IMG/VR virus record: IMGVR_UViG_3300034019_000950
Location: 15,356-79,355 of that record
Reading direction: 5' to 3' (one strand)
From: a virus
Length of the DNA stretch: 64,000 nucleotides
Shown: piece after piece, positions 1 to 64,000 of the stretch
How the letters are laid out: the number at the start of each line of letters is the position of its first letter
How positions within the stretch are numbered: the first letter of the stretch is position 1
The notes under the pieces: generated by a model
Databases searched by the model: none
What the model was told of the DNA's origin: nothing
What the model saw: the letters and a program-made list of their open reading frames with translations, nothing else
Program-made: the position numbers and the translations under genes

Positions 1-9
1 GACAGGCTG

Positions 10-1512
10 TCAGCAGCTGACGTGCAGCAGGTGTGCACGGTAAGGCGTACCGTCCACGAGCCTCCAGCCGGGCCGCCTTCCAAAACGACCAGCCGCGCAG
101 GCGCTGGCGTCGGCGTGGCCGCCCTGTGCGCCATGCGCGCGCGCCGCAACGAGCACCCGCGCGCCCAGCGCAGCGTGCCACGCGCGCACCGCAGGCTGCT
201 GGTGCCACGTGGCCGCGCTGTGACGCGCATAGCGAAGCTCAACCCACACTTGCAGCCCGACAGGGCCAGTGCGGACAACCGCACACCTGCCGCTTGCCTC
301 TCCATCCATCACCACTGACGCTGCCAGTGCTTCCGCAAGCCCTGTAACGTCGTCTGGCAGCACAATATCGTCAATGTCAACCAACACCCAGTCCTGGCAT
401 CGCGGCGCTTGCGGAGTATTCCAACCGCCATGAGGCGCGCGGCCCATTGTGGAGACGCTAAGCAGACGATCTGGCAATACAGCACGAGCTGGCAGACCAT
501 CACCGAACACCGCAGCATCATGGGCGCGCTGTGCGGCTGCCGGCGTCCGGCTAAGCCTCTCCGCACGCTGCAAGGCCACCAAAACGCCGCCCGTGGCCCG
601 ATTGCCGGGTGTTCGCCATGTAGTCGCACGGCCAGAGGCCGATATAGAGGCACGCAGCAGCGCGATGGTGTGCCCGCTGCGCACAGGGCCGCTCAACACA
701 CACCCCCCAACAGGGGCGCTGTAGCCCGTAAGGGGGGCCGGGCCACCCGTGGCAGAGGCAGCGGCCCGCGCAGGGCCGGGGGCCAGTATGGGGGGGCTTT
801 TATTGTGCCGGTAAGGTTGCGATGCCGTGCTGGTGCGGCTTGCAGGCAACAGGCGCACCTTATGTCCGGCGGCCAGCCACGCCCAACGGGGCGCGGTTCC
901 ATCGACTTGCTCACATGCCATGCACATCGCCCCACCATTCGCCCAAAGCACAAGTGACGGCGTGTTGTCGTCGTGCAGGGGGCAACGTATGGTCGCGGTG
1001 CGTGACCCGGCCCGTAGACGAGCCAGCGCATCTGCTGCTTCTACTTCCAAGTCGGCAGACTGGCATACGCTGGCGCCAGACGCTGCTCGAAGTCCGGCAA
1101 TCTGCCATCCTTCCAGCACAATATGCCGACCGTATCGGCTTCCCCACCGGATGCGTCGTAACTGCGCGCCAAGGACGCGCGCGTGCTCCGTTGCGACCTC
1201 TGCCCATCCGACCAAGTGTTGAGCGAAACGCCATGCCAGCGTCGCGGCCCAGCGGGTACAGCCCTCAACCGTTGCCACGTAGCTTGGACAACTTTCTACA
1301 TACCACCTACCACACGGAAGGCGCTGCGCTTGACGCAGCTGAACAGACCAGCCGTACATCGCGGCCCGTAGACCGACGCCAAGCGCACCCACACTTGATG
1401 CTGCAGCGCGAAGTGCCGCTTCCAAGCGACGACCCGCCAGTGCAGCAGGATCAACCGGCAATGCAAGACTCGACACCACACTTGCTGTGTGATAGGGTTT
1501 GGCTGTCGCCAT
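10..1512 (-). CDS. CHC2-type zinc finger plus AEP/RepB-like primase domain protein
   Basis: CPLHDDNTPS...CMAC zinc finger; C-terminal VLVDIDD, VVRTGPVGLQVW and GRFGRRPG motifs resemble prim-pol/RepB primase motifs. Confidence 0.6.
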   Translation of the reverse strand: MATAKPYHTASVVSSLALPVDPAALAGRRLEAALRAAASSVGALGVGLRAAMYGWSVQLRQAQRLPCGRWYVESCPSYVATVEGCTRWAATLAWRFAQHLVGWAEVATEHARVLGAQLRRIRWGSRYGRHIVLEGWQIAGLRAASGASVCQSADLEVEAADALARLRAGSRTATIRCPLHDDNTPSLVLWANGGAMCMACEQVDGTAPRWAWLAAGHKVRLLPASRTSTASQPYRHNKSPPILAPGPARAAASATGGPAPLTGYSAPVGGCVLSGPVRSGHTIALLRASISASGRATTWRTPGNRATGGVLVALQRAERLSRTPAAAQRAHDAAVFGDGLPARAVLPDRLLSVSTMGRAPHGGWNTPQAPRCQDWVLVDIDDIVLPDDVTGLAEALAASVVMDGEASGRCAVVRTGPVGLQVWVELRYARHSAATWHQQPAVRAWHAALGARVLVAARAHGAQGGHADASACAAGRFGRRPGWRLVDGTPYRAHLLHVSC

Positions 1513-1701
1513 GATCGTGAAGGGTCCGTGGTGGCAGCCGTAGGCGCGTGGTGGCGTTTACGGCAACCTGTTTGTAGCCCGCAGGTGTGCTAAACGCACC
1601 CCCTGCGCCTAAAACGGGTCAGGGGCCGGCTGCGCATCTCCCTGCGCTGCTGACACTGTGCTCCTTGCTGTACGCAGCCGGCCCCCTTTCCCACCACGAC
1701 A

Positions 1702-3180
1702 ATGCCAAACTCCGCACACATCGCAGCAACACTGGCCCTCCACTCTCAGGGCCTTCCGTTGCGGTTCGTCCAAGCTGTGCAGGCAATGGTGACTGTTCAG
1801 AACCCGGAGCGCGAGCAGATGGCTCGTGCTGGGGTGTCCGCATCACACCTGCCCGCCCTGCTGCCGTTGTGGGAGCAGCGAGCAGACTGGCTCCATGTTC
1901 CACGTGGAGCAGTGAAGATGGTACGGCAGCAAGCGGCGCTGCACGGTGCAGAACTGCAGTGGACAAGCTCGGTTGTGAGCCGAGCATTCCGCCGTGTTCC
2001 TATCGAAAAGCTACCTGTCAACCTGCGCCCGTACCAACGCGAAGCTGTGGAAGCGATGTTGTTCGGTGTGCAAGGTCACGTCGTTGCTCCATGCGGAGCA
2101 GGCAAGACTGTGATTGCGAGCAGCGCACTGGTTGCCTCTGGCGAGCCTGGGCTGGTGCTGGTCCACACGCACGATCTGCTTGATCAGTGGACAAAGCTTC
2201 TGCGAAGCTGGGGATGCCGAGTACGTGTAGTGTCTGGCGGGCGGTCGCGTTTCAGCCCCCTTGGATGGGGGCAGGATGGACAGCCAGAGATTGCGGTTGC
2301 AATGGTGCAAACACTGGTTCGCGCTGGCGCAGCAGCAGACCCATTGTTGGGAAGTGCTGGAGCGGTGGTGATGGACGAGTGTCATCATGCGCCAGCCTCT
2401 ACGTTCCGTTCACTGATGAACAAAGTGCCTGCTCGCCATAGGTGGGGTGTCACCGCCACGCCCGAGCGCGGCGACGGGATGCGCGTCATGCTGGAGCTGG
2501 CGCTGGGCGAGCAGCTGTACGAGATCACAACCCAGCAGCTGCTGGCGGGTGGCTACCTCATGCAGCCAATCATCCTGCCAGTGTTCAGTGCTGCACGGGT
2601 TGATCTGCAAGCTTGCATGACCTCAAAGGGTCAGGTTGTGATTGCGCGTGCACTGCAGCAGCTGGTAGACGACCCGGAAAGACACGAGCTACTACTGCAG
2701 CTGGCAACGATCGCCGCAAGTGTTGGTAGAACAACCCTGCTATTGGTCCCGCGTGTTGAGCAAGCTCAGCAGCTTGCTGCCCATCTTCGCGCACGTGGCG
2801 TCAGCGCGGCTGATGCCACCAGTGCGACAGGGAAGGAAGCAAGAGCATCGCAACTTCGCCAACTTCGCGCACGACAGCTGCAAGTGCTGGTTGCAACGCA
2901 GCTGGCAGACGAGGGACTGGACGTGCCGGTGCTGGACTGCGTGATCGTGGCGAGCACCGGGCGAGCGGCAGGGCGAGCGGTGCAGCGCATCGGGCGAGTG
3001 ATGCGCACGGCGGACGGCAAGGCACAGCCCGTGGTCGTGGACGTAGTGGACCCGACGCCGTTCCGTGGCCAGTGGCGTGCGCGGGAACAGGCGTATCGGG
3101 ATGCTCTGGGATTACAGGTCCCAGCGCCAGTGGCGAGGAACAATGGGCCAGATGCGCTCCGTCGTGCGCTGGGGTGGTAG
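1702..3180 (+). CDS. Superfamily 2 (DEAD/DEAH) helicase
   Basis: APCGAGKT, DECHH, TAT, EGLDVP and QRIGRVMR motifs. Confidence 0.92.
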   Translation: MPNSAHIAATLALHSQGLPLRFVQAVQAMVTVQNPEREQMARAGVSASHLPALLPLWEQRADWLHVPRGAVKMVRQQAALHGAELQWTSSVVSRAFRRVPIEKLPVNLRPYQREAVEAMLFGVQGHVVAPCGAGKTVIASSALVASGEPGLVLVHTHDLLDQWTKLLRSWGCRVRVVSGGRSRFSPLGWGQDGQPEIAVAMVQTLVRAGAAADPLLGSAGAVVMDECHHAPASTFRSLMNKVPARHRWGVTATPERGDGMRVMLELALGEQLYEITTQQLLAGGYLMQPIILPVFSAARVDLQACMTSKGQVVIARALQQLVDDPERHELLLQLATIAASVGRTTLLLVPRVEQAQQLAAHLRARGVSAADATSATGKEARASQLRQLRARQLQVLVATQLADEGLDVPVLDCVIVASTGRAAGRAVQRIGRVMRTADGKAQPVVVDVVDPTPFRGQWRAREQAYRDALGLQVPAPVARNNGPDALRRALGW

Positions 3181-3204
3181 CCTATAACATTGTGCACCAT
3201 TACC

Positions 3205-3235
3205 CTGTGCGGGTTAGTGTGTGGGTGCCTACTAT
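3205..3235 (+). promoter_or_regulatory. Repeated promoter motif GTGCG-N18-TACTAT
   Basis: 3198-3234 is 32/37 identical to the reverse complement of 63101-63137; same spacing at five further sites. Confidence 0.7.
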
Positions 3236-3264
3236 AAGGCAGCCACCAACGCAGGAGGTGCACA

Positions 3265-4692
3265 GTGGCTCAACGTGTCAAACGACAGCTGCAGCGGTTT
3301 AGGGCGGCGGCAACGCTTGCCCCCCGCTATGAGAGTGGCGTGCTGGGGCTTCCGCCCGGCGCAATGGTGTTGACGAACAGCGAGCGCAAGTCGGCGTGGT
3401 GCCCGCGTCGGTGGTGGTACGAGTACGGCACCGGCCTGCGCGGCGAAGCCAGCGGCGCGATGCGGTTCGGCAGCGCCTACCATGCCGTCATGGAGCGCGT
3501 GCTCGGCTGGCACCAGCACCACGACGGGGAGCTGTTCCCTGTGGAGGGGCTGGACCGCTGCCTGCACTGCGGCGGCGCCGACAGCGCGTGCCCGCTGTGC
3601 TTCGGCACGGGGCTGGGCGCAGTGGAATACGTGGCGCAGCAGCTGCGGGCCACGCCCGAGGTGTACGACCCTGACGAGGGAGGCGTGGAGGGCGAGGTGG
3701 ACCGCCTGCGCCGCGCCGTAAACGGATGGCTTCACGTGTACGGCCAGGGGATGCGCGACGACTGGCAGGTGTTGGCAACGGAGCTGCCTGTGGCGGCGCC
3801 GATCACCAGCCCGCGCACGGGCGAGCACTATCGCAGCCGCGTGCCGGTGGTGACGACGCAGGATGGATGGCGGCTGGCCGATGCTGGTGACACTGCTACG
3901 CAGGTCCAAGAAGTGGTGCTGCCCTGGTATCAGCTTGCACAGCTTGACGCTGTGGTGCTCAACCGTCGTAGCGGCAACCTGTGGCTGTGGGAAACCAAGA
4001 CCAGCGCCAGCCCGGCCACCTATGGTGAGAACCTGGGCCTCGACACTCAGCTTCCCGGCTACCTGCGCGCCCTGTGGTATCTCACGGGCACGGGCCGCTG
4101 GGGCGATGGCCGGCAGGTGGAGGGCTACGTGTGGGACGTGGCCAGCAGCGGGCACCAGCGCGACCCGAAGCGGCTGGCCAGCGGCAAGCTGAGCACCGAC
4201 AAGCGCCAGCGGGTGCCCAGCTGGGTGATGGATGCGGTGCTCGCAACCGAGGACGCGGCCCGCTACAAGCCGGACGAGCTGCAGGCGCTGCGGGATCTGC
4301 TGCAGCACCTGCGCGAAAGCGTGGACGGCAGCCTGTACCACCGCGAGTTCGGTCGCTACCTGCCCGAGCAGCTGCGACGGTACGAGGTGGAGCTGTATGC
4401 CGAGGCGGTGCGGCTGTCGGGCTGGCGGCGCGCGGTTGTCGGCACCGCTACGGGTATCGGTGGCACGGTAGCCGATGATGAAAGTGTGGCTGAGCAGTGG
4501 CCGCGCGTGCCGCTGTGCCGGACGCCGGGTGGCAGCTGCCCGTTCACCGGCATCTGTCAGCAAGACAGTGCAGAGGGCCGTGCGGTGTTTGAGCGGCGCC
4601 CGTCAGTGCGCTGGCTCACGGCAAACGCGGTGAAGAAACTCAACGAGCAAGCCGCAAAAGAGGCGGCAGGAGGTGTGGAATGTCCGTTCTGA
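3265..4692 (+). CDS. PD-(D/E)XK exonuclease, Cas4/RecB-like
   Basis: N-terminal CPRRWW, LD...WETKT catalytic motif, C-terminal CxxxxxxCPFxxxC; GGAGG RBS before GTG. Confidence 0.8.
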   Translation: MAQRVKRQLQRFRAAATLAPRYESGVLGLPPGAMVLTNSERKSAWCPRRWWYEYGTGLRGEASGAMRFGSAYHAVMERVLGWHQHHDGELFPVEGLDRCLHCGGADSACPLCFGTGLGAVEYVAQQLRATPEVYDPDEGGVEGEVDRLRRAVNGWLHVYGQGMRDDWQVLATELPVAAPITSPRTGEHYRSRVPVVTTQDGWRLADAGDTATQVQEVVLPWYQLAQLDAVVLNRRSGNLWLWETKTSASPATYGENLGLDTQLPGYLRALWYLTGTGRWGDGRQVEGYVWDVASSGHQRDPKRLASGKLSTDKRQRVPSWVMDAVLATEDAARYKPDELQALRDLLQHLRESVDGSLYHREFGRYLPEQLRRYEVELYAEAVRLSGWRRAVVGTATGIGGTVADDESVAEQWPRVPLCRTPGGSCPFTGICQQDSAEGRAVFERRPSVRWLTANAVKKLNEQAAKEAAGGVECPF

Positions 4693-5501
4693 ACTGGTCC
4701 CGTGTGGGTGAGATGCCTGCCGCAGATGTGAAGGTCAAGGCGCTGCTGTACGGCGATAGCGGCGCGGGAAAGACGCACGCAGCCAGCACTGCGCCGCGCC
4801 CGTGCTACCTTCTGACAGAGGCCAACGGCCTGCCGACCATCAAGGCGGCGAACCCGGACGCCGTGGTGGTGCAGGCGTCTGACATGGATACCGTGCGCGC
4901 GTTCTTCAAGGCTGCGCTGGACGGCTCGCTGGCCAAGGAAACCGGGTGCCAGACCATCGTGCTGGACAGCCTGACCGAGCTGCAGCGTATGCTGCGAGAC
5001 GAGATCATCGCCAGCCGCAAGGGGCAGCCGGGCGGCGAGTCGTTCAGCCTGCAGGACTGGGGCACGCTCACCGACCGGATGCGGAAGCTCGTGCGCACGG
5101 TGCGCGACCTGCCGTTCCACGTGGTTTGCATCGCGCTGGCGGCCAGCGACAACGACGAGGGCACCGGGCAGCGGTACACGCAGCCGTCCTTCGATGGCAA
5201 GAAGCTGCCCAACGAGATCGCCGGCTACTTCTCGCTTGTCGGGTACGTGTACCGCGAGCGTGCCAAGGCCGAGGACGGCACCATCACCGTGCAGCACCGC
5301 GTTCTGTTGCAGGGTCCGCCCACGCTGCTGACCAAGGCGTTGCCGGGTCTTGACCCGGTGGAGCCGCCCAACATCACGGCATGGTTGGCGAAGCTCAACG
5401 GTACGGCGACCAGCAGCGTGGATGGTGCACAGGCGCCGACGGCCCCTCGCGTGGAGGCCCCGGATCCCAATCAGCCGGCCCGTCGTCGGCGCACGGCTTA
5501 G
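4680..5501 (+). CDS. Sak4-like AAA ATPase (single-strand annealing recombinase)
   Basis: YGDSGAGKT Walker A, VLDSLTE Walker B; lies between nuclease and SSB genes. Confidence 0.82.
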   Translation: MSVLNWSRVGEMPAADVKVKALLYGDSGAGKTHAASTAPRPCYLLTEANGLPTIKAANPDAVVVQASDMDTVRAFFKAALDGSLAKETGCQTIVLDSLTELQRMLRDEIIASRKGQPGGESFSLQDWGTLTDRMRKLVRTVRDLPFHVVCIALAASDNDEGTGQRYTQPSFDGKKLPNEIAGYFSLVGYVYRERAKAEDGTITVQHRVLLQGPPTLLTKALPGLDPVEPPNITAWLAKLNGTATSSVDGAQAPTAPRVEAPDPNQPARRRRTA

Positions 5502-5537
5502 TGACAACAGACAACAGGCAAAAGTGAGGGTACAACA

Positions 5538-6098
5538 ATGTCTTTCATGGTGGATCCCAGCGCGCCTGCGACTGGTGGTGGTGGTGGCAAGCGGCGCCCC
5601 GACGTCCGGCCCGGTCGCAAGCTGGTCTGGTGCGCTGACATCGAGTACGGCAAGAGCAACGCCGGCAACGACAAGATTGACACCCGCTGGTGCGTGGTGG
5701 ACGACCCCGAGGGTAGCGGCGCCGACGTGCGCGGTCTGTTCTACGACACCCTGACCCTGACGCAGCGTGCCGCATGGCGCGTCCAGCAGCTGGCCAAGGC
5801 GCTGGGGCAGACCGCGCCCTGGGACGCGCTGGATGGCGAGGCCACTTGGTCGGTACTCACCCGGCGCCCGGTGTGGGTGACGCTGGCCGAGGAAACCTAC
5901 AACGGCAAGACCCGCGTCAAGGTGCAGGAGTTCGGTCACTACGGCGGCGAAGTGACCGAGGCGATGGAGGACACCATCAACGACGCAGAAAAGTGGTGCC
6001 GCGAAGGCAAAAACAAGCGCGCTGCTGCTGGTGGCGGAAGCGGAGCCGTTGCCCAGGCTGCCGGCGGATACGCGCAGGACGAAGACATCCCGTTCTAA
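5538..6098 (+). CDS. Phage single-stranded DNA-binding protein
   Basis: Gly/Ala-rich tail ending DEDIPF; follows Sak4-like gene. Confidence 0.75.
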   Translation: MSFMVDPSAPATGGGGGKRRPDVRPGRKLVWCADIEYGKSNAGNDKIDTRWCVVDDPEGSGADVRGLFYDTLTLTQRAAWRVQQLAKALGQTAPWDALDGEATWSVLTRRPVWVTLAEETYNGKTRVKVQEFGHYGGEVTEAMEDTINDAEKWCREGKNKRAAAGGGSGAVAQAAGGYAQDEDIPF

Positions 6099-6109
6099 AA
6101 CACACGATG

Positions 6110-6143
6110 CGCCCGCCCGGCGTCAGCACCGGGCGGGCGTTGT
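6110..6143 (+). terminator. GC-rich hairpin, probable terminator after ssb
   Basis: CGCCCGCCCGG-8 nt loop-CCGGGCGGGCG perfect 11-bp stem followed by TTGT (short U tract). Confidence 0.6.
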
Positions 6144-6170
6144 CATGTGAAGCAAAGCAGGGAGGAAGTG

Positions 6171-7271
6171 ATGCGCGACGTAGTGTTGCGGGCGACGTGG
6201 TGGGACGACGCGAGGGTGCAGCTGCTGGACGCACAGCATCGGATGGTGCTGCTGTACCTAACTGCGCAGGCCGACAGGGATGGCATCGTGCAGGTGGACA
6301 GCGCGCAGCTGGTGCCGCTGCTGCCGCTCGGAGCTGAGCGTCTGGACGCGGTGGCCGTGGTGCGCCGGCTGGAGCAGGCGCAGCTGTTGGCGCTGTGGTC
6401 GCACAACGACATCATTCGTGGGTCGCAAACATGGGCGTGGCTGGTGCGGCAGCACGAGGACCAGCCGACTACGGGTGCGCTGGCGCTGCCCCGGTGCAGC
6501 GACCGGCCAGCCCCGCCGCGTGACGTGGTGCTGGCACTTCTGGAGAGGCAGCTGGGGCGCCCGGCCACCGCAGCCGAGGGAAAGCGTGTCAGCCCAAGAA
6601 GCTGGGGCCTTGTCAGGCAAGCGGCACCGAGCGCGGCACAGGAAGTGGAGCGCGTGTGGGCGGCGTGGCGCGACCGGCAGGCACGACCCGGCGCGTGTGT
6701 GCTGGCAGAAGCCGTGCAGCGGCAGGTGCGCGCGGCGCTGCAGCAGGCCACCGCCGATCAGCTGGTTCAGCTGGTGGCGTTCGCCTACGAGGCAGACGAG
6801 CCAGCCGCCCGGTTCTGGCGTGGCCAGAACGACCAGCGGCGAACGTACCTGGGTCTGGACAACCTGCTGCGCCTCGGCAAGCTGGCCGACCGCCTGCAGC
6901 TGGTGGAGCAGTGGGCGGCGCGGCAGCAGCCGGCAGCGGGCGGCGATGGTACGGACCTGGGGCCGCTGGCAGCGTATCGGCGGCGCGGCCCGGCGGGCAC
7001 CACCACCAGCCCGGACCCGCGCCCGCCCAGGCTGGCGGCACAGTGCGCCGCCATGCTGCAGCTGTTCGTGCGGCGCGGCGCCGAGGGTGTGCGCACGCAC
7101 GAGCTGGCTGAGCTGGCGCTGAAGTATTCCAGCCGTATCAGCGAACTGCGCGGGTACGGAGCTGACATTGTGATGGTTGAGCGCAACGAGGACGGTGACA
7201 ACGTGTACCAACTGATCAACGTTGAGCACGTGGCGCACCTGCTGGATGGAGGCGACGGTGGGCTGGATTGA
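6171..7271 (+). CDS. Putative replication initiator with C-terminal HTH
   Basis: Directly upstream of primase-helicase; N-terminal LLYLTAQADRDG; C-terminal THELAELALKYSSRISELR winged-HTH-like. Confidence 0.5.
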   Translation: MRDVVLRATWWDDARVQLLDAQHRMVLLYLTAQADRDGIVQVDSAQLVPLLPLGAERLDAVAVVRRLEQAQLLALWSHNDIIRGSQTWAWLVRQHEDQPTTGALALPRCSDRPAPPRDVVLALLERQLGRPATAAEGKRVSPRSWGLVRQAAPSAAQEVERVWAAWRDRQARPGACVLAEAVQRQVRAALQQATADQLVQLVAFAYEADEPAARFWRGQNDQRRTYLGLDNLLRLGKLADRLQLVEQWAARQQPAAGGDGTDLGPLAAYRRRGPAGTTTSPDPRPPRLAAQCAAMLQLFVRRGAEGVRTHELAELALKYSSRISELRGYGADIVMVERNEDGDNVYQLINVEHVAHLLDGGDGGLD

Positions 7272-9303
7272 CGAAGTAAAGGGCGCGGCCACCGTGGCGC
7301 AGGCGGCTCAGGCCATCAATCTACGTGTGACACGTGGTTCTGGCTTGACGCCTTGCCCGTCGTGCAAGGCCGAGCAGCGTGGCACCGATGACCGGCGCGG
7401 CCCGCTTGGAGCGCGCACGGACGGCCAAGGCTGGCGGTGCTTCCGGTGCGATGCGTCGGGCGACGTGCCCGACCTGCTGGCGCTGGGCTGGCTGGGCGGG
7501 CGGCTGCGTGAGCTGTCGCCCGAGCAGCGCACGCAGCTACGTGAGCGGTGCGCGGCGCAGGGCTGGTGCACCACCGACGACGCGGGGCGCACCACAGCCG
7601 CTAAGGGCGCGCCTGCGGTGCGTAGGCTGCCCACACCGGCACCGGCTACACCGGCCGCCGCTGGCGCGCCGGGGCCTGTTACGGGGCCTGCCGGGGTTGT
7701 GGCACCCACCCCGCAACAGGGCGGCCCGTTTGGATGGAGGACAGACCTACCAGCCGAGTGTGAGGCGGCGCTATGGGCAGACGAGGGTGCACAGGTGCTC
7801 GCCTACCTGCAGGGGCGCGGGTTTAGTGACGAGACACTGAAACACTGGCGCGTTGGTGCACACTTTTTGCGCGCAGCAGACGGTCGAGTGTTGGAGCAGT
7901 ACGTGGCGCTGCCGGTGCTGGATGCACAAGGCCAGCCGATGAACATGCGCTTCCGTAGCGTTCCAGGCACATGCCTGCGGTGCGGCGGCGCTGGGTGTGA
8001 TCGCTGCAAGGCCGGGCAGGTGAAAAAGATATACCTACGATGCCCAGGCGCCACGAGCACACTGTTTGGCATTCATCAACTTGATGGTGATCCAAACAGT
8101 GAAGTGATCGTAACCGAGGGTGAGCTGGACGTGCTCGCACTTTGGCAGTACGGGCTGCGGTCCAACGTGGTCACGGGCACTGCTGGTGCAGGCACGTGGT
8201 TGGACGAATGGCTGGACACATTGGAGCCTTACCGCTCCTTTCTACTGGCATACGATGCTGATGATGCAGGCGAGCAGGGCGCCCTGGCACTTGCCGCTAA
8301 GCTTGGCAGGGAAAGGTGTAGTCGCGTCAAGTTACCGGCAAAGGATGCCGCCGACTGCCTTGCAGCGTGCGTTGGTCAGCGGACGGTCCACGCTGCGCTT
8401 GATGCCGCAGCGCCGATGCTGGACGTCAAGCTTGTCCGCGTAGACGCCTACGCCGATGCAATCGAGCAGCTGGTGCAGCGACCGGCTGAGCTGCGAGGGC
8501 TGCCTATTGGAAGCGCCAAGCTGGACGAGGCGCTGGGCGGCTGGCGTCCCGGCCTTGTGGTTGTGACGGGCGACACGGCAGCCGGCAAGACATCGTGGAC
8601 GACGTGGGTGGCGCGCGAGCAGGCACTGCGCGGCGTGCCCGTGATGCTGACCAGCTTCGAACAGCGCCCAATCGGCACGGTGCAGAAGCTGCTGCGCGCA
8701 CAGCTGGGTGGCGACTTTTCACATGCAAGCGAGCACGAACGGCGCGCGGCGATGGCGCAGCTGGGCCAGCTGCCAATCTACGTGCTGGATCACTACGGCG
8801 AGCTTGGTGTGGAGCAAGTGCTGGAGGCTGTCGGCTACGCCGTCCGGCGGCGTGGTGTAAAGATGGCAGTCATTGACCACCTCGGCTTCCTTGTGACAGG
8901 GGCAGAGGATGAGCGCAGGGCCATTGAGGATGCTGTGCGCAAGATGGCTGTGTTTGCGGTGCAAAGGGAAGTGACGCTGGTTCTAATCTGCCACCCCAAC
9001 AACCTGTCAGTGACGCAACAGCGCCGCGTCATGCTCGGTGACCTCAAAGGCGCGAGCGCCATCAGACAGGATGCACACGTAGGCATCGTGGTAGAGCGCA
9101 TTTTGCCAGGACGGGCAGTGCAGCACCCCGCGACGGCGGTTTACGTGGACAAGTGCCGATCAGAGTTCGGTCTACAAGGCGCGCGCGTCGTTCAGTTCTA
9201 TGACCCGGAAAGCTGCGTGTATGCCGACACCTGGGAGGGCACACCAGCCGGCCGTTCTGGGCGTGGCTCCGCGCTCGCAGCACATACTGACCCGAGCGCA
9301 TGA
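7246..9303 (+). CDS. Primase-helicase (zinc finger + TOPRIM + DnaB-like SF4 helicase)
   Basis: CPSC...CFRC; TEGELD and YDADDAG TOPRIM motifs; GDTAAGKT, IDHL, DLKGASAIRQDA. Confidence 0.92.
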   Translation: MEATVGWIDEVKGAATVAQAAQAINLRVTRGSGLTPCPSCKAEQRGTDDRRGPLGARTDGQGWRCFRCDASGDVPDLLALGWLGGRLRELSPEQRTQLRERCAAQGWCTTDDAGRTTAAKGAPAVRRLPTPAPATPAAAGAPGPVTGPAGVVAPTPQQGGPFGWRTDLPAECEAALWADEGAQVLAYLQGRGFSDETLKHWRVGAHFLRAADGRVLEQYVALPVLDAQGQPMNMRFRSVPGTCLRCGGAGCDRCKAGQVKKIYLRCPGATSTLFGIHQLDGDPNSEVIVTEGELDVLALWQYGLRSNVVTGTAGAGTWLDEWLDTLEPYRSFLLAYDADDAGEQGALALAAKLGRERCSRVKLPAKDAADCLAACVGQRTVHAALDAAAPMLDVKLVRVDAYADAIEQLVQRPAELRGLPIGSAKLDEALGGWRPGLVVVTGDTAAGKTSWTTWVAREQALRGVPVMLTSFEQRPIGTVQKLLRAQLGGDFSHASEHERRAAMAQLGQLPIYVLDHYGELGVEQVLEAVGYAVRRRGVKMAVIDHLGFLVTGAEDERRAIEDAVRKMAVFAVQREVTLVLICHPNNLSVTQQRRVMLGDLKGASAIRQDAHVGIVVERILPGRAVQHPATAVYVDKCRSEFGLQGARVVQFYDPESCVYADTWEGTPAGRSGRGSALAAHTDPSA

Positions 9304-9405
9304 CGGGTTTAGTCGTGCAGTGGAACAGTAAAAACTTGCAGTGCGCCTATTGCAAGCGTAACGGGTTGCATGTTACCCTTGTGGTATAGCAATGGGGCCG
9401 ACATA

Positions 9406-10149
9406 ATGAGCCGCAAGACCAGCAACATCACTCGCACCCGTGCCGTCGCGTACCTGCGCGTGAGCACAGACAAACAAGCAGATACTGGCGTAAGCCTTGA
9501 CGCACAGCGCGCCAAGGTGCAGCTCTACGCCGATCTCTACGACGTGGAGCTGGTCGAGGTGGTGGTGGACGCGGGCGCAAGCGCCAAGACGCTGGAGCGC
9601 GAGGGCCTGCAGCGCGCGCTGGCCATGCTGGACAGCGGCAAGGCTGACGCCCTGCTGGTGTGCAAGCTGGACCGCCTCACGCGCAGCGTGCGCGACCTGG
9701 GCGCGCTGCTGGACGGCTGGTTCGGGCGCAAGGACGGCCCGGCGCTGCTGTCGGTGCAGGAGCAGGTGGACACCCGCACGGCAGGCGGGCGGCTCGTCCT
9801 CAACGTGCTGATGTCCGTGGCACAGTGGGAGCGTGAAACCATCGGAGAGCGCACCAGCGCGGCGATGGCGCACATGAAGGCAGAGGGTGCGTACACGGGC
9901 GGGCGCGCGCCCTATGGGTGGCAGGCCGACGCCGAGGGGCAGCTGCACCCGGTGCCTGCCGAGCAGGCAGCCATCGTGCTGGCGCAGCAGCTGCACGCCG
10001 AGGGGAACAGCCTGCGCCGGGTGGGCGCGCTGCTGTTGGAAGCGGGACACCTGCCCCGTATCGGTAGTGCATGGCACGCGAGCAGCATCAGGGTTGTTCT
10101 GGCTGCACGGGTCGCAACGGCTACAAGTGTGGATCAGTCGGCTGCGTAA
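9406..10149 (+). CDS. Serine recombinase (resolvase family)
   Basis: YLRVSTDKQ catalytic Ser motif, KLDRLTRS, ERETIGERT, GGRAPYGW. Confidence 0.92.
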   Translation: MSRKTSNITRTRAVAYLRVSTDKQADTGVSLDAQRAKVQLYADLYDVELVEVVVDAGASAKTLEREGLQRALAMLDSGKADALLVCKLDRLTRSVRDLGALLDGWFGRKDGPALLSVQEQVDTRTAGGRLVLNVLMSVAQWERETIGERTSAAMAHMKAEGAYTGGRAPYGWQADAEGQLHPVPAEQAAIVLAQQLHAEGNSLRRVGALLLEAGHLPRIGSAWHASSIRVVLAARVATATSVDQSAA

Positions 10150-10201
10150 GTCACCTGTGCGCGTTGGAAGCAAACGCCCTATGACTTCTGCAGGAGGGCT
10201 G

Positions 10202-11086
10202 ATGCTCGATCTGCGAAACCTACCGACCAGCGCGGTCATGCGACTGGTCCGCGCCACCCCTCGGAGGGATGGCGCCGGCATCGTGTGGGACTACGACCTT
10301 TCTATTGAGGTTCCAGACGAACAGGCGGCTGCATTGGTGGACAGCTACGTGCCCGGTGCTGCACGAGCATTCGCCAGTGGTGGTGATGGTGCGCGTGGCA
10401 AGGCGAGCACAACCGGGGGCTTTGACCTGTGTGCGTTGGAGCTATCCGCAGAGGACGGGCGTCACCTTGCGCGAGGTCATGCCGAGGTGCGGCAGGCTAC
10501 GGTCAGCGTGACGGCATCACAGGCAGTGCTGGTGGTGCGCGTGCGCGTGCACGGACTGTTGGAAAGAGCGGCGACTGATGTTGTGTATCAGCTTGACGAA
10601 GTGCTGCAGGTGTCTTTGACGACACAGCACGCTGCACGACTGACGGTTGCGGAAGCTGTGGGCGCTGGGCAGCGGCCCGCTCAAAGTGTGGGTGGCTTGA
10701 TTGGCAGGCTGGTTGTCGTCCAGCATGGAACAGAGCTGATGGCTGGCATTGTTGTCCATCAGGATGGAACAAGCCTGCATCTTGAGTCATTGGACGAGGG
10801 CGTGTCGCTGGTGGACCTGGGAACCGGAAAGCCGGCAACGGTGTTGGACGTGGTTCCTCCTCCTGGCGAGGCGATGAGCGAGCTTGTGTCGTTCTACTCG
10901 GTCAGCTGTGCTCATGCCGGTGTGCGTGCAAGCTGGCACGACGTAATCACGGCAATCGGCCTGCTGTATGCTGAACAAAAGCTGCAAGCGTTGCCTGACT
11001 ACAGCTGGCAGCTTGACCCCGAGGTCTGGGAAGCTGCACTGGAGCACGCAATCACAAACGCGGGGCCGACAACGGCAGAGGCGTGA
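10202..11086 (+). CDS. Hypothetical protein
   Basis: Long ORF with GGAGG RBS and upstream GTGCG-N18-TATGAC motif. Confidence 0.6.
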   Translation: MLDLRNLPTSAVMRLVRATPRRDGAGIVWDYDLSIEVPDEQAAALVDSYVPGAARAFASGGDGARGKASTTGGFDLCALELSAEDGRHLARGHAEVRQATVSVTASQAVLVVRVRVHGLLERAATDVVYQLDEVLQVSLTTQHAARLTVAEAVGAGQRPAQSVGGLIGRLVVVQHGTELMAGIVVHQDGTSLHLESLDEGVSLVDLGTGKPATVLDVVPPPGEAMSELVSFYSVSCAHAGVRASWHDVITAIGLLYAEQKLQALPDYSWQLDPEVWEAALEHAITNAGPTTAEA

Positions 11087-11358
11087 CCACCTATCAAGTG
11101 CAGTGCAAGGTGATTTTCATGCTAAACGGTTCGACGCGAGAGCAGGTAGTGCTGGAGCATGGCGACATCGTGCAAGGTGCAACACTGGGGAGCGTGTCCG
11201 CAAGAGATCTGCGCGAATACACTCGCATGGAGCAGCAGCATTCCATCTTCCATAGGAATGAGCGCATCGTTTGGGTGCAAGTGTATGGCGCAGTGCGCGG
11301 ACTGATTGTTGGAAAGCAGTGCGTACCTTCCAATCTTACGGCGACGGTGCCGCTGTGA
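11083..11358 (+). CDS. Hypothetical protein
   Basis: GTGA overlaps with both neighbours. Confidence 0.55.
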   Translation: MTTYQVQCKVIFMLNGSTREQVVLEHGDIVQGATLGSVSARDLREYTRMEQQHSIFHRNERIVWVQVYGAVRGLIVGKQCVPSNLTATVPL

Positions 11359-11651
11359 CGACAAGCAATCTGCCAGAGCGAGCTACGGTCCTATCGCTGC
11401 CGATGGACGACCCGGAAACAAGCGTGCGCAGTCCTGCACTGGCGGCACTGCTGTCAGAAGGATGGAAAGTCATCGCCAGTCTGCCGGCAGCTCGTGGTGA
11501 TCGTACCGAGCTATTGCTGGTGCTGGCACCACCGCGCCCGCACTATGCCCCGCAAGTGCCCCCGGCGCCCTTATGGGCTTACTTGCTTGCTGCGCTGGCC
11601 TGCGGTGTGGGGGCCGCCGCTGGCAGCCTGCTGGCTGGCCTTGCAAACTGA
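11355..11651 (+). CDS. Small membrane protein
   Basis: C-terminal hydrophobic segment LWAYLLAALACGVGAAAGSLLAGL; GTGA overlap with upstream gene. Confidence 0.5.
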   Translation: MTTSNLPERATVLSLPMDDPETSVRSPALAALLSEGWKVIASLPAARGDRTELLLVLAPPRPHYAPQVPPAPLWAYLLAALACGVGAAAGSLLAGLAN

Positions 11652-11666
11652 CAACTGGAGTATTCG

Positions 11667-12407
11667 ATGCCGACCACTGAGCTGAACCTGACGACCGTGG
11701 CGCTTTCTGAACTGCGCCCCGACCCTGCCAATCCGCGCACGCACGATGCGCGAAACATCGCGGCCATCGCAGCCAGCCTGCGAGAGCACGGTCAGGTAGA
11801 GCCGCTGCTGGTTCAGCGTTCCACGATGATGGTGATCGGCGGCAACGGACGTGCAGAGGCCATGCGCTCCCTTGGCTGGAAGCAGGCCCGCGTGGCGTTG
11901 CTTGATGTCAGCGACACGGAGGCTCGCAAGCTTTCCATTGCACTGAACCGCACGGGCGAACTGGCCGGATGGGATGAAGCTGTGCTGGCGCGGCACCTTG
12001 CCGACCTGTCGGCGTTGGATGGTTTCGTTGTCGAGGACCTGGGCTTCAACACGGCTGAGCTGGACGCCTTGGTGGCCGCCTATGTTGGTGAAGTCGATCA
12101 GATGCACTTGGAAGAGCCGCCGCCGCGCGACACCAGCAAACTTCCAATCAACCAGCTGACTGCCGCACAGACCGATCAGCCTGCTTCCCCTGTCACGTCG
12201 TCCGTCATGCCCGCTACGCCCGAGCACACCGTTCCTGCGCCGATGCCGACCAGCAGCGTTCGCCTTGTCCAGCTGTTCTTGGATGATGAAACCATCGACG
12301 GCTTTCAGATGGCCGTGCGCAAGCTTGCCGACCAGTACGTGACCGACAACATCACCGACACCGTGCGTCGTGCTGTGCTGACGGCAGCCGGCGATTGGAA
12401 GGACTGA
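11667..12407 (+). CDS. ParB/Srx N-terminal-domain protein
   Basis: LRPDPANPRTH...IAASLREHGQVEPLLV...IGGNGR, typical of phage ParB-like proteins next to DNA-modification genes. Confidence 0.85.
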   Translation: MPTTELNLTTVALSELRPDPANPRTHDARNIAAIAASLREHGQVEPLLVQRSTMMVIGGNGRAEAMRSLGWKQARVALLDVSDTEARKLSIALNRTGELAGWDEAVLARHLADLSALDGFVVEDLGFNTAELDALVAAYVGEVDQMHLEEPPPRDTSKLPINQLTAAQTDQPASPVTSSVMPATPEHTVPAPMPTSSVRLVQLFLDDETIDGFQMAVRKLADQYVTDNITDTVRRAVLTAAGDWKD

Positions 12408-13300
12408 TGCGGGCGGTCCTACGGACCAAGGTGCCTGAGCATGAAGTGGCTGCATGGAAGGGCAGGCACCCGCAGGCAAGCCAGTTCGACATGCTGGTTA
12501 CTGGTGAGTGCGACCTGTATGGGCCGGATGGATCACCTTTGCTGTTTGTCCGACGCGGCAAGCTGAACAGCGAGGCAATAGAACAAGCAAGGCCGACACT
12601 GCACTGGATGCGTCGCTTCACAAGCGACAACCGCGCTGACTACGCTGGCGGCATTGCAGCCAAGGCCGTCAACGCAGATGGCACAGTGGCGAAGCAGAGC
12701 CGGACATACGATGAGCAAGGCAACGTGATGAGTGTGCCGAGCTGCATTGCCGGCTTCTTTGAGCCGCAAGGCGGCCGGCATCCGTTCTGCAGGGCCACAG
12801 CATTCCTGCGCTCCTTCCCTGATCAATGGGCCAGTCTGCAGCCGATGCTTAGGGACGTCGGCGCACTCTATCGACGCACTGTTCCGCTGCGATGGAAGCA
12901 GCAGATGGAAGTGGTGGACAAGTCAGACCCAGCGTGGGTCATTCCTGGCACACCCTTCACTACGATTACCGTCAACAACACAGTGCCGGCTGCCTACCAC
13001 CGAGATGGTGGCGACCTCAAAGAAGGCTTTGGTGTCCTTGTCGTCTTGTCAAAGGGTCAGTTCGACGGATTCGATCTCGTCGTTCCAGAGTACCGTGTGG
13101 CTACCCACCTGCGCGACGGCGACGTTCTGTTCTTTGACCCGACTGTGTGGCATGGCAACACCCTGCCGACCAACATGGTTGGAGAGAAAGACGAGGACTG
13201 GTATCGCATCAGCCTTGTGGCTTACTACCGAGAGGGCATCGTCGGCTGCGGCAGCCCGCAGGCAGAGCTGCAAAAAGCAAAGGCCAGGGGTGCGCTGTGA
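12407..13300 (+). CDS. TET/JBP-family 2OG-Fe(II) dioxygenase
   Basis: PFTTITVN, HRDGGD (HxD), GDVLFFD..WHGNT (distal His), RISLVAYYRE (2OG-binding Arg); TGATG overlap with ParB gene. Confidence 0.88.
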   Translation: MRAVLRTKVPEHEVAAWKGRHPQASQFDMLVTGECDLYGPDGSPLLFVRRGKLNSEAIEQARPTLHWMRRFTSDNRADYAGGIAAKAVNADGTVAKQSRTYDEQGNVMSVPSCIAGFFEPQGGRHPFCRATAFLRSFPDQWASLQPMLRDVGALYRRTVPLRWKQQMEVVDKSDPAWVIPGTPFTTITVNNTVPAAYHRDGGDLKEGFGVLVVLSKGQFDGFDLVVPEYRVATHLRDGDVLFFDPTVWHGNTLPTNMVGEKDEDWYRISLVAYYREGIVGCGSPQAELQKAKARGAL

Positions 13301-13824
13301 AGACCGTGCTTTACGTCGTCGGAGCGCCCGGTGTAGGTAAAAGCACTGCGCTCACCGGACTACTCGACAAGTGGGCCACCGCGCTTGTTCAGTCCCCAAA
13401 GTGGACATTGAGTGCGCCGATTGCTCTCGTTGGTCACTACGTAAAGGGCGGCCATGATGGCGGCGACACCGTTCCCTACGACGGTGCGGCAGAGTGCTTG
13501 ACGTACATGCGCGATGTTCTGTTGCAAGATCACCGCCTGCATGGCTTTGTGCTGGATGGTGACCGCTTTACAACCTCTACCTGCCGTCAGTTCACTGACG
13601 GCCTACCTGGCATCCGTGTTGTGTGTGTTCATCTACAAGCCAGTGACGCAACACTCACAGCCAGACGGACAGCCAGGGGCAGCACGCAGAACCCAACATG
13701 GATGCTCGGCCGCAACACGAAGGCGGCACGGTTTGCTGACAGCTTCCCCGACGCGGTACGGCTGCAGACTGATGAAATGAGGCCGGATGAAGTCACCCAG
13801 GCAATACGGGAACTGTTGCGGTGA
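13297..13824 (+). CDS. P-loop nucleotide/DNA kinase of base-modification type
   Basis: GAPGVGKST, LDGDRF, ARRTARGSTQNPTWMLGRNTK; GTGA overlap with TET gene. Confidence 0.75.
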   Translation: MKTVLYVVGAPGVGKSTALTGLLDKWATALVQSPKWTLSAPIALVGHYVKGGHDGGDTVPYDGAAECLTYMRDVLLQDHRLHGFVLDGDRFTTSTCRQFTDGLPGIRVVCVHLQASDATLTARRTARGSTQNPTWMLGRNTKAARFADSFPDAVRLQTDEMRPDEVTQAIRELLR

Positions 13825-14864
13825 GCGCATCGCCAGTCGCACTTGCAGAGCCAGATCTTGCGAAAGTGAAAGCTTTGCTTCTGGACACGGCATCACCCGT
13901 ACACGGTGATCCATCGTGTGTAGTGGTGTTGTTGTCTGCGAGCCGTAGTGGAAGCAGCACGGTGCATGACCTGCTGGCCCGGTGCGATGCCGTCGCGGCC
14001 TTGCCAGGAGAGATTGAGCCATACCTGCGATTGACTGGTAACGCGCAAGGCGTAGATGGAAGTAACGAGGTCACTTCCTTCACAAACATCGAAGAACTGC
14101 GCGCGCTTGTCCGCACGGATCTGCGCCTATGGTCGCAACCTCTACCGCTGGTTCATGGTTCTGATTGGCATCAGCGTCGCCTGTTGTTTCAGTCTCCTAT
14201 GGGCTTGGAGCTGGACGAAGGCTGGTATGACGGTTGCAGCAGACCGCCCGCTTCCAATCTCACGGTCTTGGAAGAGCCGCCACTGGTTCCAATAGCAGAT
14301 GCGGTGAAGCCGGGTAGCCTAAACGGCGTCAAACTCATACTCAAAACACCACAACTCGTCTATCGACGTGGGCTGGTGGAGGCGCTGTTTCCAAACAGTC
14401 CGGTTCACTACCTACACCTAAGACGCAGCGCGCCGGGGACTGTCAACGGACTGCTTGATGGGTGGCTTGGTCCACACTTTTGGTCATATCGACTACCAGC
14501 GCCTGATGGGGCGGCGATGCCTGACTGGTGGTGCTTTGATGTGCCGCCAGGATGGCACGCGACACGAGGACTGCTTGATGCCTGTGTGCTGCAATGGGTT
14601 GCCGCCAACACGGCTGCGCTTCTGCACCCGCTGGTGGGGCATCTCCACTACGAGGACTTGTGGAGGCCGCAAGCAGAGCAACGAATAGCAGCCGCTTGTG
14701 GGATTGCCGTTGAGGCACGGCTACGTACAGTGATGGCGACAGAACAGCCGGCTGAAAGACGCTGGGCAACCAAGCGGCCAGAACTTGCAGGCTTGATGGA
14801 GAGGAATGACGTTACACAGCTCATGGAGCAGCTGGGTTACGTGAATGGAGGTGTCCAGTGGTAG
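13821..14864 (+). CDS. Sulfotransferase-family protein
   Basis: SASRSGSSTVHDLL (PAPS-binding loop), LKTP, HLRR...NGLLDGW, HYEDL. Confidence 0.75.
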   Translation: MSASPVALAEPDLAKVKALLLDTASPVHGDPSCVVVLLSASRSGSSTVHDLLARCDAVAALPGEIEPYLRLTGNAQGVDGSNEVTSFTNIEELRALVRTDLRLWSQPLPLVHGSDWHQRRLLFQSPMGLELDEGWYDGCSRPPASNLTVLEEPPLVPIADAVKPGSLNGVKLILKTPQLVYRRGLVEALFPNSPVHYLHLRRSAPGTVNGLLDGWLGPHFWSYRLPAPDGAAMPDWWCFDVPPGWHATRGLLDACVLQWVAANTAALLHPLVGHLHYEDLWRPQAEQRIAAACGIAVEARLRTVMATEQPAERRWATKRPELAGLMERNDVTQLMEQLGYVNGGVQW

Positions 14865-15691
14865 GGTTACAGGTCGTCAACCCGGATGGTCGGCTACGTT
14901 CAGTGCTGGTATCCAGTGCTGACAAGCTTGCGGCATCCTTGCCGGCCGCTGTTCCCGCAAGCTGGCTCGCCATGCCAGACGCAAAGGGTCTGATGGCAGA
15001 AGTGGAAGCATTCCACGACTTCTTGCGATCGCGCTTGCAGCTTGTTGTTGTCGACGTGGCCGACGCAACGCTGTTTGATGGCCTGTATGCGCGCGATTAC
15101 GGCGCCGTCGTCAATCAGACGCTGTATCTGATGCGCAGTCCAGTGCCGCATCGTGCGCCAGAACGAGACAGGGTGGCTGACGAGCTGCAAAGGCTTGGAA
15201 TCAAGGCAGTGTGCGCGCCAGATGATGTCTATGGTGAGGGAGCAGACCTGCTTCCGCTTTCGCAGGGCCGATGGGCAATCGCAACCGGACGGCGCACAAC
15301 ACAAGGCATGGCCTTATGGATGCGCTCGCAGCTTCCATCAGATCAAGTCCTCTATCGAACCAAAAAGCGTGGACCTGATGTGCCTCAGCACCTGCTGGGT
15401 GGCAACCGCATCCTCAACGGGGTGCTTTACCACCGCGCAGATGTCGAGCCACTGCCAGGATGGACGGGCGAGTGCGTCAGTCTGAATGTCAATGATGAGG
15501 TTGGCAGCAAGCTCGGCATGAACTGGCTCGTGCTGGACAGGGCGGAAGTCGTGATGGCAGAGGACTGCCCAGGAGTGCGAGCCATGCTGGAGAAAAAAGG
15601 CATCAAAGTTCATGTTCTGCCGATGGCTAACATCAGGGCAATGGGGGGCGGCTTTGCCTGCGCCACGTTGCCGCTGTGGAGAGATCTATGA
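14858..15691 (+). CDS. Amidinotransferase / arginine deiminase (pentein) family enzyme
   Basis: YARD, EGAD, QHL, GMNWL and C-terminal GGGFACAT with the catalytic Cys. Confidence 0.85.
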   Translation: MVGLQVVNPDGRLRSVLVSSADKLAASLPAAVPASWLAMPDAKGLMAEVEAFHDFLRSRLQLVVVDVADATLFDGLYARDYGAVVNQTLYLMRSPVPHRAPERDRVADELQRLGIKAVCAPDDVYGEGADLLPLSQGRWAIATGRRTTQGMALWMRSQLPSDQVLYRTKKRGPDVPQHLLGGNRILNGVLYHRADVEPLPGWTGECVSLNVNDEVGSKLGMNWLVLDRAEVVMAEDCPGVRAMLEKKGIKVHVLPMANIRAMGGGFACATLPLWRDL

Positions 15692-16644
15692 CAGATGCGC
15701 TTGATCCAACGTCATGGCCCTTGTGGTCTGTGTTCATTCGCTTTGCACGTCGTCAGCTGGAAACGCTCGACTACGACCCGTTCCATCCGATGCTGGTGCA
15801 CCTACAGCGCGGCACGAGTGTTGATGAAGGCTTGTGGTCCAGCTTCCTTTACATGGCCTTCTACAACCTGGGATCAGCCTACTGTGCGTGGACAACAACA
15901 CGTCCGATGCAGGCACTTCCAGCAATAGCGGACCGATGGTCTATCGGAACGCAAAGACGCAACCTGCGAGCAAGCAGTGTTTGCAAGCATGTTGAGTCAT
16001 TGGCATCGCAAGCCAGACCGCACGGGAGCCTCTACAGCTTCTTCACACATGACTTCACTGGTAACGAAAAGGCAGATTGGCTAAGCCTTCTGAACAGGCT
16101 GGAAGGCGTGTGGGGTAACGGAAGGTGGGGCGCTTACACGACAGCTGAGCTGCTACAGAAAGTGAACCAGCTACCAGTGCAGCCAGCAACCCTTGGATTG
16201 GAAGGAGCCACAGGCCCACGAAAGGGACTGGTGGTGCTGACGGGCCTATCAGCGGAAACCAGCACGGAGGTCATGCAGGTGTATGGTGACGCGCTACTGG
16301 CCAAGCTACGCAGCCTGTTTCCAAACCCCCGCATCCCCTGGGCAAGACACGGCATTGACTTCGCAATGACCGAAAGCATCCTCTGCGACTTCTACGGCTT
16401 GACCAAGGGTCGCTACTACATCGGGCGGGACATAGACCGTGAGGCAGGACGGATACTGTCTCAAAGTGGTCGAACTGACGTGGATATGGGTCCCTTGTGG
16501 GCCGCACGCGCCACAGTGTTCCCACCTCACCTGCTTGCTGAGCGACGGAGGACCGTGCTGGACATTGATTATGAAAGAGCGCGGGTCTACAAAGAGACTG
16601 GCCTGCTGGCAGACTACCGTGACGACTTCCCTTTGCTGCCATGA
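15688..16644 (+). CDS. Amino-acid:DNA transferase-like protein (aGPT-PPlase2 type)
   Basis: DYDP, GNGRWGAYTTAELL, ESILCDF...GRYYIGRDID resemble the glycosylase-fold thymine-hypermodification transferases; ATGA overlap. Confidence 0.75.
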   Translation: MTDALDPTSWPLWSVFIRFARRQLETLDYDPFHPMLVHLQRGTSVDEGLWSSFLYMAFYNLGSAYCAWTTTRPMQALPAIADRWSIGTQRRNLRASSVCKHVESLASQARPHGSLYSFFTHDFTGNEKADWLSLLNRLEGVWGNGRWGAYTTAELLQKVNQLPVQPATLGLEGATGPRKGLVVLTGLSAETSTEVMQVYGDALLAKLRSLFPNPRIPWARHGIDFAMTESILCDFYGLTKGRYYIGRDIDREAGRILSQSGRTDVDMGPLWAARATVFPPHLLAERRRTVLDIDYERARVYKETGLLADYRDDFPLLP

Positions 16645-16699
16645 GTGATTGTTGCGCATAACTGCCTGCATGTTAGTATGGTGGTGCAAGGGGGCCACC

Positions 16700-17038
16700 A
16701 TGATTGACTACAAACAGGCAGTAAGTGGGGAACAGCGTGCGGCTTGTGCGAGGTTGCAGGCCGACCTGCAGTTAGAGCTGAGCGCACTGCCTAAGCAGGC
16801 AAAGTGGCACGAGCGCATCGCCTACAACAACGCAATCGACTGGCTCGATAGCGTCATTCAACATGGCGCATACGGTTGCCAGCTGTGCTTTACGAAGCAT
16901 CCGGTCGTGTTGCGTCTTGCTGCGCATCATGGAGTGCCGGTAGCGCCCGCCCCGCGTCATGCCACGACTGATGATGTGCGTAGGTTGCGGGAAGGCATCG
17001 CGCTGACAGAAAGGGTGCGTCCTAACCTGCGCGCATAG
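16700..17038 (+). CDS. Hypothetical protein
   Basis: ORF downstream of TTGCGC-N16-TAGTAT promoter-like site. Confidence 0.55.
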   Translation: MIDYKQAVSGEQRAACARLQADLQLELSALPKQAKWHERIAYNNAIDWLDSVIQHGAYGCQLCFTKHPVVLRLAAHHGVPVAPAPRHATTDDVRRLREGIALTERVRPNLRA

Positions 17039-17100
17039 GGGCGCGCAGGGGCGCGTAGGGGCGCGTAGGGGCCTGTAACGGGGCGCATAGGGTGCCCATA
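17031..17100 (+). repeat. Degenerate 10-bp tandem repeat GCGCRYAGGG
   Basis: gcgcataggg gcgcgcaggg gcgcgtaggg gcgcgtaggg followed by degenerate copies. Confidence 0.85.
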
Positions 17101-17204
17101 CGCGCCAGCACTGGCAACGCATGGCCGGTGCGTGCACAGGGCTAACACCCTACAATATAACGGCAGCGCAACACGGTACAGCAAACAGTAAGGCAGATCA
17201 AAAC

Positions 17205-17552
17205 ATGACTATCTGGACAATACGGGAAGCTGGCGATAACAAAAGCGTGGGGGCTGACGGGCAGGTGGTGTTCGACCCCAGCTTTTCGCCTAACTGGCTG
17301 CAGATGCCCGATGACCTCGGCGGACAGCAGCATCGTGTCGCTGGCAGCTGCTGGATGTCGTGCGCGCCCAACCCGGAAAGAGATCTGAATGACCAGTCAA
17401 CGTGGTGGCTGGAGCAGAAAACACGCTGGCACGTTCTGGCTGACTCGCCGATGGTCGTGGCCGAGGTGGTGGGCAAGGGCTGGGTTGTGATTGAGCCTGG
17501 ACCGGAGGCGCGCTCGTTCCTTATGAGGCTCGCCAAGCTGGAAAAGCTCTAA
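17205..17552 (+). CDS. Hypothetical protein
   Basis: ORF downstream of GTGCG-N18-TACAAT motif. Confidence 0.55.
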   Translation: MTIWTIREAGDNKSVGADGQVVFDPSFSPNWLQMPDDLGGQQHRVAGSCWMSCAPNPERDLNDQSTWWLEQKTRWHVLADSPMVVAEVVGKGWVVIEPGPEARSFLMRLAKLEKL

Positions 17553-17585
17553 GACGCAAGGCCGCATCTCATGCCGCCGCCCGGT

Positions 17586-17903
17586 TCAGCCCGGCGGCAG
17601 GTATGAGATAAGGTAGTGCACACCACCACCATCCATCAGAAAGGTGCCGCCGGCCAGAAGGCCGTGGAAGTCCAGCGTCACGCTATCGCCGTTGTGTACG
17701 TGCATAAACGCACCGCTGGGGAACGTAAACGTGGCGTCACCGCTATGGGCTTCTACGTGAAGGTGGTGTATTGCCGCACCACCGTCAATCACTAAGGTGG
17801 TGAGGGCAGACACTTCACCACCAAGCACGACGAGCTGGCCGCTGGTGGTGGGTCGCCCGTCCGCTGCTCCTGCTACCCGGTCGTTCCAAGCGTGAGTGGC
17901 CAA
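17586..17903 (-). CDS. Hypothetical beta-rich protein
   Basis: Isolated minus-strand ORF with GAGGTG RBS. Confidence 0.5.
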   Translation of the reverse strand: MATHAWNDRVAGAADGRPTTSGQLVVLGGEVSALTTLVIDGGAAIHHLHVEAHSGDATFTFPSGAFMHVHNGDSVTLDFHGLLAGGTFLMDGGGVHYLISYLPPG

Positions 17904-17976
17904 TCTTCACCTCAAAGACAGCGTAGCGCAGGCGTGCGTCAAGCGCCCGGAGGACCTACATATGAGTGGAGGCATC

Positions 17977-18249
17977 ATGTCAGGGCTACTGTGTGAGAAG
18001 TGTGACAGTGGGACAAAGGTTGTAGACAGCCGTTGCACCCCGCATCCAGATACACCGATCGCAGCGAGGCGCGCGGCGATGGCGTGGGGTGGTATTGATG
18101 AGAGCTGGCAGTGTCGCCGTAGGGTTTGCTCTACCTGCTTCGCAATCAGCTGGACGATTGAGATGCCGATGACCACGCTGATGGACCTGATGATGCTGGT
18201 TGAGCAGGGCAAGGCCAAAAACGTAGTCGCAGCTCTGCAAGGAAAGTAA
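17977..18249 (+). CDS. NrdR-like zinc-ribbon protein (no ATP cone)
   Basis: CEKC...TKVVDSR...RRRVCSTC...WTIE matches the NrdR N-terminal pattern. Confidence 0.7.
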   Translation: MSGLLCEKCDSGTKVVDSRCTPHPDTPIAARRAAMAWGGIDESWQCRRRVCSTCFAISWTIEMPMTTLMDLMMLVEQGKAKNVVAALQGK

Positions 18250-18254
18250 GGCTG

Positions 18255-18584
18255 ATGCCTGCAATCGGTCTGGTTCTAATGGTCAAGCTCACGGCTTACA
18301 CAGCCGACTGCACTGGATGCAGTGGTGTCATGGCGGACGGGCGGCGTGCGGACCACCGCCTGCAAGTCGTTGCTGCAAGCAAGGCATGGCCGCTCGGCAC
18401 ATGTCTGGAGCTGGAGCTTGGAGGCGACAAGCATCGTGTGCAGGTGGCTGACAGGCTTGGTCCTCGCACACGCCAACAACCCGGAGCAGACCGGCATCTG
18501 GACTTGCTGGTTGAGAGCACGGCCCAGGCTCGCGCTATGGGTGTTCAGCAAGTGCGTGCGCGGGTTGTGTCGTGCAAGAGCTAA
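18255..18584 (+). CDS. 3D-domain / DPBB putative peptidoglycan lytic protein
   Basis: LTAYT...G.MADG...VAA...PLGT...VADR...HLDL. Confidence 0.7.
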   Translation: MPAIGLVLMVKLTAYTADCTGCSGVMADGRRADHRLQVVAASKAWPLGTCLELELGGDKHRVQVADRLGPRTRQQPGADRHLDLLVESTAQARAMGVQQVRARVVSCKS

Positions 18585-19009
18585 CCTTGCCTCAACGTGT
18601 GGCTGCCGCGCCGTGGTGGCGCTGGCCCATCGGCTGTGCGGTGCGCACGCCCGGCTGCGCGGATCTGCTGCGGGTGGTGGGGCACCAGCACGTGCAGCGG
18701 GCGCCGCACCTGCGCCTGCGGGTGCACGCGCGCGGGCTGGTGGAGCTGACGATGCGGGCCACGGCCTGCGCGCCCGCGCTGGACGACGACGCCACCGCCG
18801 CGCTGCTGCTGGCGGCCCTGTGGGCGCACGACCCCGAGTGGCACACCCACCACGACGCGGAGGGCTACGTGGCGCACGTAGACCCGCGCAGGGGCGAGTG
18901 GACGGCGCAGGTGCGGGGCGAGGCGCTGGCGCTCGCTGCGCTTGCCTGCCTTGGCGAGAACGGGATGGCGGGCGTCTGGCCTGCAATCAAAACAAAGGAT
19001 GAACCATGA
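18572..19009 (+). CDS. Hypothetical protein, distant paralog of 58743-59180 and 60833-61261
   Basis: WWRWPIG...[13 protein letters not shown] pattern. Confidence 0.5.
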
Positions 19010-19452
19010 CAACCCGTGACCATCACGTGCTCGTGCACGCATCGCCTGCTGCTGTGGGCCTCCCCGAGTACGCAAGCAAAGGGGCCGCAGGCGCGGACCT
19101 ACGCGCCGCGTCCGCCGTAGTGCTGGACCCTGGCTGCACCGCGCTGGTGCCGACCGGCATCAGCCTGCAGCTGCCGCCCGGTGTGGAGGCGCAGGTGCGC
19201 CCACGCAGCGGGCTGGCAATGAAGCACGGCATCACCGTGCTCAACGCGCCCGGCACCATTGACAGCGACTACCGGGGCGAGGTCAAGGTGTTGCTGGTGA
19301 ACCACGGACGGGATGCGGTGCAGCTGGAGCGCGGCGACCGCATCGCGCAGCTGGTGCTGGCCCCGGTGCTGAGGGGCGTGTGGCTACCCGTGGACGAGCT
19401 GGACGAAACGGAGCGCGGGGCTGGTGGCTTTGGCTCAACGGGTCGCACATGA
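19006..19452 (+). CDS. dut: Trimeric dUTPase
   Basis: [37 protein letters not shown]. Confidence 0.97.
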
Positions 19453-19991
19453 AGACGCGGGTCCTGCATCTTGCACTACGAGCAGACGGACCCGCGCCGT
19501 GGTCCCCTTGGATCACCGCCTGTGGGCGCAAGGAATGGGAAGAAGATCTGGCAACCGACGAAACGAAAGTGTCGTGTAAGGCGTGCCTGAGAACTGAGGC
19601 TGGGAGAGACGCGGTGGCAGAACAGACGGTGCTGGCTATGGGGCTAAGCCCCACGCCCGCCGCCACGTGCGCCACCGTGCCATGCGATCAAGAAAAAGGA
19701 CCAACCCCGCTGGAGACTGGGCTACTTATCAACCTTCCACCTCAACTATTGGTGGACATACAGGCACGCGCCGCCTTGGGGCGCGACAAGTATGGAATGC
19801 AGCTGCGCGCACCGTGGCCGCAGGGGCTGAACGAGGCACTGCCCGAGCTGCTGGATGCGGTTGCATACCTATTGTCCAGCGGCCATCCAGACTCGACCTC
19901 GCTCGTGCGCCAGCTGGTGCCCATCATCGGGCAGCTGCACCGGCTGCTGCGCGGCGAGCCAGCGTGGCCAGCATCGCCCGAGGCGCTGTGA
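19449..19991 (+). CDS. Possible all-alpha NTP pyrophosphatase-like protein
   Basis: [10 protein letters not shown]...[13 protein letters not shown]; coupled to dut by ATGA overlap. Confidence 0.4.
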
Positions 19992-20073
19992 TGCGCGGCG
20001 GGCACCGCTTCCTCGGTGCAGTGTAAAAAGCGTGGATGGCCAAAGTCATTGTGAGTGAAGGAGGTATAGGATA

Positions 20074-20472
20074 GTGACACAAGATCAGGTATGCGAAGTG
20101 ATTGTTGGCCTCGGTGGCAAAGAATACCCCGATGCCCAAAGGTCAGGCGCTACTCGCTGCTTCTACATGAAGCGACTTGTTGGTGTAGCAAAGTGCGGCC
20201 TAAACGACAGGGCGCCGAGCATTCACGTCATCACCCATGCCGACTTTGAGGACACCTACAATAATCAACGGTTTGACGGTGGCGTTGAGTTTACGGTTAG
20301 TGGTCAGGCTGGTGGCGGGCGCTGGATGAAAGCTCTGATCTACGGCGTTAGCCGTGATGAAGTGCAAGGTCTGATGCCAACAATCGAAGCAACGGCAGCT
20401 GCCGTATGGTCGGCTTTCGTGGCCTCGCTTGAACACGAGGACAAGGCAACTGCCAGCAACAACGGCGACTGA
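20074..20472 (+). CDS. Hypothetical protein
   Basis: GGAGG RBS; last gene of the plus-strand block. Confidence 0.55.
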   Translation: MTQDQVCEVIVGLGGKEYPDAQRSGATRCFYMKRLVGVAKCGLNDRAPSIHVITHADFEDTYNNQRFDGGVEFTVSGQAGGGRWMKALIYGVSRDEVQGLMPTIEATAAAVWSAFVASLEHEDKATASNNGD

Positions 20473-20757
20473 TGAGGTGTAGGGTTTACGGTTGCCACGT
20501 GGCGCACCGCTAACCCCGCGCCGCAAGGGGCAAGGCAGCCTGTTAGGGCCGCGCTACACCACCCCTGCGTGCAACGGCTACCCGCAACACCGGCCCGGCT
20601 TGTGGTGTGTTTATGGGCGCTGTGGGTGCGGGCGCCGCATCTTCACGGTGATTGCGCACCATCTGCAGTGGAGCCGTGCCAAGCTCTACACGGCAGGTGT
20701 GCACATCATCCCGTGCAGCCATCACCAGTGCGAGCAGTTCATCCCGCAGGCTGTATG

Positions 20758-21060
20758 TCATGGCAGGCGCTCCAAGGTGGTGTGGATCTGCTGTAGTGAT
20801 TGATCCACGCTCACAAGTCGCTGGTCAATGCGGGCAAGTAGCTGCTGATCTGATCTCTGGTGCTGTTCCAGCTGTGCAACGCGAGGCACAAGCTGTGCAC
20901 CCTCCGTGCGGTCGCTCACCGTTTTCAGCTCGTCCAAACGACGATGAAGGGTGGCGATGTGCTCCCGCGTCCTATCACTTGTGCGAACCCACACGCGCTC
21001 CAGTGTCACCAGGGCGGACAAGGCAAGGCCCGCCCAGCCCACTACCTCGTCCGCCGTCAC
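20758..21060 (-). CDS. Small membrane/coiled-coil protein, possible holin-like
   Basis: N-terminal hydrophobic helix followed by coiled coil; distal end of tail operon. Confidence 0.35.
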   Translation of the reverse strand: MTADEVVGWAGLALSALVTLERVWVRTSDRTREHIATLHRRLDELKTVSDRTEGAQLVPRVAQLEQHQRSDQQLLARIDQRLVSVDQSLQQIHTTLERLP

Positions 21061-21365
21061 GGCTGCACCCGGCGCCGTGCAGGCGGTATGGCGTCGGCGG
21101 GCGGCGCCGCCGCAGCGGCAGCCGTAGCCACGGCAGGCGCGCCTATCGCATCCGTGGTGGGGATCTCACGACCCTCTACCACGTAGCGAAGGTCGGCCTG
21201 CCGCAGCGCGAGGCTGTGCACGTCCACGTCGGGGTGCTCGGGGTCGTTGACCCCACGCACCGCCAGCAGCACCACCATCCCCTGCAGGAACGGGTGCTGC
21301 ACCAGCGAGGCGGCGCGCAGCGTCACCTCGCCGGTAGGGCTGGCCCAGCGGACGAGCACAGCCAC
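21057..21365 (-). CDS. Hypothetical protein
   Basis: Tightly packed between neighbouring genes in the late operon. Confidence 0.5.
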   Translation of the reverse strand: MAVLVRWASPTGEVTLRAASLVQHPFLQGMVVLLAVRGVNDPEHPDVDVHSLALRQADLRYVVEGREIPTTDAIGAPAVATAAAAAAPPADAIPPARRRVQP

Positions 21366-21369
21366 GGCA

Positions 21370-22689
21370 TCAGCCCAGGTAGTTCGCGGTGATCACGTCA
21401 TCCACGGTCGGCGCGGTGCCGCCCAGGGTGACGCGGGTCTTGCTGGTGCCGGTGTTGCGATCCACCACGAACTCGCCATCGCCGGGCGTGCTGGCCACGG
21501 AGAGAAGAAGCTGGCCGTTCAGGGCCACCATGACGCCGGGGTAGAACTCGCTGCGGATGTCCTGCGACAAGTCGTAAGCGAGCGCGGTGCCGCCGGTGAA
21601 GCTCTGCGCGTAGGGCCGGAACCCGGCCTTTGCGAGCGTCACGGCGTTGTCGGCGATCTTGCCCGTGACCACCGCCCCGTTCGCCAGCTGCGTGGTGCCC
21701 ACGCCACCGTCGGCGATCTTGACACCCGTACCGCTCTGGCCCAGGGTGCCACCGTCGAGCAGAAGGGTGACGAACCCGCTGCCGTCGATCTGCACACCAC
21801 CCGTGGCCTTGACGGCCAGCGCGCCGGACGAGAACTCCAGACCCTTGTTTGCGGCAAGGCCAACGGAAAGACCGTCTCCATCCTTGATGATGCCGCTGTT
21901 CGACTTGATGCGGACGGTCAGTCCGTTGCTGTCCGCGATCAGGCCGGGGTTGCTGGCGTTGAGCTTCAGCTGCACGCTGTCGGACAGCACCTGCACGCCG
22001 TTGCTGGTGTTCACCGACAGGGTGTTCCCCGTTTTGGCCAGACCGTCGCCGGCCACAATGCTGGCGGCACCAGTGAACTGAACGAACGTGATGGCCGTGC
22101 TGCCCAGCGTCACAGCGTCGTTCGTGCACACCCAGCCGGTGTCGGCGTTGCCCGTGCCCTCGCTGACGAAGATGGCGGCGCTCGGGAACTCGCTGCCGGC
22201 GTCGAGGTCGGCAGCGCGCGAGGCGGCACCGGACGCGGGCGCCACGTACACGCCGTTTTGGCTGCCCGTGGACTGGCCGATCAGCAGGATGCGGTCGCCT
22301 TCCACCAGCGTCACGCCGTCCACGGTCTGCCCCGCCGCCAGCGCCGTGCTGATGTCCACGTTGGCGATGGCCACCACGCGGGCGGGCTGCTTCCACTTGA
22401 TGCCCTGGGCCACGCCGTCCACGTAGGACTTCGTCGCCACGTCGTCGGACGCGCTCGGGGCCGCAGCGCGCAGGGTGCCGCTGGTGAAGCTCCACGTGCC
22501 GGTGAGGTCAGCCTTGCCGGCGGTCACGGCGTTGGCCGCGAGCTTTCCGGTGGTGACGTTCAGATCAAGGATGGCGGCGGTATCCACCGCATCGTTCGCG
22601 AGCTTGCCGGCGGTGACGGCGTTGTCAGCCAGCTTGCCGGTGGTGATGCTGAGGTCTGCGAACTGCCGGGTAACGAACTGCAGGGCCAT
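21370..22689 (-). CDS. Tail fibre / virion structural protein
   Basis: Repeated (I/V)T(T/A)GKLAxNA units, ATKSYVD, DGVTLVEGDRILL...QNGVY, Gly-rich spacers. Confidence 0.75.
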   Translation of the reverse strand: MALQFVTRQFADLSITTGKLADNAVTAGKLANDAVDTAAILDLNVTTGKLAANAVTAGKADLTGTWSFTSGTLRAAAPSASDDVATKSYVDGVAQGIKWKQPARVVAIANVDISTALAAGQTVDGVTLVEGDRILLIGQSTGSQNGVYVAPASGAASRAADLDAGSEFPSAAIFVSEGTGNADTGWVCTNDAVTLGSTAITFVQFTGAASIVAGDGLAKTGNTLSVNTSNGVQVLSDSVQLKLNASNPGLIADSNGLTVRIKSNSGIIKDGDGLSVGLAANKGLEFSSGALAVKATGGVQIDGSGFVTLLLDGGTLGQSGTGVKIADGGVGTTQLANGAVVTGKIADNAVTLAKAGFRPYAQSFTGGTALAYDLSQDIRSEFYPGVMVALNGQLLLSVASTPGDGEFVVDRNTGTSKTRVTLGGTAPTVDDVITANYLG

Positions 22690-22737
22690 GACTGCTCCAA
22701 GCGGTGAGTGCCGTTGAGTGCTGTGCTGGTGGCCCGT

Positions 22738-23112
22738 CTACGCAGGTCGGTAAGCCACCTCTATACCGCTTGGAGAGGCTGGGGGGAAGGGTAGTGTGAA
22801 GGTGGTGGACGAGCTTTCCGAAAAGTCTGTTAGCCGTAGCCGCTGGCCGCTGTCATATACTTGGAGGCTACCGGGATAATACGCAGCAGGCACAGTGAAC
22901 ACGGTGCGCACACCATCCACCTGAGCGGTCAGGTCGGCACGCAGCAGCGCGGCGCGCACGGCGCGCGTAGCCACCACCACCGCGCCAGTGTAGTCCTGGG
23001 CGGGGCTGGGCGCTGTGGTCGCCTGCAGCAGCGGGTCCGGGTTGTCCTCGGTTGTCCAATACACCAGCACGCCATCACTTACCCGACGTGCACGGTTTAC
23101 GTACTGCAGCAC
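22738..23112 (-). CDS. Virion-associated protein
   Basis: DGVRTVFT...LQVY..GQR...DFSE pattern seen in phage structural modules; position in tail operon. Confidence 0.5.
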   Translation of the reverse strand: MLQYVNRARRVSDGVLVYWTTEDNPDPLLQATTAPSPAQDYTGAVVVATRAVRAALLRADLTAQVDGVRTVFTVPAAYYPGSLQVYDSGQRLRLTDFSESSSTTFTLPFPPASPSGIEVAYRPA

Positions 23113-23121
23113 GATGCCTCC

Positions 23122-23955
23122 CTACTCGATGCGCAGGCCGGCGAAGCCAACGATGCCAAGGTCGTCCGGGTCGCTGGCGTCCACGAGATCGGCGTGCAGC
23201 TCGTACACTCGCGAGCTGGACCGCAGGTTACCCGGCTGCGTGCCAACGGTCAGGCCCGCGCTGAGCACGGCCACGGGCGCAGCCCCCGTGCGCGCCACCA
23301 CAGCACCCGTCACGTACTCGGCATCGCCCACGTTCCACAGCCGGACCCGCACCTGCCACCCGCCGGCAGTGCTGAGCACGGACTGCAGGCGCACCGTGCG
23401 CCCGTCAGGGTAGTCGGCAGGGTTCCACGGCACGGCAGCCAGCACGCGCACACCGTCGCGGTCTGTGACAAGCTGCTGCCCGCACCACACCATCGGCTGA
23501 TGCAGCGGCGCCGGCACGTAGCTGGGCAGCTGCCCCGCGCCCTGGCTTGCCAGCACTCGGCCAGCCGTGCCCACCGCAAGGCGCGCCCACGTGCCTTGTG
23601 TATCGCGTACCAGCAGGTCGCCCGTGGTCTGCCCGGCGACGCCTACGGCCAGAGACACAGGACCACCAGGGCCGCCATCGGCCAAGGTAAGGCCAACACC
23701 TGCGGTCAGCACTCGTTCTGCAGTAAGGCCCGCGCTTGTCCCGATGACCACGTAGCTGGCGTCGGTGGGCGCGCCGCCACCCTGACCACCAGACACAAGG
23801 TCGAACGACAGCGTAGCCGGGTTCCACGAAAGCGTGGACCCCTCGGCTGTCTGCACCGTAGCACTTGATCCAAGCTTAGGCGCGTGACCGGCAAGGTTGA
23901 GTAGCGCGATGCGCTCGGCAGGGCTACCACCGCCACCAGCACGACCGGACATCAT
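23122..23955 (-). CDS. Tail fibre-related protein
   Basis: GDLLVR...WARLAVGTAGRVL motif; Gly-rich; in tail operon. Confidence 0.55.
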   Translation of the reverse strand: MMSGRAGGGGSPAERIALLNLAGHAPKLGSSATVQTAEGSTLSWNPATLSFDLVSGGQGGGAPTDASYVVIGTSAGLTAERVLTAGVGLTLADGGPGGPVSLAVGVAGQTTGDLLVRDTQGTWARLAVGTAGRVLASQGAGQLPSYVPAPLHQPMVWCGQQLVTDRDGVRVLAAVPWNPADYPDGRTVRLQSVLSTAGGWQVRVRLWNVGDAEYVTGAVVARTGAAPVAVLSAGLTVGTQPGNLRSSSRVYELHADLVDASDPDDLGIVGFAGLRIE

Positions 23956-25607
23956 GCACCCCCGGCCATGCTTGCTGATGCACTACCGCCGCCGAGGGCG
24001 TAGTAGCGCGCCCACACGCGCAGTCCAAGCGTGCACGCAGACGGTGTGTAGGTGATTGACTCAACCGTTGCGCGCTGCTCTGACCACCCAAACTCGGCAT
24101 CCGTCAGCAACACTGTGTCGCCACGCCGCAGATGAAGCAAAACCCAAGGTGCAGCAAGATAATCGACACGATAGCTGGGCAGCGCCGTATGCTCCACCAG
24201 CCAGTCCACCACCGCCTCTGCCACCTGCTGTTCAGCAATCCACAGGCTCTCCACAACGTCGCCTTGACGCTCGCCCACCATCTGCCGGCTAATCTGACAC
24301 AGCAGGCTGTTCGTCGGGTCACGCTGCACGACGCCAGTGTAGGCATCGGTCAGCGGGTCGTATCCGTACTGCATGGTGAAGGTGTTTTGCAGATTGGAAC
24401 GTGGGCTTTCTGAAACGCTCGTGGCCCTATCAAGCAGGGGCCACTGGTCAGCGACCAAAGACAACACGGGTGGAGCACGCCTGTCAGTGACAATCGGGCC
24501 GTACCCACCACCTTCCCAGATCATCGACACCATCGGAAAGCTTGTAAGGAACTCCCCCTCGATGAAGGCAATGACAGTCGTGTTGGATGCGCCGCTGGCG
24601 TTGACGGCGCAGCGTGCAGCCATACGTGAGCCGAGCTTTGCCTGCGCCTCCGCAAACAAGCCGTGTGAGGCTCCAGCAGGTCCAAGTGTGGTGTAGCCCT
24701 CCACAAGCTCACGAATGATGGTTGTGGGCGTGCCATCACTCGGCCCACCGCTAACCGACACATATACAGCTTCATCACCAGAAAAGCCAGATAGTCCGCC
24801 GGTAAAGGACAGACGAGTGTATGGCTCGCCCATTGCGTCCACCGCGTTGACCTGCGCCCACGGGTAGTAAATGGAGGTTGACGTATAGGCAGCACCATCC
24901 ACATACACGGCTGTAATCGTCAGGTGTCCGTGGCACACAGCATAGGCGGGCGTCGAAACAGACGACGAGACGAGGATGGCAGGAAGCGGGTCGAACGAAG
25001 GCAGAACGACTGGTAGCCGTTGGCCCTCACTTGCCGATGGCAGTCCGCTGATGCGCTCGGAAGTCAAAACATACGGTGGTAACTGCTGGTCACAGCTGGC
25101 CAGCGGGTCAGTCACGGTGCAGGAAACAACCTGAGCGATAGCGCCAAACTGAACATCATCCATATCACCACGGATGAGAACAATGCGCTGGTCGTGATCT
25201 CCACCGTCTACGTTCAGCGACACCTCTGCCACGCCAGACAGCAACCGACCCGCCGCAATCAGCCCCGCTGCGTTGACCAGTGCGTTGGGAACAGTGACAG
25301 ACAACGTCTTTGCCGTGCTGGACCCGCTCGCAAGCTGATAGTCCATCGTGATGCTGATGCTGTCGCTCAACAACCCGTGCCAGGACTGAACCTCGCCCGT
25401 CAGGCTGCTACGTGTGCTGCACTGCCTGTTCGCAACCCGCACCACATGATCATCGCCAAAGACAAGCTCTACACAAACGGCAAGGCCATATAGCTGAGGG
25501 TCGATCTGCAGCACGCCCTGCCAGTAGCTGCTGCTCAACCCACGAGCGCCAAAGCGCCCGGTGCGCCAGCGAGTGAAAGCCGGGTGCTGCAGGTAAAGAC
25601 TGCTCAC
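23952..25607 (-). CDS. Minor tail (hub-like) protein
   Basis: Position downstream of tape measure; C-terminal LRRGDTVLLTD. Confidence 0.6.
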   Translation of the reverse strand: MSSLYLQHPAFTRWRTGRFGARGLSSSYWQGVLQIDPQLYGLAVCVELVFGDDHVVRVANRQCSTRSSLTGEVQSWHGLLSDSISITMDYQLASGSSTAKTLSVTVPNALVNAAGLIAAGRLLSGVAEVSLNVDGGDHDQRIVLIRGDMDDVQFGAIAQVVSCTVTDPLASCDQQLPPYVLTSERISGLPSASEGQRLPVVLPSFDPLPAILVSSSVSTPAYAVCHGHLTITAVYVDGAAYTSTSIYYPWAQVNAVDAMGEPYTRLSFTGGLSGFSGDEAVYVSVSGGPSDGTPTTIIRELVEGYTTLGPAGASHGLFAEAQAKLGSRMAARCAVNASGASNTTVIAFIEGEFLTSFPMVSMIWEGGGYGPIVTDRRAPPVLSLVADQWPLLDRATSVSESPRSNLQNTFTMQYGYDPLTDAYTGVVQRDPTNSLLCQISRQMVGERQGDVVESLWIAEQQVAEAVVDWLVEHTALPSYRVDYLAAPWVLLHLRRGDTVLLTDAEFGWSEQRATVESITYTPSACTLGLRVWARYYALGGGSASASMAGGA

Positions 25608-28600
25608 ACCTCCTCCTCAAAGGTCACTGCCAAGTCGCCCACCTGCACCCACCTCTGGAGCGTTGTATCGTACCGCCATCCGGCATTCGCCAGCTCGGTG
25701 CTACCCATGAAGCGTGAGTAAAGCATGGAGAGGCTTTGCTTTTGATCGTCGCTGCACAGCACGAGTGGATGCGCGCCATACCGGCCAAGGTGACGCATCG
25801 TTGCACGGAAAGCCTCACGCCAACGCTCAACATCACCTTGACTGTTCCCAGTAACGACACGACGCGGAGTGCCGGCGACGTAAGCTGTACGGGCGCCAGA
25901 AACAGCGGTTGTAAACTCAACATTCCCTGACTGTTCATCCCCGGTGTTCCAGTCAAGCGGAACGCTAAACGGCAAGGTCATGCCAGCGACAATCGAACCG
26001 ATACGCCAATAGCCCTCGGGCGGCGCACCCTGCACAGCATCGGATGGAATGGTGATGCGCAGGTAGCGAGGGAAGTCGTTGTCGGCGCGCCGTGTACCAG
26101 TGCCAGATGCGTCCGCAATAACCCGTACACCTTGCGGGTAGTCAGCGAAGGCCAGAAGGTGCCGATCCGCCCAGATGTCCAGGGTCACACCGCTGGTGAT
26201 CCCATAGCTAAACAGACCCTGCGTCAATCCGGCAAAGTGGATTGTGTCGCCGTGGTTGGTGGCGATGCGAATGATGCTCGGGTTGGTGCTGAGCGCGTGC
26301 ACCTGTGCCCGGCAGTAGTGCCCCGCCAGCTCTCCATCACGCCACTGCGCCGCCTGCGATGCGTTGACCCGCACGCTGTTGCTTGCAAGACCCTGGGATT
26401 GCAAGGTGGCGATGTACCGCAGACCGTCTACGTAGATGCGCGAGGGTGATGAAAGGGTGGCATCATCACCGTACTCCAGTGTGAAGTAGCGGCTGTTGGT
26501 TCCAACGACGGCAAAGCCACTGTGCCGGAAGCGAACGACATCGCCAGTGACGGAGGCTCGCTGTGCGTCAAGCAGCAGCTGTTGTTCAGCCTCCGTTGTG
26601 CTGCGCCACCCGCTCTCCGGGCTGGGCGTCACAAGCTGGTCGCCACCATACTGATACTGAACCGGGGCAACGAAAGTATCGCCATCAAAACCGCCGCCAC
26701 CGCCCCACCGGATGCTGATACCCTGCGCCACGTGTTGCGGCTCGGCCGCAGCAAGCCATCCACGCAGATTGCTCGGATTGGTCAGGCCATATTGCCCCAG
26801 GCTGCTGACGCGCGACCACCATGCTTCGCGCCATTCATGTGTGAATGTAGCGGTTGCCTGGACAGCAAGGTGTCCCCACTCAACACGCTGAAACGCGGTC
26901 GGCAGGACTGCGCTTGTTAGCGTCAGCGGCCCGGTGGTGTTCCACACGTTGTCGCCGGCACGCGACCACGAAAGCTCGGCACTTGTGGTGCTGACCTGGG
27001 TTTGGATGGCAACACGGAAGTCATACCAGCTGCCGGTCGTGATGCCAGCGAGCGCGTTTTGCGGGCTGAGGAACAGAGTTGTGACAGCGTTGGGGTCGTA
27101 GATGCCGACGCTCCCATCGCTGGAGAGGTGGACGCCAACAGCAAAGGATAGACCCGCGCTTGACAGTGCCTGGATGCCAGCCCCCCAGCGGGGCGCCCGC
27201 ATAGCCGCCCCAGTCACGGCAGACGGCTGCGTGCTGCTCGTTCCTGCCGTTGCGCGGGTTGTCCATCCCAGCACACCATCGTCGGCCATAAACTGCGTGA
27301 CGGCCGCAGCCGCTTGCGAGACGCTGATGGAGAGGCGGCTGGGCGTTCCTACAGTGAACTGGGTTGCGTCCGCTACCCATGTGAGCAACGGCGTGCCAGC
27401 GGAGGATGCCCCCCAGGGAGTGAACGCGCTGGCACCGCTGTAGGCTGGTGGCCCGTATTGTGAACTCCAATAGTTAGTGAACATGCTGCCGAACTCGTCG
27501 GACAGCACGCCAGCTTCACGGTGCACGGGTCGTCGGCTGTAGCCCGACCAGTAAGCAAGTGTTCCTGCCTTCCAGTCTGCCGTGCCTGTTCCAGTTTCAC
27601 GGTCGATGCCGCCCGCCAGGAAGCCCAGCCGATCGCCCAGCCATGCCAGCGTGCCGCCCTTGGGGCCGTAGCGCATGGACCCGGTGTGACCCAGGATATC
27701 GTCGCCCCACAGCACCCACTCTCCGACACGCGGCGCGGTGGCGCTCCATCCTGCCTGAATGCGATCTACAGGAATGAGGAAGCTGTAGTTGGCGAAACGG
27801 TTGTTCCCAGCCGCATCATCTGTATGAACAAGCAGGTAGACGTAGGCGCCGCCACGAGCCAGATACAGCGCCTTGCTGTTACCGACTGCACTAATCAAGC
27901 CAACGGTGAAGCCAGACGGCGCCCAGGCACCGCCACGGCTTGCGAACTCATACCTCCACGTGCCAGCAGCCAGCGCACGGACACGGAAAAAGGCCCCATC
28001 AAGGGTTCCAAGTCCAACGATGTCGTTCAGCTCGTTAGCGTTGAAGCTGTCGCCATTGGAAAGGTCGTCCAGCCCATCCGGCTCGGCCACCGCCGCGCCC
28101 CACGTGGCACCGCGATCACCGCTATAAACGCTGGCAATCCCCTGCGTCGCCGTGCTGCCAAGCCAAAGCTCCATTCTGAGCCAGTCGCCGCTCACGGCTG
28201 CACGCATGGCGAAGATCTGATGGGTGCGACCGTAGATGGCAGAAACGATGCCCGGCGTTGCCAGTGTCCACGTTGCGCCACCATCACGGCTGGTCAGCAT
28301 GTCAACATCAGACATGCCGGGGGCGCCGGAAGGGTCGGGCACGTAGGTATAAAACCACCGCAAGCTGCCGTCAGGCAGCTCTACAATCGCAGAGTAGCCA
28401 GTGAAGGCAGGAACGCGCCCGATTGCAGGCGTGTATGTCGTGGTGGTGTAGTTAGCGGAGGGATCAGAAGTGGACAGGCTGCGGTAAGCAATGTCAAAGA
28501 CGGACGTTCCGCTTCTCAACCGCACCGCGACAACACGATTGAACGCGGAGCTGTAGGCAAGCGCATAGTGTCCAGCGGCCGTTTTCGCCGTGTTCCACGG

Positions 28601-29041
28601 ATGATGGACGCCCTGTTCATATCGCAGGTCGTGGGCGCCGCGCGTCTGTGACTGGTCGTCCGTTTGGTATCGCCAGCCCCACTCGGCACCCTCAAACAGA
28701 CCGCCCGTAGACAACAGCTGTGCCACCATCCCGGTAGGCGAAGGTTGCGGTGTTGATGGCGTAGTATCCCAAGCTCCAGCCAAGAAAGGCAGCAGATCGC
28801 CCTCGTTGGTGGCGTCAGGGTAGGCGGTTCCAAGTCGCGGGCCTTGCTGACTGGTGGCAGTGGACAACACGTTGCTGCGCAGCGCCGCGTCCTGGGTCAG
28901 CAGAAATGAGCGAGGTTCCGCCCTGTCTGCCTGCAGATCAAGGTCGGCCCATACAACCTCTGCCGTTGCTCCAAACGCGGTGCCACTGGTGATGCCGAAG
29001 TGGACGACAGACGCAACAGCGCCAGAGGCAGGGGTAGCCAT
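25604..29041 (-). CDS. Large tail protein with BNR/Asp-box repeats
   Basis: 1145 aa; SRDGGATW and SGDRGATW Asp-boxes; YLRITI...IGSIVAG C-terminus. Confidence 0.65.
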   Translation of the reverse strand: MATPASGAVASVVHFGITSGTAFGATAEVVWADLDLQADRAEPRSFLLTQDAALRSNVLSTATSQQGPRLGTAYPDATNEGDLLPFLAGAWDTTPSTPQPSPTGMVAQLLSTGGLFEGAEWGWRYQTDDQSQTRGAHDLRYEQGVHHPWNTAKTAAGHYALAYSSAFNRVVAVRLRSGTSVFDIAYRSLSTSDPSANYTTTTYTPAIGRVPAFTGYSAIVELPDGSLRWFYTYVPDPSGAPGMSDVDMLTSRDGGATWTLATPGIVSAIYGRTHQIFAMRAAVSGDWLRMELWLGSTATQGIASVYSGDRGATWGAAVAEPDGLDDLSNGDSFNANELNDIVGLGTLDGAFFRVRALAAGTWRYEFASRGGAWAPSGFTVGLISAVGNSKALYLARGGAYVYLLVHTDDAAGNNRFANYSFLIPVDRIQAGWSATAPRVGEWVLWGDDILGHTGSMRYGPKGGTLAWLGDRLGFLAGGIDRETGTGTADWKAGTLAYWSGYSRRPVHREAGVLSDEFGSMFTNYWSSQYGPPAYSGASAFTPWGASSAGTPLLTWVADATQFTVGTPSRLSISVSQAAAAVTQFMADDGVLGWTTRATAGTSSTQPSAVTGAAMRAPRWGAGIQALSSAGLSFAVGVHLSSDGSVGIYDPNAVTTLFLSPQNALAGITTGSWYDFRVAIQTQVSTTSAELSWSRAGDNVWNTTGPLTLTSAVLPTAFQRVEWGHLAVQATATFTHEWREAWWSRVSSLGQYGLTNPSNLRGWLAAAEPQHVAQGISIRWGGGGGFDGDTFVAPVQYQYGGDQLVTPSPESGWRSTTEAEQQLLLDAQRASVTGDVVRFRHSGFAVVGTNSRYFTLEYGDDATLSSPSRIYVDGLRYIATLQSQGLASNSVRVNASQAAQWRDGELAGHYCRAQVHALSTNPSIIRIATNHGDTIHFAGLTQGLFSYGITSGVTLDIWADRHLLAFADYPQGVRVIADASGTGTRRADNDFPRYLRITIPSDAVQGAPPEGYWRIGSIVAGMTLPFSVPLDWNTGDEQSGNVEFTTAVSGARTAYVAGTPRRVVTGNSQGDVERWREAFRATMRHLGRYGAHPLVLCSDDQKQSLSMLYSRFMGSTELANAGWRYDTTLQRWVQVGDLAVTFEEEV

Positions 29042-30087
29042 CAGGAAGCCCCGTACCGAAGGGTCAGGTTGTCAAGGTCAGCAGCGGCCCAGCCGGTGCC
29101 GCCGGGCTTATCGGTGCGCAAGAAGGTGCACAGCCCACCACTGGGAGACATTGCCGTTCCAGTGCCCGACGCAGTGCTTCCGCCCAAGGCCATCCCAGCA
29201 GTTCCAGTCGGCAGTGTTCCATCACCCGCAGCGGCCACGTTGACCTGTACCGCTTGCACAGCAGGTGAGGTCCAGGCAGCGTTGATGTTCGTGCGGTTTT
29301 GGAGGTTCACTTGGAAGGTGCTTGCGGTCGGTGTGGAAGTGTACGATGCGTCAGCGGCATCTTCCAGCGCCTGCCAGTTGCTCGGAGCACCAGTCGGCAA
29401 CCACGCGCCGTTGATGTCGTCCGCGTTTGGCCGCAAGCCCTGGATCCATGTGGTGCTCGTCACTGGATCACTGCTACTGCCCCACACAACCGTATGATCA
29501 TGGTAGGCGACCACTGTACCAGCGCCGCCGCCAGCCATCGGCGCGCCCCATCGCGCAACATCAACCCCACTGACTGTAGTGAGGGCCGTGCTGCGGCTCA
29601 GCACCTGCACGCCGTCCACCCACAGCGTCAAGGTGACGGTGCCGCCCACGATGGCCCAGCGAAGCGCAAGCCGGATCCATCGGGCAGTCGTCACTGTTGC
29701 GCTGGTAGTGCCCACAGTCACGCCATTGTGCTTGACCGTCAGCCGTGTGCTTACCCCCGTATCGGCGGCGTAGACGCCAGCCATCTCCAGGCCACCAGTG
29801 TCATACACGGCGACCAGCGGAACGGTGGAAGCACCATTGAAGTTTTGTGCAGCTTGGAAAGTTGTGTTGATGCCACCCCCGCTGGGAACGGAAAACACAG
29901 GCGCAGTGCGAAGCCAGCTATCAGCCGTCAAGGACAGGCTGGTGTTGCCGCCGCCATACCCGCTCGGGTGCTGGTGGGTGACTGTGCGCTCGTTTGGATC
30001 AACGCCCCCGACTGACGACCAAGCGGTGTTTGTGTAGAAGGCAAGCGGTGCACGAACTTCCCAGCCCCAAGCCCAGATGATGGCCAT
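29041..30087 (-). CDS. Minor tail protein, LamG/lectin-like
   Basis: Thr/Gly-rich beta protein with WIRLAL...LWVDG; immediately after tape measure. Confidence 0.55.
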   Translation of the reverse strand: MAIIWAWGWEVRAPLAFYTNTAWSSVGGVDPNERTVTHQHPSGYGGGNTSLSLTADSWLRTAPVFSVPSGGGINTTFQAAQNFNGASTVPLVAVYDTGGLEMAGVYAADTGVSTRLTVKHNGVTVGTTSATVTTARWIRLALRWAIVGGTVTLTLWVDGVQVLSRSTALTTVSGVDVARWGAPMAGGGAGTVVAYHDHTVVWGSSSDPVTSTTWIQGLRPNADDINGAWLPTGAPSNWQALEDAADASYTSTPTASTFQVNLQNRTNINAAWTSPAVQAVQVNVAAAGDGTLPTGTAGMALGGSTASGTGTAMSPSGGLCTFLRTDKPGGTGWAAADLDNLTLRYGAS

Positions 30088-30105
30088 GCTTCACTCCTGC
30101 CGCCG

Positions 30106-33100
30106 TTAGAACTTGCCACGGTCGAAGCCGACGTGCACGCCCGCCCGCAGTGTAGTGCGTCGAAGCTCACGCTGCAGCCTCGGTGCCTCTCCACGCTGGC
30201 CAGCCGTAAACAGCACCTCGTCCAAAGTGCGCCCGTTTGCCTGCACCACCACCTGCACCCGTTGGCCGCCCATGCCCCCACCACCACCGCCGGCAGCGCC
30301 TTGCATAGCCGTGGCGGCCTGTAGCATGGCACTGGCAAGGCCAGCCGCCGCAGGCACCTCCACCTCGCCGGGCAGGTAACCACGCGCGGCGGGCGCCAGC
30401 CCGTTGGCAAGCTGACCACGCATTGCATCGAGAGCCTGCTGGAGCAGATCTGCCGGACGCTGGGCGGCGATGATGTAGTCGCCGGGTGCAAACCGGGCAG
30501 CCATGCCCTCAGCGCCCGCCTTCACCGCTCCGGGCGTGTCCCCGAACGTGGCAGTTTCTGCCTTGCCAAGCGTGAAAATCTCGGCCAGCACGTCGCGGAA
30601 GAACTGCACCAGCTTCTGCAAGCCAAGGACGATGGCCTCACCGATGCCCCGTGCAAGGTAGCCGAGTGCCTGCCCGATGGCCAACAGCAGCCCGACCGTG
30701 ACCTCATACAGAATGACAGGCAAAGCCTTGATAAAGGCAGGCACGAACTGCGTGATGAACGCAACGATGAAGGTGGGGATCAGGTTGATGACTGCAGTGA
30801 CAATCTGCGGTAGCGCGCGTGCAATACCAAGGATGATCGCGGGGATCAGGCGCACGACGGCAACAATCAGGTCAGGCAGCATGATGATGATGGCCGCAAT
30901 CAGGCGCGGCAGCATGGCGATGATGCCAACCACGATGTCAGTCGTAGCCATCAGCAGGTTTTCGATGATGGATGGCAGCTGGCGAACCAGCTCCAAGATC
31001 AACATCGTAGCCGCCTGCATCAAGCCAGCGACGATAGCCGGCAGCATATCAACCACCGCCAGCACCAACCGGGGCACCTCTGCAATCAGCATGGCCACGA
31101 GTTGAAGCGCGCCGGCTGTCAATGCCTGGATGATGCGTGGAAGCTCCAGCACGACGGCGCCAACGACACCGATCGCTGCATCAACAAGCGCCGGCACCAG
31201 CGCCTGCAACACCTGCATCAAGGCTTGCACCAGCTGCGGCAACGCGCGCGCCACGGCGCCGACAAGCACCGGAACCAAGTCCACCACGGCCAGCACGGCT
31301 CGTAACAGTGAAGGCAGGGCAGCTTGCAGGGACGCCACCAGCTGATCCACGATCAGCGGCAAGTCCTCAATCAGTGCCTGGACCAGCAGCACCACGCTAT
31401 CGGCCAGGGCGCCGATGATGGCAGGAAGCTCAGCAATGATGGCAGACGCGAGCTGACCAGCCGCCTGCGCAAGTGTTGACGCAAGCATGGGAAGGGCGTC
31501 TGCGAACTGCTGCAGCAGCGACGGCAGCTGATTGGCCAGCGCCTCCAACGCTGCGGGCGCCGCCTCTACGAAAGTGGCCAGCAGCTCGCTTGCGCCATTC
31601 ACAAGCTCGGTGACGTATGCTTCTGCACCAGCCACTGCAGTCATGGGCAGTGCGGCCAGCTTTTCCTCATACTCGTCAACCGAGATCTCACCAGCGGCCA
31701 GCTGCTCTTGCAGGGCTGCTACTTCCTCCATCCCCTTCTTGGCTTTCTCCATTGCGTCTGAAAGGCTGAAACTGAAGCCAGTCAGCTCCTCAAAGAGCGT
31801 CAACACGCCCATCGCGGCCTTGCCGATGCCGATGCCGATTGCACGCGCAACATCAACCGCAGCGGCCCGCACATTCTCCATCACCTGCTTGGCCACATCA
31901 CCGAATGTATCAACGCCTTCCTCCGCTTTTGCCAGCGCGTCGGCAATCGCGGCGTTGTAGTAGGCAATGACTGCCTCACGCTCTGCCAGCTGATCCTCTG
32001 CCAGCCGTGAAAGCAGTTGGTCACGCTCCTTCTCCAGCTCATAGACCCGCCGGTAGTCACCCGCCGTCAGCATACGCACTTCCTCTGACAGTGCGCGCTT
32101 TTGGTTCAGCACTCGCTGGTCATACACAGCGTTGATCTCGGCAACCTGACGCCCGGTCGCGTTTGCGCTCTCTACCAGCGTGCGCAAACGCTCCAGCTCG
32201 ATGCGCTGCAGCTCGTTCATCTGCGCTTCTGCATCAGAAAGCTGCAGCTGCTCAATGATCTGATTGATGCGTGTGTAGGTGTCACGCACACGCTGTTGCG
32301 CCTCTGCCGCCTCCACTTCTTCGAGCTTTGTACGTGCCTGCATGAAGCGCAGCAGCACGTCAAGCCGTTCCGTTGCGCCACGCTCGTAAAGCGCCAGCTC
32401 TTGCTCAAACTCCAGTCGCAGCGCCTCGCGTCGGGTGTTGATGCGAGACTGAAGCTCAAACGCTTCCCGGTCTGCTTCATCCCTGCCAGCGGCTGCCAAC
32501 GCCTCACGGAGCTGTTTCAGTACCGCTTCTTGTTCTTCCTGCTGCTGGCGCGCCGCGTCGGCACGCACGACGGCCACAATCCGGGCGCGTTCCAGCTCTG
32601 CCGCACGGATCTTGTCCGTCTGCTTGCCATAGGCCAACACCTCGGCATCAAACAGACGATTGAGTTCTTCCAGCTGCAAGCGAAGCTCAATCGCCGCCTG
32701 CTCGCTCGCCTTTGCGCGTCGTCTGGCGATGTCGTCCTCGGCCTTCTGAACCGCGCGCACCCGCGCCTCATAGGCCCGTCGCCATTCCTCCGACGCGTCT
32801 CGTGCCTGACGTGCGGATTGCTCGTCAACATCGCCCATCATGGCCGTCTTTTTGGCGGCCAGCTCTGCTGCAATCTCCTTCTTTGCCAGCGCCTGCGCCG
32901 CAAGCTCAGCACCCTGCGCAAGCCCTTCTATCTTCGCTTGCGCATCCTTGACCTGTTGGCCCAGGTCCTCCTGCCGCTTGCGCACTTCCTCAACCGTTGC
33001 GCCGAACGTCGAAAGAACGCCCTTGTAGGCGACAGTTTCGTTGCCACCGGCCTCCACGAAAGTGTCGTAGTCATTGATCGCAATATTGAGCTTGTCAAGC

Positions 33101-35019
33101 TGACGCTTGCTGTTGGCAAGTTCACGCTGCGCATCCATCTGCGTAGTCTTGAAGCTCGCCGCTGCAGCGTCTGCTTGTGATGTACCGTCATACTGAAGCT
33201 GCAACGCGGTGGCGTGGTCAAGCACAACCTTTGTGCCATTCATGGTGGCAGTGAACAGCTGACCACTTGACAAGCCGGCTTGGATGGTTGCGCTGTCAAG
33301 ACCCTGCAACCGCTGGATCTGTTGCTCCAGACTCACGTTTAGCGTGTTTTCTGTTTGCAGCAGCAGTTCCAGATTGCCCATGCGCAGGGCTTGCTGTGCA
33401 GCCAGCTCTGCTGCTGCCTGACGCTGCTTGTTTGCCCTTGCCTCCTGCTCTACAGCCAGCTTTTCCTCTGCTGCACGCAAGCGTTCCGTTGCCGCCTCAG
33501 CCTCTCTGCTCACTGTTGCAAAGTAGACCAGCCCCGCAATCAGGGTGCCGACCGCCGCAACCACAGCGTAGATGCCACCCGAAGCTGCGGTAAGAGACAG
33601 CATAAGAGTGCGAACACTGCCGCTAACCACGCCGATTGCGCTGGCGGCACTGCTCAACGATGCGACGAACACGCGCACACGATCTGCCGCCCACACAACG
33701 ATCATCACCTTGGAGATCTGCAACAGCACGGGCAGTAGTCGTGCCAGCGTCTCGGTAGCCCCACGCACGCTCTTGATGAAGTCAATGAAGGTCGTAGCAA
33801 TCATGGCCCGGTTGTCGCGCAGGTACGCCACCGCACGGCCGACCATGTCCTCAAAGCTGCGGCCGATAGTGCCAGCCTCACGGTTGAACACCTGAGCGAC
33901 GTAGGCGATTGTGTTCGCAACCTCGTCCAGCAGGTCCGCCATCGGACCTTTCATGGTGTCGAACAGCGACAACATCAGCTCTTGGAAGGCAGACAACGCG
34001 ATGTCAAGGCGCCCCTGCACCGTGTTCGTCATTGAGCCGTACAGTGCTTCTGCCTCACCTGCGCCATTCTTCATGGCATCCAGCAGCGTGTAGTATTCAG
34101 TCGTTCCGTCTGCGAACTGACGCGCAATGTTGGCGATGTTTGCGCCGCTACGCAGACCGAACACCTCCAACATATCGGTGGTCGTCATGGCTGCCTTGCC
34201 GACAGTCTCCATGATCTCTGCAAAGCTGTGTAGCTCAGGGTTGATGTCCTCTGCCGTCAAACCATACTTTGCAAGCACCTTCCTTGATTCATCTGTAGCG
34301 TTGGCGGCTGCCGCCATCGACATACGGAAGTTGGTGCCGGCCATCGACCCTTCGAGGCCAAGGTTGCGGAACATGGCCAGCGCGGCGGTCGTTTCCTCCA
34401 ACGCATAGCCAAAGCCTGCACCCACAGTGCCGCCGTACTTCATGGCCTCGCGCAAGCTGTCCACCTCAAACAGTGACTTGCGCAGAGCGATGCTGAACAC
34501 GTCGGACACACGCCCGGCCTGGGTCGCGTCAAGCTGAAACTGAGACAGCGTGGCTGCCGTCAGGGCGGTTGCGGTCGCCATATCGGTGCCCGCGCCACCA
34601 GCGAACAGCATGGCGGGGCCGGTGGATGCCAGCACCTCATTGACACTCATTCCGGCCTGGGCCAGAAACTTCATAGCGTCTGCGGCTTCCGTAGCTGTGA
34701 ACTTGGTGGACGCTCCAAGCTCCCGCGCTCTGTCCGTCAGTCGCTCCAGATCATTGTCACTTGCGTTAGCGATCGCTCCTACGTTCGTAATCGCCTGCTC
34801 AAAGTCAATGCCGGTCTTGACAGTGGCAACGCCGAACGCTGCCATCGCCGCACCAGCAGCCGCCAGTGCGCCGGTTACAGCTTTATCAAGCGCGCCACCG
34901 AACATGAGACTGGTCTGCTGCAGCTGTTCCAGGGCCGCAGTCGCGGACTTGACGCCACCCTTGAAGTTGGTGTCATCAAGTCCAAGCTCAACAAGCAGCT
35001 TGCCGATGGTGCTTGCCAT
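30106..35019 (-). CDS. Tail tape measure protein (TP901-type core)
   Basis: 1637 aa, Ala-rich; LGASTKFTATEAADAM, GSMAGT; long coiled coil and periodic LP repeats. Confidence 0.95.
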   Translation of the reverse strand: MASTIGKLLVELGLDDTNFKGGVKSATAALEQLQQTSLMFGGALDKAVTGALAAAGAAMAAFGVATVKTGIDFEQAITNVGAIANASDNDLERLTDRARELGASTKFTATEAADAMKFLAQAGMSVNEVLASTGPAMLFAGGAGTDMATATALTAATLSQFQLDATQAGRVSDVFSIALRKSLFEVDSLREAMKYGGTVGAGFGYALEETTAALAMFRNLGLEGSMAGTNFRMSMAAAANATDESRKVLAKYGLTAEDINPELHSFAEIMETVGKAAMTTTDMLEVFGLRSGANIANIARQFADGTTEYYTLLDAMKNGAGEAEALYGSMTNTVQGRLDIALSAFQELMLSLFDTMKGPMADLLDEVANTIAYVAQVFNREAGTIGRSFEDMVGRAVAYLRDNRAMIATTFIDFIKSVRGATETLARLLPVLLQISKVMIVVWAADRVRVFVASLSSAASAIGVVSGSVRTLMLSLTAASGGIYAVVAAVGTLIAGLVYFATVSREAEAATERLRAAEEKLAVEQEARANKQRQAAAELAAQQALRMGNLELLLQTENTLNVSLEQQIQRLQGLDSATIQAGLSSGQLFTATMNGTKVVLDHATALQLQYDGTSQADAAAASFKTTQMDAQRELANSKRQLDKLNIAINDYDTFVEAGGNETVAYKGVLSTFGATVEEVRKRQEDLGQQVKDAQAKIEGLAQGAELAAQALAKKEIAAELAAKKTAMMGDVDEQSARQARDASEEWRRAYEARVRAVQKAEDDIARRRAKASEQAAIELRLQLEELNRLFDAEVLAYGKQTDKIRAAELERARIVAVVRADAARQQQEEQEAVLKQLREALAAAGRDEADREAFELQSRINTRREALRLEFEQELALYERGATERLDVLLRFMQARTKLEEVEAAEAQQRVRDTYTRINQIIEQLQLSDAEAQMNELQRIELERLRTLVESANATGRQVAEINAVYDQRVLNQKRALSEEVRMLTAGDYRRVYELEKERDQLLSRLAEDQLAEREAVIAYYNAAIADALAKAEEGVDTFGDVAKQVMENVRAAAVDVARAIGIGIGKAAMGVLTLFEELTGFSFSLSDAMEKAKKGMEEVAALQEQLAAGEISVDEYEEKLAALPMTAVAGAEAYVTELVNGASELLATFVEAAPAALEALANQLPSLLQQFADALPMLASTLAQAAGQLASAIIAELPAIIGALADSVVLLVQALIEDLPLIVDQLVASLQAALPSLLRAVLAVVDLVPVLVGAVARALPQLVQALMQVLQALVPALVDAAIGVVGAVVLELPRIIQALTAGALQLVAMLIAEVPRLVLAVVDMLPAIVAGLMQAATMLILELVRQLPSIIENLLMATTDIVVGIIAMLPRLIAAIIIMLPDLIVAVVRLIPAIILGIARALPQIVTAVINLIPTFIVAFITQFVPAFIKALPVILYEVTVGLLLAIGQALGYLARGIGEAIVLGLQKLVQFFRDVLAEIFTLGKAETATFGDTPGAVKAGAEGMAARFAPGDYIIAAQRPADLLQQALDAMRGQLANGLAPAARGYLPGEVEVPAAAGLASAMLQAATAMQGAAGGGGGGMGGQRVQVVVQANGRTLDEVLFTAGQRGEAPRLQRELRRTTLRAGVHVGFDRGKF

Positions 35020-35067
35020 GCCCGCGCCCCTTGTTCATCGTATCGCGCGAGGGCGCAAGATGCGTGC

Positions 35068-35337
35068 CTACACGTCCTCTACCGGAAGCCCAAGGGCTGC
35101 CAGCTGTGATGCCAGATCACGCTTCTGCTTACCTGCACCCTCCTGCTTATTATCAACCCTTGCGGCGCGCGGCTTCGCTTGCTTCTTTACCTTGCCTCCA
35201 AGCGCCGAGCTGATGGCACCCATGACAAGGTTCGCTTGCTCTGCCTTGTAGGCTACGACGCACTGGCTGACAACCTGTAACTGCTGCCACGTTAGACCAA
35301 GAACGTCGTCAAGCGTCCAGCCGCTTGCGAACAACAT
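35068..35337 (-). CDS. Tail assembly chaperone, frameshift extension (gpT-like)
   Basis: In the -1 frame of the upstream chaperone with no stop after the CCCTTTC site. Confidence 0.75.
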   Translation of the reverse strand: MLFASGWTLDDVLGLTWQQLQVVSQCVVAYKAEQANLVMGAISSALGGKVKKQAKPRAARVDNKQEGAGKQKRDLASQLAALGLPVEDV

Positions 35338-35366
35338 GCCAAGTCCCTGCTGTAGCTGCTCAATCG

Positions 35367-35861
35367 TCAGCCCGGCACCTTCACGTTCATGCCGCTGGCG
35401 ATCACCTGCACCCCCTGCCCCAGCCTCCGAACGAAACGCTCCGAGAAAGGGACGAGGGACACAGCCAGCTCCTCGATCGCCAGCGCGTCAAGCGGGTCAC
35501 GGCCACCAAGCGCATCCGGGTAGGCTTCACTGAACGCCTTGCCCAGTAGATCGGCCACCTGTTCGTCGGTAGCCAGCTGCACCACTGCGTCCACCAGCCC
35601 GGCAGTGCCAGAACCACGCACGAGCGCCACAGCGCCGGACAGCTGCGGAAGCTCGGCCATCTGCTTGATGGTACGGAACACCTGCACCTGCCGACGTGCA
35701 GAGATTGCGCCGGGAAGCGTGATGTCCTGGCCATCCACGGTGCGGACGTGAAGCTGGTCAGGCGGCACAAGCTTGTCCAGCAGGGCCGACAGCTGCGCGT
35801 TGAAGTCGGAAGGCGAAAGAGTGTTGTCGGTGGTCTGGGCGTGGTTTTCGTTCTGGCTCAT
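35367..35861 (-). CDS. Tail assembly chaperone (gpG-like)
   Basis: Between major tail and tape measure genes; GGAGG RBS. Confidence 0.8.
   Translation of the reverse strand: MSQNENHAQTTDNTLSPSDFNAQLSALLDKLVPPDQLHVRTVDGQDITLPGAISARRQVQVFRTIKQMAELPQLSGAVALVRGSGTAGLVDAVVQLATDEQVADLLGKAFSEAYPDALGGRDPLDALAIEELAVSLVPFSERFVRRLGQGVQVIASGMNVKVPG
35445..35451 (-). other. -1 programmed ribosomal frameshift slippery site C CCT TTC
   Basis: X XXY YYZ heptamer in frame at V-P-F; the -1 frame is open into ORF 35068-35337. Confidence 0.8.
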
Positions 35862-35983
35862 GTGCACCTCCTACGGCGTCGCCGCGACTGTATCACGGGT
35901 GCACACAGGCCGGAACGCAAGAGCGGCGCAGTGTGGCATGGTTTGCCACCCCTGCGCCGCTTGGAACGCACCACCAGATCAGA

Positions 35984-36535
35984 TCAAAGCTGACGCTCCA
36001 GCTTGATCAGCTGAACACGCGGTCCCAGCGTGGCGCCGTTCCAGTCCGTGTTGGAGCGCAGCGCGGTGTAGGAATACTCGAACTGGTGCTCATCCTGGCC
36101 GAGCGGCAGGTTCAGCCCCATGTCCGAGCTGGCCTTCCACACGTACACGTTCATGGTGTTGCCGGTCACAGCCATGTAGTGCTGAATGTGCAACGCGCAC
36201 TCGGTGACGATGGGATCACCACCAAAGCTGAACGTCTCCGCGCTGCCGGAAACGGTCGTGGTGCCTGCACCCATTGCGCGAGCAAAGTTGTCGAAGTTCC
36301 ACTCGATGCCCGTGACCGTCACCTTCGCGCCCTGGGTCTGGCTGAAGTTGTAGACGGGGATCTTGGGGTTGCCCTGGGAGATGTACCGCTTTTCGCTGGT
36401 GATCTCGATGCTGACGCCATCCTCGGTGATGGAGCCGACATCGACGGTCGGGGTCGCTCCAGCGACGCCGAGGTACAGTACGGCAGGGCCGAAGCTGATG
36501 TCGTTGGTCGTGACTGTAGGAATGTTGAACGGCAC
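35984..36535 (-). CDS. Major tail tube protein
   Basis: ISFGPAVLYLG...DVGSITEDGVSIE; size and position. Confidence 0.85.
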   Translation of the reverse strand: MPFNIPTVTTNDISFGPAVLYLGVAGATPTVDVGSITEDGVSIEITSEKRYISQGNPKIPVYNFSQTQGAKVTVTGIEWNFDNFARAMGAGTTTVSGSAETFSFGGDPIVTECALHIQHYMAVTGNTMNVYVWKASSDMGLNLPLGQDEHQFEYSYTALRSNTDWNGATLGPRVQLIKLERQL

Positions 36536-36636
36536 GGGTGCCTCCCTTGCATTGTGTGCTTGATGCTTGGCACCGCTCGCGCCTTCCAGCGTCTACTGCG
36601 GGATAACCGCACGTTATCACAGACCAGCGCCCTGGG

Positions 36637-36981
36637 CTATGGCCTACGCGCATCCTCCAACCTGTTGCGCTGACCGCAGCGACGGCACGGCACTTCCACC
36701 ACACCACCAGCGCCGGGCCGCACGTAGCAGATGAAATCCTTGTAGCGCACGCGCAGCTCGTCCGACTTCTCATCGTAGATGCCAAGTCGTGCTGCACAGC
36801 TTGCGCACGACCACACCGTATCGCGCATCGTGGTGGCCTCGTCAGTGTCGCCACCACCACCGCTATTGGAAGTGGCAGCAGCCACCATCGCAAGCTGGCC
36901 GGAAAGACCCTGGACGGCCGCTTGCAGCTCGTCGATCACCACTTCCAGTCGATGAATGCGTGCGTCAGCGTTGGCTGCCAT
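36637..36981 (-). CDS. Mu Com-like zinc-ribbon protein
   Basis: WSCASCAARLG...VEVPCRRCGQRN with an N-terminal coiled coil. Confidence 0.6.
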   Translation of the reverse strand: MAANADARIHRLEVVIDELQAAVQGLSGQLAMVAAATSNSGGGGDTDEATTMRDTVWSCASCAARLGIYDEKSDELRVRYKDFICYVRPGAGGVVEVPCRRCGQRNRLEDARRP

Positions 36982-37168
36982 TCTGCACCCCCAGCCGCAC
37001 AGTGCGGCCACACGCGTCACAGCACAGGGCCGTATCGGTGCCATCCCCACGGGCACGCGCGGCCGTAATGGGGGCGGGTAGCGTTGCCAGCGTGGCCCCA
37101 CAGGCGCACCGCAGCCGCAAGGCTGGCCCCGCCGGGGCATTGCTGGCCTGCCAATCATGCGTCCTCAT
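36965..37168 (-). CDS. Small zinc-ribbon protein
   Basis: LRCACGATL...CDACGR; overlaps both neighbours. Confidence 0.5.
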   Translation of the reverse strand: MRTHDWQASNAPAGPALRLRCACGATLATLPAPITAARARGDGTDTALCCDACGRTVRLGVQNGSQR

Positions 37169-37602
37169 TGTCCACTCCTGTAACTTACGCGCATCGTCCA
37201 CTGTCCACGCACGTAGTAAGCCCGCGTCAGTTCATTCCATCCATCGTCTGGCCGCTCTGCTTCTACACAATAGCCGGCCACCGATATGCCATCCCTTCTC
37301 AACAGCTGGTGCTGCAGCGCGGCGGCACACGCATCATAGACCCGTGCCGCCAGACCGGAGCTATCTCTGCTGTATGCGTAAACGTCCACCCTGATGGCCT
37401 GATAGGTGCTTGTTGGTCCCGTTCTACCAGTGATTAGCTCAAACACGACCAGCGGATAGAGCGCGTTCACGGCATCCGGTGTTTGCAGGTGAGCGCCGTG
37501 CACCTGCGCGCCCACAAGTGCGCTAACAGCCGCATCTGTAAGCAGATGGCTGCGAAGCAAAAGCTTGACCTGCTCGATGCTCGGTGCGGGACTAAGGGAC
37601 AT
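37165..37602 (-). CDS. Tail terminator / completion protein
   Basis: LLTDAAVSALVG...YPLVVF...RVDVYA pattern; position. Confidence 0.75.
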   Translation of the reverse strand: MSLSPAPSIEQVKLLLRSHLLTDAAVSALVGAQVHGAHLQTPDAVNALYPLVVFELITGRTGPTSTYQAIRVDVYAYSRDSSGLAARVYDACAAALQHQLLRRDGISVAGYCVEAERPDDGWNELTRAYYVRGQWTMRVSYRSGQ

Positions 37603-38137
37603 TGGGTCCTCCACTACCGAAACGGATGCCAGCCTGGGTGCGTAGCTCGGCACCCATCACCAGCACAAATGCACGCAGCAATGCTGGTCGCAAAGCCGGA
37701 TCGCTTACCGTCCACCACAACACGTCACGCCCCTGCATGACGCGCGTTCCTTCCACAACCCACGGAGCGTGGGTTGGAACCTGCACCATCCAGCCGACTA
37801 AGTAGTATGGGCGTGAACCGCCACCACCACCAGCACGAAACTTCAGAAGGCCCTGCAGCCGTGCGGCCATCAGGCCAGTGCGCTCATGGACGACGTGCGG
37901 CTGACTGGGATGAATGTTGATTGAGCCATGACGCTTTGCGTATGGGTGATCCATGCGGCGCAGCTGCGCAAGGCTGTGGTCATTGCGTGTAAGGTTGGCA
38001 TATACCGCCGTCATCGCGACTCCACCAACCTTGGTCAATGCCCTGCCAGCCGCCGCACGGATGAACTTGTCTTTCAGATCACGGAGGTTGATGACCGTTG
38101 CCTCGATCCCAACCACACGTGTCTTGTCACGTGGCAT
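37592..38137 (-). CDS. Neck/tail-completion protein (HK97 gp10-like)
   Basis: RTGLM...HAPWVVEGTRVM; position. Confidence 0.6.
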   Translation of the reverse strand: MPRDKTRVVGIEATVINLRDLKDKFIRAAAGRALTKVGGVAMTAVYANLTRNDHSLAQLRRMDHPYAKRHGSINIHPSQPHVVHERTGLMAARLQGLLKFRAGGGGGSRPYYLVGWMVQVPTHAPWVVEGTRVMQGRDVLWWTVSDPALRPALLRAFVLVMGAELRTQAGIRFGSGGPNVP

Positions 38138-40955
38138 CCTTGCCGCCCTCACCAACAGTATGCGGCGAGGTCAATGCCGCGTCCAGTGCATCCAGCAAGC
38201 TGTGCAGATCCACACCATCCGGCACCGCCGTCCGGCCCGCGCCCAACACGGGCTGGTCAGGCGCGTGCTCGCGCAGCCACCCGTGCATTGCTTCGACCTG
38301 CGGCATCAGTGTGTGTGCGGGCGCGAGCCTTCGCTGAGCCTCACCAACAAGCAGGCGAGCGGCCCGTAGATGGTAAAGCGCCGCCTCACGGAAAGGCAGG
38401 TAGCCGGTGCCCGCGCAGCGCATTGCGGCTTCGTAGCACTCCCACTGCTCGGCACGTCGCCCGTCGTTGCCGTATTGCAAGCCCAGGCTCACCCACGCGC
38501 CAGGGCTTGCCGGCTCGTCGGCAATCTGCTTGACCAACAGGCGCGTGTACCTTTCCAGCTTCCCCTGCATCGCATCGGGTCCGCCGGCCAGCCCACGGTG
38601 ATCAACCGTAAAGGGCGCATAGCGCACCTGCGGGTGGATGCCGCGCCGACCCAGCTCGGCCATGCCGCGCTCCAAAGTCTCATGGACGCGGAAGTTGAAG
38701 CGGAGGATGCCACCGGCAAGCCGGAACAGCCGAGTATTCTCAGACCAGTTCCACTGCCCGTCTGCTCGCCAGTTGCGGAAGCGGAACATCCACGCCCAGC
38801 TGTCCGTGACCTCAACCATGCGGCGCAGCGCCACCGTGGCCAGGAACGTGCTCTCGTATTGCTCGTCCGGGTCCATCACAAGGCACCACGCGCATCCGTG
38901 CGCGCGCAGCCGGTCCACGCCCGCGTTCCGCGCCGTGCCCAGGTCGTCGTTCAGCGGCTGGTACACCCATTCGGCGCCGTAGCGCGCTGCCACGTACTGC
39001 ACGTCGGCGCTGGGCGCGGTGCCCTCCGGGCCAGTCCACACCAGCACCACATGATCGGCAAGTGCGTAGACGCTGTCGAGGTGACGATGCAGGTCGAACA
39101 GCTGCTCGCCAGCGTGCCACAGCATCGTAAAGCCGATGCCGTTGTCGGGCTGCCACGGGGCCAGCTGCATCCCTTCCTCTCTCACGAGGTGGTCGTACCC
39201 GCCACCGCCACTGGTGCGGCCTTGCGTGAGCACACTGTCAGGCTGCGCGTCCTTCTCGCGGTAGAAACGGAACTTGCGCAGCCGGTCGGCGTGGCGCAGG
39301 TAGCCATAGTGACGGAACCGCAGCGCCGCCACGCGCTTGGCGTTCTCGCCCGCGTCGGGCACGTTGCCGCAGTGCAGGCCGATGGCGTTGCCCGCCTGCA
39401 CCTGCTGCACGCTCGGGTGCGTCACGCGCCACAGGCGGAACCCGCGCATCGAGCTGCGGTAGTCGGGGCCGCACCAGGGCACGTCCACGCGGCACAGGCG
39501 CGGGCTGTCCCAGTGGTTCGCCCAGCCCACGTCGTAGTGCGTGACCAGCGGGTCAGGGTGTCGCATCCACTTCTGCAAAAGCTCGCGGTCAACGCGTTCC
39601 TCCACCACCTCATCGTGGTCCACCGACATCATCCAGTCGGGGGCCAGCTGCAGGCCCAGGCGGATCGCCGCGTTGCGCTCGTCGCGCTCGTTCCACTCGC
39701 CAGCCCACCCGCGCACCAGCACGGGAACCTCGCGCCCTGCACTGGCTTGCGCGAGATCGAAGGCGTACCGCTGCAGCGCATCGGCCTGTGCGTCCAGCGT
39801 GGCGCCCTGGCACGCATCCAACAGCGCCTGCTCGGCGGGCGGCATCATGCCAGCCTGCCACTCCGGGCTGGCCAGCACGTCGGCGGGATTGCCGGTAAGC
39901 AGGATGGCCATGCCGTTCACCAGCTGCGCCGTGCGCCCCAAGCTCGCGCGCAGCATGGCAAGGTCGTTCGGCACGTGCAGCTTGACGCGCCACACCGCAA
40001 CCAGCCGCTGCTCTCGGCTGGTGTACGCTTCCCAGGTGCGCAGGTACGTCGGCAGGTTGGCCAGCCCGCGCTGCGCCTCGGGGAACACGCTGTCCAGCGT
40101 CTGGTGCCCCAGGTGGTGCACGTAGCAGTTCGTCGCGATGGCCATGCGCCAGCCCAGCAGCTGCGCGCGCGCCGCGATGTCGTTGTCGTCGTACCCGCCC
40201 ACGCCGTACTGCGGGCGCACAAGGCACACGCGACCCTCGTGCTGCTCCAGCAGCTGCAGCAGGCACTCGCGGTCATACAGCACGCACAGCCCGGACAGGA
40301 AGCTGGCCGCCATCGGGGTCCACCCGTTCTGCTCCGCGTAGCTGCCGGCGAACTGGTCCAGCATAGTGTCGGCGTCGGCGGTGAAGGCGCTGCCGGTGGG
40401 CAGCTTCACGTCGGGCGCGCGCACCTGCTGCATCCCCGCCACCACGTTGGACACGGGGCCGACCATGCCGATCCGACCGTACCCGGCGACCGGGTGCGCA
40501 GGCGCCTGTAGGCCGTAGCCGGCCACCTCGCCCTGCAGCTTGATGTCGGGGCTGGTGAGCGCGCCGTGCAGCCGGTGCAGCCAGCTCGGCGTCACGCGCA
40601 CGTCGTCGTTCATCACCACCACCGTAGGCGGAAGGCCACCGTGCTGCAGCGCGGCCTGGACGCCAGCGTTCACCGCGCCCGTCCAGCCGACAGGGCCGGG
40701 TAGCTGCACCCACTGCAGCTCCACCTGCTGCGGGCTGGTCGCGTTCGCCAGCTGCACCAGCGCCGACACCTGCTGGTGCAGCGCCTCGATGGTTCCGTCC
40801 TCCATCGCCTGCGGCAGCGGATTCACCACCAGCATCAGGCGCCAGCGATCAACCTGTGTGCAGCTGACCAGCCGCTGAACGCACGGCAGCACGAGGTCGG
40901 GGCGGCCCATCGTGGGCACGATGATGATGGCGTTGTTGGCGTCGTCGTGGTTCAT
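38127..40955 (-). CDS. Multidomain GT2/GT-A glycosyltransferase
   Basis: IIVPT...MNDD...GYDDND; second SVDHDE and third MDPDE DxD motifs; RVHE; helical TPR-like tail. Confidence 0.85.
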   Translation of the reverse strand: MNHDDANNAIIIVPTMGRPDLVLPCVQRLVSCTQVDRWRLMLVVNPLPQAMEDGTIEALHQQVSALVQLANATSPQQVELQWVQLPGPVGWTGAVNAGVQAALQHGGLPPTVVVMNDDVRVTPSWLHRLHGALTSPDIKLQGEVAGYGLQAPAHPVAGYGRIGMVGPVSNVVAGMQQVRAPDVKLPTGSAFTADADTMLDQFAGSYAEQNGWTPMAASFLSGLCVLYDRECLLQLLEQHEGRVCLVRPQYGVGGYDDNDIAARAQLLGWRMAIATNCYVHHLGHQTLDSVFPEAQRGLANLPTYLRTWEAYTSREQRLVAVWRVKLHVPNDLAMLRASLGRTAQLVNGMAILLTGNPADVLASPEWQAGMMPPAEQALLDACQGATLDAQADALQRYAFDLAQASAGREVPVLVRGWAGEWNERDERNAAIRLGLQLAPDWMMSVDHDEVVEERVDRELLQKWMRHPDPLVTHYDVGWANHWDSPRLCRVDVPWCGPDYRSSMRGFRLWRVTHPSVQQVQAGNAIGLHCGNVPDAGENAKRVAALRFRHYGYLRHADRLRKFRFYREKDAQPDSVLTQGRTSGGGGYDHLVREEGMQLAPWQPDNGIGFTMLWHAGEQLFDLHRHLDSVYALADHVVLVWTGPEGTAPSADVQYVAARYGAEWVYQPLNDDLGTARNAGVDRLRAHGCAWCLVMDPDEQYESTFLATVALRRMVEVTDSWAWMFRFRNWRADGQWNWSENTRLFRLAGGILRFNFRVHETLERGMAELGRRGIHPQVRYAPFTVDHRGLAGGPDAMQGKLERYTRLLVKQIADEPASPGAWVSLGLQYGNDGRRAEQWECYEAAMRCAGTGYLPFREAALYHLRAARLLVGEAQRRLAPAHTLMPQVEAMHGWLREHAPDQPVLGAGRTAVPDGVDLHSLLDALDAALTSPHTVGEGGKDAT

Positions 40956-41027
40956 GCTGGCTCCCCGCCTCCTGGGCGTGTGTGGGTGCACAGCGTATCT
41001 CACATCAGCCGGATTGTGAACGGCTGA

Positions 41028-41660
41028 TCACTTAGGACCGTAACGGTCTGCCCGGCAGTGCCAGTGATGCGGCCGGAAACCGAAGCCAACGCGGATCTCT
41101 CGCACACCACCTACAAGCCACTGGTCGCCAGTGTCATCTTCGATGAAGAAGTCCTGCGCGCTCGGTGCCCAAGTTTCCTCATAGTCAATAAGGAAGATTG
41201 CCGCATCTTCCTCCTTTGTGCCCTGATTGTAGACGGGCACCTTGATCCAGCCTGACCATCCAAGCACTGCGGGCTTGCTTTCCGCCACGGTCACGAGCAT
41301 GAACTGTGGCGTACCGTCCGCGCTCACTGCCTGCACGGAAACCGTTGGAATAACTGCTTCATTCGCAAGCCCTGTGGTCACCACACTTGTCAACGTCGCA
41401 AAACGCTTGGTAGAAACCTGAGTTCCGTTTGCTGCAAACGTCAGCGTTTCTGACTGTGAAGCACCACCCGGCGCTGTACCGACCAGCTGCACGGTTCCAC
41501 TTCCAGTCGTTCCGTTTGCTACCGTGACCTGTAAGAACGCCTGACCGAGCAAAGCGCGTGTCGGGGTCATGTTGGCCGCAGCTGGCGAAGCAACGAGAGC
41601 GAAAGCAGTCTTTCGCTGTACGGTGATGTAACGATTGGCACTGCTGCTAACCGTGCTCAC
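41028..41660 (-). CDS. Virion protein, probable head-closure type
   Basis: Thr-rich N-terminus; C-terminal D...W.V..V...HHW pattern; position in neck region. Confidence 0.45.
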   Translation of the reverse strand: MSTVSSSANRYITVQRKTAFALVASPAAANMTPTRALLGQAFLQVTVANGTTGSGTVQLVGTAPGGASQSETLTFAANGTQVSTKRFATLTSVVTTGLANEAVIPTVSVQAVSADGTPQFMLVTVAESKPAVLGWSGWIKVPVYNQGTKEEDAAIFLIDYEETWAPSAQDFFIEDDTGDQWLVGGVREIRVGFGFRPHHWHCRADRYGPK

Positions 41661-42166
41661 GCCCGCACACCCCAAACGAAAGTGTCCAACCCGTTGCGCT
41701 CCAGTCGGCCATGCAGGCTCGACCACTCGCACTCTTTCCGCAAGACTTCCAGCATCTCGTCAGGATCACGCCCACCGTAGTATCCCGGCGTTGGACTATC
41801 CTCCAGATGATGCTCGGGGCGCGCCCGGCTCGCGCAGCTGAACGCCAGCAGGCCGCCCGGCCGCAGGTGCGCCGCCGCCGCCTGCAGGGTCTGCTGCCAG
41901 AACGGGTCGTGCTCCAGCATCTCCGTGGATACCACCACGTCCACGGGGCCGCCCTCGGGCGGGTGCTCGTGGGCGATGCCCACCACGTCCACGCCAGCGC
42001 CCGCATAAGCGTCGATGCCCAGGTAGTACGACGGGGCCGGGAACAGCCGGCGCGGGCTGCCGTTGATGTCGCGGCTGCCGTATTCCAGCACCCGCGCGCC
42101 CGGCGCGAACAGTGCGGGATGCGCAAGGCGCAGCCCCTGCAGCCAATCCATCACGGTGCTGTGCAT
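41657..42166 (-). CDS. Class I SAM-dependent methyltransferase
   Basis: VLEYGSRDING, GIDAYAGAGVD, STEMLEHDP, LRPGGLL. Confidence 0.85.
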   Translation of the reverse strand: MHSTVMDWLQGLRLAHPALFAPGARVLEYGSRDINGSPRRLFPAPSYYLGIDAYAGAGVDVVGIAHEHPPEGGPVDVVVSTEMLEHDPFWQQTLQAAAAHLRPGGLLAFSCASRARPEHHLEDSPTPGYYGGRDPDEMLEVLRKECEWSSLHGRLERNGLDTFVWGVRA

Positions 42167-42168
42167 AA

Positions 42169-42834
42169 TCAATCCTCGTCCTGCTCGGCCTGTTCTTCAC
42201 TGGTGTCGCTGTCGCTGGCCAAGTTGTCAGCCATCAACTCAGGCGGCACCAGTATCTCGTCAGGTGGTGCCGGCAGCTGGGCGGACACGTCGGGCGCTAC
42301 AGGCGCCAAAGGCGCGCCGGGGTGCGCCGCAGCCTCCGGGGCAGCCGCCCCTACCCCCGGCACCGCCGCAGCGCCCTGGTGGGCGCTTACGGGCCGCATC
42401 AGGGTGGGTACTGGTTGCCAACCGCCCGGCCCATAAGCCTGCACCGCAACCTGGGCAGCATCCGACACCACCACTCTCAAGGCTGCGCTACCCACATCAA
42501 CCACATGCACTTCGTGGTGCGAAGTAAGCGACTGAGCGGCATCCCGTACCGCCGGGGCATCGCCATACACCAACAACACCACCGCCGCACGCAGGTCGCC
42601 CACCGCCAGCGCGCGCAAAAGGTAGGGTTGTGCGCCTGCTAACAGGCTGGCGCGCCCCACCTGCGCCCGGTAGCCGTGCCGGGCTGCAACCGCCCTACCG
42701 CGCCCCACGGCCGGTAACGGGGCACCGCCGGGCTGGTCGGTAAACAACACGTGCCGCGCATAGTGCAGGCCCGGCTGAGCAAGTGGAAGCAGGTCCAGGG
42801 AAGGCACAATGCCCACCACATCAGTTTGGCTCAC
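42169..42834 (-). CDS. Hypothetical protein in the glycosylation cassette
   Basis: Coupled to both neighbours; acidic C-terminus. Confidence 0.5.
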   Translation of the reverse strand: MSQTDVVGIVPSLDLLPLAQPGLHYARHVLFTDQPGGAPLPAVGRGRAVAARHGYRAQVGRASLLAGAQPYLLRALAVGDLRAAVVLLVYGDAPAVRDAAQSLTSHHEVHVVDVGSAALRVVVSDAAQVAVQAYGPGGWQPVPTLMRPVSAHQGAAAVPGVGAAAPEAAAHPGAPLAPVAPDVSAQLPAPPDEILVPPELMADNLASDSDTSEEQAEQDED

Positions 42835-43829
42835 GTTGCCTCCACATAAGATGCAAGCTGAACATCACTGCCACGGTACGCGGCAAGCAGCCTGTCAAGA
42901 TGCTGCGGATCCAACAGGCGCTGCCGTGCCTCCCATCCCAGCCGGCGCAGATAGTCACCTGTCACGCAGTAAGCCCGGTCTTGACCGGGCCGGTCGCGGC
43001 TGTCCACCACCGCAGCGTGCGCTGGTACACCCGCCCGCTCAGCCAGCGCGAGCACCACCTGTCGCACACTGGCCACGCACGGGCCTGCGATGTTGACGGT
43101 CGTGCCCGCTTGCAACCTTCCGGCTGCAAGCCACGTGGAAACGGTGCACAAGGCGTCAGCAAACTCGCCAACCGCGATCCACTGGCGAAGCTGGTGCCCG
43201 CCACCGTGCAGCGGCACGGGGCGCCCAGCCTGGAGTAGCGCGCAGGCGATAGGCACCAGCTTCTCGCCCAGCTGGCCCTCGCCCCATGCGTTGCACCCGC
43301 GCGTGATTGCGTAGCGCAGGCCCGCGCTCGTGCCCATCGCCCGCACTGCAAGCTCCCCGGCGGCCTTCCCGGCGCTGTATGGGCTGCTTGGGTTTAGTGC
43401 AGATCCCTCGCTAAATCCTTCGAACGACGGTTGCCCCTCAACCACGGGTCCATACACCTCGTCGGTGGAGCAGTAGACCAGCGGCACGCCAGCGGTCGCG
43501 CAAGCGGAAGCAACAACCTGTGTGCCGTAGCCGTTGACGATCATGGCTTCGTTTGGTTGTTGTAAGCTACGATCTACATGACTTTGTGCAGCCAGATGCA
43601 GCACTACATCAGGCTGCGCGTCCAACATCGACACACGCACTTCATGCGGATCGCACACGTCACCGCGCCACAGCTGGTCGTCAATCATACCTTGCACGGC
43701 ATCCCATCCGGTCGCCGCGCGCGTGCGCGCGTCCAGCACGGTCACGCTGCGCGCGCCGTGCCTTTGCACAAGCTGTCGAACCACGTGCTGACCGATGAAG
43801 CCAGCTCCACCTGTGACAAGGAAGCGCAT
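42831..43829 (-). CDS. rfbB: dTDP-glucose 4,6-dehydratase-like NAD-dependent epimerase/dehydratase
   Basis: TGGAGFIG, HLAAQSHVDRS, STDEVYG, SPYSAGK, DRPGQD. Confidence 0.88.
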   Translation of the reverse strand: MRFLVTGGAGFIGQHVVRQLVQRHGARSVTVLDARTRAATGWDAVQGMIDDQLWRGDVCDPHEVRVSMLDAQPDVVLHLAAQSHVDRSLQQPNEAMIVNGYGTQVVASACATAGVPLVYCSTDEVYGPVVEGQPSFEGFSEGSALNPSSPYSAGKAAGELAVRAMGTSAGLRYAITRGCNAWGEGQLGEKLVPIACALLQAGRPVPLHGGGHQLRQWIAVGEFADALCTVSTWLAAGRLQAGTTVNIAGPCVASVRQVVLALAERAGVPAHAAVVDSRDRPGQDRAYCVTGDYLRRLGWEARQRLLDPQHLDRLLAAYRGSDVQLASYVEAT

Positions 43830-44062
43830 CAGCCACCACTCTTGCGGCGTCGGGTCTTTGCTTCTGTCACTGGCTGCACAGGGGGCTGAACGGCCTGCCA
43901 TCGCTTCCGCAGCAATACTGCCTCAGCCGTGGTTGTGTGCGCTTCCGCGATCCAGCTTCCGTCCGCATTACGTGTGGCGACGACGGCTTCCTCTGGCGTA
44001 TACACCACCATTCCATCATCAGGATCGCCATAGACGTGCGGGCGTGTCCAAAAGGTGCTCAT
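43829..44062 (-). CDS. Hypothetical small protein
   Basis: Overlaps both neighbours (ATGA and TGATG). Confidence 0.5.
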   Translation of the reverse strand: MSTFWTRPHVYGDPDDGMVVYTPEEAVVATRNADGSWIAEAHTTTAEAVLLRKRWQAVQPPVQPVTEAKTRRRKSGG

Positions 44063-44628
44063 GCTGTTGCGTCCGTCGGCATGACCCGAATGTAACGGGC
44101 AAGTATGGTAAGGGCTGCAGCAGGAAGGCCGCTGGTATCAACGCTGTAGCGGTATCCGGTTGCGCCTTCATTCCGCAGGCCCGCGTGGCGTGCGCGGTTG
44201 AACTCGGCCACAGCGATAAGGGTGGCTGCGTGTTGCAGATCAGCAGGCGGCGTAGCGTAGCCGAACGTGTAGGTCACACTCACACGTTGCCGCCCCTCAG
44301 GGAAGTAGTAGCCACTTGGAGCAAGCCGCACGATGCCGGGCCGCTTGTCCACGTACCACTGGTCAACCCCAAGTGTTGATCCAGCTGCTACCACTGCAGC
44401 AACACTGATCACCGGGAACGCGCGCAGCCGTAGCTCGCTGGTTCCAGCCGCCTCAATGTCGTAGATCTCGGTGACCGTGGTGGACGTAAGGGCAGCCATC
44501 CCGCAGTAGTTGATGACTGCTTCCTCCCCCACATCTATAAGGTCGTCCAGCAGCGCATCGTGCATGGTGACACCCGCAGGGATGCCAAGAACTCGCTTGC
44601 AGCGTGCAGTGCTGGTCAGGGTCGCCAC
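44059..44628 (-). CDS. Head-tail adaptor (gp6/gp15-like)
   Basis: DALLDDLI...VINYCG...VTYTFGYATPPADLQHA...ILARY. Confidence 0.8.
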   Translation of the reverse strand: MATLTSTARCKRVLGIPAGVTMHDALLDDLIDVGEEAVINYCGMAALTSTTVTEIYDIEAAGTSELRLRAFPVISVAAVVAAGSTLGVDQWYVDKRPGIVRLAPSGYYFPEGRQRVSVTYTFGYATPPADLQHAATLIAVAEFNRARHAGLRNEGATGYRYSVDTSGLPAAALTILARYIRVMPTDATA

Positions 44629-44629
44629 T

Positions 44630-45136
44630 TCACACCTCGTCTGCGCGCGGGCCGCGCCGGTAGCGATATCCCACGTTGCCATGCTGGGCTGCATGCCGAC
44701 GCTGGCGAGCCGTCAGGTTGCATTCAGCCAGCCCACGTTCCTCCAGCAGCCGGATCGTCGTGCGCCATTCACCATCACTGATGCCGCTGGCCTGCATCAG
44801 TTGCTGCTTGCTTTGCCACTGATCACTAAGCGCAGCGAAGATTGCTCGCTGAGCAGGCGTGCTGATGCGCGGTTTTGCATCCTCCAACGCTTGCAGCCAC
44901 TCGTCAGTCGCGTCCTGCCAGCCCTGGCACAGTGCGCGATGCCGAGCCGTTTCGCCTTGCAAGAACAGCGTGTGAGCTATCGTACCGTTCAGCTCAATCG
45001 CGCGGCTGTCGGTCGCCTCGTCGTAGCTCGCAAAGGCGATCGGCTGTGCATCGCTATTGGATGCGTCCCTATCGTAACGCCGTAGAACGAAACGATAGGC
45101 GTCCGCTGCAGGCGGCGTGTCACTGATTGCGCTCAT
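44630..45136 (-). CDS. Winged-HTH-containing protein
   Basis: AIFAALSDQWQSKQQLMQASGISDGEWRTTIRLLEERGL. Confidence 0.55.
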   Translation of the reverse strand: MSAISDTPPAADAYRFVLRRYDRDASNSDAQPIAFASYDEATDSRAIELNGTIAHTLFLQGETARHRALCQGWQDATDEWLQALEDAKPRISTPAQRAIFAALSDQWQSKQQLMQASGISDGEWRTTIRLLEERGLAECNLTARQRRHAAQHGNVGYRYRRGPRADEV

Positions 45137-45241
45137 GCTGTGCGCCCTCCTGGCCGGACTGTATCACACGCTTCGCCCTGGTGCGCAGCGCAATGACACT
45201 TACTGCGCAGCTGCGCCACGTTTAGTGAACGCCCGCGCAGC

Positions 45242-45275
45242 AAAACGCCCGCCCCAGCGGGTGCTGGAGCGGGCG
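45242..45275 (-). terminator. Rho-independent terminator after major capsid gene
   Basis: Minus strand CGCCCGCTCCAGC-ACCC-GCTGGGGCGGGCG followed by TTTT. Confidence 0.8.
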
Positions 45276-45291
45276 CCTATGGCCACAGCCG

Positions 45292-46299
45292 TCAGTTGGC
45301 AGCGATGCCGGCCAGGATCGACGCGCCCTTCGTGTTGGCGAGGACAACCGCGCCGTCCCAGTAGATGTCGAACTGGTCGAACTGGCTGTCGGTGGTCGCC
45401 AGCGGCATCATGGTCATCGGGGTCAGCTCTTCGAGGTACGCGAACCGCTTGTTGACCACGACCAGCGCGGTGGTGGGGTTCGTGACTTCGCCGCCGAACG
45501 CGGTGATGCTGGTGCCGGACCACGACATCGCATCGGACATGCCGGTGGACACGACGAGCGGAACGCCATCGTAGGTGCGGACGCGGAAGCCGGCCGCAAT
45601 CTCCACCTCGTTGATGAACTGCTGCTGGGCCTGCAGGGCAGCGTTGAGCTTGCGGATGCCCTTGAAGGAACCGTAGATCACCAGATCGGAGCGGTTGCCC
45701 GCGCCGCGCACGGCGTCGATGGTTTCGTCAAGCTTGGCGAGCGTGAGCGCCGACCCGGAGGTGGCGGACGTCTGCGCGACAACCTGACCGCTCACAGCGT
45801 TGATGAGCGTCAGCAAGCCGTTCATCATGTTGGCGTCGCCGCCCGAGCCGCTGTTCCCCACAAAGATGCAGAGTTCCAACGCCTCGTTGAAGTCGTCAGC
45901 CTTCTGCATCATTTCTTCGGCGAGGATGTCGATGTAGGACCGACCACGAGCGCGCATCTTGCGGGTCACCTTGCCGCGCGTGGCGAGCGTGGCGTAGGTG
46001 AAGGTCGCCTGAGCGTAGCTGCCCGTGCTCTCAACAACGCTGTCGGTGTCCGACACCCACACGTCGCCCACGGTCATGCTGGACGCGGTGCGGCGGTTGA
46101 TGATGGCCGCCGACCCGGAACCCGGCTTGCGGTCCATCGTGCCCAGCGCGCCGAACTCGCGGATCGACAGCTGCTGGATGATGCGGTTGGTGAAGTTTTG
46201 CACCAGCACGGAGCCGGCACCGGAGACGTTGATGGCGCGGGCGAAAGCCTCGCGCTTGGACGGGTCAAGGCCCGCCCACACAGTCGGGGTGGTGGTCAT
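45292..46299 (-). CDS. Major capsid protein (HK97 fold)
   Basis: 335 aa, follows protease/scaffold gene, strongly biased codons, terminator downstream. Confidence 0.85.
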   Translation of the reverse strand: MTTTPTVWAGLDPSKREAFARAINVSGAGSVLVQNFTNRIIQQLSIREFGALGTMDRKPGSGSAAIINRRTASSMTVGDVWVSDTDSVVESTGSYAQATFTYATLATRGKVTRKMRARGRSYIDILAEEMMQKADDFNEALELCIFVGNSGSGGDANMMNGLLTLINAVSGQVVAQTSATSGSALTLAKLDETIDAVRGAGNRSDLVIYGSFKGIRKLNAALQAQQQFINEVEIAAGFRVRTYDGVPLVVSTGMSDAMSWSGTSITAFGGEVTNPTTALVVVNKRFAYLEELTPMTMMPLATTDSQFDQFDIYWDGAVVLANTKGASILAGIAAN

Positions 46300-46303
46300 T
46301 GGC

Positions 46304-48337
46304 TCACGCCTCCATCGAGTCGGTGATCACGCCGTCCGCGAACGCGGCGGCGAGCAGGCTGCGCAGGTCGGCCTCCAGCTGGGCGCGCGTCTGCAGCACG
46401 GTGCTGTCGCGGCGCTCGGCCTGGGCGCGAGCCACCTGCACCAGCGCGGACTGGCTGCCCATCGTGCGCTCTACGGTGCGGATCAGCCCACCGTGACCGC
46501 CGACGTCGGTGTGACGGCTGGCGTGAGGGCTGTGCGCCACACCCTGACGGCTGGCAGCGGCAAGGGCGCGGCTCAGCTGCGCCTCCTTGGCTTCCAGCTG
46601 TGCGCGGAGCTGTGCCGCTTCATCGGCAACGCTGCCGGAAGCGGTGGGGGTGGTGGAAGGAGCGACGCGCTCGACCAGCTTGGACAGAACACCATTGAGC
46701 TCGCCGATGGCGCGCTCGATGTTGTCCATGCGCTGGGTGTCGGTCGCCGTGCGGTTATCGGGCATGGCGTTGTCCTCGCTGGGGGTGAGTTGCTGCAGTG
46801 CTGCGCTTTGCACGGCGTCCGACTGGCTGATGGCAGTAGAACCCTGCACATCCTCATTGTCAAGAGCCGTATCACCCGCGCGCAGTTCGGGCGGTTCTTT
46901 GTCGAAGCGTTGATAGAGTTTGGTGATGCGGTCGTACACCTTGGAACGGTCGGCATCGGGAATGTCCACGCCACCGCGCGCACCGTTGAGCGCACCCATC
47001 GCCGCCGCCACACCACGAAACACGATGTGCAGCTCCCCATTCACCATCTTGGCAAACGGCAGCTTGTAGCTGGCGCGTCGCTCAGGGTTCGCGGTGTCCA
47101 CCCACAGGTGCGCCATCGCGTACCGCTCCCAGTCCGGCGGGTCGCCCAGCACCTCGTTCGCGGTGTCGGTGTCCCAGCCCCAAGCGGTGTCCTCGGGCGC
47201 AAGCGGGAGGTCGGTGTTGCCGCTCACCGCGCGCTGTTCGTCGGGCTGCGTTGGCGCGTTGCCATCGCTGCCCCCGTTGACCAGCTCGTCCGCGCTGGCG
47301 CGCTCCCATCCGTCGCACACCCACTCCGCACTGCAGGCAAAGTTGAACGCCTTGCACCAGCCGTCGCGGGTGCGGTGCGTGCACGTGCCGCACTGCTGCG
47401 TCGTGCTGTCAGACAGGTGGTAGTTAGGAGCATCACCCACAGCGCGCTCACTGCCCATCGCATCGCTGTACGGCATGGCCTCGCCCCCCTCGGTGCCCTC
47501 GGCCTCGGCCTCCTCGGCCTCCACCTCGGTTTCGTTCTTGTGCTGGCAGACGCTGATGTTGACGTTGACGTTCATGCCACGGTTGTCCATCGCCTGACCC
47601 GCACCGCCCAGGTAGCCGGTATCACCAGCAGCACGCGCAGCTGCCATTGCGGTGCCCGTGGAACGGGCAAGGCCAGAGATCCAGCTGTCCGGGTTGCTGG
47701 GCCGGCGGGTGACGGCAAGGTGGTCCAGCTCTACTTCCTTGATGTAGATCCGCTCCACCTCGTCATTCTCGTTGGTCACAACCTCCGCGTCGGTAAACCA
47801 CCCACCGATGCTCATACCAACGACCTGACCGCGTTTCATGGCTTTCATCAACAGCTGCGCGCGCGGGTGCTCTGGATACACCTCTACCCGCACGGCCAGC
47901 CGATAGCCCTCGGCCTGACGCCCAGTGGCGCCATCGCGCAGCACGGTGCCTTGTTCCACACGGGCCTCCACCGTGCGGCCCATCACCTGCTCCCACTCGT
48001 CCTCATAGTGCCCCGGCACGTAGGGAACACCAGCCGCCATCTGGCGCGCCATGCTGTCCAGCGCCTCGCGGGTCATCTCGGTTCCGTGCCAGTCCATGCT
48101 GGTGCTGCTGGCGTAGCCCTCCAACAACACGGGGCCATCACCATCTGCGCCGCTGGACACCGGGACCGTTGCACCTTCCTGCCTTACAGCAGCATCCCGC
48201 TGTGCAAGCGTACCCGCCAGCAGGCCAGCCATCGGTAGACGGCACCGAGCCGTCCAGACGCGCTTGCCATCACGAACACCTGCAGGCTGCAGGTCGAGCT
48301 GATGCTGTTCATTGCCAACGGGCACGGTCACGCGCAT
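46304..48337 (-). CDS. Prohead protease-scaffold fusion with inserted domains
   Basis: LEGYASSTSMD, GHYE, GMSIGG, LDHLAVTRRPSNP; C-terminal coiled coil. Confidence 0.85.
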   Translation of the reverse strand: MRVTVPVGNEQHQLDLQPAGVRDGKRVWTARCRLPMAGLLAGTLAQRDAAVRQEGATVPVSSGADGDGPVLLEGYASSTSMDWHGTEMTREALDSMARQMAAGVPYVPGHYEDEWEQVMGRTVEARVEQGTVLRDGATGRQAEGYRLAVRVEVYPEHPRAQLLMKAMKRGQVVGMSIGGWFTDAEVVTNENDEVERIYIKEVELDHLAVTRRPSNPDSWISGLARSTGTAMAAARAAGDTGYLGGAGQAMDNRGMNVNVNISVCQHKNETEVEAEEAEAEGTEGGEAMPYSDAMGSERAVGDAPNYHLSDSTTQQCGTCTHRTRDGWCKAFNFACSAEWVCDGWERASADELVNGGSDGNAPTQPDEQRAVSGNTDLPLAPEDTAWGWDTDTANEVLGDPPDWERYAMAHLWVDTANPERRASYKLPFAKMVNGELHIVFRGVAAAMGALNGARGGVDIPDADRSKVYDRITKLYQRFDKEPPELRAGDTALDNEDVQGSTAISQSDAVQSAALQQLTPSEDNAMPDNRTATDTQRMDNIERAIGELNGVLSKLVERVAPSTTPTASGSVADEAAQLRAQLEAKEAQLSRALAAASRQGVAHSPHASRHTDVGGHGGLIRTVERTMGSQSALVQVARAQAERRDSTVLQTRAQLEADLRSLLAAAFADGVITDSMEA

Positions 48338-48404
48338 GGCGTCCTCCAAACGGGTGCAGCGCCTTGCAGCGTCTGCTTGTTTTTACCACTTTGCTAACCT
48401 TTCA

Positions 48405-51400
48405 TCAACCACCAGCGCCGGGAGCACGAGCTGACAAAGCGATGGCAGCCCCACTGCTGACCTCAGCGCGGGTCCAGAACACCAGCACACAGCGGCAGCG
48501 GCCACGACACAACGTATCCTCACCGGGGCGCCGCTGTAGCTCACTCAAAGGAATGAACCCGCGAGCACCTTCCGTTTCGCACGTGGGGCAGCTGTCACCA
48601 CCCGCGCTTACCCACTCCACCATCCAATCCACGGGCGTTTCATTCACCACCGTAACGGTGCGCGTGAGGACGTCGGTCGTTTCGCGGTTGGCAAGCGCGA
48701 TCAGAAGCCCGGACCAGTTTGCGATGCGCGCGCCTTGTGCCTCAAAGGTTTCTCGCACAACCGTAACCACATCATCCACCTCATCATCAGGGTCAACGCC
48801 AGTGATGCGGCTGCGCTGAACGGTGGTGGCACGACTAAGCACTTCCCTGATGCGGGCCTGCAACCCACCTACCAGCCCGTCAGATTGCATCAGCCAGCCC
48901 ATTGCTTCCTGCCAAAAGGCACGACCATTCGTTCGCCAGCGCGCATCCACACTGGTCATTGCGATTCGCTCGCCAGCCTCGTGCCCGATGTTGGAGGCTC
49001 GCTGGTAGAAGTCCTCTGTGCGCGCCGCCCAAACATTCCCCAGCTTCTCCAGCTCTGCCTCCACCACACGTTGCGCGCGCCCAGCCTCGGCAACGTCAAG
49101 CACACCGTCACGGCCGTAGGCAGATGCGACGGTAGCCTGAACAACGACGCTGGTGCGGTCGTAGATCTCCGTAGCTACAAGCTGGTACTCAGCCACGACT
49201 TCTGCCAGTTTGCGAAGGTTTAGCGTGCGCATCCCCGCAAACCGGCCAGCCGGCTGCCACTCACTCGGCAACCACTCACCCGTCGCCGCCATGCCCGGCG
49301 CATCGCGGTGCAGGTGGTGGTCATGGCCGCAGCCGCCTTGTGCACACAACCCCTGCGCCACCAGGGCGCTACGCTTATCGTCCCCGGCTGTGCTGTACGG
49401 GTGCCCCTCGGGCAGTAGGTCGGTGTCGTGCGGCGCCTTGCCGCGCGGCTCGCCTGTCCGCAGAAGGAAAAGGAAGCTCTCCACCCGCGCGAACGCCCAC
49501 TGCTCTGCGCTATTGACGGTTGGGCGCACGCTCTCTGGATTGGTGTTGTAGGCGCCGATGCCACGCTTCCACACCTGCGCCAGCACTTCCGCCGTTGTCG
49601 TGCGGTCTGGATCGTCGTCTACTTCCTCGTTGTGCTCGCTCGCCTTGCGCCGCAGTGTGCGCTGCACGTCCTCGTCCAGCTCTGCCAAGGCCGCACGTGC
49701 GATGGCTCGCTTTTCATCAACCTTTGCCTTTTCAGCGTCCAGCAGCTCCTTCATATAGTCTTCGCCACGGTCGCCCACCGCAAGCCACTTGACCTGAGCA
49801 ACCACGCCGGCCAGACGGAAGTCTGCACGGTGGCGCGCCACCCACGCCTCCCGCAGCCGGATGGCTCCTTCCTCGGTTTCGTTCCGTGGTGCCATACGGC
49901 CACCACGGCGGACGATCGGCGCCAGCTTCTCATACTGGCTATTGCCGCGAATGTTGCCACCCTTCCGCCAGATGCTCGGGTAGTCGGTGCGCAGGCGCTC
50001 CGCATAGCGGAGGTCGAACAGCTCCCACTGGCTATTGCGCAGGTTGACCGTCTCGTTGTCACCTTTGGATGGGAAGTTTGTTGGATCAGTATCGCCCACG
50101 GCCTTGTTGAGAGGGGTGATGTCATCTGCATCACCAGCCGCTGCAGTCGTGTTGCCGGTGTCGCTTGCGTAGCTGTTGGCCGGGGCAAGGCCAGCGACAA
50201 GCTGATGGAGCGGAAGCGGCCCCATGTTCGTATCAACCAGCGGAACGTCGCCGCCGTTGACTGGCAGCAAACCCATCTGCGCCCGCACTTCGTTGATCGT
50301 CAGCACACCTCGCTTCACAAGGTAGTCGTTGGCTTCCGCTCGCTGCAGCTTCTGCAACGGCGTCAGTGGTTGTGCACGGTCAAAGCCGAACAACACCTTG
50401 CCTTGTGCTTCCTTTGGAAGCAAACGCGGCAGAACCTGTGCATTGACGCGAGCCTGCAGAAGCTCCAAGATGGGGCCGATCAGGTGGCTGGAAGCAACGT
50501 CCAGCTGCACGTTTGCAGTAGCCCGGTTGATAGTCTCGGTGTCGCCCAGCTCAATCGGCTGCACACCAAACACACGCCAGATCGTGCGCCGCAGACCATC
50601 AACCACATCAAGCAGCTGCACGTCTTTCAGCGGGCGCCGCAACTCCACCCACTTCGCGTCGATGCCACCCGGTTGAGGACTTGTCAGCACTCGCAGCTTG
50701 TGGTCCTTGCCGCGCATCACCTGCAGGTCGGCGCGTGCGCGCTCTGCCGCCGCGCCGGCCACACCGCCCAGCACCAGCAGGCCGGGAGGGATCTCGTCTG
50801 CGTCCATTGCGAGCATCGCGTGCTCGCTGGAAAGAAGTACGGTGACACACTCGTTTACCAGTGTGTCGAGCAAGCTGACGCCGAGGTTGGCGCGGTTGTT
50901 GCGGAACAGAGACAGATAGCAAAGCCGCTCGGGCGGCATCTTCACAATGATGTCCGGCTGCCCCGTAGGCACACCCGTTTCACTCTCCTGCTCGTAGCGC
51001 AGCAGCACGCCCTTGGCGTCGGTGACCGGGAACCAGCTGCTTCCAAGCCAAGGAACCAGCTCCAACAACTTCCCACCCTGTTCATTCAGCTCCAACACGC
51101 CAGCGTCGTACACCAGCAGGTCGGTCACCACGCGCGTCATCACTTCTTGCCACGTTTCCCCGTTGCGGCTCGGCACCTGCAGCCAATCACGGGCAATCTG
51201 TGACGCCTCCATCATACGCCCATACTCAGCGGCGTTGCGCGGGTCGGTGGTAGGCTTCACATACCAGTCCCACGTGGCCACCCGGCGCACGATGCTATCC
51301 ACGCAGGCACGAACGTCCGGCGTTTGCCGGTACAGGTCCCAGCACTGAATAGGCATGAGGTTGCGCCAGCGACTGAAGAACGAGTAGTGACCGGGGCCAC

Positions 51401-51575
51401 CACTGTTTGCCGCATCGTAGGGCGGGCCATCAAGCGCCTGCGCATACCCCAAACGCTCGCGTGCAGTCGGACGACGATGCTGGCCGGTAGCCAGCCAGCC
51501 ACCAGCGGACGGAGCCTGGGCCTGCGCCCGCCCCACTTGCACCACGCCCAGCGGCATCAGCTTTACGTCGGCCAT
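48405..51575 (-). CDS. Portal protein fused to extra domains and a MuF/gp7-like C-terminus
   Basis: Portal motifs (VRACVDSI, VFGVQP, LTINEVRAQMGL); C-terminal CPTC...CRGRCRC. Confidence 0.88.
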   Translation of the reverse strand: MADVKLMPLGVVQVGRAQAQAPSAGGWLATGQHRRPTARERLGYAQALDGPPYDAANSGGPGHYSFFSRWRNLMPIQCWDLYRQTPDVRACVDSIVRRVATWDWYVKPTTDPRNAAEYGRMMEASQIARDWLQVPSRNGETWQEVMTRVVTDLLVYDAGVLELNEQGGKLLELVPWLGSSWFPVTDAKGVLLRYEQESETGVPTGQPDIIVKMPPERLCYLSLFRNNRANLGVSLLDTLVNECVTVLLSSEHAMLAMDADEIPPGLLVLGGVAGAAAERARADLQVMRGKDHKLRVLTSPQPGGIDAKWVELRRPLKDVQLLDVVDGLRRTIWRVFGVQPIELGDTETINRATANVQLDVASSHLIGPILELLQARVNAQVLPRLLPKEAQGKVLFGFDRAQPLTPLQKLQRAEANDYLVKRGVLTINEVRAQMGLLPVNGGDVPLVDTNMGPLPLHQLVAGLAPANSYASDTGNTTAAAGDADDITPLNKAVGDTDPTNFPSKGDNETVNLRNSQWELFDLRYAERLRTDYPSIWRKGGNIRGNSQYEKLAPIVRRGGRMAPRNETEEGAIRLREAWVARHRADFRLAGVVAQVKWLAVGDRGEDYMKELLDAEKAKVDEKRAIARAALAELDEDVQRTLRRKASEHNEEVDDDPDRTTTAEVLAQVWKRGIGAYNTNPESVRPTVNSAEQWAFARVESFLFLLRTGEPRGKAPHDTDLLPEGHPYSTAGDDKRSALVAQGLCAQGGCGHDHHLHRDAPGMAATGEWLPSEWQPAGRFAGMRTLNLRKLAEVVAEYQLVATEIYDRTSVVVQATVASAYGRDGVLDVAEAGRAQRVVEAELEKLGNVWAARTEDFYQRASNIGHEAGERIAMTSVDARWRTNGRAFWQEAMGWLMQSDGLVGGLQARIREVLSRATTVQRSRITGVDPDDEVDDVVTVVRETFEAQGARIANWSGLLIALANRETTDVLTRTVTVVNETPVDWMVEWVSAGGDSCPTCETEGARGFIPLSELQRRPGEDTLCRGRCRCVLVFWTRAEVSSGAAIALSARAPGAGG

Positions 51576-51600
51576 CATCCCTCCACGGCGCCAGCCTACA

Positions 51601-51888
51601 CTATCGTCCAGCGAGCAACCTTACGAACCCACTCAAACCACCACGCGCGCCCTCGGGCATGGTCGGCTGATCGCATCCAGGGGTAACACCAACGAACCCG
51701 CCAAAGATGCGCGCCATCAATCTTCCCGTGCGCTGGTCCGACTGCTCTGCTCCAGCCTCCCATGCTGAACGCAACGCTGAAACCAGCGCACGCTGCTCGG
51801 CCACGCTTGCGCGTGCAATCAGCGGTTGTAGGTCGGGGTGTGCTTCCAGCAGCTGTGCAAGCACCATCATCAACCCTGCGTCACCCAT
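51601..51888 (-). CDS. Hypothetical protein
   Basis: Between terL and portal genes. Confidence 0.45.
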   Translation of the reverse strand: MGDAGLMMVLAQLLEAHPDLQPLIARASVAEQRALVSALRSAWEAGAEQSDQRTGRLMARIFGGFVGVTPGCDQPTMPEGARGGLSGFVRLLAGR

Positions 51889-53548
51889 GATACGCCCCCT
51901 GCGTGGCCATGATGTCGGCCGCGACCCTGGTGTATGCGTCGCTAAACCTGTAGTGGTCGTCAAGGTTGCCTTCTGACCACACGTAACGGGTGCCACTTTC
52001 GTTCATCACTCGCTTAGGCGCCTGCATCTGATCGGCCCACCCCGGCACTCGCCAGACGTCCTCTGGCCAAGTGCGGCGCGCCGGATGCACGCGCGCATCA
52101 TCCATCGTCGCGTCCAGCAGCTGCGTGCGGTCTACCGTCACCAGCTTGCGATCGTAGTCTTGCCGCAATCCGTAGTCTTGCGCCCCCACACGATCAGTAG
52201 CGTGGAACTGACACAACCACACATCACAGACACCCGTTTCCGTGCATCTGTCCCTAAGCTGCTGTGCTGCCCGCGTTTCCGGCCGAGCATCCACCACAGC
52301 CACATTCACACGGTAGCGTACAAGCAAGTCATACACCGCGTCAAAGGTGCCCACTTCCCCCGTCCAGCGCCCGATGCGCACGTATCGCTGATCATCGTCA
52401 CGCTGACGCACCACGCAGATGTCTACGTTTAGCGAACGGCTGCCGACGTCGATGCCAGCGACCACCTGCTCATACACCAGCCCCGCATCGCCACCTTCAT
52501 CCATCGGATCACCACAAGCGGCGCGGGTCAGCATATCCATCGTCACCGCGCTTCCTTCCGGCGCGTAGGGCAACCCAAGCACTGATGCATAGAAAGCAAC
52601 GAGCTTGGAGCCACTACCTTGTGCCTCCATCCATTCCCGCCAAAGCGGCCTTAGATCCTGGGAAAGAACGTCAAGCCGGCTGATATGGTAGCCGCGACGG
52701 TGCATATCCGGCCTCTCTGCAACCCACTGGCCACCCTTCGCTTCTCGGTCAAACGGTCGGCCACAACGCCGGCACACGGGTCGCAACAGCCCATCCTCCG
52801 CTCGTGCCTTGTCACGCACCTCCCACCGTCCAGCATCGTTGCGAGTGACCACATTCACAAGCCAGTCCAGTGACTGACGCTCGTTGCAGTGCCCGCAGCG
52901 ATGATGCCACTTGCGACCATCACTTTGATCGTAAAGCGCGGCGACACCCTCACGTGGCAGGGTCGGGTTGCCAATGCGAAACAGCTGCGGTGCAGAGCTG
53001 GCACGAAGCCGGTCACGCGCAAAAGCCAAGTGCTCTTGCACGCACCTGTCAAACTCGTCCACCACCAGCACGTCGGCGCTGAACTCGATGAAGTCGTTGA
53101 CGGTGTTGGAGCCAAGGAACAGTAGCGCGCCTTGTCCAAACCGCTTGTGACGCACGCTGCCGATGTCTCCGTGCGCCAGCTTGCCGGCATAGGCCGGGAC
53201 CTGTTCCAACAGCGGGTGGATGCGGCGCTGCACGAAGCGGTCGCGCAGCTGAAAGCTCGGCAGCACGTATGCGCAGATGCGGCCCGCCCATCCAGCCCGT
53301 TCCAGCGCAAGCTGCACCAGCAGCTCACTCCATCCAACCTGCACACACTTCATGGCGTCAAAGCCGTCAATGCGCGGCGCGTCGCAGTAAAGCTCCACAA
53401 GGTATGGCTTGTCCTTGAAAGACAATGGCTCGCCACGGGTTGTGCGATGGTGGCGCATTGCGATGCCGAGCAGCGGGTACTCAGTGGACAAGGTGTCCAC
53501 CACCTGTGTCGTCGGCGCTTGTAGATCTGTCAGGCGATCACGTGCCAC
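51881..53548 (-). CDS. terL: Terminase large subunit (lambda gpA-like)
   Basis: KCVQVGWSE, DEFD, GNPT, CGHC/CRRC, GIDVG nuclease motif; GTG start overlaps upstream TAG. Confidence 0.88.
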   Translation of the reverse strand: MARDRLTDLQAPTTQVVDTLSTEYPLLGIAMRHHRTTRGEPLSFKDKPYLVELYCDAPRIDGFDAMKCVQVGWSELLVQLALERAGWAGRICAYVLPSFQLRDRFVQRRIHPLLEQVPAYAGKLAHGDIGSVRHKRFGQGALLFLGSNTVNDFIEFSADVLVVDEFDRCVQEHLAFARDRLRASSAPQLFRIGNPTLPREGVAALYDQSDGRKWHHRCGHCNERQSLDWLVNVVTRNDAGRWEVRDKARAEDGLLRPVCRRCGRPFDREAKGGQWVAERPDMHRRGYHISRLDVLSQDLRPLWREWMEAQGSGSKLVAFYASVLGLPYAPEGSAVTMDMLTRAACGDPMDEGGDAGLVYEQVVAGIDVGSRSLNVDICVVRQRDDDQRYVRIGRWTGEVGTFDAVYDLLVRYRVNVAVVDARPETRAAQQLRDRCTETGVCDVWLCQFHATDRVGAQDYGLRQDYDRKLVTVDRTQLLDATMDDARVHPARRTWPEDVWRVPGWADQMQAPKRVMNESGTRYVWSEGNLDDHYRFSDAYTRVAADIMATQGAYHG

Positions 53549-54405
53549 TACAACACCTTCTTTCCACGGTTCATTGCCAATGCAGCCAACACCGGGCGCG
53601 TTGGACGGCCCGGATGATATAAACGCACGTTGCACGTGATGAACTCGCGCTTCTGTGCGCTAAACGTCCTGCCACGCAGCCCAGTGTCCCGCATCCAAGT
53701 CAGTTCTTGCGCGTACCAGCCTGCTGACATCAACTCAGGCAGCGGCTCGGCCTCTGCCACAGCAACAATGCTACCGGCTTCCGCCCACGCCAGTGCCAGC
53801 TTCACTACATCAACACGCGACAACACATGCTTATAGCCGGTTGTGCCTTTATACGGTGGGTCAATATAGACGGTTGCACCGGCTTCTATTGGCACTTGCC
53901 GGGCATCGGCATACACACGGGCCGGCAGGGCGGCGTGCAACACGCGCAAGCGCCGCCACAGCCCCGGTAGGGTCATACCTACAGTGCCCGCACTGCTGGC
54001 ACCCGGCCCCCGGTATAGCTCGTCCCACATGGTCCAAGCGGCAAGCAACGTATGCCGCGCCAGTGCGCGCGGCGTGGCCTGTGCCGTATCTTGCTCTGCC
54101 CGTAGCGCCCGCCATAGGTCTTTCGGCGGCTCGTGAGCCCAGCTTGCCAACACGTCTGCAGCCTGCGGCCACAGCTCTGGACGCGCGTAGCTCTCCAATA
54201 GCAACCGTGCCCCCACGTCTGGCTCGGCCCATACGTATTGTTGCGCGCCCTGACCCGGCATCATTCCGAGCACTCGCAGCGTAGCTTCTGCGAAGTTTTG
54301 CTTGCTGCCCATCCGGCTAACTGGCGGCTTTCGCTCAGCGTCGTGCAGTCGCAAGCTAACAGCAGCCGTACCTGCACAAAGCTCAACGAACATCGGTTGT
54401 TCCAT
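53548..54405 (-). CDS. DNA amino-methyltransferase (Dam/D12-like)
   Basis: FVELCAGTAAV SAM motif, RMGSK, YIDPPY. Confidence 0.78.
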   Translation of the reverse strand: MEQPMFVELCAGTAAVSLRLHDAERKPPVSRMGSKQNFAEATLRVLGMMPGQGAQQYVWAEPDVGARLLLESYARPELWPQAADVLASWAHEPPKDLWRALRAEQDTAQATPRALARHTLLAAWTMWDELYRGPGASSAGTVGMTLPGLWRRLRVLHAALPARVYADARQVPIEAGATVYIDPPYKGTTGYKHVLSRVDVVKLALAWAEAGSIVAVAEAEPLPELMSAGWYAQELTWMRDTGLRGRTFSAQKREFITCNVRLYHPGRPTRPVLAALAMNRGKKVL

Positions 54406-55231
54406 CTACAGGCACCAGCCGCAAGCCATATTCATCACGGCCTTGCGGGATGATGATACCGGGTCGCATCACCAGTCTGTTGCGTGCGAATGGCTGGTAG
54501 TCTACGTGATGGTGCCACCGGCCAAACTTCCATACTACCTTCACAACATCTGGATGCTGGGCCGCAAGCGCATCAGCAAACTCACGTCTGTTGTTGGTCT
54601 GCTTATACAGCTCGTCTGTGTTGCCGCCCTTCATCACCATCGTCGTTACCTTGTCGCCGATAAAGGCGTTGACAAGGATTGTGCACTTCCCTTGCTTCAG
54701 AAAGCGCAGCGAAAGGTCCGTGTCCTCATTGTACCTACCACGCCAGCGTAGTGTCTCACTGTTGGAAAGTAGGATCATTGAGTAGATGCGGGTGTTGAGG
54801 TATACGGGCGGCAGCATGGAACGCTGGGGCGCGAACTTCTGATATTGCAGGCCAGCCATCGGCACATTCTCATAGCGATCCACCAAGTCCTCAACGACGC
54901 GCAAGAAGGTTCCGTCGCCCACTGGGAAGATGGTGTTCTTGTGCACCCTTCTAAAGATGGTGATGTTGTCGTCGAAGATCCAGTGACGCTCAGCCCCAGT
55001 CGCCGTTGCGTGATCCCACACCCAGTTCCGCGCAGGGATGCCACCTTGGCCAAGGTTGGAAAACGGCAGCACGAGCACGTCGCCGCCCCGTGTCGTTGCT
55101 CTGTACGCTTCTTCCTCTTGTGGCTCCACAACGATGGAGTAGGGGATGCCGAGGCGGTGAAACACGCGCGCAGTTGAGCCGGTAGTCGCCCGACCCTTAC
55201 TGATGATGTAGACCGGATACCGCGGGTTCAC
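54383..55231 (-). CDS. TET-associated / base-J-type (GREB1-like) DNA glycosyltransferase
   Basis: YIISKGR, ARNWVWD, WIFDDNI, NTRIYS, RYNEDTDLSL, KGGNT. Confidence 0.8.
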   Translation of the reverse strand: MNPRYPVYIISKGRATTGSTARVFHRLGIPYSIVVEPQEEEAYRATTRGGDVLVLPFSNLGQGGIPARNWVWDHATATGAERHWIFDDNITIFRRVHKNTIFPVGDGTFLRVVEDLVDRYENVPMAGLQYQKFAPQRSMLPPVYLNTRIYSMILLSNSETLRWRGRYNEDTDLSLRFLKQGKCTILVNAFIGDKVTTMVMKGGNTDELYKQTNNRREFADALAAQHPDVVKVVWKFGRWHHHVDYQPFARNRLVMRPGIIIPQGRDEYGLRLVPVDGTTDVR

Positions 55232-55518
55232 TTGTCTGACTTCCAGACGAACTTGGTCCAGTCGCGCGGCTCAATCGGAGGGAACCAGAACGACTCTGTG
55301 TTGAGGCCACCAGAAGCGCGCAACGTATCGGCACCGATTAGACGCCTAAAAGCTTCATAAGCCTCTTGCGTTAGGAAGTGGACACGGACGCTTTTGTACG
55401 GCTCTAAGTCCTTTTGACCCATCTCTGGCAGACCCTGCCAGACCCCGTGCTCCAAGGTCGGGGCCTTCAACACGCTATCCTTTGGCTTCACTTTCCTCAG
55501 AACACTTTTGGCTTTCAT
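55228..55518 (-). CDS. Small partner protein of the DNA glycosyltransferase
   Basis: WQGLPE...PYKSVRVHF...SFWFP; coupled to GT gene. Confidence 0.55.
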   Translation of the reverse strand: MKAKSVLRKVKPKDSVLKAPTLEHGVWQGLPEMGQKDLEPYKSVRVHFLTQEAYEAFRRLIGADTLRASGGLNTESFWFPPIEPRDWTKFVWKSDK

Positions 55519-55546
55519 CCAACCTCCAAACCTACACTGTCGTAGG

Positions 55547-55879
55547 TCAACGACGCGGGCGCAGCGGGGCAAGGGGCGATTGCTCTGCCTGCGGCGGGTT
55601 GCTGATCAACGACCACACGCTGTAGCGGTGCCCATCGCCACCCTGGTACACGCGCACCCGCACACCCACACCATGCAGCACGGCGCGGCCCACCGCGCTG
55701 GCGTTGGCCACGTTGAGCAAGTGTTCCAGCGTCCGGCGATCAAGGAACATGCGCACGTCCTGCGCGGCCAGCGGCCCGCCGACTACGCTTTCGCCAAGCA
55801 GGTTGTCTTGCAGGCCGGTCGGGGCCACGCCCGGTCCATGCTCAACGATCGTTCCCGGTGGCATGATGATGCTGCTCAT
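55547..55879 (-). CDS. Hypothetical protein
   Basis: ATGA overlap with terS candidate. Confidence 0.5.
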   Translation of the reverse strand: MSSIIMPPGTIVEHGPGVAPTGLQDNLLGESVVGGPLAAQDVRMFLDRRTLEHLLNVANASAVGRAVLHGVGVRVRVYQGGDGHRYSVWSLISNPPQAEQSPLAPLRPRR

Positions 55880-56862
55880 TCCTCTGCTCCGTTAGTGATG
55901 TCAATCACACGTGCGCGTGGAACGGCTTGTAAGATAGTAGCCAGCTCTGCCACTTCCTCCTGCATTGCGGTGAGTAGTGCTGGCCCACCACGTTTGCGAG
56001 CATCTGCCAATCGCGCACTTTCTTGCGTCACTTCATGGGTATGGGTGTGTTGGACTTGCACTTGACCGGCCACAGCTACCTGCTCTGTCGGTAGTCCAGT
56101 CAGTAGTGCGCGGGCTTTGATCAGCTGCGGAATGTCACTGACCTGCACACGCAGCTCTCCGCTTTGCACCTTCTTTGCGATCAAGCCAAGCGTGGCGTCA
56201 ATCAGCAGTACCTGACGGCGCACGTCCTCGTCCCTTAGATGCGTCGTCAACACCTTGCGCCGCAGCTTCCGCACGTACTCTTGCGGATCAAGCTGCCCCA
56301 GCTCCGCATCAGACAACGGTGTGGTGAAAGGGGGCACCGACACACGTTTCTCTGGCACCGGATCTTGTTGTTGTGGCCCTGCTTCTGCGGTAGCATCCTG
56401 CGCCGCTTCCGCTGCTGGCTGCACGGACGGGTCAACGCCTTGCGTACCGGCACCCTGTCGCTCGGCAGCCACTTGATGCCGCACGCTGGCGAAGCCAGCC
56501 CGCTCCAACACCACGTCCATCGCCAGCTGGAGCGCCGCAACCTTAGCGGCGCCGGGCTGCAGATCCATCAGCGCGCGGTAGCCCCGCAGGGCGTGCCACT
56601 CGGCATCCGGCACCTGCACCAGCCGGCGGTCCCATGCGTGCCGACTGGCCCACAGCCGCACGTTTGCATCACTGCAGTTCAGCGCGGTGCCGATCATGCG
56701 CTTGCTACGCTCGCTCGGCTCCGACAAGCACCAAAGCAAGAATGCAGCGTAGGCACGGTCGTTTTCAGCCTGCCTTGGCTGCAGCGGCTCTGGCAGGGTG
56801 GCAAGCTCGCCTCGTTCGGCGGCAGGCAGCGGGGGTGCGGGTGTGAGGGCCTTTCTGGGCAT
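55876..56862 (-). CDS. terS: Probable terminase small subunit
   Basis: ENDRAYAAFLLW...VRLWASRHAWDRR HTH pattern; first gene of packaging operon. Confidence 0.65.
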   Translation of the reverse strand: MPRKALTPAPPLPAAERGELATLPEPLQPRQAENDRAYAAFLLWCLSEPSERSKRMIGTALNCSDANVRLWASRHAWDRRLVQVPDAEWHALRGYRALMDLQPGAAKVAALQLAMDVVLERAGFASVRHQVAAERQGAGTQGVDPSVQPAAEAAQDATAEAGPQQQDPVPEKRVSVPPFTTPLSDAELGQLDPQEYVRKLRRKVLTTHLRDEDVRRQVLLIDATLGLIAKKVQSGELRVQVSDIPQLIKARALLTGLPTEQVAVAGQVQVQHTHTHEVTQESARLADARKRGGPALLTAMQEEVAELATILQAVPRARVIDITNGAEE

Positions 56863-58102
56863 AGCGGGACACTATCACACCACTGCGCACCCTGCCGCGC
56901 AGTTGCGCGCCTGACTTACATCAAGCGCGCACCTTACACATTCACTCTTTGTCCTCTCCCGTCCATGCGGCGCGACGCAAGTCGTCTGGCACAACATCCA
57001 AACCAGTTGCATCACGCCATGCCAGTATGGCCAGAATGCGCGCCGACTGAACATCAACAGCAGTTCCTACCACCTCGGCCCCTTCTTTCTGATGCAGGTG
57101 CCACCAAACCACACCACGGCGATCAACCACGCAAGCAGTGCATCCGTCTGGCAAGTCCAAGCGCCACCGCATCCTGTTCTGAGGGGCGCCGCGCATCATC
57201 GCTGTCCCAAGTGATCGCCAGCGGCGATGCGCCCTGCCACCTCAGTCACCAGCGCCGCACCAGCATCGTCGCCGCGCCGCAGACACTCTCGGTACACCAC
57301 CAAGTCCAGCCACAGCACCACGATGTCGCGTTCGCTCTCGCTTGCGCGTTTCATCATGCCTTCCAAAATGCGCAGCACTTCTTCACTATCGGTCGGCGCT
57401 ATCATCTCCCACCTCCTGCCAGCCACGTAGACACGTTGCCACCACCTCCACCGCCTCCTGACGTGTGCGGAAGATCACTGGCCAACGTGGATCTTCGTTT
57501 GTCAGCATCGTCTCCGTGCCGCCCTTACCATCCGGCATGTCGCACACCCACAGGACAAGCATCTGATCACCAGCCCGCACCAGAGCAGCCCCCTGATGGC
57601 CGCTTTGATAGGGAACGACCAGAATGGTTCCAGGCAGCAGGCACGGGTCCAGCTCGTCGCTGTCTACCATCAGGTAGGCATGACCATCTTCCAGCCCTTG
57701 ATGTCCGGCTTGTTCATTACTCATGTTTGTGACCCTCAATCCCTTCATTATCCGCTTTGATGGCCGCCATAAAGGCTTCGTGCCATTCCTCACTCGCAGC
57801 TACCCACTCGGCATGGGCCTGCTCCATCACCTCTTTCATGGCTGCCCGCCGATGCCCGCGCGACTTACGGTAGGCGTTGCGCGCATCGTTGCTTTCCTCA
57901 CCCGCCTTGTGCATCTTGACTGCCAGCGCATCCAGCTGTGATGCCGGGTAGCCGTTTGCAACACGTTTGAGCGCGGCAACGGCTCTACCCAGGTCGGCGG
58001 CGATGGACAGAAGTCCAGCGTCCATAAGCCGGGCGTACAGGTCCTCTGCAGAGCTGATTAGTTCGCTTTCTTGTTTCATAACCTTACTCCAAACATATGT
58101 AT

Positions 58103-58129
58103 GTTGTACCATGATGCCGGTTATGTCAA
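58103..58129 (-). promoter_or_regulatory. Sigma70-like promoter TTGACA...TGGTACAAC containing a TAAC-N9-GGTA site
   Basis: Perfect -35 and extended -10 (15-nt spacer) upstream of ATG at 58079. Confidence 0.5.
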
Positions 58130-58742
58130 CCTTCTGCCTGGGCAACCAATGTCGTTGCCACCATTCATCACATGCCGCCCCACGGCGCTTGATATGTCTG
58201 GCGCAGCCCGCAACAGGGCCTCGCAATGTACCCCCACCGCCCACCTACACGCGCACACCGTTAGGGGTGCCTTGCGGGTTGTAGGTGCGGCGGGGCCATT
58301 GGGCACCGCTTGCAGGGTGCCCACCGCCCGTAAAGGCGCGGCAGGCACCACCACAGGCGGCGGCGCAGGCACAGGCACGGGCGGCTGCACGGGTGGCTGC
58401 ACGGGTGGCTGGGGTTGCCCCACCGTGTCCGCACGCAGCCGTCGCTCTGCCAGGATGGCCAGCAACGGCGGCATCGGAGCCTCGTTGCGTTGACGGCTCA
58501 CGTGCGGTTTGCTCACGGCTGCTCCAACCGCAGTGCCGGTAGCTGTGTGGCAAGCACATCGGGCAGCCGCTCATTGGACACGTCGTCTCGGATCACGGTC
58601 CCGTCTGCGTGGGCCACTTCCCACCCACGACGCCACAGCAAGGCCAGCCGGGGCACAGCACCCTCGTACAGCAATGCGTAGTCACCGTGGAACCGCCACA
58701 GCCACGGCGGCAGAACTCGCGGAAGGTTGTTGTGGTGTGCGT

Positions 58743-59180
58743 TCATTGGTGCGCACCCCTCAAACAAGCCACGATTGTTTCTGCCTCGTGCGCGAAACCC
58801 CAGGCACGCCACGCCCCAGGTCGCTTGTCGGGACTGGTCGAAGCGTTGCACCAGCCGTTTGCTTCCCACGCCCGCTTGCCATCGCTGAGTCGGAAGTCGT
58901 CTGACAGACGAACGTACAGTGTCTCGTCCTGCCACGCCTTGCGCGCAAGCATCAGCAAGCAGCCCAGTGTCGCGGCATCCCGCAAGTCGGGCAGCGAGTT
59001 CTCGTATGGCTTCCAGCCCCTCGTGTTGTCCGGCACACGGGTAATGATCGGTTCCAGCGGCTCCGCTCGCATGGCAATGCAGCGCATCCCAGGCACCCAG
59101 CGGAAAGACCGGCACGCCACAGCAGCACGTGCCAGCTCTGTAAGCTCCAAGTCCATCGGCTCGTTTGACGTATCGTTCAT
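58743..59180 (-). CDS. Hypothetical protein, paralog family member
   Basis: LARAAVAC..RWVPGM...LPDLRDAATLGCLL. Confidence 0.7.
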   Translation of the reverse strand: MNDTSNEPMDLELTELARAAVACRSFRWVPGMRCIAMRAEPLEPIITRVPDNTRGWKPYENSLPDLRDAATLGCLLMLARKAWQDETLYVRLSDDFRLSDGKRAWEANGWCNASTSPDKRPGAWRAWGFAHEAETIVACLRGAHQ

Positions 59181-59626
59181 TCTTCCCCCCAGTTTGTGTC
59201 GCGCCGGGCTGCTTCTTTTTGCAGCTCCAACACCACTGCACGGATCTGATTGGCCACCTCAGCCGCCAAGGCAGCCCGGTCGTAGGTGGACCACGAACCA
59301 GCACCCTCCGTGGTGTCCAGCAGCTCTTTCAGCGTGAAGCACGTAGCCCCGATGGGCCACAGGTACTGCGCGGCTTTCTCGTCACGGCGCGCAACGTAGA
59401 ACCTGCCTGCGTGCTCAAACACTTCCCACGGCGTCGGAATGAACGCCGTCAAGGCGCACCCCCACCGGCACCAGCCGCGCCTCCCAGAAGCAGCGGCAGG
59501 GTGCAAGGCCCCACCACACAGCCGGCCACGAACAGCACCAGCACCACGATCACCACCTGCAGACACCCGTTCACGGTGCCGGCCAGCTTCTCGCTCTCCG
59601 TCTTTGACATTGCTAACCTCCAACGT

Positions 59627-59657
59627 ATTATAGGCGGCTGGTGCAATAAACGCACAG
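59627..59657 (-). promoter_or_regulatory. Repeated promoter motif GTGCG-N18-TATAAT
   Basis: Perfect -10 hexamer, then GGAGG RBS and ATG at 59610. Confidence 0.65.
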
Positions 59658-60105
59658 CGCCGTGCTACGGCTTGCCCTGGTGCAGCACCGCCCAGCACTG
59701 CGCGCACAGGGCGTCAGGCGCCCGGTGCGGCAGGTAGCGCGGTGCTGGCAGGTCGCCCGTGTGTACCGTGTGCTCCACGGCCTCCATTCGCCCGCACAGC
59801 GTTGCCACCGCCACAAACGAATGGCTGCCTGTGTGCGCCTGCACGCGGGTCAGGTGGTGCGTGGCCATGCTGCCTCCACCTGTGGTCAGGGCGCAGGCTT
59901 GTGCAGGCGCCAGCACTGCGGGCACAGGCCGGGCGGACGCTGCGGTTCCCACGTTGGCACATCACCACGCAGCAGACGCGCCTCCCACGGGTCGTAGGAC
60001 CGCCCGCACAGTGCGATCACTTTGAGGACTTCCACTGGCGCGGTACTCCAGCGAACGCGGACCACGGTTGTTGTCTTGCCACTTGGAATGCACTGACTGA
60101 GGCGT

Positions 60106-60510
60106 TCACCCACGGTCCACCCTTGTGATGATGTTGATCAATCGTTCTTCTTCCAGCATCAGCTCGGCAACCCTGGCACTCGCCTCTGCCGCCGCACGTT
60201 CACCGGCCTCGGCTTTGGCCCATGCGGCATCTGCTGCCGCACGCGCAGCCGTTAGCGTTGACCGTAGACGGCGCAGCTCCATCGAGGCGCGGACTTCCGC
60301 CGACGCCCAATCCGGGCGGCACGGACGGCCATCAGCCAGCGTGCGGCGGGGTGCGCCAAGCCGGCGCATCCGTACTGACACGGCTTCTGGGTCGCGTGCG
60401 GGAAAGCCCTCACGTGCCAGCGTGTCTGCCACGTCGCGCCAGGAAAGGGTAGCGTCGGCAGAAAGGTTGAGAGCACGAGCCTGCTCGGTTGTTTTCCATG
60501 CCTGGGCCAT
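60106..60510 (-). CDS. HTH (GcrA/Myb-like) DNA-binding protein with coiled coil
   Basis: WKTTEQARAL...SWRDVADTL...RDPEAVSVRMRRLG. Confidence 0.5.
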   Translation of the reverse strand: MAQAWKTTEQARALNLSADATLSWRDVADTLAREGFPARDPEAVSVRMRRLGAPRRTLADGRPCRPDWASAEVRASMELRRLRSTLTAARAAADAAWAKAEAGERAAAEASARVAELMLEEERLINIITRVDRG

Positions 60511-60832
60511 TGTTATCGCTCATCGTGTGTTGGTGCGAGTGGGCAGCAGTCCACGTGCGCCTGCGCGGCAGCCCACGCTGCGCGGAAGTGATCGCGCTCG
60601 GCCTGCAGCCGCTCAATCTCGGCCACCAGCGCGGCCACGGCGCGGTCGTCCTCTGCGTACCAGCGGAAGGTGGGCGGCGTGCCGCTGGGCACCTCCAGCC
60701 ACTCGGCGCCGCAGGTGCCGCACAGGCCGTCAAGCCAGTGCTCGGTGCCAGGGTCGCCGCTGTCTGTCGGGTGCCACTCAAAGGCACCGCCACAGAAGCG
60801 GCAGGGCACGGGGCTGTCCATATTGAGCGCGG

Positions 60833-61261
60833 TCATGGCTTGGCCTCCAGGGTGGCGACCAGGGCCTCGGCCTCGCTGCCGTGACCCCAAAACCCCACGC
60901 TGCCCCCACGGGGCACGCCCAGCGCGCGGCACGCCTCCGCATCGAGATACAGGTCGCAGACTTCCCACGCGATCACGCCGTCTGACTTGCGGCGCGTCGT
61001 GGACTGGCGCACGTAGACGTTCGGGCATCGCCACGCCTCCCGCACCAAAGCGAGCAGACAGCCCAGCGTTGCGGGGTCGGTGAAGTCGGGCAACTGGCCC
61101 GGAGCGTGCAGGGCTGTAATGAAAGAATGCACATCTAACCACCGCACCCACACCCCGCTGCCGATGTAGCGGTAGTCATCCTGTCGAAGCATGCCCCGAA
61201 CCCACCGCCACCCGTTGCAGGCGACGGCGCGGCGGGCGAGGGCGATGTCTGCGGGGGTCAT
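60833..61261 (-). CDS. Hypothetical protein, paralog family member
   Basis: LARRAVAC..RWVRGM...LPDFTDPATLGCLL. Confidence 0.7.
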   Translation of the reverse strand: MTPADIALARRAVACNGWRWVRGMLRQDDYRYIGSGVWVRWLDVHSFITALHAPGQLPDFTDPATLGCLLALVREAWRCPNVYVRQSTTRRKSDGVIAWEVCDLYLDAEACRALGVPRGGSVGFWGHGSEAEALVATLEAKP

Positions 61262-61745
61262 TCGGCCACCCGATGGCGCCCGGCTACGATGGCCTGCGCT
61301 GCCTCAAAGATCGCGTAGTCCTCGGCACTAAGGCCCTCGCTGCGGTACCTGACGGCCAGATCCCGCAGCCACAGCACCACAGCGTCGCGCTCTCGGATAC
61401 CCTCTACACGTGCGTCCCGTGCATCAAGGGCAGCCTGTGAACGGGCATACTGCGCATCCAGCTGCTCGCGGTGCAGCAGGCGCAGCAGCTCCATCTCGCG
61501 CTGGTGGAACCAGCGTGCGTCCTCGGTGCGCACGGCGTTGACCAGCTCCAGAACACGGTTGAGCATGTAGGCTACCATCTGGCCTTGCAGGTCGGGTCCG
61601 GCGCCTGCAAACACGCCCATCTGCAGCCGCAGTTCGCCCAGGGCTTGCACCGTCAGCGTGTCTACGGGGTCGATTGCGGGGATGGTGGTGGTCATAGCGC
61701 CTCCAGTTTCAGTTCTGTCAATGTTCGGTCCATGCTCCCTCCCTG

Positions 61746-62063
61746 TCAGCGCGGGTAGATGATCTGGTCTTGCTTGCCCAGCGTGTCCTCGCAGCACGCC
61801 ACCGTGGTCGCGCGGTACACGCGCTGCCTATCCAAGCCACCCTCCGTGCCCGTGAACACGGCAGGGCCGACGTAGTAGAAGCGCCCGTGGTAGTGCTTTA
61901 CGGGGATGCCCGCCTCGGCCATGTCCTGCACGAACTTCACGTGGACGGGGTTGTCGTACACGTAGGTAGCACCTTCGCCGCCGCACACGTGGCACTCGAT
62001 GCCCTCGGGGTCCGTATTTACCCACCCCTCACCGTCGCACCGCTCACACTTCACTTTGGTCAT
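61746..62063 (-). CDS. DnaJ-type CxxCxGxG zinc-finger protein
   Basis: CERCDGEG...CHVCGGEG. Confidence 0.6.
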   Translation of the reverse strand: MTKVKCERCDGEGWVNTDPEGIECHVCGGEGATYVYDNPVHVKFVQDMAEAGIPVKHYHGRFYYVGPAVFTGTEGGLDRQRVYRATTVACCEDTLGKQDQIIYPR

Positions 62064-62559
62064 GCGTCCTCCAGCTGGGCGACCAGCCGGGCGAGCAGCA
62101 GCCGCCACAGGTTGTAGTCCGGGTCGTTCGGGTCCGCACCGCGCGCTGCCCGCAGGGCCAGTGCATCCCGCAGGGCCAGGGTAACGGTAGCGCGGTGCAC
62201 GGGCGGCAGATCCAGCGCGTACACGACCACCAGGGCGCGCATCTGCGCCGCGTCCACGGAAACGTCCGCCAGCGCGGCAGCTACACCCGCCGCCAGCAGC
62301 GCGGCCAGACCAGCGTCGTCCACCACGCGACCGACCAGCCCGTGCTGCTGCAGCTGCACACCCTGCGGCACCACCACGCGCACACCCGCGTCCACCCGGT
62401 AGACAGACACCGACGGTGCGGGCGCGTTGCGCAGGTTGATCAGCGCGCCCAGCGGCAGGCCCGCCGCGTCGCGGTGGCCAGGGAAAGACACCTCCAGCGT
62501 GCGCTCGTCCGGCTGGTCGTGCACACCCGCCGCGCACCGCATGTTCACCACAGGGCGGG

Positions 62560-63060
62560 TCATGCGAGCACCGGCACGGGCAAGCCCGCGTCCTGCAGCC
62601 CGGACACGTTAGCCACGGCCATGCCGTAGGCGCTCACCGTGGCGATGCTGATCACCGCCCCACTGCCAGAGTGCACGTGCACCGGACTCCCAGCGTGCAC
62701 GTGCACCGGGCGCACGGCCACCAGCACACCGGCCAGCGTGCCCAGCGCCGCGCCGCTTTCCAGCAGCGCCGCAGCGTGCGTGGCGTCGTGCACCTTCTGC
62801 ACGCCGTACAGCTGGACGCCGTCCTGTTGGTCGGCGCGTTCCGACTTGGCACGCAGCATGGCAAGCTCGTGCTCCAGAAGCGTGACCCGCACGACAAGCT
62901 TGTTGCGCTGACGCTCCAAGTCCTCGGCAAAGAACCGCCTCAGCACCGCGCGCACCGTTTCTGCCGTAACCCCGTACACCTGCGCCACACCGGCAGCGGC
63001 TGACGTGAGTGCCACGCTAACCAGCTCCGGGTGTTTGTCCTCGACCCGCTTGCGACCCAT
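62560..63060 (-). CDS. HTH protein
   Basis: SAAAGVAQVYGVTAETVRAVLRR; first gene after the 63100-63130 promoter motif. Confidence 0.5.
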   Translation of the reverse strand: MGRKRVEDKHPELVSVALTSAAAGVAQVYGVTAETVRAVLRRFFAEDLERQRNKLVVRVTLLEHELAMLRAKSERADQQDGVQLYGVQKVHDATHAAALLESGAALGTLAGVLVAVRPVHVHAGSPVHVHSGSGAVISIATVSAYGMAVANVSGLQDAGLPVPVLA

Positions 63061-63099
63061 GTTGCTGCTCCTTGCACCACCTTGTTGCGGTGCTGGCAT

Positions 63100-63130
63100 G
63101 TAGTAGGCAACCACCCACTAACCCGCACAC
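63100..63130 (-). promoter_or_regulatory. Repeated promoter motif GTGCG-N18-TACTAC
   Basis: Near-copy of the 3205-3235 element; upstream of first right-arm gene. Confidence 0.7.
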
Positions 63131-64000
63131 CGTACTGCTACACAAAGCAAAGTAAGGCTAAAAACCCGTGGGAAGCACGCCTGACAGGTGCGCGGGTAGC
63201 GAGCGAGGGGTGGTAGAAAAAACAGCTGTTGCGCGGGTTGCGCGGGTGGAGTGATCAAAACGCGCGGGGTGCCGTGTGCCGCTACCCACCCCCATGTACG
63301 TATTCCCCCCTACCCCCCCCCATAGGGGGTTCCCCTTACGTATCATCCCGTACTGCTCGGGAGTGCAGGGGGGGGTGGGGGGGGTGGGGGGGCAGGCGGG
63401 CTGGTGCTGACCGGCACGGCACCCTGCACACTGCGCAGGCACTGCACGGCTCACTCGGGAGCACTGCTGCGCACCCCTGCTCGCGCTCACCCTGTCCACT
63501 GCTGCACAACCCCGTTCACGACGGCGTTGTGGCGGGAGCGCAGCTGTACAGGTGGGTGCCCGCCTGCACAGCTACAAGGCCCTGCCAGTGCGGCAATCCG
63601 CGCGGGCCGCTGCGGCACCCCCTGCGGTGAGGGTGTGCACCCCCTGCTGACAGCCCAGCGCACCGCGAACAATACCGTGCAGCAGGCCCTTGTTCACCCT
63701 GCGGCCCTGCCGCAGCGCGCCCCCTTGCAGCCCCCTTGTGCACCGCTGCGCGGACTGCGCTGCTGCATTGCCGGCCTTGTAAGCCTGTTTCCGCCCCTTG
63801 CGTAGCACCCCGCTACCCCGCACCATCACCACCACCACAGTACGGGCCGCTGCATTGTGCCGCTGCAAGGCTGGCAATGGGGGCAGAGAGCGCGGGGTGC
63901 GGGGGGTGCAACGGGCCGCTGCGCACCCCCGCACTGTACAGGGCACTGCGCACTCCCTGGCAGCGTACAGTGTGGCACTGCTCAACCCCCGGCCTGCGGG

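Follow-up and report, generated by a model that had tools for sequence, protein, structure and literature searches.

An uncultured phage from lake water carries, between the kinase and amino-acid:DNA transferase (AADT) genes of a candidate DNA-hypermodification operon, a sulfotransferase gene and a pentein gene, and it is this pair that is the novel element; the oxidise-then-rebuild core around it has already been published (O'Toole et al., PNAS 2026, PMC13229309; Lee et al. 2018; 2022, PMC8989533). No mention of the pair was found in the literature, and neither gene was found in any GenBank phage. We propose, tentatively and with somewhat less than an even chance that the whole five-step scheme is right, that the operon hypermodifies thymidine after replication, and that an arginine-derived adduct at C5 is trimmed and sulfonated. 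A base not described before, possibly sulfated, is probably present in the phage DNA.

In the proposed scheme, a ParB-like protein would activate a TET/JBP dioxygenase, which would convert thymine in phage DNA to 5-hydroxymethyluracil (5hmU); a P-loop kinase would phosphorylate the new hydroxyl; and the AADT would swap the phosphate for an amino-acid nucleophile, by our inference arginine or something closely derived from it. The pentein, as a Cys hydrolase, would then remove or convert the guanidino group, leaving a ureido (citrulline-type) or free-amine (ornithine-type) side chain, and the sulfotransferase would move a sulfo group from host PAPS to what remains of the adduct, with an N-sulfonate as the most plausible outcome. 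The pathway would end in a sulfated, arginine-derived thymine base, protecting the DNA against nucleases of the host. The first three steps are supported by homology to systems with known biochemistry; for the last two, fold and residues show the enzyme classes, and we infer the substrate, the step order and the final structure.

Operon layout and core genes

The window, a stretch of 64,000 nucleotides, belongs to a record of 79,355 bp that CheckV rates as 100% complete. Six plus-strand ORFs occupy positions 11667-16644, with overlaps at all five junctions (TGATG, GTGA, GTGA, 7 nt and ATGA, in operon order), and the six genes are translationally coupled. The first-pass annotation had read the same overlapping stop and start codons and the same families from the sequence; ORF, profile and structure searches confirmed both. 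It had also remarked that the window lacks thymidylate synthase, DNA polymerase and C5-methyltransferase genes. This holds for the entire record, in which a profile search gave no match to Thymidylat_synt, ThyX or C5 DNA_methylase, nor to DNA_pol_A, DNA_pol_B or DNA_pol3_alpha. The absence of a second source of 5hmU or 5mC from the complete phage genome supports a TET-initiated route.

The first gene (11667-12407, +), predicted to encode an activator of the dioxygenase, matches ParB_N of Pfam over residues 8-92 (E=4e-7) and PHROG ParB-like families with E-values down to 8e-38. Its product begins with a ParB nucleotide-binding domain, continues through a linker of about 50 residues rich in Pro, Thr and Ser, and ends in a short C-terminal domain, the linker and C-terminal part being read from sequence only; this layout appears to fit the 5mYOX-associated ParB of PMC13229309, for which clade C1 calls for an adjacent homologue that combines these two domains and lacks a DNA-binding one. 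The ParB-like gene stop overlaps the start of the second gene (12407-13300, +), whose ATG at 12407 is the most likely start, with TTG 12395 as an alternative. The second product scores 87.4 bits against Tet_JBP (PF12851; E=8e-25, cut-off 34.9) and has the iron and 2-oxoglutarate motifs: H-R-D, a second His (WHG) and an Arg (YRIS). Past its last conserved Cys runs a 16-residue tail that is common to the homologues at loci L001-L004, and a C-terminal extension is a feature of 5mYOX clade C1 as defined in PMC13229309. As a supplier of 5mC, a C5-cytosine methyltransferase was sought in the complete 79-kb record, without a PF00145 match. We predict that this enzyme is a thymine dioxygenase converting T to 5hmU in DNA. 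ParB-associated phage 5mYOX enzymes, with P-loop kinases and AADTs alongside, are proven to oxidise T in DNA (PMC13229309), and Lee et al. also inferred T oxidation for TET-containing contigs (PMC8989533).

The third gene (13297-13824, +; start GTG 13297) encodes a P-loop kinase, presumably a 5hmU DNA kinase, with the Walker A motif GAPGVGKST. It scores 29.4 bits against AAA_33 and 26.4 bits against Ploopntkinase3, just below the cut-off of 27; HMUDK is absent among its Pfam matches. The kinase profile also picks up the kinases of about 55 TET-AADT cassettes without a sulfotransferase. The sixth gene (15688-16644, +; start ATG 15688, alternative GTG 15676) encodes the AADT, formerly aGPT-Pplase, which matches ADDT (PF18724) at E=1.6e-17 (64.4 bits, cut-off 26.2) and aGPT-Pplase3 at 28.5 bits, and shares 31-34% identity with its counterparts in actinophages CaiB, Tonitrus and Kozie. 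The first-pass scheme of TET oxidation to 5hmU after replication, kinase activation and displacement by the AADT agrees with published biochemistry, both of ParB-dependent phage thymine dioxygenases and of AADT pathways (PMC13229309, PMC8989533). The TET-initiated route itself was known already.

The sulfotransferase and its pentein partner

For the fourth gene (13821-14864, +), no Pfam family reaches significance (Sulfotransfer_3: E=0.04, 14.6 bits, cut-off 27). From fold and residues, its product is predicted to be a PAPS-type sulfotransferase of a rare family. Foldseek with the AlphaFold model (pLDDT 85) returned only PAPS sulfotransferases at probability 1.0, with TM-scores of 0.4-0.5 and large insertions, and all 50 of the VIA-align matches listed were sulfotransferases (Z 13.1 to 8.3, 177-248 residues aligned), among them Stf9 (13.1), the sulfotransferase (ST) domains of CurM (12.6) and olefin synthase (OLS; 12.5), TPST (12.4) and NDST (11.8). 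Profile matches covered the SRSGS loop (OLS ST, 1.9e-5; CurM ST, 6e-4). This 5'-phosphosulfate-binding loop is invariant in 12 family members and aligns to the SPRSGST of both domains. The invariant residues of the family are S41, R42, S43, G44, S45, E64, E66 and R202, of which the last three may, by position, be the equivalents of the CurM catalytic Glu and 3'-phosphate motif. Three family members carry PF13469, and the family is also picked up by the profile of a canonical Sulfotransfer_3 neighbour (1e-6 to 1e-21). At 300 residues, the stored gene call loses the SRSGS loop; homologues back the start that gives 347 residues. The window protein has the fold and the 5'-phosphosulfate loop of CurM ST, OLS ST, TPST, NDST and mycobacterial Stf, as well as their acidic residue some 22 positions past the loop, but is only 8-21% identical to them. 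The first-pass identification of this gene as a sulfotransferase is borne out by the Foldseek, VIA-align and profile matches. APS kinase was not found among the phage genes, which implies dependence on host PAPS.

Must the sulfate remain on the base? The ST domains of CurM and olefin synthase, which are the best profile matches, add sulfate to a hydroxyl in preparation for its departure, and the window enzyme might likewise sulfate 5hmU or a hydroxy side chain to create a leaving group, in which case the final base would bear no sulfate. We consider this quite improbable: a 5hmU-activating kinase is already present in all related cassettes, the obligatory guanidino hydrolase would be left without a role, and scores are just as good for TPST, NDST and Stf-type enzymes, whose products keep the sulfate.

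The fifth gene (14858-15691, +) encodes a guanidino-group-modifying pentein. Its AlphaFold model (pLDDT 97) aligns best by VIA-align to arginine hydrolases, with amidinotransferases 1 to 3 Z units behind (arginine deiminase (ADI) 31.4, over 275 aligned residues and with an rmsd of 2.4; ArgZ 29.4; SxtG 28.3; AGAT 28.0; DDAH 27.6). PAD, which acts on polymer-bound arginine, reaches Z 19.6, as against Z 31 for free-arginine enzymes. The nearest structures are those of enzymes that act on free arginine, an observation that counts against trimming on DNA. The best profile and family matches, NCBIfam included, are DDAH and ADI: the ADI family of Pfam matches at E=7.6e-7, and the profile matches Pseudomonas aeruginosa DDAH over its full length at 6e-30. 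The protein falls well short of all NCBIfam equivalog cut-offs, those for dimethylargininase (29.6 bits against 340) and arginine deiminase (19.5 against 414) included, and is a separate family inside the pentein superfamily. Compared with DDAH, ADI and the arginine dihydrolase ArgZ/AgrE, the window pentein has a common fold (Z 27-31) and keeps the Cys-His-Glu triad (C268, H178, E127), the guanidino-binding Asp and both of the Arg that bind the alpha-carboxylate, although identity is only 15-18% and the window family is always paired with a sulfotransferase. D80, R99 and R146 align to D66, R85 and R132 of P. aeruginosa DDAH, and D80, R99, E127, D130, R146, H178 and C268 are invariant in all full-length sulfotransferase-linked penteins, viral and bacterial (the L010 pentein, cut by a contig end, lies outside this comparison).

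Does this enzyme take a guanidino group off or put an amidino group on? The first-pass annotation had allowed both; the hydrolase side has gained support and amidino gain is now the weaker option. From fold and residues, we favour a Cys hydrolase of DDAH/ADI/ArgZ type over an amidinotransferase because the full DDAH/ADI set of catalytic and arginine-binding residues is present and because an arginase-family hydrolase fills the pentein slot in other loci, viral and bacterial. The phage arginase-like proteins retain DAHxD and DxD metal motifs. Arginases take guanidino groups off, and we know of no arginase-family member that adds an amidino group. The alternative, in which the pentein shifts the amidino group of free arginine onto the adduct amine and the guanidinated base is then sulfated, draws on the common first half-reaction and arginine-binding residues of pentein transferases and hydrolases, on the first rank of AGAT in Foldseek (E=1.2e-15), on the Z of 28 for SxtG, HsvA and AGAT, and on the known pairing of amidinotransferase with sulfotransferase in the saxitoxin and cylindrospermopsin pathways. 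Characterised amidinotransferases (AGAT/StrB1/SxtG), however, have H-x-D after the catalytic His and roughly 350-420 residues, whereas the window pentein has HLL at this point and a DDAH-sized 277 residues; HLL, HIL or HIQ follows the catalytic His in every sulfotransferase-linked pentein that reaches the region (L010 is too short). With no amidinotransferase model among the NCBIfam matches and arginase-family enzymes in the same slot, we judge amidino transfer unlikely.

Distribution of the pair and the order of tailoring

The ParB-TET-AADT-kinase core recurs in about 55 of 68 related viral AADT loci, as well as in phages CaiB, Tonitrus and Kozie. Wherever a viral locus is informative (16 of 16), the sulfotransferase adjoins a guanidino hydrolase, pentein or arginase-family; of 35 bacterial genome loci, 33 show the same neighbourhood and two run into a contig end. 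Locus L004 has the six-gene set in identical order at 41% GC, and the L020 record also carries TET; the co-occurrence of the pair with TET and AADT genes in related phages, at issue since the first-pass annotation, is thus observed. The window, L004 and the L020 record combine the pair with TET, and the other viral loci combine it with ThyA-like genes; since it is found with either initiator, it would act downstream of 5hmU. Contigs with an identical cassette come from lake metagenomes of 2020, 2023 and 2024; they may stem from a single campaign and include the source.

The AADT phylogeny tracks the pair: a 12-member clade (SH-aLRT 100) includes the window AADT and all eight viral sulfotransferase-linked AADTs, and the linkage labels require 4 changes on the tree against 8.6 in shuffles, with none of 500 shuffles as low. 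The bacterial pairs, on the other hand, occupy an ordinary chromosomal context, beside a methyltransferase and without TET, kinase or AADT, and the ancestral substrate was therefore not modified DNA; the pair could work on a free molecule. This setting would also suit a module for auxiliary metabolism or host takeover that only happens to lie within the operon and acts on a protein or metabolite of the host, outside the DNA pathway. We consider this reading very improbable given that the pair lies between kinase and AADT and overlaps its neighbours at stop and start codons, that the arrangement is repeated in L004 at the GC content given above, that 5hmU-pathway genes consistently adjoin the pair in the 16 viral loci, and that the AADT phylogeny follows it.

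A more serious alternative, though in our estimate still a rather unlikely one, is that the pair makes a sulfated arginine-derived amine or amino acid that a clade-specific AADT then attaches to phosphorylated 5hmU. The pair stands on its own in the 33 bacterial loci without DNA-hypermodification genes, the pentein retains both carboxylate-binding arginines of the free-arginine hydrolases and lies nearest to ADI and ArgZ, and the AADT clade co-varies with the pair. Yet a hydrolase that did no more than turn free arginine into citrulline or ornithine would duplicate what the host already does, even though it is an obligatory partner of the sulfotransferase; the AADT is not detectable in eight low-GC viral loci that have the pair; and in ViI and M6 tailoring follows transfer, on DNA (PMC8989533). 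We mildly prefer tailoring on DNA after transfer to tailoring of the free amino acid before it.

Relation to known systems

The compact cassettes of Gordonia phage CaiB, Rhodococcus phage Tonitrus and Microbacterium phage Kozie combine TET, AADT and kinase with one more gene, and in CaiB and Tonitrus an annotated ParB gene precedes them. Their fifth gene encodes a different protein of about 290 residues, with no sulfotransferase and no pentein, and the cassette lies at the genome end, beside terminase. A precedent for trimming after coupling comes from clavulanic acid biosynthesis, in which arginine serves as a masked ornithine and proclavaminate amidinohydrolase, an arginase-family enzyme, removes the guanidino group after coupling; that pathway makes a small-molecule antibiotic and involves neither DNA nor a sulfotransferase.

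Phages ViI, M6, PaMx11 and phiW-14 have in common with the window the logic of a 5hmU DNA kinase, presumed in the window, and an AADT, followed by tailoring enzymes next door (Lee et al. 2018; 2022, PMC8989533). Unlike in the window, their 5hmdU is made at nucleotide level by a ThyA-like hydroxymethylase, and their tailoring relies on PLP, radical-SAM, flavin or acetyl enzymes, with no sulfotransferase or guanidino enzyme mentioned (PMC8989533). The ParB-dependent thymine dioxygenase clusters of 5mYOX clade C1 (O'Toole et al., PNAS 2026, PMC13229309) share a ParB directly upstream of a tailed TET/JBP, P-loop kinase and AADT neighbours, the absence of a C5-methyltransferase and, as predicted for the window, post-replicative modification. 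The text of PMC13229309 never mentions sulfotransferases, deiminases, amidinotransferases or guanidino enzymes, and what sets the window apart from these clusters is its extra sulfotransferase and pentein genes between kinase and AADT.

The operon and its genome

The operon is real and intact. Its six plus-strand open reading frames (ORFs), at 11667-16644 of a window with a G+C content of ~63%, overlap at every junction (in order, TGATG, GTGA, GTGA, a 7-nt overlap and ATGA), and Pfam assigns five of the six: ParB_N, Tet_JBP (87 bits), an AAA_33 P-loop kinase, an ADI-family pentein and, as the sixth gene, a member of the amino-acid:DNA transferase (AADT) family PF18724 (64 bits). The TET protein carries the HRD motif, the second His and the 2-oxoglutarate Arg, and the kinase carries a Walker A motif, so the six-gene operon described in the first-pass annotation is borne out. 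That annotation also reported the window to be free of thymidylate synthase/dUMP hydroxymethylase, DNA polymerase and C5-methyltransferase, and these absences hold over the whole 79,355-bp IMG/VR virus record, rated complete by CheckV, whose right-hand 64 kb make up the window: the record contains no ThyA, ThyX, C5-methyltransferase or DNA polymerase of families A, B or C. The genes flanking the operon are replication genes, encoding an SF2 helicase, a PD-(D/E)XK nuclease, an AAA_24 protein, a primase-helicase, a resolvase and a dUTPase. Attempts to infer the host through the primase-helicase and the terminase returned matches that are distant and mixed only.

Two features near the operon deserve mention. 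A Resolvase-domain ORF at 9370-10149 is overlapped in another frame by a 399-aa ORF at 9887-11086 that has no Pfam match, and together they could represent a large serine recombinase that is frameshifted or unusual. At 17031-17092, in the gap beyond the ORF that follows the operon, there are six tandem copies of a 10-bp unit with consensus GCGCGTAGGG; its core motif is absent from the rest of the window, and the array could be a site of protein binding.

Twenty lake-water metagenome runs, released between 2020 and 2024, contain the entire 4,978-bp cassette, with zero differences in the contigs from four of them. As these runs may stem from one campaign, source sample included, they are not independent support. 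None of the sequencing runs listed with the cassette is an RNA run.

The sulfotransferase and the pentein

The fourth gene is the one that Pfam leaves unassigned, its sole match being to Sulfotransfer_3 at E=0.04. The stored gene call has a 300-aa product that begins 47 codons late, missing window positions 13821-13961 and with them the cofactor loop; the longer N-terminus is covered by homologues of 347-355 aa. Across 12 family members the SRSGS loop is invariant, as are a GE.EP motif 22 residues on and R202. An AlphaFold model (pLDDT 85) matches PAPS sulfotransferases exclusively, with a Foldseek probability of 1.0 and VIA-align Z scores of 13.1 for Stf9, 12.6 for the CurM sulfotransferase domain (ST), 12.5 for OLS ST, 12.4 for TPST and 11.8 for NDST. 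The family profile matches the OLS and CurM domains across the loop, and the profile of a canonical Sulfotransfer_3 neighbor from a Bacteriovoracaceae locus picks up the fourth-gene family in turn. On this sequence and model evidence, we accept the fourth gene as a predicted sulfotransferase-family enzyme with its cofactor loop intact. The family is rare, with 13 clusters among 5.8 billion proteins. Neither an APS kinase nor a PAPS reductase was found in the phage. The operon's own P-loop kinase was considered as an APS kinase supplying PAPS and was ruled out: it has no PF01583 match, and the same kinase family occurs in cassettes that lack a sulfotransferase.

The fifth gene is modeled with high confidence (pLDDT 97) as a pentein propeller. 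What reaction might it catalyze? VIA-align Z scores place it near ADI (31.4), followed by ArgZ (29.4), AgrE (28.7), SxtG (28.3), AGAT (28.0), DDAH (27.6) and PAD (19.6). A 28-sequence profile of the family aligns with Pseudomonas aeruginosa DDAH over its whole length (6e-30), such that pentein residues D80, R99, E127, R146, H178 and C268 correspond to DDAH residues D66, R85, E114, R132, H162 and C249, and this full set is kept in every full-length sulfotransferase-linked pentein, viral and bacterial. The only NCBIfam models matched are those for dimethylargininase and arginine deiminase, both far under their cut-offs. ADI and the amidinotransferases have H-x-D after the catalytic His; unlike these enzymes, the present family has HLL, HIL or HIQ at this position, similar to the HLK of DDAH. 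The pentein could be a cleaving enzyme of the deiminase, dihydrolase or DDAH type. Isoelectric points do not separate DNA-acting from metabolite-acting enzymes.

Conservation of the pair in viruses and bacteria

Within IMG/VR, the sulfotransferase is found in 17 loci, and in 14 of them a pentein lies beside or near it. In two more, L006 and L016, the position adjoining the sulfotransferase and AADT is taken by an arginase-family protein with DAHxD and DxD metal motifs; the last, L014, ends at a contig end. One viral locus of 41% G+C, L004, has all six genes in an order identical to that of the window. The pair of sulfotransferase and guanidino hydrolase is found with either initiator: with TET in the window, L004 and the L020 record, and with ThyA-like genes in eight contigs of low G+C as well as the L013, L016 and L019 records. 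The low-G+C contigs (L005, L007-L012, L017 and L018; for example, L005:7408-12607) encode a P-loop kinase, the sulfotransferase, the pentein, a divergent ThyA-like paralogue and an APH-type kinase, most of them with a second ThyA-like gene and L005 with a T4-type baseplate gene; AADT was undetected in these contigs.

The eight viral AADTs linked to a sulfotransferase all fall inside a single 12-member clade (SH-aLRT 100) of a 72-sequence AADT tree, and the sulfotransferase-link label requires four changes versus a shuffled mean of 8.6. In the closest AADT relatives without a sulfotransferase (L060:6665-8110 and L063:7258-8679), AADT is followed by a CitMHS or sodium:sulfate symporter-type membrane transporter and then by 5-hmdU DNA kinase genes, and a phage anion transporter within a DNA-modification cluster is unusual. 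A single AADT locus on a 327-kb viral contig (L066/L067) has two TET and three ParB genes in a row.

Among bacterial genomes sampled at one per species, the sulfotransferase occurs in 35 loci and the pair in at least 33 species genomes. The same arginase-like family as in phage follows the sulfotransferase in 25 loci, and a pentein does so in eight (Bdellovibrionota, Myxococcota, Saccharibacteria and a Thermoplasmatales MAG); in the other two, L024 and L054, the contig ends. Of the 25 arginase loci, 23 have an MTS/PrmA-type methyltransferase directly upstream of the sulfotransferase, all 23 from Betaproteobacteria such as Massilia, Duganella, Pseudoduganella and Rugamonas, and L054 brings the betaproteobacterial genomes with this upstream gene, which also include Solimicrobium, to 24. 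The methyltransferase, sulfotransferase and arginase-family genes (L025-L049; for example, L025:7183-9976) form a strictly conserved unit of three whose chromosomal surroundings are ordinary. A gene resembling dual-specificity or tyrosine phosphatases comes after the sulfotransferase-pentein pair in a Bacteriovorax MAG (L051:9635-10255), and related loci have an extra canonical sulfotransferase and a methyltransferase. So strict a pairing points to an unstudied bacterial pathway.

A proposed route and its relation to known systems

The pentein and the arginase have unrelated folds, and what they share is the ability to hydrolyze an arginine-type guanidino group. That the same sulfotransferase has either of them in the same slot speaks for removal or conversion of a guanidino group by the pentein, as opposed to its addition, and for an arginine origin of the moiety involved. 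The first-pass annotation had the pentein adding or removing an amidino group; removal or conversion gains from the arginase, and addition by an amidinotransferase is possible, with less to support it. Our proposal is that AADT would couple arginine, as a masked ornithine, onto phosphorylated 5-hydroxymethyluracil, that the guanidino hydrolase would then unmask or convert the side chain on DNA, and that the sulfotransferase would sulfonate it using host PAPS. Sulfate might instead serve as a leaving group, a possible reading that is less well supported. We lean toward tailoring on DNA after AADT transfer, since a hydrolase that merely made citrulline or ornithine from free arginine would duplicate host metabolism. 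The bacterial occurrences leave room for the other order, in which a sulfated amine would first be made in free form by the pair and then installed by AADT; between the two orders, we give this one a little less than even odds. Overall, we tentatively suggest, at rather less than even likelihood, that the phage DNA carries a sulfated arginine-derived thymine adduct (N-sulfonate or sulfate ester) and that the pair is a widespread and so far uncharacterized two-enzyme module, acting on another substrate in bacteria, that phages recruited for DNA.

The core of this scheme has precedent. [quoted passage not shown] By sequence, the window proteins fit both marks of that subclass: its dioxygenase has a C-terminal tail, and its ParB consists of a nucleotide-binding domain, linker and C-terminal domain (PMC13229309). 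Phages CaiB and Tonitrus have ParB, TET, AADT, kinase and one further gene, phage Kozie has this set minus an annotated ParB gene, and the same core is found in ~55 of 68 viral AADT loci. Given this biochemistry and distribution, the TET-initiated thymine route of the first-pass annotation stands by homology and is already known. Neither paper mentions a sulfotransferase or guanidino enzyme (PMC8989533, PMC13229309), and we found no other paper linking either with phage DNA modification. Against GenBank phages, blastn of the whole cassette gave no match, and neither the sulfotransferase nor the pentein had a homologue by tblastn in the same set of 50,697 phage records. What is new, and conserved, is the tailoring pair, and its product is possibly unprecedented.

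With six genes in a compact 5 kb, of a type that others have already reconstituted in Escherichia coli, the question is directly testable. Thymine hypermodification is known to add amines, amino acids or acetyl groups. If the proposal is true, the modified base would, to our knowledge, be the first nucleobase with a sulfo group; it would belong to a chemical class new to DNA and would put strong negative charge into the major groove. It would probably also alter how the DNA behaves toward restriction enzymes, CRISPR nucleases, polymerases and sequencing chemistries.

Follow-up and report, generated by a model that had tools for sequence, protein, structure and literature searches.

What a sulfotransferase might contribute to the remodelling of thymine in DNA is the question raised by a six-gene operon of a complete, uncultured phage genome of 79 kb, from which we analysed a stretch of 64,000 nucleotides (hereafter, the window; IMG/VR record IMGVR_UViG_3300034019_000950). 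The operon encodes, in order, a ParB-like protein, a TET/JBP dioxygenase, a P-loop kinase, the sulfotransferase, a pentein and an amino acid:DNA transferase (Table 1). All six genes point in one direction, with ends that overlap or abut, and a search inside the operon turned up neither promoter-like sites nor terminator-like sites on the + strand. The sulfotransferase is overlapped on both sides: its start shares the sequence GTGA with the stop of the kinase open reading frame (ORF), and its stop overlaps by 7 nt the GTG start of the pentein gene, which is preceded by GGAGG. A literature search found no paper linking a sulfotransferase to phage DNA hypermodification, and to our knowledge no natural DNA base that carries sulfate or sulfamate has been described.

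Table 1 Genes of the operon (nucleotide positions in the window) and key residues of the 347-amino-acid sulfotransferase
Feature	Position	Strand	Basis
ParB-like activator of thymine dioxygenase	11667..12407	+	PF02195 ParB_N 4e-7; phrog_620 8e-38
TET/JBP-family 5-methylpyrimidine dioxygenase, predicted T to 5hmU in finished DNA	12395..13300	+	PF12851 8e-25
Small P-loop kinase, candidate 5hmU DNA kinase	13147..13824 (ORF as listed)	+	AAA_33 1.2e-6
Sulfotransferase	13821 (GTG)..14864 (TAG)	+	SASRSGSS loop, family profile, AlphaFold2 model
Pentein, DDAH-like, predicted guanidino-group-modifying	14858..15691	+	PF02274 7.6e-7; family profile
Amino acid:DNA transferase (AADT/ADDT, aGPT-Pplase family)	15676..16644	+	PF18724 1.6e-17; PF18746 1.3e-6
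Sulfotransferase key positions	SASRSGSS 5'-PSB loop 39-46; GEIEP 63-67; K175; R202; NGLLDGW 209-215		

The public gene model of the sulfotransferase is a 300-amino-acid protein that starts at V48, immediately past the SASRSGSS loop. Because homologues at 51–62% identity align through the N terminus and conserve the loop, the 347-amino-acid form is the correct one.

Queried singly, this protein has no match in Pfam (E ≤ 0.01) or PHROGs and only a weak one to Pfam Sulfotransfer_3, whose 27-bit cut-off it misses (E = 0.04, 14.6 bits); a PDB match to TnsC was dismissed as chance P-loop similarity. As single-sequence searches proved uninformative, the identification relies on profiles and a fold model. 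PF13469 is matched by 10 of 13 homologues (E ≤ 0.1, best 9.5e-11), several relatives exceed its cut-off, and a profile of 37 family members finds the sulfotransferase domains of OLS (3.3e-11) and CurM (9.5e-11). The AlphaFold2 model (pLDDT 87.2, pTM 0.89) gave sulfotransferases for all of its best 50 VIA-align structural matches (Z 8.7–13.8, 180–249 residues aligned); the top Foldseek matches were CurM, OLS, 3-OST, Stf1 and TPST, and the ESM Atlas neighbours are sulfotransferase clusters. The ORF at 13,821–14,864 is therefore a real sulfotransferase-fold protein. A sequence-only reading of the locus had proposed a sulfotransferase with an RSGSS loop between the kinase and an amidinotransferase, and the loop at residues 39–46, the family profile and the fold model confirm it.

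Cofactor-binding motifs and candidate catalytic residues of the fold can be recognized. The SASRSGSS loop aligns to SSPRSGST in CurM and OLS, and the pattern SR(S/G/N/A)GS(S/T) is kept in nearly all members, with variants such as SRGGSS and SRNGSS. Among the 37 members, R42, G44 and S45 are conserved at 90% or more, and K175 (in LKTPQ) and R202 are invariant, the former aligned to the DKSP lysine of CurM and the latter to the 3'-phosphate-binding arginine of CurM and OLS; Q258/W259 and the E278 region also align to these two enzymes. E64, 22 residues past the loop arginine, is conserved at 90% or more. The spacing of G63-E64 is similar to that of the catalytic glutamate of CurM and TPST, which we take to lie at +21 from the loop arginine; the HMM alignments end before E64. 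The acidic residues E151, D213 and D240 are conserved as well. The protein would represent a distinct Sulfotransfer_3-like subfamily, with at least 402 clusters at 50% identity in the family, and PAPS-dependent activity is predicted for it.

One departure concerns the 3'-phosphate-binding motif, in which the position 8 residues past R202 is an invariant Gly, not the expected Ser, and position +7 is an invariant Asn. This Asn-Gly pair (N209/G210), together with the score of the window protein alone, which is below the Pfam threshold, might indicate that the fold has been kept for something other than PAPS-dependent sulfate transfer, such as use of another donor, nucleotide-binding regulation or conversion of a 5-phosphomethyl group to a phosphosulfate. 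We consider this very improbable, given the conservation of the loop Arg, the Gly-Glu pair, K175 and R202 over 37 diverse members and the PAPS-synthesis genes that adjoin bacterial members.

In sequence as in structure, the top matches are the domains of CurM and OLS (PDB 4gbm and 4gox; profile about 1e-11, Z 13.3 and 12.7), which share with the window protein the SxRSGS form of the PSB loop, the KxP lysine and the 3'-PB arginine. Both are polyketide-synthase (PKS) domains whose substrates are beta-hydroxyacyl chains bound to ACP and which are accompanied by a thioesterase. The window protein, in contrast, is free-standing, has neither ACP nor thioesterase, lies immediately between a kinase and a pentein, and belongs to a family with motifs of its own (IEEPPF, NGLxDGW and WWxFDxPP). 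It is not embedded in a PKS module, and the match is one of fold homology only.

The surrounding genes define the pathway. A source of 5hmU is present in the operon (ParB_N and Tet_JBP), and neither a C5-methyltransferase nor a thymidylate-synthase-like gene was found in the phage record; because the former is lacking, 5hmU would be made from T after replication. The AADT scores 64.4 bits on PF18724 against a cut-off of 26.2 and has homologues of ~33% identity in Gordonia, Mycobacterium, Microbacterium and Rhodococcus phages. The window kinase falls slightly below the Ploopntkinase3 cut-off of 27 (26.4 bits, 5.8e-6), which is reached by its orthologue in locus L001, where the neighbouring genes are in frame; the real start of the window kinase may lie near 13,300. 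This kinase was also considered as an APS kinase supplying PAPS, a role rejected on finding no match to PF01583 in the phage record.

Tailoring of the modified bases of phages M6, ViI, PaMx11, SP10 and PhiW-14 is reportedly carried out by PLP decarboxylases, radical-SAM isomerases, flavin lyases and acetyltransferases. The operon shares the underlying logic of these pathways, in which a kinase acts on 5hmU, an amino acid displaces the product (AADT/aGPT-Pplase) and tailoring follows on DNA (Lee et al. 2018, PMC5889632; Lee et al. 2021, PMC8989533); the latter paper makes no mention of arginine, guanidin-, deiminase, amidino- or sulfat-. ParB-dependent T-dioxygenase pairs (5mYOX clade C1) occur in phage clusters described by O'Toole et al. 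(PNAS 2026, PMC13229309), which resemble the window in running from a ParB-like gene through a TET/JBP dioxygenase and a P-loop kinase to an AADT, and in lacking a C5-methyltransferase. In the main text of that paper, the genes named as linked are glutamine amidotransferases, kinases and AADTs, and neither a sulfotransferase nor a pentein is mentioned there. The sulfotransferase belongs to a DNA thymine-hypermodification operon, as had been proposed from the sequence.

Of the neighbours proposed at the same time, the kinase and the transferase stand, but the adjoining gene called an amidinotransferase is closest in profile to DDAH-type hydrolases. Over its full length, the pentein family profile matches bacterial DDAH (3.9e-34); its matches to arginine deiminase (2e-23) and amidinotransferases (about 1e-12) are weaker. 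Cys268 and His178 are conserved. Judged by its sequence, the protein is better described as a putative DDAH-like guanidino hydrolase. It keeps the Cys, His and acidic catalytic positions of bacterial DDAH (NG,NG-dimethylarginine dimethylaminohydrolase; PDB 1h70, 3rhy), but differs in its low identity and in being always paired or fused with a sulfotransferase.

This coupling extends well beyond the window. Sulfotransferase and pentein genes adjoin in 16 of 19 viral loci (window included), and every recovered viral pentein of this family has a sulfotransferase beside it. The 19 loci represent three unrelated gene contexts (TET/ParB, HMUDK/AADT and TS-like), often with overlapping reading frames, and genes for 5-hydroxymethylpyrimidines (TET, TS-like hydroxymethylases, HMUDK or AADT) adjoin all 18 viral homologue loci. 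L001 shares the operon order of the window and L067 keeps the TET–kinase–sulfotransferase segment (identity 54–59%). In L016, the AADT and the sulfotransferase are two distinct ORFs, read in different frames and overlapping by 35 nt. A metagenome scan for close relatives returned two loci, one of 1.6 kb, and the sulfotransferase is encoded in none of 50,697 GenBank phage records. Two records, L003 (65% complete) and L013 (87% complete), have a sulfotransferase and an AADT but no pentein, and an AADT is not recognizable at ten group C viral loci that have both sulfotransferase and pentein. Since loci without each exist, the sulfotransferase is not strictly dependent on either.

A natural fusion also occurs: a metagenomic protein of 766 amino acids joins a sulfotransferase (residues 14–441) to a pentein (481–762; pentein E = 3e-79). 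In cellular-genome assemblies, the two genes adjoin in 9 loci, from Myxococcota, Bdellovibrionota, Gammaproteobacteria, Saccharibacteria and one Thermoplasmatales metagenome-assembled genome (MAG). One sulfotransferase clade, with members in Oxalobacteraceae and further Betaproteobacteria, falls in the tree among the phage enzymes of group C (support 100/100); in this clade, an arginase-family gene takes the place of the pentein, in an operon of methyltransferase, sulfotransferase, arginase and FAD enzyme. This replacement points to a substrate that bears a guanidino group.

Because the pentein is the tightest partner and an arginase can replace it, we favour a role in which the enzyme sulfates an arginine-derived group, either on the thymine adduct or on its precursor. 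Put in full, an active PAPS-dependent sulfotransferase would form a unit with the DDAH-like pentein and tailor an arginine-derived thymine adduct or its precursor, a reading to which we assign a probability of about 0.5. Thymine in finished DNA would be converted to 5hmU by ParB and TET, and the 5hmU phosphorylated by the kinase. The AADT would then exchange the phosphate for an amino acid, at a guess arginine or a different compound with a guanidino or amino group, and the sulfotransferase–pentein pair would tailor the arginine-derived group, either on DNA or free before transfer. The fold, the membership in the operon and the coupling to the pentein are shown by the data, whereas the acceptor, the order of these steps and the placing of the product on DNA are inferred. 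In the mature base, a remodelled side chain of guanidino, ureido or amino type would then bear a sulfate or sulfamate, and the DNA of this phage may carry an undescribed sulfated base.

Sulfation of the adduct had been one of two roles proposed from the sequence, and it fits the data. The other was that the enzyme makes 5-sulfooxymethyl-dU in place of the phosphorylated intermediate. In a broader form of this proposal, 5hmU in DNA would be sulfated to 5-sulfooxymethyl-U, and a nucleophile would displace the sulfate, in parallel to the phosphate route or replacing it; the nucleophile could be the amino acid delivered by the AADT, or the guanidine of arginine with subsequent DDAH-like cleavage. 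Benzylic-type sulfate esters are established to be good electrophiles, and the closest solved homologues, CurM and OLS, put on sulfate as a leaving group. Moreover, 5-hydroxymethylpyrimidine is the sole substrate source common to all viral contexts. An AADT is not recognizable at the group C loci or in the six group C records searched whole, all of them fragments of 10–70% completeness; L016 has an AADT, sulfotransferase and pentein but none of three tested 5hmU-kinase families; and two viral records, as noted above, pair the sulfotransferase with a transferase in the absence of a pentein.

Activation of 5hmU by sulfate nevertheless seems unlikely to us, because all viral records examined but one, an incomplete jumbo-phage record, contain a small kinase candidate. 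In the window, L001, L067, L003 and each of the ten group C loci, this candidate is the gene immediately upstream of the sulfotransferase; for L010–L013 and L017, it is found elsewhere in the record. That the three upstream kinase families are one was rejected: hhalign joins them through the P-loop only, and they are therefore analogous rather than orthologous; the group C kinase has only a weak thymidylate-kinase P-loop match in Pfam. In addition, the partner to which fusion and conserved pairing link the sulfotransferase is a guanidino hydrolase and not the transferase, homologues 44–50% identical to the group C enzymes reside in cellular operons with no detected DNA-modification genes, and the window enzyme is acidic (net charge about -7). 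The near-universal kinase candidates, the pentein as the most constant partner and the arginase swap all disfavour a 5-sulfooxymethyl-dU route that supplants phosphorylation.

The cellular relatives also raise the possibility that the pair acts outside DNA, on a free arginine-derived metabolite or another macromolecule, and merely shares an early-expressed operon with the thymine-modifying enzymes. In these genomes, the pair lies in clusters of a small-molecule type, whose other members include methyltransferases, B12-radical-SAM enzymes, a di-iron protein and genes for PAPS synthesis, and in which no DNA enzymes were detected. Four cellular-genome loci combine the sulfotransferase family and a pentein with a CysN-family gene for PAPS synthesis; one of them, L050, has a CysN–CysC fusion (APS-kinase domain 1e-64) adjoining CysD, and three of the four encode a further, canonical sulfotransferase. 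None of these four loci showed genes for DNA modification. Phage sulfotransferases and most penteins are acidic, including both enzymes of the window, which suits a target other than DNA; net charge does not separate phage from bacterial members and gives no sign of DNA binding. However, in 19 of 19 viral loci the sulfotransferase gene sits within a set of 5hmU-pathway genes or directly abuts one, in three unrelated contexts; recruitment this often would be difficult to account for if the enzyme played no part in the pathway. We regard a target outside DNA as improbable for the phage enzymes, and tailoring of the thymine adduct or its precursor as the preferred reading.

If that reading is true, a sulfate on a thymine adduct would constitute a new chemical class among phage anti-restriction modifications and a new enzymatic handle for DNA labelling. 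A further conjecture, to which we give very little weight, treats the sulfotransferase and guanidino hydrolase as a general device for turning a hydroxyl into an amine, on DNA in phages and on small molecules in bacterial clusters. The sulfotransferase would make the sulfate ester of the 5-hydroxymethyl group, the guanidine of arginine would displace the sulfate, and the DDAH-like enzyme would release citrulline, leaving 5-aminomethyl-uracil or a further sulfated derivative in DNA; in Oxalobacteraceae, the arginase-family enzyme would serve as the substitute. The question of DNA aside, the paired or fused sulfotransferase and guanidino hydrolase form an uncharacterized two-enzyme module that spans phages, bacteria and one archaeal MAG, and it lends itself to direct testing in those bacterial clusters that have a PAPS supply of their own.

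On family evidence, from sequence profiles and a predicted structure, the 347-amino-acid product of the ORF under study, with the motif SASRSGSS at residues 39–46, clearly belongs to the sulfotransferases. As a single sequence it matched Pfam Sulfotransfer_3 marginally (E=0.04), with no match in PHROGs and no usable one in the PDB. Among 5.8 billion clusters we found 13 homologues, of which 10 match PF13469 (best, 9.5e-11), and a 37-member profile matched the sulfotransferase domain of OLS (3.3e-11) and CurM (9.5e-11), in alignments that include the PSB loop, K175 (the KxP lysine), R202 (the arginine for the 3′-phosphate) and the Q/W...E region. AlphaFold2 predicts the fold with confidence (pLDDT 87.2, pTM 0.89), and each of the 50 structures that match the model best is a sulfotransferase (Z of 13.8 for Stf9, 13.3 for CurM, 12.7 for OLS and 12.6 for TPST); Foldseek also ranked sulfotransferases first, and neighbours in the ESM Atlas are sulfotransferase clusters. 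The loop, profile matches and structural matches bear out the call made in the sequence-only reading. In 1.84 billion 50%-identity clusters, the subfamily has 402 representatives at E<=1e-30 and 1,027 at E<=1e-10. The public gene model (P0002, 300 amino acids) begins only at V48, just past the RSGSS loop, and hence leaves out the cofactor-binding motif. Because the N terminus of the 347-residue form is kept in homologues at 51–62% identity, we consider the longer form correct.

The source virus record (79,355 bp in IMG/VR; 100% complete by CheckV) encodes terminase, portal, capsid and tape-measure proteins on its minus strand, and on its plus strand it has six head-to-tail genes, from a ParB-like protein to an amino-acid:DNA transferase. 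The sulfotransferase start and kinase stop overlap as GTGA, the sulfotransferase stop overlaps the GTG start of the pentein (a guanidino-group-modifying enzyme), GGAGG lies ahead of that GTG, and a site search found no promoter-like or plus-strand terminator-like site inside the block. The listed kinase ORF shares about 150 nt with the 3′ end of the dioxygenase gene, a region that also aligns in the related viral locus L067; the P-loop lies about 57–67 residues into this ORF, and the true kinase start may lie near 13300. Three ORFs flanking the operon have no Pfam match, and those of 399 and 129 amino acids have none in a PHROGs scan either.

Coordinates of the operon and of related features (window positions unless a locus is named)
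Feature	Position	Strand
ParB-like	11667-12407	+
TET/JBP dioxygenase	12395-13300	+
Small P-loop kinase (ORF as listed)	13147-13824	+
Kinase/dioxygenase overlap	13147-13300	
Sulfotransferase ORF	13821-14864	+
Part left out of P0002	13821-13961	
Pentein	14858-15691	+
Amino-acid:DNA transferase	15676-16644	+
Flanking ORF (399 aa)	9887-11086	
Flanking ORF (129 aa)	16649-17038	
Flanking ORF (143 aa)	17121-17552	
Homing-endonuclease-like genes	L004:6544-7404, 10088-10822	
Homing-endonuclease-like genes	L006:3632-4435, 8504-9229	
Arginase-linked cellular operon	L041:7238-10096	
Cellular sulfotransferase–pentein cluster	L050:3928-13894	

The main text of PMC13229309 describes ParB/TET-type pairs that make 5-hydroxymethyluracil (5hmU) from thymine after replication. 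Because neither a C5-cytosine methyltransferase nor a thymidylate-synthase-like gene was found in the phage record, the pair encoded here should, by analogy, do the same. Neither PMC13229309 nor PMC8989533 mentions sulfotransferases, arginine or guanidino enzymes in its main text, and full-text literature searches returned no paper combining a sulfotransferase with DNA hypermodification (including aGPT-Pplase and JBP/hydroxymethyluracil).

The pentein had been read from sequence as an amidinotransferase, but its family profile fits another assignment better: it matches bacterial dimethylarginine dimethylaminohydrolase over the full length (3.9e-34), arginine deiminases at about 1e-23 and true amidinotransferases only at about 1e-12. 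Given this best match, and since the family keeps Cys268 and His178 of the catalytic site, along with several acidic and arginine residues, without exception, the pentein most likely hydrolyses a substituted guanidino group.

Relatives of the sulfotransferase are encoded at 18 IMG/VR loci which, with the window included, fall into three contexts. In context A, L001 has the six-gene order of the window, their sulfotransferases being sisters in a maximum-likelihood tree (98/83), and L067, a 1.6-kb fragment, carries TET–kinase–sulfotransferase at 54–59% identity. Context B (L003, L010–L013, L016 and L017) places the sulfotransferase beside the amino-acid:DNA transferase, with HMUDK-family kinases in L003 and L010–L013, TET and a Ploopntkinase3 kinase in L017, and a pentein alongside in L010, L012, L016 and L017; in L003 and L013, whose records are 65% and 87% complete, sulfotransferase and transferase occur with no pentein in the record. 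Context C (L002, L004–L009, L014, L015 and L057) runs from small P-loop kinase through sulfotransferase to pentein; the flanking genes are an APH-family kinase and divergent thymidylate-synthase-like paralogues, one to three per locus. No amino-acid:DNA transferase was recognized in the context C loci or in the six of their records searched whole, all fragments. In some of these loci the modification cluster is bordered or interrupted by homing-endonuclease-like genes that combine NUMOD3 with TnsA-like or GIY-YIG domains. Every recovered viral pentein of this family adjoins a sulfotransferase; neither is encoded in any of 50,697 GenBank phage records. Actinophages carry relatives of the transferase at about 33% identity.

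Scanning one genome per prokaryotic species yielded 35 cellular loci. At 26, mostly from Oxalobacteraceae, a chromosomal operon encodes a SAM methyltransferase, the sulfotransferase, an enzyme of the arginase family and one that binds FAD/NAD(P), with neither a pentein nor a DNA-modification gene detected; the arginase-linked betaproteobacterial sulfotransferases nest among those of context C (100/100 in the tree). In L023–L047, from Oxalobacteraceae and other Betaproteobacteria, the methyltransferase is MTS-type and the FAD/NAD(P) enzyme is NAD_binding_9. The sulfotransferase is directly followed by a pentein in Myxococcota, Bdellovibrionota, Gammaproteobacteria, Saccharibacteria and a Thermoplasmatales MAG, and a 766-residue metagenomic protein (P0066) naturally fuses a complete sulfotransferase (14–441) to a complete pentein (481–762; E=3e-79). 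Another database protein (P0163, 873 amino acids) has an unexplained 458-residue N-terminal extension ahead of its sulfotransferase domain.

Its adjacency to the pentein, conserved in phages, bacteria and an archaeal MAG, the gene fusion, and the swapping of the pentein for an unrelated arginase-family guanidino hydrolase (counted as three independent lines) link the sulfotransferase to an enzyme that cleaves guanidino groups and not to 5hmU itself. We therefore predict, with a probability of roughly 0.5, that it would sulfate an arginine-derived group, which the pathway would attach to thymine, before or after transfer to DNA. The sulfated atom could belong to a hydroxyl or be a nitrogen, and either enzyme of the pair may act first. 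Adduct sulfation, one of two roles first proposed, fits this coupling. The other, sulfation of 5hmU to a 5-sulfooxymethyl leaving group, now seems unlikely: apart from L016, whose incomplete record has none of three tested 5hmU-kinase families, a kinase candidate is always present, usually directly upstream of the sulfotransferase, and relatives 44–50% identical to context C enzymes occur where no DNA-modification genes were detected, although every viral context has a source of hydroxymethylpyrimidine, context C has no recognizable transferase, and the nearest solved relatives, CurM and OLS, are activating sulfotransferases that install sulfate as a leaving group. A role unrelated to DNA, also improbable, would not readily explain why the gene was taken up in three different settings of 5hmU genes.

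The phage record encodes no APS kinase. At position +8 from R202, where the canonical motif expects Ser, the family has an invariant Gly after an invariant Asn, and this altered 3′-phosphate motif is the only hint of a non-PAPS activity, which we consider very unlikely. PAPS as the probable donor is best supported by genes that lie beside cellular relatives. L050, L053 and L054 share a short upstream gene (a di-iron protein in L050), sulfotransferase, pentein, second sulfotransferase and divergent CysN-family gene, and L055 has this set in another order; in L050 the last is a CysN–CysC fusion (APS-kinase domain, 1e-64) beside CysD. With B12-radical-SAM enzymes or extra methyltransferases nearby in L050, L054 and L055, these clusters look like an uncharacterized sulfated-metabolite pathway. 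All four come from Bdellovibrionota and Gammaproteobacteria, and their second sulfotransferase is canonical.

What the first reader, a model, noticed from the sequence alone, without database searches (positions are those of the whole stretch)
14858..15691. Pentein amidinotransferase/deiminase coupled to the amino-acid:DNA transferase
Seen: Cys/His/acidic catalytic motifs are present (the usual HLD reads HLL) and the stop overlaps the transferase start (ATGA). Established: penteins transfer or hydrolyse guanidino groups of arginine derivatives. Inference: it either builds the transferase substrate (a guanidino compound, citrulline or ornithine) or converts a DNA-linked amine to a guanidine, giving a cationic base that could block nucleases or aid packaging.
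Basis: partly seen in the sequence, partly recalled or inferred. Interest (0 to 1): 0.78.

Follow-up and report, generated by a model that had tools for sequence, protein, structure and literature searches.

The report
Phage arginine-type hydrolase in DNA-modification operon
This phage gene encodes an intact arginine-deiminase/DDAH-like enzyme that always sits next to a sulfotransferase inside operons that chemically decorate thymine in viral DNA, so it probably helps to build a DNA base that has not been described yet.

Summary
ORF 14858-15691 (+) is a real 277-aa pentein. It has a GTG start with a GGAGG Shine-Dalgarno, and its TGA stop overlaps the ATG of an amino-acid:DNA transferase (AADT, PF18724).

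The AF2 model (pLDDT 97) is a minimal arginine-deiminase/DDAH-type propeller. It keeps Cys268, His178, Glu127, Asp80, Arg99, Arg146 and Asp74. 'HLL' is family-wide and is not a defect.

The gene is fifth in a six-gene translationally coupled cassette: ParB-like, TET/JBP dioxygenase, P-loop kinase, sulfotransferase-like, pentein, AADT. The 79-kb phage has no C5-methyltransferase and no ThyA-like gene. The likely substrate is therefore thymine, oxidised to 5hmU.

The interpretation needs correcting in two ways.
- Sequence profiles and structure place the protein with the hydrolases (DDAH/ADI/ArgZ), ahead of the amidinotransferases.
- Its constant partner is the sulfotransferase, not the AADT. 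A pentein follows the sulfotransferase in all 12 phage loci where this could be checked. AADT is adjacent in only 5 loci; most others carry ThyA-like genes and an APH-like kinase instead.

Best reading: a guanidino hydrolase that works with the sulfotransferase on an arginine-type moiety destined for C5 of thymine. Whether it acts before or after transfer to DNA is unresolved.

I found no paper describing this pair. Earlier scan notes exist only for this same genome.

The parts
11667..12407 (+). ParB-N-like protein, the predicted activator of the dioxygenase
   Evidence: PF02195 ParB_N scores 30.4 bits, with NCBIfam ParB/Noc hits. The L007 orthologue is 41% identical and in the same position. 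The stop TGA 12405-12407 overlaps ATG 12407 of the next gene.
12395..13300 (+). TET/JBP-type 5-methylpyrimidine dioxygenase, a likely T-dioxygenase. The probable start is ATG 12407.
   Evidence: PF12851 Tet_JBP scores 87.4 bits. The whole phage has no PF00145 C5-methyltransferase and no PF00303 gene. ParB-linked 5mYOX enzymes are T-dioxygenases tied to kinases and AADTs (PMC13229309).
13297..13824 (+). P-loop nucleobase kinase (5-hmdU DNA-kinase-like). GTG 13297 overlaps the dioxygenase stop (GTGA).
   Evidence: AAA_33 scores 29.4 bits and Ploopntkinase3 26.4 bits. The L007 orthologue scores 29.1 bits on Ploopntkinase3, above the cut-off. Sequence.
13821..14864 (+). Sulfotransferase-like protein (SRSGSS P-loop), the constant partner of the pentein
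   Evidence: Sulfotransfer_3 is weak here (14.6 bits) but scores 27.1 bits in L007 and 48.6 bits in L009. The best solved relatives are the OLS and CurM sulfotransferase domains. GTGA overlap with the kinase.
14847..14851 (+). Shine-Dalgarno GGAGG for the pentein gene
   Evidence: Read directly from the sequence. It lies 6 nt upstream of GTG 14858.
14858..15691 (+). Pentein: a minimal DDAH/ADI-type guanidino-group-modifying enzyme of 277 aa
15688..16644 (+). Amino-acid:DNA transferase (AADT)
   Evidence: PF18724 scores 64.5 bits and PF18746 28.5 bits. It is 42-60% identical to the L007 and L005 orthologues.

Best explanation
P0001 is a catalytically competent cysteine hydrolase of the DDAH/ADI branch of the pentein superfamily. 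It binds an L-arginine-type amino acid. The alpha-carboxylate is held by Arg99 and Arg146, the alpha-amine by Asp74 and the guanidino group by Asp80. Cys268, His178 and Glu127 then convert the guanidino group to a ureido (citrulline-type) group through a covalent thiouronium intermediate. It works as a fixed pair with the upstream sulfotransferase-like enzyme. Together they make a non-standard, arginine-derived donor. The AADT then grafts this donor onto the activated C5-methyl of thymine, along this route: T is oxidised to 5hmU by the ParB-activated dioxygenase, 5hmU is phosphorylated to 5-phosphomethyl-U by the P-loop kinase, and the phosphate is displaced by the donor amine. Shown here: the fold, the catalytic and ligand residues, the operon structure, and the conserved gene linkage. 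Inferred: the substrate identity, hydrolysis rather than transfer, action on the free donor rather than on DNA, and what the sulfotransferase sulfonates.
Against: No biochemical data exist. The second guanidinium-binding Asp of ADI (HxD) is Leu here. In DDAH the lack of that Asp makes room for N-methyl groups, so plain arginine may not be the substrate. In known T-hypermodification pathways the donors are ordinary host metabolites, and the tailoring enzymes act on DNA-bound amino acids. That precedent favours the on-DNA rival. Most sulfotransferase-pentein loci show no PF18724 AADT in the sequence held, so the pair may not need an AADT at all. Hydrolase and amidinotransferase cannot be told apart rigorously from sequence or fold.
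Confidence: 0.3

Rival explanations
1. The chemistry is the same (guanidino to ureido hydrolysis), but it happens after transfer. The AADT installs L-arginine through its alpha-amine on thymine, and the pentein deiminates the DNA-tethered side chain. The sulfotransferase then decorates the product, for example as an N-sulfo-ureido group.
For: All characterised tailoring enzymes of T-hypermodification clusters act on the amino acid already attached to DNA (PMC8989533). The pentein and AADT are translationally coupled in 4 of 4 loci of this clade. In penteins the amino-acid head group lies at the pocket entrance, so an N-alpha tether is sterically conceivable (established knowledge of ADI/DDAH structures). 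Arginine is an abundant host metabolite.
Against: The alpha-amine ligand D/N74 is strictly conserved, as in enzymes of free amino acids. The protein is not basic: pI is 7.1 here and 5.3-8.6 in relatives. I could not inspect the model coordinates, so a DNA-binding surface was not tested.
Confidence: 0.25
2. It is an amidinotransferase. It takes the amidino group from arginine onto its Cys and passes it to an amine, either a DNA-linked amine or a free donor. This gives a guanidino-bearing, cationic base.
Against: The family profile scores half as much on AGAT (66 bits, C-terminal half only) as on DDAH (133.6) or ADI (119.7). NCBIfam hits are all hydrolases. AGAT itself keeps the HxD Asp (alignment), which this family lacks.
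Confidence: 0.15
3. It performs another pentein chemistry on a substituted or non-guanidino substrate. One example is DDAH-like cleavage of an N-omega-substituted arginine (sulfo-, phospho- or alkyl-), releasing an amine or sulfamate. Another is full dihydrolase action to an ornithine-type amine that the sulfotransferase then N-sulfonates.
Against: There is no direct evidence for any such substrate. A DNA-tethered leaving group would have to sit at the closed bottom of the pocket, which is an inference from known pentein structures.
Confidence: 0.15
4. It is not part of DNA modification. It would be an auxiliary arginine-catabolic gene for host takeover, or a non-catalytic scaffold similar to the trypanosome RESC5 pentein.
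Against: All catalytic residues are conserved. The gene sits inside overlapping-gene modification cassettes in 12 or more phage lineages and moves together with the sulfotransferase.
Confidence: 0.07

Closest known systems
Bacterial dimethylarginine dimethylaminohydrolase (P. aeruginosa DDAH, PDB 1h70/3rhy)
   Same: Similar size (254 vs 277 aa) and the same single-domain propeller. It is the best profile match at 133.6 bits, E 7e-38. It has the same Cys/His/Glu triad, the same guanidino Asp, the same two carboxylate-binding Arg and the same alpha-amine Asp. Neither has an Asp two residues after the catalytic His.
   Different: Identity is only about 16-18%. NCBIfam scores (29.6 bits) are far below the equivalog cut-off of 340. 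The motif is Leu-Leu after the His instead of Leu-Lys. The genomic context is a phage DNA-modification operon rather than cellular methylarginine catabolism.
Arginine deiminase (ADI, PDB 4bof/2a9g)
   Different: ADI is about 410 aa with an extra helical domain. ADI has the HxD Asp280 and the gating Arg401, both absent here.
Tailoring enzymes of thymidine hypermodification clusters (M6, ViI, PaMx11: PLP decarboxylase, radical-SAM isomerase, FAD lyase, acetyltransferase)
   Same: They are encoded next to a 5-hmdU kinase and an AADT, and they sculpt the amino acid that ends up on C5 of thymine (PMC8989533).
   Different: No pentein or sulfotransferase has been reported in these pathways: these terms do not occur in PMC8989533 or PMC13229309, and three literature searches found nothing. 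Here 5hmU comes from a ParB-dependent dioxygenase rather than from a dUMP hydroxymethylase.
L-arginine:glycine amidinotransferase family (AGAT, StrB1, SxtG, HsvA)
   Different: They are larger (350-420 aa). The profile match covers only the C-terminal half and scores half as much. They keep the HxD Asp.

Membership tests
Pentein / guanidino-group-modifying enzyme superfamily (Pfam PF02274, clan CL0197) | Five-fold pseudo-symmetric alpha/beta propeller fold | tested here: met
Pentein / guanidino-group-modifying enzyme superfamily (Pfam PF02274, clan CL0197) | C-terminal nucleophilic Cys, catalytic His and its acidic partner | tested here: met
   C268, H178 and E127 align with C249, H162 and E114 of PaDDAH. 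They are conserved in 51-52 of 52 relatives.
Pentein / guanidino-group-modifying enzyme superfamily (Pfam PF02274, clan CL0197) | Score above the Pfam gathering threshold | tested here: met
   28.9 bits against 22.8.
Arginine deiminase (EC 3.5.3.6) | Second guanidinium-binding Asp in the HxD motif | tested here: not met
   The motif is H178-L-L180. The family reads H-[LI]-[LQ].
Arginine deiminase (EC 3.5.3.6) | About 410 aa with an inserted helical domain, and NCBIfam arcA/PRK01388 scores above cut-off | tested here: not met
   The protein is 277 aa. It scores 19.5 bits against a cut-off of 414. ADI chains have 400-410 residues, of which 274 align.
Dimethylargininase (DDAH) | Substrate-binding set: alpha-amine Asp, guanidino Asp and two carboxylate-binding Arg | tested here: met
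   D74, D80, R99 and R146 align with D60, D66, R85 and R132.
Dimethylargininase (DDAH) | Equivalog-level sequence score | tested here: not met
   29.6 bits against 340, and 27.7 against 300.
Dimethylargininase (DDAH) | Hydrolysis of N-omega-methylated arginine | not testable with these tools
   This needs an enzyme assay.
Amidinotransferase (AGAT/StrB1 type) | Closest sequence and structure relationship to known transferases, and an HxD Asp | tested here: inconclusive
Thymidine hypermodification gene cluster (kinase + AADT type) | Co-located 5hm-pyrimidine source, P-loop nucleobase kinase and AADT | tested here: met
   Tet_JBP scores 87.4 bits, the P-loop kinase is present, and AADT scores 64.5 bits, all with overlapping stop/start codons.
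Thymidine hypermodification gene cluster (kinase + AADT type) | A modified thymidine present in virion DNA | not testable with these tools
   The genome is metagenomic (IMG/VR record). There is no DNA chemistry.
ParB-dependent T-dioxygenase pathway (O'Toole et al. 2026) | 5mYOX adjacent to a ParB-N homologue, with no C5-methyltransferase | tested here: met
   The family is described in PMC13229309. Clade C1 membership of the dioxygenase was not tested phylogenetically.

The most novel reading that the evidence does not exclude
The sulfotransferase-pentein pair is the core of an undescribed, widespread branch of phage pyrimidine hypermodification. It would produce a new DNA base carrying an arginine-derived ureido or guanidino side chain and/or a sulfate. 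That would be the first sulfated DNA nucleobase. The pair can plug into either AADT-based post-replicative cassettes or ThyA-like/APH-kinase cassettes.
Probability: 0.35. Interest if true: 0.88.

Novelty: new variant of a known kind. Interest (0 to 1): 0.72.

Why it matters
Known thymidine hypermodifications come from glycine, serine, glutamate or diamines. No guanidino-modifying enzyme or sulfotransferase has been tied to DNA base chemistry. A module conserved in at least a dozen phage lineages, including 79-kb to 188-kb phages, predicts a new base chemistry (ureido, guanidino or sulfate). Such a base would have consequences for evasion of restriction and CRISPR. It could also supply enzymatic tools for site-selective DNA functionalisation. 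The compact six-gene operon is directly testable by co-expression in E. coli, as was done for other 5mYOX and AADT systems.

Tried and rejected
- **GenBank phages:** tblastn and blastn of the pentein and the cassette against phage genomes found nothing.
- **IMG/VR scans:** scans with the pentein clade-1 alignment, two single homologues and a third subclade found no loci. The broad alignment A2 was too diverse to scan with.
- **Species-representative genomes:** this scan gave only two partial Micromonospora matches (36% over 72 aa), which I did not follow.
- The genomic contexts of most of the 136 family representatives, including long contigs such as those of P0007, P0011 and P0160, could not be examined.
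- **Source names:** these were only 'N-dimethylarginine dimethylaminohydrolase' or nothing.
- **Donor pocket of the AADT:** its profile has no hit among solved structures, so the donor pocket could not be mapped onto the PaMx11, YuA or 15599 enzymes.
- **Missing AADT in L012:** I tested whether a 338-aa neighbour in L012 is a hidden AADT. It is not (hhalign probability 0.5%).
- **Small P-loop protein of type-2 modules:** I tested whether it is the orthologue of the window's kinase. The result was inconclusive (probability 36%).
- **PAPS supply:** no APS-kinase (PF01583) is present in the phage.
- **Papers not held:** the ArgZ and AgrE papers and Iyer et al. 2013 are not in the library. I could not check whether Iyer et al. 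mention these genes.
- **Sulfotransferase model:** the AF2 model is poor (pLDDT 60.6). Its fold matches are weak, though all the top ones are sulfotransferases.
- **Rejected reading:** 'HLL is a degenerate or inactive motif'. It is family-wide and DDAH-like.

Full report
**1. The observation**

The window is most of a 79,355-bp IMG/VR virus record that CheckV rates 100% complete. It is a tailed phage. It has a portal, prohead protease, terminase and tape-measure protein, plus a replication module of helicase, PD-(D/E)XK nuclease, AAA_24 protein and primase-helicase.

ORF 14858-15691 (+) encodes 277 aa. It starts at GTG 14858, six bases after GGAGG (14847-14851). Its TGA stop overlaps the ATG of the next gene, giving ATGA at 15688-15691. 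Pfam places it in PF02274 at 28.9 bits against a cut-off of 22.8. The downstream gene is an amino-acid:DNA transferase (PF18724, 64.5 bits).

**2. What the protein is**

A word-indexed search of 5.8 billion proteins found only two related clusters, at 63% and 40% identity. An exhaustive HMMER search with their alignment found 674 representatives at E<=1e-3, 136 at E<=1e-10 and 12 at E<=1e-30.

With 52 of these as the alignment, AlphaFold2 gives a very confident model (pLDDT 97.1, pTM 0.93).

| Comparison | Result |
|---|---|
| Family profile, P. aeruginosa DDAH | 133.6 bits |
| Family profile, ADI | 119.7 bits |
| Family profile, human DDAH1 | 94 bits |
| Family profile, ArgZ | 77 bits |
| Family profile, AGAT | 66 bits, C-terminal half only |

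NCBIfam models hit by the relatives are dimethylargininase (51 of 52), ADI (49) and arginine dihydrolase (31). All score far below the curated cut-offs.

The HMMER alignment to PaDDAH gives these equivalences:

| PaDDAH | P0001 | Role |
|---|---|---|
| D60 | D74 | alpha-amine ligand |
| D66 | D80 | guanidino ligand |
| R85 | R99 | alpha-carboxylate ligand |
| R132 | R146 | alpha-carboxylate ligand |
| E114 | E127 | partner of the catalytic His |
| H162 | H178 | catalytic base |
| C249 | C268 | nucleophile |

The roles are those described for ADI and DDAH in PMC11659421. R99, E127, R146, H178 and N222 are invariant in the 52 sequences. D80 and C268 are present in 51 of 52.

DDAH also lacks the ADI Asp at this position, and there the absence makes room for N-substituents. 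The protein is therefore a minimal, apparently active member of the hydrolase branch. It is not an orthologue of any characterised enzyme.

**3. The operon**

Six + strand genes are joined by overlapping stop and start codons.

| Gene | Coordinates | Junction with the next gene |
|---|---|---|
| ParB-N-like | 11667-12407 | TGATG |
| TET/JBP dioxygenase | ends 13300 | GTGA |
| P-loop kinase | 13297-13824 | GTGA |
| Sulfotransferase-like | 13821-14864 | 7-nt overlap |
| Pentein | 14858-15691 | ATGA |
| AADT | 15688-16644 | end of conserved block |

The whole phage has no C5-cytosine methyltransferase and no ThyA-like gene. O'Toole et al. 2026 (PMC13229309) show that ParB-associated phage 5mYOX enzymes are post-replicative thymine dioxygenases 'consistently linked' with P-loop kinases and AADTs. 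The expected route is T to 5hmU, then 5-phosphomethyl-U, then displacement by an amine donor. That route follows what was reconstituted for M6, ViI and PaMx11 (PMC8989533) and for the diamine transferase of phage 15599 (PMC13458397).

The phage also carries a TET-associated glycosyltransferase far away at 54383-55231 (-) (PF20691, 135.7 bits). An earlier scan note was the lead for this.

**4. Comparative context, the main new result**

A metagenome scan recovered four loci. L007 is a 79,172-bp contig, also in IMG/VR. It is a distant relative of this phage: the replication genes and cassette are 25-45% identical. It has the identical six-gene order and the same ATGA junction. L005 and L006 also have the pentein followed by the AADT with overlapping codons. 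L005 has the sulfotransferase upstream as well.

Scanning IMG/VR with the AADT found a 188-kb myovirus-like contig, L009. There the order is AADT, sulfotransferase (48.6 bits), pentein, with no dioxygenase.

Scanning with a second pentein subclade and then with the sulfotransferase found nine further viral contigs. My own HMMs show that a pentein lies directly downstream of the sulfotransferase in every one where this could be checked. Counting the window, L005, L007, L009, L011, L012, L015-L018, L021/L022 and L023, the pairing holds in 12 of 12 loci.

AADT is adjacent only in the window, L005, L006, L007 and L009. It is not detected in the held parts (18-70% complete) of five other records.

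Those phages share a different module:
- a small P-loop protein
- the sulfotransferase
- the pentein
- a ThyA-like paralogue
- an APH-like kinase
- often a second ThyA-like gene
- flanking RNR, dUTPase and a DnaB-type helicase

All 14 phage penteins keep the catalytic and ligand residues. Position 74 is D in the dioxygenase/ParB clade and N elsewhere.

The functional unit is therefore sulfotransferase plus pentein, always embedded among genes that make or activate 5-hydroxymethylpyrimidines. The AADT is one of at least two alternative partners.

**5. Mechanism**

Shown here:
- an intact DDAH/ADI-type active site with ligands for a complete alpha-amino-acid head group
- linkage to a sulfotransferase and to C5-methylpyrimidine modification genes

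Inferred: the enzyme hydrolyses the guanidino group of an arginine-type compound to a ureido group, with the sulfotransferase contributing a sulfate.

I favour action on the free donor before AADT transfer (about 0.30). The alpha-amine ligand is strictly conserved, the protein is not basic (pI 7.1), and the pair is portable between very different cassettes.

The on-DNA version is nearly as likely (0.25), because every known tailoring enzyme of these pathways works on DNA-bound amino acids.

Amidinotransfer (0.15) is disfavoured by profile scores but cannot be excluded. The Leu in place of the HxD Asp keeps open a substituted-guanidine or dihydrolase chemistry (0.15).

The sulfotransferase's best solved relatives are the 'activating' sulfotransferase domains of the olefin synthase and CurM (E 7e-4 and 2e-3; Foldseek ranks 1 and 3 on a weak model). 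An alternative role for it is therefore making 5-sulfooxymethyl-U as a leaving group. That evidence is weak.

**6. Novelty**

Full-text searches found no paper linking a pentein or a sulfotransferase to phage base hypermodification. The key papers do not contain those words. Iyer et al. 2013 could not be read, so prior in-silico mention there cannot be excluded.

I class the finding as a new variant of a known kind of system, namely thymidine hypermodification. The predicted product is undescribed.

The scan's earlier notes on this gene all come from this same genome. It was not noted on other DNA.

**7. Limits**
- There is no chemistry.
- Model coordinates could not be inspected for surface charge.
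- The AADT's donor pocket could not be mapped.

Noticed in passing
window 54383-55231 (-): A TET-associated glycosyltransferase (PF20691, 135.7 bits) lies beside the terminase large subunit (51881-53635), about 40 kb from the dioxygenase. The same 5hm-pyrimidine may therefore feed two different decorations, glycosylation and amino-acid transfer.
   Followed up: partly
L011, L012, L013, L015-L018, L022 (e.g. L022:3569-9119): A second conserved phage module: small P-loop protein, sulfotransferase, pentein, divergent ThyA-like paralogue, APH-like kinase, a second ThyA-like gene and dUTPase. No PF18724 AADT was detected. The divergent ThyA-like protein might replace the AADT as the C5 group-transfer enzyme.
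   Followed up: partly
L009:2294-3367: The 188-kb phage that carries AADT-sulfotransferase-pentein also encodes a short (357 aa) adenylosuccinate-synthetase homologue (PF00709, 182.5 bits). It is a possible PurZ, so this phage may combine 2-aminoadenine with a thymine hypermodification.
   Followed up: no
window 9370-10149 (+): A serine recombinase (Resolvase, 123.3 bits) lies between the primase-helicase and the modification cassette. A 399-aa ORF with no family hit (9887-11086) overlaps its end.
   Followed up: no
window 38127-41003 (-): A 958-aa protein with an N-terminal family-2 glycosyltransferase domain (36.5 bits) sits inside the structural gene block.
   Followed up: no
L012:1299-2114: A phage-encoded Fpg/Nei-type DNA glycosylase (PF01149, 53.2 bits) and a zeta-toxin-like kinase (L012:2579-3283) lie a few kb upstream of the sulfotransferase-pentein module.
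   Followed up: no
window 11262-11648 (+): A small ORF just upstream of the ParB-like gene is weakly conserved in L007 (40% over 40 aa). It may belong to the cassette or to its regulation.
   Followed up: no
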